Assembly: GCA_001724265.1 (NCBI GenBank)
Contig: MEDY01000136.1
Location: forward strand, 46,258-66,257
Origin: Rhizaria sp. SCN 62-66
Lineage: Eukaryota
Direction: 5' to 3'
DNA length: 20,000 nt
Shown: one piece after another, positions 1 through 20,000 of the stretch
Layout: every line of letters begins with the position of its first letter
Position numbering within the stretch: the stretch's first letter is position 1
Made by a program: the position numbers and the translations under genes
The notes under the pieces: model-generated
What the model saw: the letters and a program-made list of their open reading frames with translations, nothing else
Databases searched by the model: none
Told to the model about the DNA's origin: nothing

Positions 1-3000
1 GACAGCAGCAGCGACCTCGCCGTTGCCGCGGCCGTTGGCGACGCGAACGGCGCGCTGATGAACTACTCCGACCAGGACGACGACGTCGAGGATAGCGACT
101 ACGAAAACGACGCCAAGGCAGTCGCTGAAGCTGTCGCCGCTGCGGAGGCTGCGGCGGCGGCCGCGGGTTTTTCCATTTGCGATGACGACGACGACCACAA
201 CGGCAATCAGAACTATCCGCCGCCGTCGCTCACGCTCAGCCTCAGCCACAGCAGCCACGGCCAAACGAGCCAGAGCCAAAGCCAGAGCCAGAGCCAGCGG
301 CAGAGCGCCGTTGCAGGTGCGCGTGTGAGTGCGAGCGCGAACCCTCCGACGGTTCCACCGCGCCCCAACGTGAACGGCGCCAACACGGGCGCAAGCTCGA
401 GCGCTAGCGCCAACAGCGACGTCAGCTTCGCGCTGCAGTCGCAGTCGACGCTCTCGGCCTCGTCGCCGTCGCTGTCCCCGTCGCAGCTCTCGCTCGCGGT
501 CTCGGTGCCCGCCTCGGCGCCCGCCTCGGCCGCCGGCTCCGGTCCCAGCACCCCCCGCCTTGCCCATACTAGCGGCAACAACGCGGGGGCGGTGACTGCC
601 GGTCTAGCCGTCCCTTCGGCGCGCGCCACGAACAACAGCTCGTTCACCACCAACTCGAGCCCCGGCACTGGTAGCGGCGGCGGCAACGGTGCAGCCCCCG
701 CGGCGCCCCAGCTCTCGCCCGCCAGCAGCGGCCATAGCGCGGCCAGCGCGGCCGCGAGCGCAGGCTCCAGCTCGCTGTTCCGCCACCAAGCCGCCGCCGC
801 CGCTGCCGTTACTGCCGCGGGCGCCGCGTCGTCGTCGCTGTCCCCGGTCGCGGGGTCGCCCCACGGGATCCCCGGCTCCGGCCCCGGCCCCAGCGCCGGC
901 GCCGGCTCCGGCGTGAGTGTAAGTGCGAGCTCCGGCAAGAGCAAGGTGGTCCCGCACGCCGACGCGCGCGCGCGCAACGAGCTGCAGGCGACGGTGGCGC
1001 GGCACGAGCGGCGCGTGCCGCCTGCGGGCGGCGCCGAGTACATCGCCTACGAGATCGCCGTCGCGCGGCCGCCGCTGCAGTGGGCCGTGTGGCGCCGCTA
1101 TAGCGAGTTTCGCGAGCTCGACGCGCAGCTGCGCAAGCTCGACGCCGTGCGCGGCGTGCGCTTGCCCGCGCTGCCCAGCCGCAAGATGTTCGGCAGCCTC
1201 AAGGAGTCATTCGTCGACCAGCGCAAGGCGCAGCTCACCGTCTACTGGGACGAGCTGATGCTGCTCATCGACGTTGTCGGCTCCACCAAGCCCTTCCTGA
1301 CCTTCATCGGTGCGCTCAGGGTGCCCGTTGAGCCCACCGCGGCGCTCGCGGAACTGCAAGTACGTCACAACTTCTGTCGTTGGATTAGAAGATATCTTGC
1401 AAATATGTGTGATTATAATTCTAGTAAAATAATACTATTCCAGAAAGAACTTCCAAATTCCCGCTCATCGCTTGCTCTCGATTTTTTATTCTCTTTCTTT
1501 CCAGGACCGCTTTGTGCGCATGCAGACGCTGTTGACGATCGCGCGCGAGGGCGACGTGGTGCTGTTTCAGACGGCGGGCCTGCTGCAGCGCCTACACCGC
1601 GGGCTACTGAGCACCGAGTACGACCACGTGGGAATCGTGATCCGCATCCCCGAGTTCTCGACCTCGCCGTCGTCGCTGTTCCTCATGGAGGCCACCACGG
1701 ACGGCGTGCTCACCTACCCGCTGCGCCGCCGCCTGCTCGCCTGGTCCTCGTGCGGCGCGCACCTGGCCTACCGCTCGCTGCGCATGCCGCGCTCGCGCGC
1801 CACGGCGACGGCGCTGGCGGACTTCGTGCAGGCCAACGACGGCAAGCCCTACTCGTTCACGCCTGCCAAGCTGCTGCGCCGCGCCTCGCTCAACAACGAG
1901 CGCGGCGAGGCCGACGCCTTCTTCTGCTCGGAGCTCGTCGCCTCGGCGCTTAAGTCGGTCGGCGCGCTCGCGGACCCGCGGCCCAGCTCGTCGTACCTGC
2001 CCGCCTCGTTCGGTGCCAAGGCTGCCACGCCGCTGCTCATGGCCGAGGGCTGCTCTTTCGCCGACGAGGTCCTCATCGAAGTCAAGCCGCTCGAGGTCTA
2101 CTTCGCCAAGGAGGTTGCCGAGTCCGGCTCCGGCATCGGCGTCTACTCACCGGCGCGCAACGGCTCCGGTCTGTCTGCGGCGGCGCTGGCGAGCGCCCAC
2201 GCGGCCAACGCGGCGGGCGGCACCGGGCGCGGGCGCGGCGGCGACTACGGCTACGGCGGCAGCGGCAGCGTGAGCGTGAGCGGCAGCATGCGCGGCAGCG
2301 GCACCAGAGCCCTCGCGGCTGGCACCGCGGCGGCCACCGCGGCCGCGGCTGCTGCGGCGGCGGCCGCCGCGGCGGAGGCCGACTTGTACAGCAGCATACG
2401 CTCGACGTTCGGCAACGACAGCAGCGCGCAGAGCACTTTCGGCGACGACATCTACGTCAACAACGGCACGGGGGCTAGGGCAGGCGCCGGCGGCTTTGGC
2501 ACCGGCTACGACTCTGCGTTCGGCTCCGGCTCGCCGTACGGGGACGAGTCTGAGCCCGACACGCCGTCGCCCGCCACGAACGTCTTCGCCCTCTCCAACT
2601 CCAGCTCTGGCTCGAGTGCCAACGCCGGCGCGAGCGCCAGTAGCGGCGTCAGCAGTAGCGGCAGCAGCAGCGCGCACCGGAGCGGGGTGGGCCACTACGC
2701 GATGCGCAACTCGCCGCGGCTGCCCGCGCGCACCGCCAACGCGCACGCCGCGGGCAGCGGCGGTGGCAGCGGCAGCGGCGCGGTCACGGGGTACAACGGC
2801 GGCCAGCTGCAGCAGCTGCAGCACTTTGGCACTGGCAGAGTCACCAGAAGCGCCAACATCCACAGCGCGAGCGCGAGCAATGCTAACTCCAGCTCTGGCT
2901 CTGGCTCTGGCTCGAGTGTCAGTGGCGGCGGCTTCACAGTCGTGGCTGCGCCTGGGCCTGCGCCTCTCACACTCAACAGAAGCACGAGTAGAGCGAGAGC

Positions 3001-3367
3001 CAACTCGAGCTTTGTCAATGTCACTACAAGCTCAAGCTCCAGCTCTGGCGCAAATGCAGGCTCTGGCGCGTCTCAATCCTTTGACTCAAGCACCAACGCC
3101 AATGTTAATGCTCACAACTCGAACAGCGCTGACTCTAGCACTGCGGCCGCTGCCGGCGATAGAAGGCCCAGTCTGTCCCAGAGGACGTCGGCGCCCGCGC
3201 TGCCGCTGCCCGCGCTGCCCCCGCTCGCCCACAACGCGCACGGCAGTGCTGACGGCGCCGCTGTCAACGAGAGCTTCGACCACAGTAGTCCCGCCAACGA
3301 GGACAATTGCGGCGATCAGTCTGACTCTCGCGACGACGCCGATGACGCTGTCGACGACGGCACCTAG
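1..3367 (+). CDS. PX domain + permuted papain-like (NlpC/P60, YiiX/YaeF C92-type) amidase/peptidase protein with long S/A/G low-complexity regions; 5' end probably outside window; exons <1..1359 and 1505..3367 under the standard code (frame continues to TAA 4303)
   Basis: Frame is open from base 1. PX-like segment ~985-1320 (YIAYEI..WAVWRRYSEFRELDAQL..LPALPSRK..FVDQRKAQL..YWDEL). GTACGT..CCAG phase-0 intron 1360-1504 joins ELQ to DRFVRMQ. GDVVLF..YDHVGIV (His 1625-1627)..GKPYSF..FFCSELVA (Cys 1925-1927): His-before-Cys order typical of permuted NlpC/P60 enzymes. Confidence 0.8.
268..297 (+). repeat. (AGCCAG)n hexamer microsatellite encoding SQSQSQSQSQ
   Basis: agccag agccaa agccag agccag agccag read directly. 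Confidence 0.8.
1360..1504 (+). other. Spliceosomal intron (145 nt, phase 0) in gene 1
   Basis: GTACGT donor, AT-rich body, polypyrimidine tract, CCAG acceptor; joins ORF 58.. frame to ORF 1472.. frame. Confidence 0.9.
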
Positions 3368-4303
3368 AGTGACTGCGCCGACTACCACGGCCACGATGGC
3401 GAGTGCGAGAACAGTGACAGCGACTGTGAACAGCTCCGCGACCAGAGCGCAGTCAACTGGGAGGAGGCCGCGACCAAGGCCTACGCGTCTCCGAAGCACT
3501 ACAGCCGGAGCAGCGGCAACACCCCGGGCACGCCCAGTCTCTGCGCCCTTGGTGCGTCGCATAGAACCGCGAGCACCGGCAGCAACCACAACCACATCGC
3601 CGGCGCTGCTTCTGCTGCTCTTGGTGGCCCGAGTGTGCACGTGTCAGCGTCCGCGTCGCCGTCGCCGATCACGGTCACGCGCGCGCTGCTGCGCACGCAC
3701 TCAAGCGCCAGCTCGCAATCGCACTCGCTCTCGCTCGCCCTCAACAACAACAGCAACGGCAACTCCAATGTCGCTGGCTCGGGCACGAGCTCGCGGGCCG
3801 GATCGCGCGCCGACACGACGGCCGCCGCGGCCGCAGCAGCATCGGCAGCAGCCGCAGCCGCAGCGGCGTCCGTGTCCGTCTCGGCGTCGACGTCGACGGC
3901 GCACAGCTCACCCGGCGCCGCCGGCGGGGCTCTGGCCGCGACGACGACCGCTGGCGCGAGCGCCGGCGGCGCGGGCGGCAGCACCTACAGCCTGGGCTCC
4001 GGCTCCGTGCTGGGCGGCTCGACCGCGAGCAGCGCCAACTCGCTCTCGCAGCTGCAGCAGGAGATGCAACACTCGCACACGCACCTGCAGGCGCTCTCCG
4101 CGGCGCAACTGCAGCACGGGGGCTCCGAACACGGCCACTCCGGCCCGTCCGGCCAGCCGCAGCCGCAGCCTCAAGGCCAAGGTCAGGGCCAGCAGGGTGG
4201 ACTTTGGGCGCGCGTCAACGAGGGCGCGCTGGGCATGCCGCGGCTCGTGGCGAGCCCCGAGAATGAGTCCGAGCTCGTCATTGGCCGCTGGAAGGGCATC
4301 TAA
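3368..4303 (+). CDS. In-frame continuation of gene 1 after TAG 3365-3367 (311 codons + TAA)
   Basis: Same frame as exon 2, no stop from 3368 to TAA 4301-4303. Same GC-rich, S/A/G/Q-rich codon style; ends in non-low-complexity GGLWARVNEGALGMPRLVASPENESELVIGRWKGI. AT-rich UTR-like DNA starts only after ~4320. Confidence 0.6.
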   Translation, partial: SDCADYHGHDGECENSDSDCEQLRDQSAVNWEEAATKAYASPKHYSRSSGNTPGTPSLCALGASHRTASTGSNHNHIAGAASAALGGPSVHVSASASPSPITVTRALLRTHSSASSQSHSLSLALNNNSNGNSNVAGSGTSSRAGSRADTTAAAAAAASAAAAAAAASVSVSASTSTAHSSPGAAGGALAATTTAGASAGGAGGSTYSLGSGSVLGGSTASSANSLSQLQQEMQHSHTHLQALSAAQLQHGGSEHGHSGPSGQPQPQPQGQGQGQQGGLWARVNEGALGMPRLVASPENESELVIGRWKGI

Positions 4304-4814
4304 CTCGCGCAGTGTCACTCTGAAACTTCTAGTTTTGTGATCTGTTTATTCCTTCTGTGTACTGGTACTACACGCTACTTAGTCTTCTTTTTTTTCTCTT
4401 AGTATCTGCTTCTGTTTTATCTTATTTCTTAATCCTATGCTTTCATAGCATGACGTTGTTTGTTTCCCTGTTGCATCCCACTCCCCTCTCCAATCTCTTC
4501 TTCGCTTCACTAGACATGCGCTATTTTCACAATAACAAGTATTATTTTGTTATGTTGGCCTGTTTTTGATGTGCGTCACTTATATCTACACACTTCACAG
4601 TGGTTTTCTCCCCGTTACCTTAGCCCCTCCTCTTCGAACAAACATGCAGACTCAGATGTACCTTTTTGCTTTTATCACGTGTGCATATTATTTATCAGTG
4701 TTGAAACAACATACACTATTATTTTATTACTCACTTGAATTAGCTCGATGGTCTGTATTTCCGGTGTTTTACCATCGTCAAATTCATTCCAACCACATCT
4801 CGCTTGACGCGTGA

Positions 4815-5075
4815 CCGATGATGCTTTGCTCACAGTCGCGGGGGGTGACTGTGGGCAGACTCTGGGCCGACGATCGACTGCGAATCGCCAATCGTTGCCC
4901 ACCTTTGGCGACGTCGAAGTGGGGTTTGACATTTATGTATTTGGTTGTAAATTTTGTATGTCATGGGGCAAGGGCATGATTGTCGTAGCATTTAACAGTT
5001 TTGCGCTGGACGTTGGCCCTGCGCCAGGGGACCTGCTTTGATGGAGGAGAGCAAAGATCCATCTACTATCTGACT
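4815..5075 (+). ncRNA. Candidate structured RNA of unknown class
   Basis: 13-15 bp hairpin 4825-4859 whose only non-Watson-Crick pairs are G-U on +; further stems 4874-4917, 4927-4963, 5017-5029. No family recognised. Confidence 0.3.
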
Positions 5076-5366
5076 CAGCCGTCTATTTTCGTCTCTCCGC
5101 TCCCGTCGGTTGTCATTATAGCGATTCTTTCACCGCACACGGCCTAAAGCTGCTGTTTTATTTGCTGTTACCACTATCGCTTTCCTTTTCTTTTTTATCC
5201 TGTCCCTCTACACCTCTATTGATCCCCCATGCTACTCGTACCGATCTGTTATTACTCTCCATCGATGCTCCAATCCTATGTCAGCTGTCCTAATTTGCTC
5301 ACAAACAACATATGTTATATATCTCTTTTAATTGGTCTGCCTACTTGTTGTAAAACGTAGAGCTCG

Positions 5367-8300
5367 ATGTCTAACCTCATCGAGAAGCAGTGCACGCTGC
5401 TCATCCCCTTCGACACCTCCGTCGAGGAGCGCAAGGAATCGACTCTTATGGTACGTAAACGTCGAACTACACATAAAAACGCGCTTAAATCCTAACCACG
5501 CGTGTCAGAGGTTGCTTCTTGCTACGAATTTTGATCCTCGCTCCGTTTTTCTAAGAGGCTAACGCCAATCAGCTCCACCTCGCCCAATGCACATCCTTTC
5601 TCACCCCGTCACTCTCCTTCTCGCGCGCGCTCGCTTGCCCTTCGTTTGCATTCTTCTTTCTTAGAGTCAGCTTGAGTCTCCCGATGACGAGGTGAAGATT
5701 GCGACGCTGAAGGAGATTATTGTGCGCATGCTCAACGGCGACCAGTTCCCCAAGGTCCTCATGGGCGTCATCAAGTACTGCACGCGCTCCGAGAACCACA
5801 CCATCAAGAAGCTCGTCCTGGTCTTTTTCGAGATTGTGGAGCGGAAGTCGGCCGACGGCAAGCTGCTGGCGGAGATGATCCTTATTTGCGACGCGATGAA
5901 GGCGAACCTGAACCACGCGAACGAGTTCATCCGTGGCAACACGCTGCGCTTCCTGACCAAGGTGCGCGACCGCCAGATCATCGAGTCGCTCGTGGCCGAC
6001 GTCATCACCAACCTCTCGCACCGCCACTCGTACGTGCGCAAGTACGCCGCGCTGGCCGTGCACGCCGTCTACGAGGCCTGCCCGGACCTAATCCCCGATG
6101 CGCCGGAGCTGGTCGAGGCGTTCCTCTTCGCGGAGTACAACCCCGCCGCGAAGCGCAACGCGCTGCTCTTCCTGCTGCACTGCGACCCCGCGCGCGCGCT
6201 GGGCTACCTCAACTCGATCCTGCCTACGGTGCACCTGCTGGGCGAGTCGACGCTGCTGGTCGTGCTCGAGCTCGTGCGCAAGGTCGTCGCGTCCACACCC
6301 GCCGTCAAGGGCCAGTACCTCCGCGCGGTGCACAACATGCTCTCGCAGTCTACGTCCACGCCCGTTGTGTTCGAGGCTGCCAACACGCTCGTCGCGCTCT
6401 CCGCCGCGCCCACGGCCGTGCGCGCCGCCGTCGGCGCATACTGCCAGGTCATGACCAGCTCCTCTGACAACAACGTCAAGTACGTCCTGTGGCTTAATTA
6501 TTCCTTGCTCTTTCATTTGAAGTGAAAAACCACTCGTTTTTGAACTGTTCCTTTGAAACTCTCTCACAAACAAATTATACTTCATACTTCTGTGTTCCTT
6601 ATCTTTTAGGCTGATTGTGCTGGCGCGTCTGGCGAAGCTCAAGGCGCGGTTCGCGAGCATCCTGCACGAGCACGTCAACGACATCCTGCAGCTGCTGGCG
6701 ACGCCCAACAGCATCATCCGCCAGCAGGCCGTCGCGCTCGCGCTCGACCTCGTCACCGGCAGCTCTGTCGACGCGCTCGTCACCGCCTTCCGCAAGCACC
6801 TGCTCCTCTCGCAGAGCTCCGCCGCGGGCGCCAACGGCGCCGCCGCCGCCGGGGCTGCTGCGGGCGCCGAGCAGCTACAGCAGCAGCAGCGCTCGTCCGC
6901 AGAGGCGTTCCGCAAGCTCCTGATTGAGGCGTTACACCGGTGCGCCGTGCAGTTCCCCTCGGTCGTCCCGGCGGTGGCGCCGACGCTGATCGCGTTCCTG
7001 TCGGAGCCGACACCGTGGGTAGCCGCGCTGGTGGTGCAGTTTCTCCGCGAGGTCGCCGAGGAGCACCCCGCGCTGCGCCCCGAGCTGCTCGCGCGCCTTG
7101 CCGCCGCGCTCGCCTCAGTCCGCTCCGCCGCCGCCCTCCGCGGCGCGCTCTGGATCCTCGGCGAGTACGCGGGCGTCAGCGAGGGAGTCACCGACGCGGC
7201 GCTTTCCCGCGCCGTCGCCGCCGTCGCCGCGGGCGCGGAGTCCGGGCTTGTGCTTGCCGAGGCCGCCGCCGCGGGCAACGCCGCCCGCGGCTGTCTCTCG
7301 GCCCTGCTCGCCGCGACGGAGCCGCTGCCCATCACGGGCACCGGGGCTGTTCCCGCCGAGGACGGCGCCGCGGCCGGCGCGCCCGTCGAGGGCTCGCCGC
7401 TGCGCGTCATGTTGGCGGGCTCTGAGCCATTCCTGGCGACGGCCGTGGCGACGTGCGCGGCCAAGCTGCTGCTGCGTCTGCGCAAGCTCTCACGCGCGCT
7501 GCGGGCGCCCGTGCCGCTGCCGTCGCCGCGCGACTCTGCGCGCGCGCTGCTGCTCGCGACCTCGCTGCTCACCGTCGCCGCGCCCGTGCTCTCGACGGAC
7601 CCCAGCGCGCCGCGCGCGCCGCAGGAGGTGCTGCTCGAGTACCGCGACACGGCGCGCGCGCTCGAACACGACTCAGCCGAGCGCCTGCTGCTGTGTCTGC
7701 GCACCATGATGTCGCTGCACAACGCCGCCGCGGCCGACGGCGGCGAGGACGCCGACGCCGCCATCGCGGCCGCCGACGCGCTGCTCACCGGCGGCCGCGA
7801 GTCGTACCTGCTCGCGCTCCAGGACCAGCGCCGCCGCACCGCCGCCGCGCACTCCAGCTCCAGTTCCAGCGCCGGTGCCGGCGCTGCCGCGGGCGGCACC
7901 GTGGGCGTTGACCGCAGCGGCGTCAGCGGCGCCGACACGGGCTTCGGCTCGGGCGCACGCGAGGCCGCCTCGGCCGCCGCGGCGCTGGGACTGCCGGCCT
8001 CGGAGGCGACCGTGGGCAGCGGCAACGGCGACGGTAGCAGCCTCGCCAGCCCCGTGTCGAGCGGCAAGAGCAAGACGGGCGGGGCCATCGCGCGCGCCGC
8101 GGCGGCCGCTGCTGCCGCGGCCGCGGCCGTGCACAACAGCGGCACCGTGGCCGCGGCGGCTGAGGTAGACGCCATCATCTCGATCCGGCAGCTGCGCCGC
8201 GGTGCGGACGCGGCGGTCGAGGCCGACATGGGCGAGGGGGACGGCGACGGCAGCGGCAGCGGCGCGGGCAACACGGCCGTCAATACGGCCGACGACCTGG

Positions 8301-9133
8301 ACGTCGCGCTGCACGGCCGCAACACGCGCTCGGTGCTGGACTTGAGCAAGCTGGACCGCGTGTTCCAGCTCACCGGCTACGGCGACCCCGTGTATGCGGA
8401 GGCGCAGGCCACGGTGCTCGAGTTCGACCTGCTGCTCGACGTCACGCTCGTCAACCAGACGGGCAAGCTGCTGCAGAACGTTGGTCTGGAGCTCCACACG
8501 TCGTCGGACATCCGCCTGGTGGACCGCCCGCAGCGGCTCGCGCTGCCTGCACAGGGCTCCGTGACGGTGCAGTGCGCCTTCAAGCTGCTGCGCACCGAGT
8601 CGGGCACCGTGCTGGGCAACCTCTCGTTCGATTCACCGCGCGGCGGCAGCGAGGCGCAAACGGTGATTTGCCTCAACCCGGTGCAGATCGACATCCTCGA
8701 CTTCATCCTGCCCGCCTCGTGCGCGGACGCCGCGTTCCGCACGATGTGGGCCGAGTTCAAGTGGGAGAACAAGATCACGGTCAACACGGACATCACGTCG
8801 CCCACGGCATTCCTGGCACACGTCATCGGCATCACGCACATGCGCTGCCTCACGCCGCCCACGGCTCTGGCGGGCGCGTGCTCCTTCCTCTCGGCCAACC
8901 TCTGCGCGCAGAGCATCTTCGGCGAGACTGCGCTGATGAACCTCTCCGTGGAGCGCACTGCCGAGGGCACGCTGGCCGGCTACATGCGCATCCGCGCCGT
9001 CACCCGCGGCATCGCGCTGGGGCTCGGCGGCAAGCTCATGGCCAACCAGCGCGCCGCTAAGGCCAACAACAGCCTCGGCGGCGCCGCCGCGCCCCTGACC
9101 ACTATCCAGGTCCAAGCCGGCGGCTCTGAATGA
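5367..9133 (+). CDS. COPB1: Coatomer subunit beta (beta-COP); exons 5367..5450, 5665..6479, 6610..9133; ~1140 aa
   Basis: N-terminus MSNLIEKQCTLLI; motifs HTIKKLVLVFFEIV, EMILICDAMKANLNHANEFIRGNTLRFL, HRHSYVRK, SDNNVK/LIVL restored by splicing, ALWILGEY, QLTGYGDPVYAEA, FRTMWAEFKWENKI, FLSANL.AQSIFGE.ALMNLS, RIRA..RGIALGLG. Ends TGA. Confidence 0.97.
5451..5664 (+). other. Intron 1 of beta-COP (214 nt, phase 0)
   Basis: GTACGT..ttctttcTTAG; an alternative in-frame CAG acceptor ends at 5670. Confidence 0.85.
6480..6609 (+). other. Intron 2 of beta-COP (130 nt, phase 2)
   Basis: GTACGT..tcttTTAG; AA+G rebuilds Lys of conserved NNVKLIVL. Confidence 0.95.
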
Positions 9134-9709
9134 GCACGCATGATGAAGCAAAGCTGTTAAGTGAAAGGGCTTCGAGCATGTTAAGGCCATGACAAGCCAA
9201 GCAAACTAGGGCCATGTTGTGCTTGCATGCAATCGTTTATATATAATATAAGAAAATGTTGGACCATCAAGCTGTCTACTGTTGTATCTTGATTAATTAC
9301 AAAGAACGCGTCCATAAACGAGTACAATCTAGAATTATCAATCCTGATGCGTCATACGGTTCAGAGAGATGCATATAAGCGTCCGTTCATGTTTGTTTGA
9401 ATAGTAAGCTGGATGTTCGCAACGTGTTGAAATACATCTGTATATGGTGTTTGATGAATGTTATTTGATGGTGTTGTTTTTTTGTTATTGGTAATTTGTC
9501 CGATTACGCATGCAAGTCGTAACAGAAACAACTGAACGTTTTTGGTTGAGAGAAATAGCTTTGTTGTTGATATCATAGGTAAAACCAAGCTATTAGCGAA
9601 TCATCAAATCATTGCCACGAAAGAGAAAAACATATTAGAAAAAAAAGACAAAAAGAAGAAAGACAATTCTGAGCTCATGGCGCGAGAGCGTGCAGAGACG
9701 ACTGTCGCT

Positions 9710-11729
9710 TTAGCCGCGCGCGGCGTAGGCGACGCCGCCGTGGTGGTGCGCGCCGTGGCCGTCCTCGTCCTCGTCGTCCTCGTCGGCCCCGTAGTCGGTC
9801 ATCATGCCGCCGCGGCCCGCGCCGCCGGCGCCGAGCATGAGCCCGCCGCTGCCGACGGTGACGGCGCCGGCGGCGTCGTCGCCCGCGGCGCCCGCGCCGT
9901 CCTGCGCGGCGCCGTCCTGGCCGCGAGCCTGCTGCGCGCGGTACATGGCCAGCAGTTCGTTGGTGCGCTGCTCGATGACGCCCAGGTAGAGCATCATGTT
10001 GCTCTCGGTGACGCCCGTAGATCCCATCAGCTCGGGCGCCACAAGCGCGGAGCAGCCGACCTTGTGAAAGATGGCGTTGATGCCCTCCTTGAGGCGGCCC
10101 ATAGTGACGCTGCTCTCGGCGCTGCGGCGCGCGTAGTCGTCGGCCGTCTTGTCAGTCGCGCTCAGCTGCGACTCAAGCCCCACAAGAAGCTGCTTCTTGG
10201 CTGAGCGCGCGCCCGCCTCGCGCAGCGCCGCGGCCTCGCGCTGCGTCGCCGCCACCGACTCCTCCAGACGCTCGATCTCGCTCGAGAGGTCGTTGACGTA
10301 GTTGAACATGCGAAACGACACGTCCTCGGCCGTGACGAAGGTGTTGACCAGCTCGTCAATGTCCGTGATCTGCGTCGCCTTCTGAATCTTGGCGAAGGCC
10401 TCCTCGTACGTCTGCACCTTGGCCAGCGCCGCGCGGATGCTCTCGCCGTCCTTGCTCACGTCCTGTGAAAGAAAAAGTGAGTAAAACAAGACAAAGATCG
10501 AAGCGCATGAGTGTGAATATCAACAATCATGGAAATACTTAAGTCAAGAAACCAAATGTCAAAGCAATAAAGGATGAGAGACGAAAGTACGTACCTCGGC
10601 GCCGCGGCGCACGCGCTCCTTGAGCTGGCGAGCCTCCTCCTGGGCGCTCTGGCCGCTGCCGGCGGCGACGACCGCGGTGCTGTTGTTGCTGCTGGTGCTG
10701 GCGTCGGGCGCCATAAGCGCGGGTGTGCCGGTGCTGTCGTGCTTGATGAAGGCCTTCTTGGCGCGGTCATCCTCGATGGCACCCTTGAGCTCGCGCCATT
10801 CGGCCTCGAAGGCGGCCTGGTCACGGTCCGCCTGCTCCTTGAGCGCCAGCATCTCGCTCTGCGCCTCGTCGCGCGTCATGTACGCGTCGTTGGTCACCGA
10901 CACAATCTGCTCCATGCGCGCCTTCTTGTCCTGCAGCTCGCGGTTGAGCTTCTTATAGATATCGTCAAACACGGAGCGCTCGCGCCGCAGCGACTCGATC
11001 TGCCCGCGCAGCTGCGTGTTATGTGCCAGCGCCTCGTTGAACTTGACCAGCGCCTTGTCCAGCCGGTTCTCTAGGATGCGGATCTGCTTCTGCACGGCCT
11101 GGTTGTTCTGGCGGAACGCGTTGACGCCGCCCATCTTCTTGCGCTGCTCCAGGATCGACTCGTTGAGCTGACCCAGGTGCTCGGAGAGCTTCTTCACGCG
11201 CTCGCGCTCCTTGGCAATCTTACGCTGATACAGCTCGCCCTGGTCCTGCAGCTTCGCAATCTGCGAAGACGCAGACATGTTGTTCGCCTGCTTAGCCTGT
11301 GACGCGCGATGACAAGATAGCAAGAATGAGAATGTGGGGGAATGTGAAGAAAAGGTGAGGACAAAACATCAACATGAGGTTGTTAAAAGTAAAATACAGA
11401 TATAACGTAGATAATTTTATCGTATAATACTCCTATTGTCGTAAAACACGTTGATCGTCTTCGCTTGCGTGTCAGCAACGTACCTGGCGGGTCTCGAGAG
11501 CGAGGTCCTCTTTAAGGCGCTCGTTGTCGCGCTTGAGCTTCTCAATCTGCTGGCGCTGCATGCGGAGCGTGCTCTGCGACTCCTCAGTGCCGTGGCGGCG
11601 CGAGAGCTCCTTAAGACGCTGCTTCATCTGCTCGTCCTCGGCGTCGGCGGCCGACGCGGGGGGCGCCGACGCAACCGTGTCGCCCAAGCCCTGCGTCGCT
11701 CCGCGCGAGCGGGGCGCTGCGGACGACAT
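9710..11729 (-). CDS. ODAD1: Outer dynein arm docking complex subunit (Chlamydomonas ODA1/DC2; CCDC114/CCDC63 family); exons 11729..11484, 11296..10595, 10462..9710; ~566 aa
   Basis: Coiled-coil protein with family motifs RKKMGGVNA, KQIRILENRLDKALVKFNEALAHN..LR..I..LRRER..FD, YEEAFAKI..AT..DIDELV..F...ED..F.MFNYVN, GVTESNMMLYLGVIEQRTNELL. Two phase-0 GTACGT..CAG introns. Ends TAA. Confidence 0.9.
10463..10594 (-). other. Intron 2 of ODA-DC gene (132 nt, phase 0)
   Basis: Minus strand GTACGT..CTCAC..tttcaCAG; joins RRGAE to DVSKD. Confidence 0.9.
11297..11483 (-). other. Intron 1 of ODA-DC gene (187 nt, phase 0)
   Basis: Minus strand GTACGT..gtcaCAG; joins LETRQ to AKQANN. Confidence 0.9.
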
Positions 11730-12471
11730 CTGCTGACTGAGCGTGTGATGCAACGCAGAGATGGAAAGAAAAAAGTAGGGGTATTCGTGAGTGTGAGGAA
11801 ACAGGCAAGGTAATGTAGATAGATCGAGTGCAGAGAGGCAACAATAGCGCTCGTGGAGGCTTAGACAATCAAATAACGGGGACATGGAGGAGGCCTTCCG
11901 GCAGAGACACGCTTGCGTATTGGTAGGGCATTGTAAAAATAAATAAATAAACAAAACGTGATATTCATAATAAACCCGCTAGGTCACAAAACGACGGTGG
12001 CTTCACGTCCTCCCAGCCCATGAAAGATTGCCCACCTTGCCGTTACTAGTCTCGAGTGACTCGTTGGCCAAGACAGCCAGCAGAGTCGGTGGGCGAGTCT
12101 CTGACCAAGACAGACCGACTGGACTGTGAGGCGGCCTAAGTTCCGTCCGGCGGTCTGGCTCTGGACCGGCGGCCCTCCGACCGAGGACCGTCCGAGGGCT
12201 CGGGCAGCGCCAGGGCCGTCACGCGAATGGCTGCAGCGGTATATTTTGATCGTGTTGGGGATTTGATAATTGTGCTTGGAAAGCCTTTGAGTTGTGTTTC
12301 GCGTTATACTTTGTTTTTTCGTCTCCATAAGGACTATTTTCCCCACTGAGGACAGAGGAGCCGTACCCTCTGTGCTCGCTTGTGTCGACTCCTCTCTGCC
12401 CGCCCGCACACTCGCGCTCACACGCCCTTGTTCTCCTTCGGCCCGCCTAATTTGTCTTTCAGAAGGTCAAG
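11730..12471. promoter_or_regulatory. Divergent intergenic region between ODA-DC gene and NOG1 (putative bidirectional promoter/5' leaders)
   Basis: Head-to-head ATGs at 11729(-) and 12472(+); A-rich left flank and T-rich right flank around a GC-rich core. Confidence 0.55.
12020..12247. ncRNA. Candidate structured RNA/regulatory element of unknown class
   Basis: GC-rich island with nested inverted repeats (12074-79/12228-33, 12084-90/12114-20, 12126-37/12213-22, 12151-68, 12172-99), followed by TTTT. No family recognised. Confidence 0.25.
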
Positions 12472-14894
12472 ATGGTTGTTTACAACTTCAAGACCATTGT
12501 CAAGGTTCCCGCCTCCAAGGGTACGTCACTATCCAGCTACTTTGCGTGCTCTCGAAGACCCCTCTCGAAGAGCACACCTATTCCTCCTCTCTCACGCTCG
12601 CCTCAACTCTGGCTTTCGTGCTCTATGCACCTATCTCGCCTTGATTTATGTTGCCCATCTCCTTTTCTTTCGAATTGTCTTACTTTTCGTTCTCACCCTT
12701 TTCCGTTTTGTCGACTTTTATTCCCTGTTTCGCACCCTCGTTTTTCTCGCCCTCTTCGCTGCTCCCCCTATCATATCTTACACCTTCTCGCTTTGCGGCG
12801 TTGTTGTCCCCCGTCTTAGAGCTGATTGACATCATTCTCTCCCGCACGCAGCGCAAGACGCCGACGGTGTGCCACCGGGGCTGGTACATCCAGCGCATCC
12901 GCGACTTCTACGCGCGCAAGGTGAAGTTCACGTGCGAGTCCTTCACGGACAAGCTGACGCAGATGCTCAACGACTTCCCCCGTGTCGACGACATCCACCC
13001 GTACTACGCGGACTTGATCAACGTGCTTTACTCGAAGCACCACTACAAGCTCGCGCTGGGCCAGATCTCGCAGGCGCGCACGCTCATCGAGAACATCGCC
13101 AAGGACACGCTCAAGTTCCTTAAGTACGCCGAGACGCAGTACCGCTGCAAGTGCCAGAAGCGCGCCGCGCTGGGCCGCATGGCCACGATTGCGCGCAAGC
13201 TGAACACGTCGCTGGGTTACCTGGAGCGCGTGCGCCAGCACATGTCGCGTCTGCCCTCGATCGACCCCAACACGCGCACCGTCATCATCACCGGCTTCCC
13301 CAACGTCGGCAAGTCGTCCTTCATCAACAAGGTCTCGCGTGCCGACGTCGACGTGCAGAACTATGCCTTCACGACCAAGTCCGCGCACGTGGGCCACTTC
13401 GACTACCACAACTACCGCTGGCAGATCGTCGACACGCCCGGTATCCTGGACCACTCGCTCGAGGACCGCAACATCATCGAGATGCAGGCCATCACGGCGC
13501 TCGCGCACCTCAACGCCACCGTTCTCTTCTTCATCGACATCTCCGAGTCGTGCGGCTACACGATCAAGAAGCAGGCCTCGCTCTACTTCATGATCAAGGA
13601 GCTCTTCTCCAACAAGCCGCTGCTGGTCGTTGCCAACAAGACGGACCTGCGCACGCTCGAGTCGCTCGAGGCCGAGGACCGCGCACTGATCGACGCCATC
13701 GCGGCGGACCGCAACACGCAGATCATCCCGATGTCCAACGCGACTGAGGACGGCGTGTCCAAGGTCAAGGCCACGGCGTGCGACATGCTGCTGCGCTTCC
13801 GCTGCGAGCGCTCGCTGCAGTCGGCCAAGATGAAGCACATCGCGAACCGTATCAACATCGCGACGCCGACGCCACGCGACGACAAGCAGCGCGGCGTGTC
13901 GATCCCCGAGGCCGTGCTCAAGCGCCGCGCCGACGAGGCCGCGACGCGCGAGCTGCTCATCAAGAACATGCGCGAGCAGGGCATCACCGACGAGGAGAAG
14001 CTCTCGCGCACGGCCGAGGAGGCCATCGTGGCGGGCCGTGAGAAGCGCGTGACGCTGCAGGACATTGTCGACGCCAACGGCGGGCCGCGCAACTTCATCT
14101 TCGACTACCGCACTTACCACGACCTGGCCAACCCCGACTGGCGGTTCGACTCGGTGCCCGAGTTCATGGACGGCAAGAACGTCGCCGACTTCTACGACCC
14201 CGACATCGAGGCCTGCCTCGACGCGCTGGAGCGCGAGGAGGAGGAGCTGCAGGCCGCCTTCGAGGAGTCCGGGCTGACGGCCAACGACGACGACGAGCTC
14301 ACCGAGGAGCAGGCCATTCTGCTGGCCAAGATCCGGACCAAGAAGGCGCTCATGGCCGAGGAGGGCCGTCTGCGTCACGGCCGTGGCAACGCGCGCACGG
14401 CCGTCATGCCCCGCAACAAGCTGGGTCAGTCGCTAGCCCGCGCGCAGGAACGCCTGGGCGAGATCGGCCTCGACACGGAGAAGTTCACTGCCCTCGTCGA
14501 GGAGCGCTCCGAGGGCCGCGGCCGCGCCCGCAAGCGCGCGCTCGAGGACGCCCGTCAGCGCGGCGATGAGAGCGGCAGCGACGACGACGACGACGATGAG
14601 GACGCAGTCGATGAGCACGGCCGCTCGCGCTCCGTGTCGCGCGCCGTCAGCCGCATGCGCAACCACCCGTCGCACGTGCGCTCGCAGTCGCGCATGCACG
14701 GCCAGACCCCCGAGAAGGGCGACGGTTTCCGCGACGCCGAGAACAAGCGCGCCGCCGAGCAGCGCGGCCGCCAGACACTGCGCCGTCTCCGCGTGCTCTC
14801 CGTCGCCTCCGAAGCGGACCGCCACGTGTACGACTGGAAGCCCAAGCACCTCAACGAGGGCAAGCGTGGCATCGGAAAGACCGACCGCCGTTAA
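12472..14894 (+). CDS. NOG1: Nucleolar GTP-binding protein 1 (NOG1/GTPBP4); exons 12472..12520, 12820..14894; ~707 aa
   Basis: MVVYNFK N-terminus, IDIILSRTQRKTPTV, DIHPYYADL, G1 GFPNVGKS, G2 YAFTT, G3 DTPG, G4 NKTD, VPEFMDGKNVADFYDPDI, C-terminal KPKHLNEGKRGIGKTDRR. Ends TAA. Confidence 0.98.
12521..12819 (+). other. Intron of NOG1 (299 nt, phase 1)
   Basis: GTACGT..gtctTAG, very pyrimidine-rich; G+AG gives Glu before LIDII. Confidence 0.92.
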
Positions 14895-15627
14895 AGCAAA
14901 AGCACTCCTGTTGTTACTGTGCTCTCCTTTTCTTGTTTCTGTCCTTTTCTTGTTGCTTGGTGTCTTTTTCTTCTTCTGTTCTCTTCCTCTTTCTCTCGAC
15001 TTGTCCTTGCTTTCTTTTGTTTGTGTTGTGGAGTGCTGCTGCTGCTTTGTTTGTGCTTGCAGCGCGATGCCGCAATGTTGGACCGAGAGAGAGAACAGAA
15101 AGCAAGGGAAAAAGTGTGCCGAGCACCGTACTTTTCGACAACGCTGCGATGCTTACGCCAGCAAAGCAAGCGACAGTGCTGCATATTACAACACTTTGAC
15201 ACGACCATGTGTTGTCGTGTGTAATGTGTAATGTACACTGTTGCTCTAGTGTCCTTTCAGTGTTAGAGAAAGTTAAACCTTGTCACGATAGTTTATAAAT
15301 GTTAGTATGTTTCCTTCTGCTTGTTTTAGTTAGTTATCTTATACGTAATACGTAATATTCTTTCTTCATTCCTACTTATACAAAGCAAAAATCAATATCG
15401 GATCGTACTTTAATGCGTGATTTAGATTGGAGAAGCTTCGTCGTAATGTATTGGCTATAGGTTTATATAACAGTCAAAGAATGCAACAACGGTACTACGC
15501 GTCGTTTGGGAAGGATAACTGGCCTTCCACTGTACTTGACGCACACACGCATTCGTCAATCGTCGTTTAAGTACGCACAGCTTTGATGCGATTTGCTTGC
15601 TTGCTGTCGCGGCCCGCCGGTCGCCGC

Positions 15628-17335
15628 TCACTGCTTGGCCATGGTGGTGATGACGGCGTTGCTGCGGTTGTTAGCCCCGTTGACGGCGCCGACCGCGAGC
15701 GGGGCCATGACCGCCGCCGACGGCAGCGACGACGCCGCGGGCGCGTAAATCGACTGCGTCTGCTGATGCGCGCCGCCATCGGCGCTGGCGACGCCGCCAC
15801 CGCCGCTGAACTGGGCCTGCGCGAGCGCGTTGCGCGCCGTGGCGGGCTGGTGGCCGGCGTAGCCGACGACGCCGCGGCGGATTGTTGCCAGCTGGTCCGT
15901 GTTGTCGAGCCGCGCGCGCGCCTGGCCGGGCGGCGCGTGGCGGAGCGCGTGCGCGCTGCCACTGTCGCTGTCGCCGAGGCGCGCGGCGGGCAGGTGGCCC
16001 GCGTAGCCCGCGGGCACACCCGGGAAGACCTTGCTCGTGCCGGCCATCAGGTCCGCCGTCGAGTAGGGCAGACTCGCCGCCGTCGCGGTGGCCATGAGTC
16101 CGCCGGCGTCGGCGCCCAGCGGCCGCGTGCGCTGGCGCGCCGTGAGCGGGGAGATGCCGGCCAGCGAGCCAGTCCCGGGTTCGCCCGACACGCGCGCGCG
16201 CGAGAAGGACCGCGCGAGCGCGTCGCTGCCCACGGCGGCCGCCACGGCCTCCGAGTGCGCCGCGAGCGCCGCCGCCGGGTCCGTGAGGTCCTTGCGGTAG
16301 CTCGATTGAGCCTCCGAGGGCCACAGCGAGCGCGGCGGCACGCTCCAGCGCTGCGTGAACCCGAACGACTGCGTCACCGCGCGGCCCGCGCTCGCCGCGG
16401 CCGCGCCGGCCGTCGCGCCGGGGTTGCCGCTGCCGTAACCGCTGCTGTTGACGGCTCCGGTGGCGATGAAACCGACGCCGCCGCTGCTGCTGCTGCCTTC
16501 GTCATTCGCACTGCTGTAACTGCTACTGCTGTTGCCCGCGCCGTCGGCGTGCGCAATCTGCCCCGCAGTGCGCCGGACGAAGCCGGGCCCGCGCAGCCCC
16601 GCGCCGCGGAAGCCAGTGTAGTAGGCGAGCCCGTCGTTGCGCGAGGAGCGCGCGTCGAGGCTCTCCTGGCGCGGCAGCTGGGCGGAGAAGCCCGCGGGTC
16701 GGCGCGCGGCCAGCGTCGCGCTGTACGTCGTCTCCCACTGCGCCGCGCCGGGCCCGCGTGAGCGGTCGCGCGCCTGCAGCGTGTGGGCCGTCGTCAGCGT
16801 GTCGAACTGCGTGAACGCGGCCGACTTGGCGGGGACAGGCGCGGCAGCCGCGGCGGCGTCACCGTCGGCGTCGCCGTCGGCCACGGCGGCGGCCGCGGCG
16901 CGGAGGCGCGTCTGCGTGAGGTTGGACTTGGACATGGCAGAGCTGGGGCAGGTCCAAGGCCGGTGGCAGAGCCCGTACTCAGAGCGCGGCGGCAGCGCGC
17001 CCGCGGAGTAATTCTCGGGGAAGTAGGCCGAGCGCTTGCTCTGCGTGCCGTGCGAGTTGGACACCCACGTCGTCGAGTCCATCAGAGAGCTGCGCAAGTG
17101 CGTGTGAAAGATACGGGTGATGAGGGAAGATGAGAAAGGTGTTGTGAGTGTGCGTGGGTTTGGGATTCGAGACTAAAGAAGATAGCTTCTGGAGAGGATG
17201 ATGTGATGCTGTTGTGACGTACTTGGGGCGGTGCTCGAAGTTGCCATACTTGAGGGCGGGGGCGTCGATAGGAGGAATATAGTCCCGCTCGAAGCGCTCA
17301 ATGTGTCCCGTGTAGCCGGGGAGTTGAGACGACAT
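15628..17335 (-). CDS. Uncharacterised GYxGH(xP)-repeat protein, probable ciliary microtubule inner protein (FAM166/CIMIP2 or PYG-repeat-like); exons 17335..17223, 17089..15628; ~524 aa
   Basis: Spliced ORF MSSQLPGYTGHIERF..; repeats LPGYTGHI, YYTGFRG, PAGYAGHLP, VVGYAGHQP; also WETTY and SSYRKDL segments. Ends TGA. Gene model is solid; function is inferred from motifs. Confidence 0.7.
17090..17222 (-). other. Intron of GYxGH-repeat gene (133 nt, phase 2)
   Basis: Minus strand GTACGT..ttgcgCAG; AA+C gives Asn and keeps frame. Confidence 0.85.
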
Positions 17336-17762
17336 CTCTGCACGATGCACGCGGTTGCCCAGAGAAGTGAGTCGTCAGTGCGAAGCAATGACCCAACACA
17401 AAAGGATGCAGGGGGGGATACAGAAATGATGTTGGCGTGATATAAATGAGGACAGTATAAAAATCAGTGCGAGTAATTTGGAAATGTTTGTAACTGTGAG
17501 TTCAACGGTGTCTCTGGACCTCCACATGAGGTGAAAGTTAGCTGCCGTTACGTCTCTCAACCCAACCGCGACCGATCTCGATCGAGCCGTTTTGTTTGAT
17601 GTCTTATGTGGCCCGAAATTCGAGCATACATTTCTCCATTATCCGTCGTTATTCCCTTCTGAATCTTCGGTTTTCCTTGTTTCTTTTATTGTCTCTCAAC
17701 GATGTTTCAATTATACCTCAATCTTTCTATTTTCTGAACGCATAGAGCCAAGAAAAGTAACG
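17336..17762. promoter_or_regulatory. Divergent intergenic region between GYxGH-repeat gene and centrin (putative bidirectional promoter)
   Basis: Head-to-head ATGs 427 nt apart; purine/pyrimidine skew flips near 17500-17590. Confidence 0.55.
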
Positions 17763-18275
17763 ATGTCCTCATTGAACAACGCCTCTTCGTCGTCGCGCCC
17801 GCCACTGGGCTTGGGCGCGCGGTCCAAGCTGACTGAGGACCAGAAGCAGGAGATTAAGGAAGCGTTTGACCTGTTTGACACGGACGGCTCTGGCACAATC
17901 GACCAGCGCGAGCTTAAGGTAGCGATGCACGCGCTGGGCTTCGAGCCGCGCAAGGACGAGCTGCGGCAGATGATCGCCGAGGTCGGCAAGACGGGCGCGG
18001 GCGCCATCGACTTCAGCGACTTCCTGCACATGATGGCCGGCAAGATGGGCGAACGCGACGCGCATGACGAGATCCTCAAATCGTTCCGCCTGTTCGACGA
18101 CCAGAACACGGGCAAGATCACGCTGGCGAACCTGCGGCGCGTGGCGAGCGAGATTGGCGAGGACGTCACCGACGAGGAGCTGCAGGAGATGATCGACGAG
18201 GCTGACCGCGACTGCGACGGCGCCATCAACCAGGAGGAGTTCTTCCGCATTATGAAGAAGACCTCCCTCTACTGA
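17763..18275 (+). CDS. CETN: Centrin (caltractin), 170 aa, intronless CDS
   Basis: [96 protein letters not shown]. Ends TGA. Confidence 0.97.
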
Positions 18276-18596
18276 ACGATGGACAAACTAGCAAGTGCTA
18301 TCGCTAGGACCTCTCAAGTCACACTGTGAGAAGGAAGTGGCCAAACCGCTTTACTTTCTCACAGCTTCTTATTTCGGGCCATACTGAATACATATAACAC
18401 AACTTTTAGTTTAATTCTGTATACTTTTGTATTATATTCTCATATTGTGATGTTTTATCACTTGAACTTTGCGAAAAATACTACTATAGTAAAACATACG
18501 GGGGGACAGGACAGTAAACAAACAAACGAGCGAACATCGGTCAAAGCAAACAGCGTATATGAGCGCGACTGCGACTAAAGATGGCTGTCCCCGGCC

Positions 18597-20000
18597 TTAG
18601 ATGGCGTGCATGACGGCGGTGAACATCTCGGCGAAGCGCGCCAGTCCCTCGGGCCCGCAGTCGGCCTTGACGGTGGCGGCGACCGCGCCCGAGCCCTCCT
18701 GGATGTTGCACTCGACCAGGAACGTCGCGGGCGTGTCCGCCGCGGCCGCGGACGCCTCAGCGCTGCGCAGCGCAACGTCAACGGCCGCGGCGCCCGCGTC
18801 GGCGGCGGCGTAGAAGAACACCTTGACCCAGCCGGGCTCGGGCGAGCCCGACGCGAGCGCGTAGACGCGGTGCGCGGCCGCGCCCGCCTCGGCGGCCGAC
18901 ACGTCGCCGGCCACCGCCGAGCCCGGCGGCAGCGAGAAGGACAACGCGCGCTCCTGCGGGCCCTCGAGCGCGGCCCAGAGCGACTGGAACAGGGCGGGGT
19001 CCATCGGCGGCGCCTCGGCCAGCGCCACCGCGGCCAGTCCGCCGTGGCCGCCGCTGCCGCCGCTGCTGCTGCTGCTGCTGCTGGCGGGAGCGGCGGAGGC
19101 CGTGTAGGCGGGCAGCGCAAAGGCACCAAAGGCCGCGGGTGCGTAGTCGCCCGTGGGGCCCGTGACGGCGGCGGCGGCAGCGGCCACGTCACCCTCGGCC
19201 ACGCCCAGCAGGTCGTGCTGGCCGCCGGCGTGCGCGCCGTGGCCGCCCGCGGGCTCAGTCTCGGCCGCGGCGGCCGCGGCGGCCGCGGCGGCCGCGGCGG
19301 CCTGCTGCTCGGCGACGAGGCGTTGGTCCGACTGGTCCTGCTGCTCGCGCTGCAGCGCGGCCTCCTCCTCGGCGGGGCTCAACGCTGCGGCGTAGGCGGG
19401 GAAGCGCGCGCTGGGCAGGCCGTAGACGACCGAGAGTGTGTTGAACTCGCTCAGCATCGCCGCCGACAGGCGCTCCAGCTCCGGCTCCACGAACCCGCCT
19501 GCGGCGGCGATGGCGCTCTCGTCTTCATCGTCGTCGTCGCCGCCGCCGGCGCCCTGGCGGCCGCCCAGAGGCGCGCCGCGGATAACGCGTGCGGCCTCGG
19601 CCGGGTTGGCGGCCAGCAGGCGGTAGTAGAGCAGGCCGCGCTCGCGCACGCCCGCGTCGGGCGCGGCGCCGCTCGCCGCGTCGGCGCCGCCCGCGCCCGG
19701 CACGCCCGAGAGCCGGCCCGTGACGGCCAGGGCCAGCGCGCGGCCCAGCACGGGCTGCAGCTCGGCGGGGCGCGCGAAGAAGAGCTTAGCGGCCGCGGCC
19801 AGCGTCTCGAGGCGCACGCCCGCGTCGGCGCCGAAGCACACCATGCGGGCGCCCGCGGCAGCCGAGGCGAGCACCATGCCCGAGCCGGAGCCGGGGCCCG
19901 CGGCGGCGCCGGAGCTCGCGCCGGAGCCGGCGCCGGCGGCCGAGACGGGGCCGGCGCCCGCGCCCGCGCCCGCGCCCGCCGCGCCGCCCTCGGCCAGCAG
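18597..20000 (-). CDS. AP4B1: Adaptor complex beta subunit, 3' part, most like AP-4 beta (trunk end, hinge, appendage platform); 5' end outside window
   Basis: Frame open to base 20000. AAAKLFFARPAELQPVLG, VRERGLLYYRLL and EFNTLSVVYG match beta-adaptin trunk motifs of AP-4 type; short C-terminal platform MDPALFQSLW..FLVE..ATVKAD. Ends TAA. Confidence 0.82.
   Translation of the reverse strand: MLAEGGAAGAGAGAGAGPVSAAGAGSGASSGAAAGPGSGSGMVLASAAAGARMVCFGADAGVRLETLAAAAKLFFARPAELQPVLGRALALAVTGRLSGVPGAGGADAASGAAPDAGVRERGLLYYRLLAANPAEAARVIRGAPLGGRQGAGGGDDDDEDESAIAAAGGFVEPELERLSAAMLSEFNTLSVVYGLPSARFPAYAAALSPAEEEAALQREQQDQSDQRLVAEQQAAAAAAAAAAAAAETEPAGGHGAHAGGQHDLLGVAEGDVAAAAAAVTGPTGDYAPAAFGAFALPAYTASAAPASSSSSSSGGSGGHGGLAAVALAEAPPMDPALFQSLWAALEGPQERALSFSLPPGSAVAGDVSAAEAGAAAHRVYALASGSPEPGWVKVFFYAAADAGAAAVDVALRSAEASAAAADTPATFLVECNIQEGSGAVAATVKADCGPEGLARFAEMFTAVMHAI
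19262..19302 (-). repeat. (GCCGCC/GCG)n coding microsatellite giving a long poly-Ala run
   Basis: Repeated gcggcggcc units; translates as QQAAAAAAAAAAAAAETE. Confidence 0.8.

Follow-up and report, generated by a model that had tools for sequence, protein, structure and literature searches.

An in-frame TAG interrupts a protist gene, and we interpret it as a true premature stop that arose by a recent nonsense mutation in a nearly clonal population of a wastewater protist. This is the most economical of the readings that we weighed; we place its probability at about 0.5, and a variant in which the site is heterozygous adds a small amount to that. The TAG, at positions 3365-3367 on the plus strand of the window (the whole 20-kb stretch of DNA that was analysed), is real. 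It interrupts a frame that otherwise runs continuously to a conserved C-terminus, it does not lie in an intron, and in-frame TAG is strongly depleted in the coding DNA of the window. The initial annotation had mentioned a nonsense allele only as a caveat. That caveat is now the leading reading, given an orthologue that is uninterrupted and a single in-frame TAG where 58.6 were expected.

The window comes from the nuclear genome of a eukaryote that is GC-rich and poor in introns; coding GC is about 0.65-0.8 and GC3 0.90, and the spacers are AT-rich. Its sequence recurs across at least nine studies of bioreactor, wastewater and activated-sludge metagenomes. Seven genes are present: the TAG-bearing gene, which encodes a PX and a C92 domain, COPB, ODAD1, NOG1, centrin, a beta-adaptin-like gene and one unknown. 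Exon 1 of the TAG-bearing gene (1-1359) is open at the 5' edge of the window, and a metagenome contig, L001, carries its frame another 217 nt upstream. Its PX domain (about 1078-1308; residues 360-436 of the translated 1-1359) scores 51.6 bits against the Pfam cut-off of 21.6 for PF00787 and aligns with the PX part of the orthologue, a JGI protein designated P0002. A 145-nt AT-rich intron follows (1360-1504; GTACGT...CAG; GC about 0.49-0.50). P0002 is uninterrupted across the corresponding exon junction, reading ...VEDRAVRLDTL against Q/DRFVRMQTL in the window gene (slash at the junction). Bases 1-1359, at first annotated as a separate gene, are the PX-domain exon of the TAG-bearing gene, joined to the rest across this intron.

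The part of exon 2 that precedes the TAG (1505-3364) encodes a C92/YiiX-like permuted papain-like amidase domain at about 1544-1960, followed by a low-complexity tail. The domain scores 25.7 bits against PF05708, slightly below the Pfam cut-off of 27, and its candidate catalytic histidine (DHVGIV) and cysteine (FCSELV) are invariant in the window gene and in eight of eight aligned homologues. Beyond the TAG, which sits in the context ACC TAG AGT, the same frame encodes an acidic stretch and then a disordered stretch rich in Ser, Ala, Gly and Gln (3368-4237), neither belonging to a Pfam family. The frame closes with a conserved C-terminal motif, PRLVASPENESELVIGRWKGI (4238-4300), and a TAA (4301-4303) that terminates the full-length frame and is followed immediately by a drop in GC. 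The flank at 4304-4528, AT-rich with a GC of 0.36-0.42, is probably the 3' UTR: a contig from X5, a run labelled as cDNA, spans 4252-4528 with nothing past 4566, a hint only, as X5 is rated probably DNA.

As first annotated, the TAG lies in the frame of exon 2, 620 codons from 1505, and 311 stop-free codons separate it from the TAA. Zero stops in these codons compares with 5.2 expected from the position-specific composition of 3368-4300 (P of about 0.005). The +1 frame is also open, from 2280 to 4340, so the openness of the post-TAG frame is weak evidence when taken alone. Computed in 150-nt steps, GC3 is 0.84 just before the TAG, 0.80 around it and 0.78-0.94 after it, and it falls solely in the final bin, the one that spans the TAA. 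Overall GC likewise drops from about 0.65-0.77 to 0.37-0.49 only past 4303, which agrees with the earlier observation that the switch to AT-richer DNA follows the TAA and not the TAG. The accompanying suggestion that the TAG sits in a stretch of A/T-ending codons holds in part: GC3 does dip to 0.56-0.62 at 2870-3169, but at the TAG itself it is 0.80.

An intron across the TAG can be dismissed, as the initial annotation had it. Each of the seven introns in the window opens with GTACGT, measures 110-300 nt and has an AT/pyrimidine-rich sequence. Between 1360 and 5451 no GTACGT occurs on the plus strand, and GC around the TAG is 0.65-0.67, unlike the AT-rich introns of the window. Since none of their features is present, the TAG region is not an intron.

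The decisive comparison is with P0002, a single ORF of 1101 aa with the same layout of PX domain, C92 domain, long unalignable tail and C-terminal motif. The C92 regions of the two proteins are 77% identical over 206 aa. P0002 ends in ...PKLVASPENESELVIGRWKGI and the window frame in ...PRLVASPENESELVIGRWKGI, directly before the TAA; 20 of the 21 residues of the motif are identical (second BLASTP segment, E = 1e-10), including all of the last 19, LVASPENESELVIGRWKGI. Because this C-terminal motif is common to the window frame and to an uninterrupted protein, the post-TAG frame appears to encode, or to have encoded until very recently, the conserved end of the same protein. P0002 is also one uninterrupted ORF with the same layout through to the shared C-terminus, and the ancestral gene would therefore have had no stop at 3365.

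Other homologues are more distant. PX-C92 proteins with 31-40% identity have neither the long tail nor the C-terminal motif, and among the PX-C92 proteins compared, only the window gene and P0002 combine a very long low-complexity tail with the LVASPENESELVIGRWKGI end. The protist proteins P0004, P0005 and P0006 resemble the window gene in their PX-then-C92 (Peptidase_C92, YaeF/YiiX) order and in the invariant candidate His and Cys. P0004, however, has a shorter tail and a different end, and P0005 and P0006 stop straight after the C92 domain. In a fourth, the Cystoisospora homologue P0007, a PH domain replaces PX. All four carry PF05708 in precomputed annotation. The closest named homologue is rhizarian; it belongs to the P0004 cluster, which includes Bigelowiella natans, at 40% identity.

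The tail itself found few relatives. The first protein search scored only the best 8,000 candidates by shared words, and low-complexity words dominated among them. Against 1.84 billion representatives, the 311 post-TAG residues gave a single marginal low-complexity match (E = 1e-4). The region around the TAG (residues 560-720) matched none of 1,139 candidates among shorter proteins, and neither that search nor the search of metagenome contigs returned a close relative that covers the TAG site. Genome-contig and viral-contig collections searched with COPB and with P0002 yielded no match, and a protein-atlas query with the C92 domain returned generic C92-like clusters only.

Runs of three other studies, assembled separately, gave contigs that span the TAG and match the window without a single difference: X3 over 1300-3692 (2,393 nt), X4 over 3241-3737 (497 nt) and X5 over 3331-3481 (151 nt). 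The TAG is thus present in every assembly that covers the site, the window and these three, from runs dated 2015-2025 and at least four studies; no intact allele was seen in these contigs, which can hide minor alleles at run depths of only about 2-8x. A scan of metagenome contigs found the gene only in L001 (3,207 nt), which has no mismatch over 2,990 nt and ends before the TAG. The population is nearly clonal: four runs together list only three single-letter differences across 3,601 nt, and none of them falls in the coding frame after 1537.

Two runs bear on the transcript. The poly(A) RNA run X10 matches the window exactly in contigs at 1525-1705, 2028-2319, 2683-2844 and 3649-3844. Neither the intron bin nor anything past 4083 is covered, the contigs do not visibly cross the TAG, and the uncovered parts are uninformative. 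X5 contributes exact contigs at 4122-4272 in addition to those at 3331-3481 and 4252-4528, and one of its contigs starts exactly at the exon boundary, 1505. With exact contigs from both runs beyond the TAG, a transcript end close to 3367 is unlikely. Together they hint, weakly, that the mRNA is unedited and extends well past the TAG; this comes from contigs only, those of X5 being probably DNA.

The initial annotation had proposed that UAG might encode Gln or Leu. Codon usage speaks against a regular sense codon of either kind. Across 4,979 in-frame codons in the 11 coding segments of the window, TAG occurs once, where position-specific composition would give 58.6 (observed/expected 0.02). For the 19 other sense codons examined, this ratio lies between 0.27 and 2.18. 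TTG, the closest analogue of TAG, occurs 14 times. In the six other genes, TAG is absent from all 3,594 in-frame codons. Codons ending in G outnumber those ending in A by about 10:1 (CAG 181 vs CAA 16; GAG 240 vs GAA 18). If TAG were used like TTG, or if the TTG:CTG ratio were applied to CAG (about 11 expected), the probability of seeing one TAG or none would be about 1e-5 to 1e-4. In place of the many in-frame UAG codons, conserved positions included, that mark a reassignment, the window has one. With one observed against 58.6 expected, in-frame TAG is avoided as a stop codon is.

The contrast with exLh, a rhizarian in which UAG encodes Leu, makes the same point. It has 384 in-frame UAG codons in 71 genes, often at conserved Leu, and terminators of 56 UAA and 15 UGA (PMC5304391). 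The window has a single in-frame TAG, none in conserved genes, at a site that cannot be aligned. An established reassignment of the exLh type is accordingly rejected by the codon counts.

On the nonsense-allele reading, one base would have changed in the fast-evolving disordered linker of the gene, turning a codon such as GAG, CAG, TCG, TAC or AAG into TAG. Under standard decoding, the ribosome would stop at 3365-3367. The truncated product would keep the PX and C92 domains and about 400 residues of the tail. It would lack the final 311 residues and with them the conserved C-terminal motif of 21 residues. Full-length protein would come at most from basal near-cognate readthrough. The mutation is presumably young, and because it is young, no frameshift or second stop would have accumulated downstream and the frame would still look like coding DNA.

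Both the identity and the place of the stop fit this account. One-step nonsense changes in the coding DNA of the window give TAG in 861 of 1,131 cases (76%); a random nonsense mutation is therefore expected to be TAG, and which stop it is carries no information. Truncation should be most tolerable at this site, since it falls in an unalignable low-complexity linker 3' of both folded domains. Because the population is near-clonal, a founder mutation would be present everywhere. The gene thus resembles others with an ordinary premature termination codon in having a single in-frame stop of the most easily reached type, an uninterrupted orthologue, an intact downstream frame and a site within the disordered linker that follows the folded domains. 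It differs from them in that the TAG removes a perfectly conserved motif and is present in every sample seen, in runs from 2015-2025.

Between the two species, the catalytic domains have diverged by 23% while that motif has stayed perfectly conserved; such conservation implies a function that truncation would destroy. Other observations also sit uneasily with a nonsense allele: the TAG is in all covering assemblies with no intact allele in view, the 933 nt after it lack any decay, and the terminators in the window include no TAG, as expected of a lineage that avoids UAG as a terminator.

The terminators deserve closer attention. Besides the TAA of the full-length frame, the six other genes end in three TGA and three TAA, as first annotated, giving TAA four times, TGA three times and TAG in zero of seven, despite a GC3 of 0.90. 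In GC-rich eukaryotes, TAG typically makes up 20-30% of terminators. At that share, the probability of zero TAG in seven is 0.08-0.21; with n = 7, the absence of TAG terminators is suggestive, not significant.

It leads to one unlikely alternative to the nonsense allele, an incipient or ambiguous decoding of UAG as sense throughout the genome. Here a suppressor tRNA(CUA), a weakened eRF1 or both would allow the full-length protein to be made, and UAG would have been purged from terminators while only starting to appear within genes. Such decoding would explain why TAG is missing from the terminators although G-ending codons dominate, why it is fixed in all four covering assemblies and how a C-terminal motif that requires translation beyond the TAG is preserved. 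The rhizarian affinity of the closest named homologue fits as well. Reassignments of UAG only are known in protists, as exLh and Iotanema spirale (UAG = Gln) illustrate (PMC5304391), and the window, too, combines an in-frame UAG with terminators that, among the seven seen, are all UAA or UGA.

The same counts that reject an established reassignment weigh on an incipient one: a single TAG among the 4,979 codons, its absence from the 3,594 that belong to conserved neighbours, a P of about 1e-5 to 1e-4 under TTG-like use and, by contrast, hundreds of UAG codons in exLh. The terminator sample is small, and a search for tRNA genes found none within the 20-kb window. A sainouroid affinity, considered on account of exLh, found no support either: the genome of the sole sequenced sainouroid, Rosculus vilicus, has 37.7% GC (PMC10770858), unlike the GC-rich window, and nothing links the organism to that group. 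The specific proposal that the TAG is among the first sense uses at an early stage of a stop-to-sense change, read by tRNA(CUA) or by efficient near-cognate decoding, we consider slightly less probable still.

Programmed readthrough confined to this gene is also doubtful. It would yield mostly a short isoform, with a regulated fraction of ribosomes continuing to the TAA at 4303 and adding a tail of 311 residues that carries the conserved motif. Readthrough is known to add functional extensions at viral UAG-CARYYA sites and, in fungi and animals, in the form of peroxisomal signals. The window gene is like these cases in that the frame continues past the stop with a coding signature (GC3 0.78-0.94) and ends in a conserved motif, here the one shared with P0002, and the X10 contig at 3649-3844 and the X5 contigs past the TAG are consistent with a longer message, weakly so because DNA carry-over is possible.

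It is unlike them in context, in structure and in its extension of 311 residues. Known leaky stops carry motifs such as UAG-CARYYA or a C at +4. The site in the window, ACC UAG AGU, has an A after the stop and is not a known leaky context, which bears out the initial remark that TAG-AGT is not a classical leaky motif. RNA from 3350-3470 (121 nt) folds no better than shuffled sequence (z = -0.47; 58 of 200 shuffles equally good). The orthologue, moreover, has a tail with no stop in it; regulation of this kind would have had to originate in the window lineage. The initial suggestion of readthrough thus finds no sign of a programmed type. The missing leaky context and downstream structure are also what a plain nonsense codon would show.

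There is a small chance that the locus is heterozygous, with TAG on one allele only, or that TAG is the prevailing variant in a mixed population; full-length protein would then come from an intact allele. Minor variants are lost from Logan contigs, and the low depth of the runs would favour such an omission. Yet no other letter is listed at 3365-3367 in four runs, and the TAG is present in three of three runs with a contig across the site as well as in the window's own assembly.

Removal of the stop in RNA is highly improbable, whether through editing of UAG (to UGG or CAG) or through splicing of a short intron of an unconventional kind. It has no direct support and was considered solely on account of the conserved downstream frame. 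Against it stand the unchanged TAG in the X5 contig at 3331-3481, in a run where the contig start at 1505 hints at spliced RNA, and the absence from the TAG region of the features of all seven GTACGT introns. Least probable of all, and almost certainly wrong, is the CAG-to-TAG error that the initial annotation had raised: one wrong base is conceivable where a metagenome assembly has modest depth, but separate assemblies of runs from three other studies all read TAG with zero differences, and no other letter is listed at 3365.

If the TAG is a nonsense allele, the gene offers a natural truncation, and a PX-C92 protein can apparently do without its conserved C-terminal motif, at least in bioreactors. 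It would also show how misleading a single in-frame TAG can be in GC3-rich genomes, where about three-quarters of nonsense mutations are TAG. If an early reassignment were true instead, the organism would join the few eukaryotes outside the ciliates in which UAG alone has changed meaning, at a point where the codon is still used very little. It would show code change at its ambiguous intermediate, in a GC-rich genome, where mutation pressure is not expected to remove TAG. To our knowledge, evidence on the beginnings of codon reassignment is scarce. As the organism recurs in public metagenomes of at least nine studies, the question is answerable from existing data.

A few candidates and side analyses stand apart from these readings. 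A split gene with re-initiation was rejected, as the first in-frame Met lies about 230 codons past the TAG. A modelled complex of P0002 residues 165-505 (PX-C92) with its last 47 residues scored 0.16 against a mark of 0.34, which is uninformative either way on docking. A second TAG candidate, at 8377-8379 on the minus strand, proved to be an antisense artefact of COPB: the GC of positions 1 and 2 in that frame (0.39/0.74) mirrors the real plus-strand gene, and the Pfam matches lie on the plus strand.

Coding sequences in the window terminate at 4301, 9131, 14892 and 18273 on the forward strand and at 9710, 15628 and 18597 on the reverse strand, using TAA four times, TGA three times and TAG not once. 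This pattern is seen even though the window's coding DNA has a third-position GC (GC3) of 0.90 and contains approximately 10 times fewer A-ending than G-ending sense codons. The TAA terminators, in this sample of seven stops, are far above what composition would predict.

While scanning the window, we observed another TAG flanked on each side by coding signal, at 8377-8379 on the minus strand. We rejected it as a coding codon: it lies in the antisense frame whose third positions coincide with those of COPB on the plus strand (6612-9133). The antisense frame of GC3-rich genes such as COPB can only be closed by TAG, and TAG-closed frames of this kind are a pitfall for scans of this sort.

The first 1359 bases of the window (1-1359) do not form a separate gene; they make up the PX-domain exon of the gene carrying the in-frame TAG. 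In L001, the overlapping metagenome contig, the reading frame of this exon continues without a stop for another 217 nt upstream of the window. Within this gene, GC3 falls to 0.56-0.62 at 2870-3170, a Ser/Asn/Ala-rich stretch, and an internal near-repeat beginning AACTCCAGCTCTGGCTC occurs at ~2590 and ~2885. The segment 2870-3170 is probably low-complexity sequence that expanded recently and whose codon bias is relaxed.

All seven recognisable introns in the window start exactly with GTACGT (plus strand, 1360, 5451, 6480 and 12521; minus strand, 17222, 11483 and 10594). The match extends to GTACGTCAC in three of the seven and to GTACGTCACAAC in two. These introns are 110-300 nt long and AT/pyrimidine-rich. 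For a genome with few introns, this 5' splice-site consensus is unusually rigid, and it could be useful for identifying or binning the organism. One 5' GTACGT intron belongs to a minus-strand gene of ~490 codons (15631-17172), for which a Pfam search matched no family.

Record 1 from X10, a poly(A) RNA run, is a contig with ~91% identity to window positions 1505-1570 (6 differences in 66 nt), and it starts exactly at the exon-2 boundary (1505) of the TAG-bearing gene. This contig suggests that a related species, possibly the organism that encodes P0002, the uninterrupted 1101-aa orthologue, is transcriptionally active in the same activated-sludge study.
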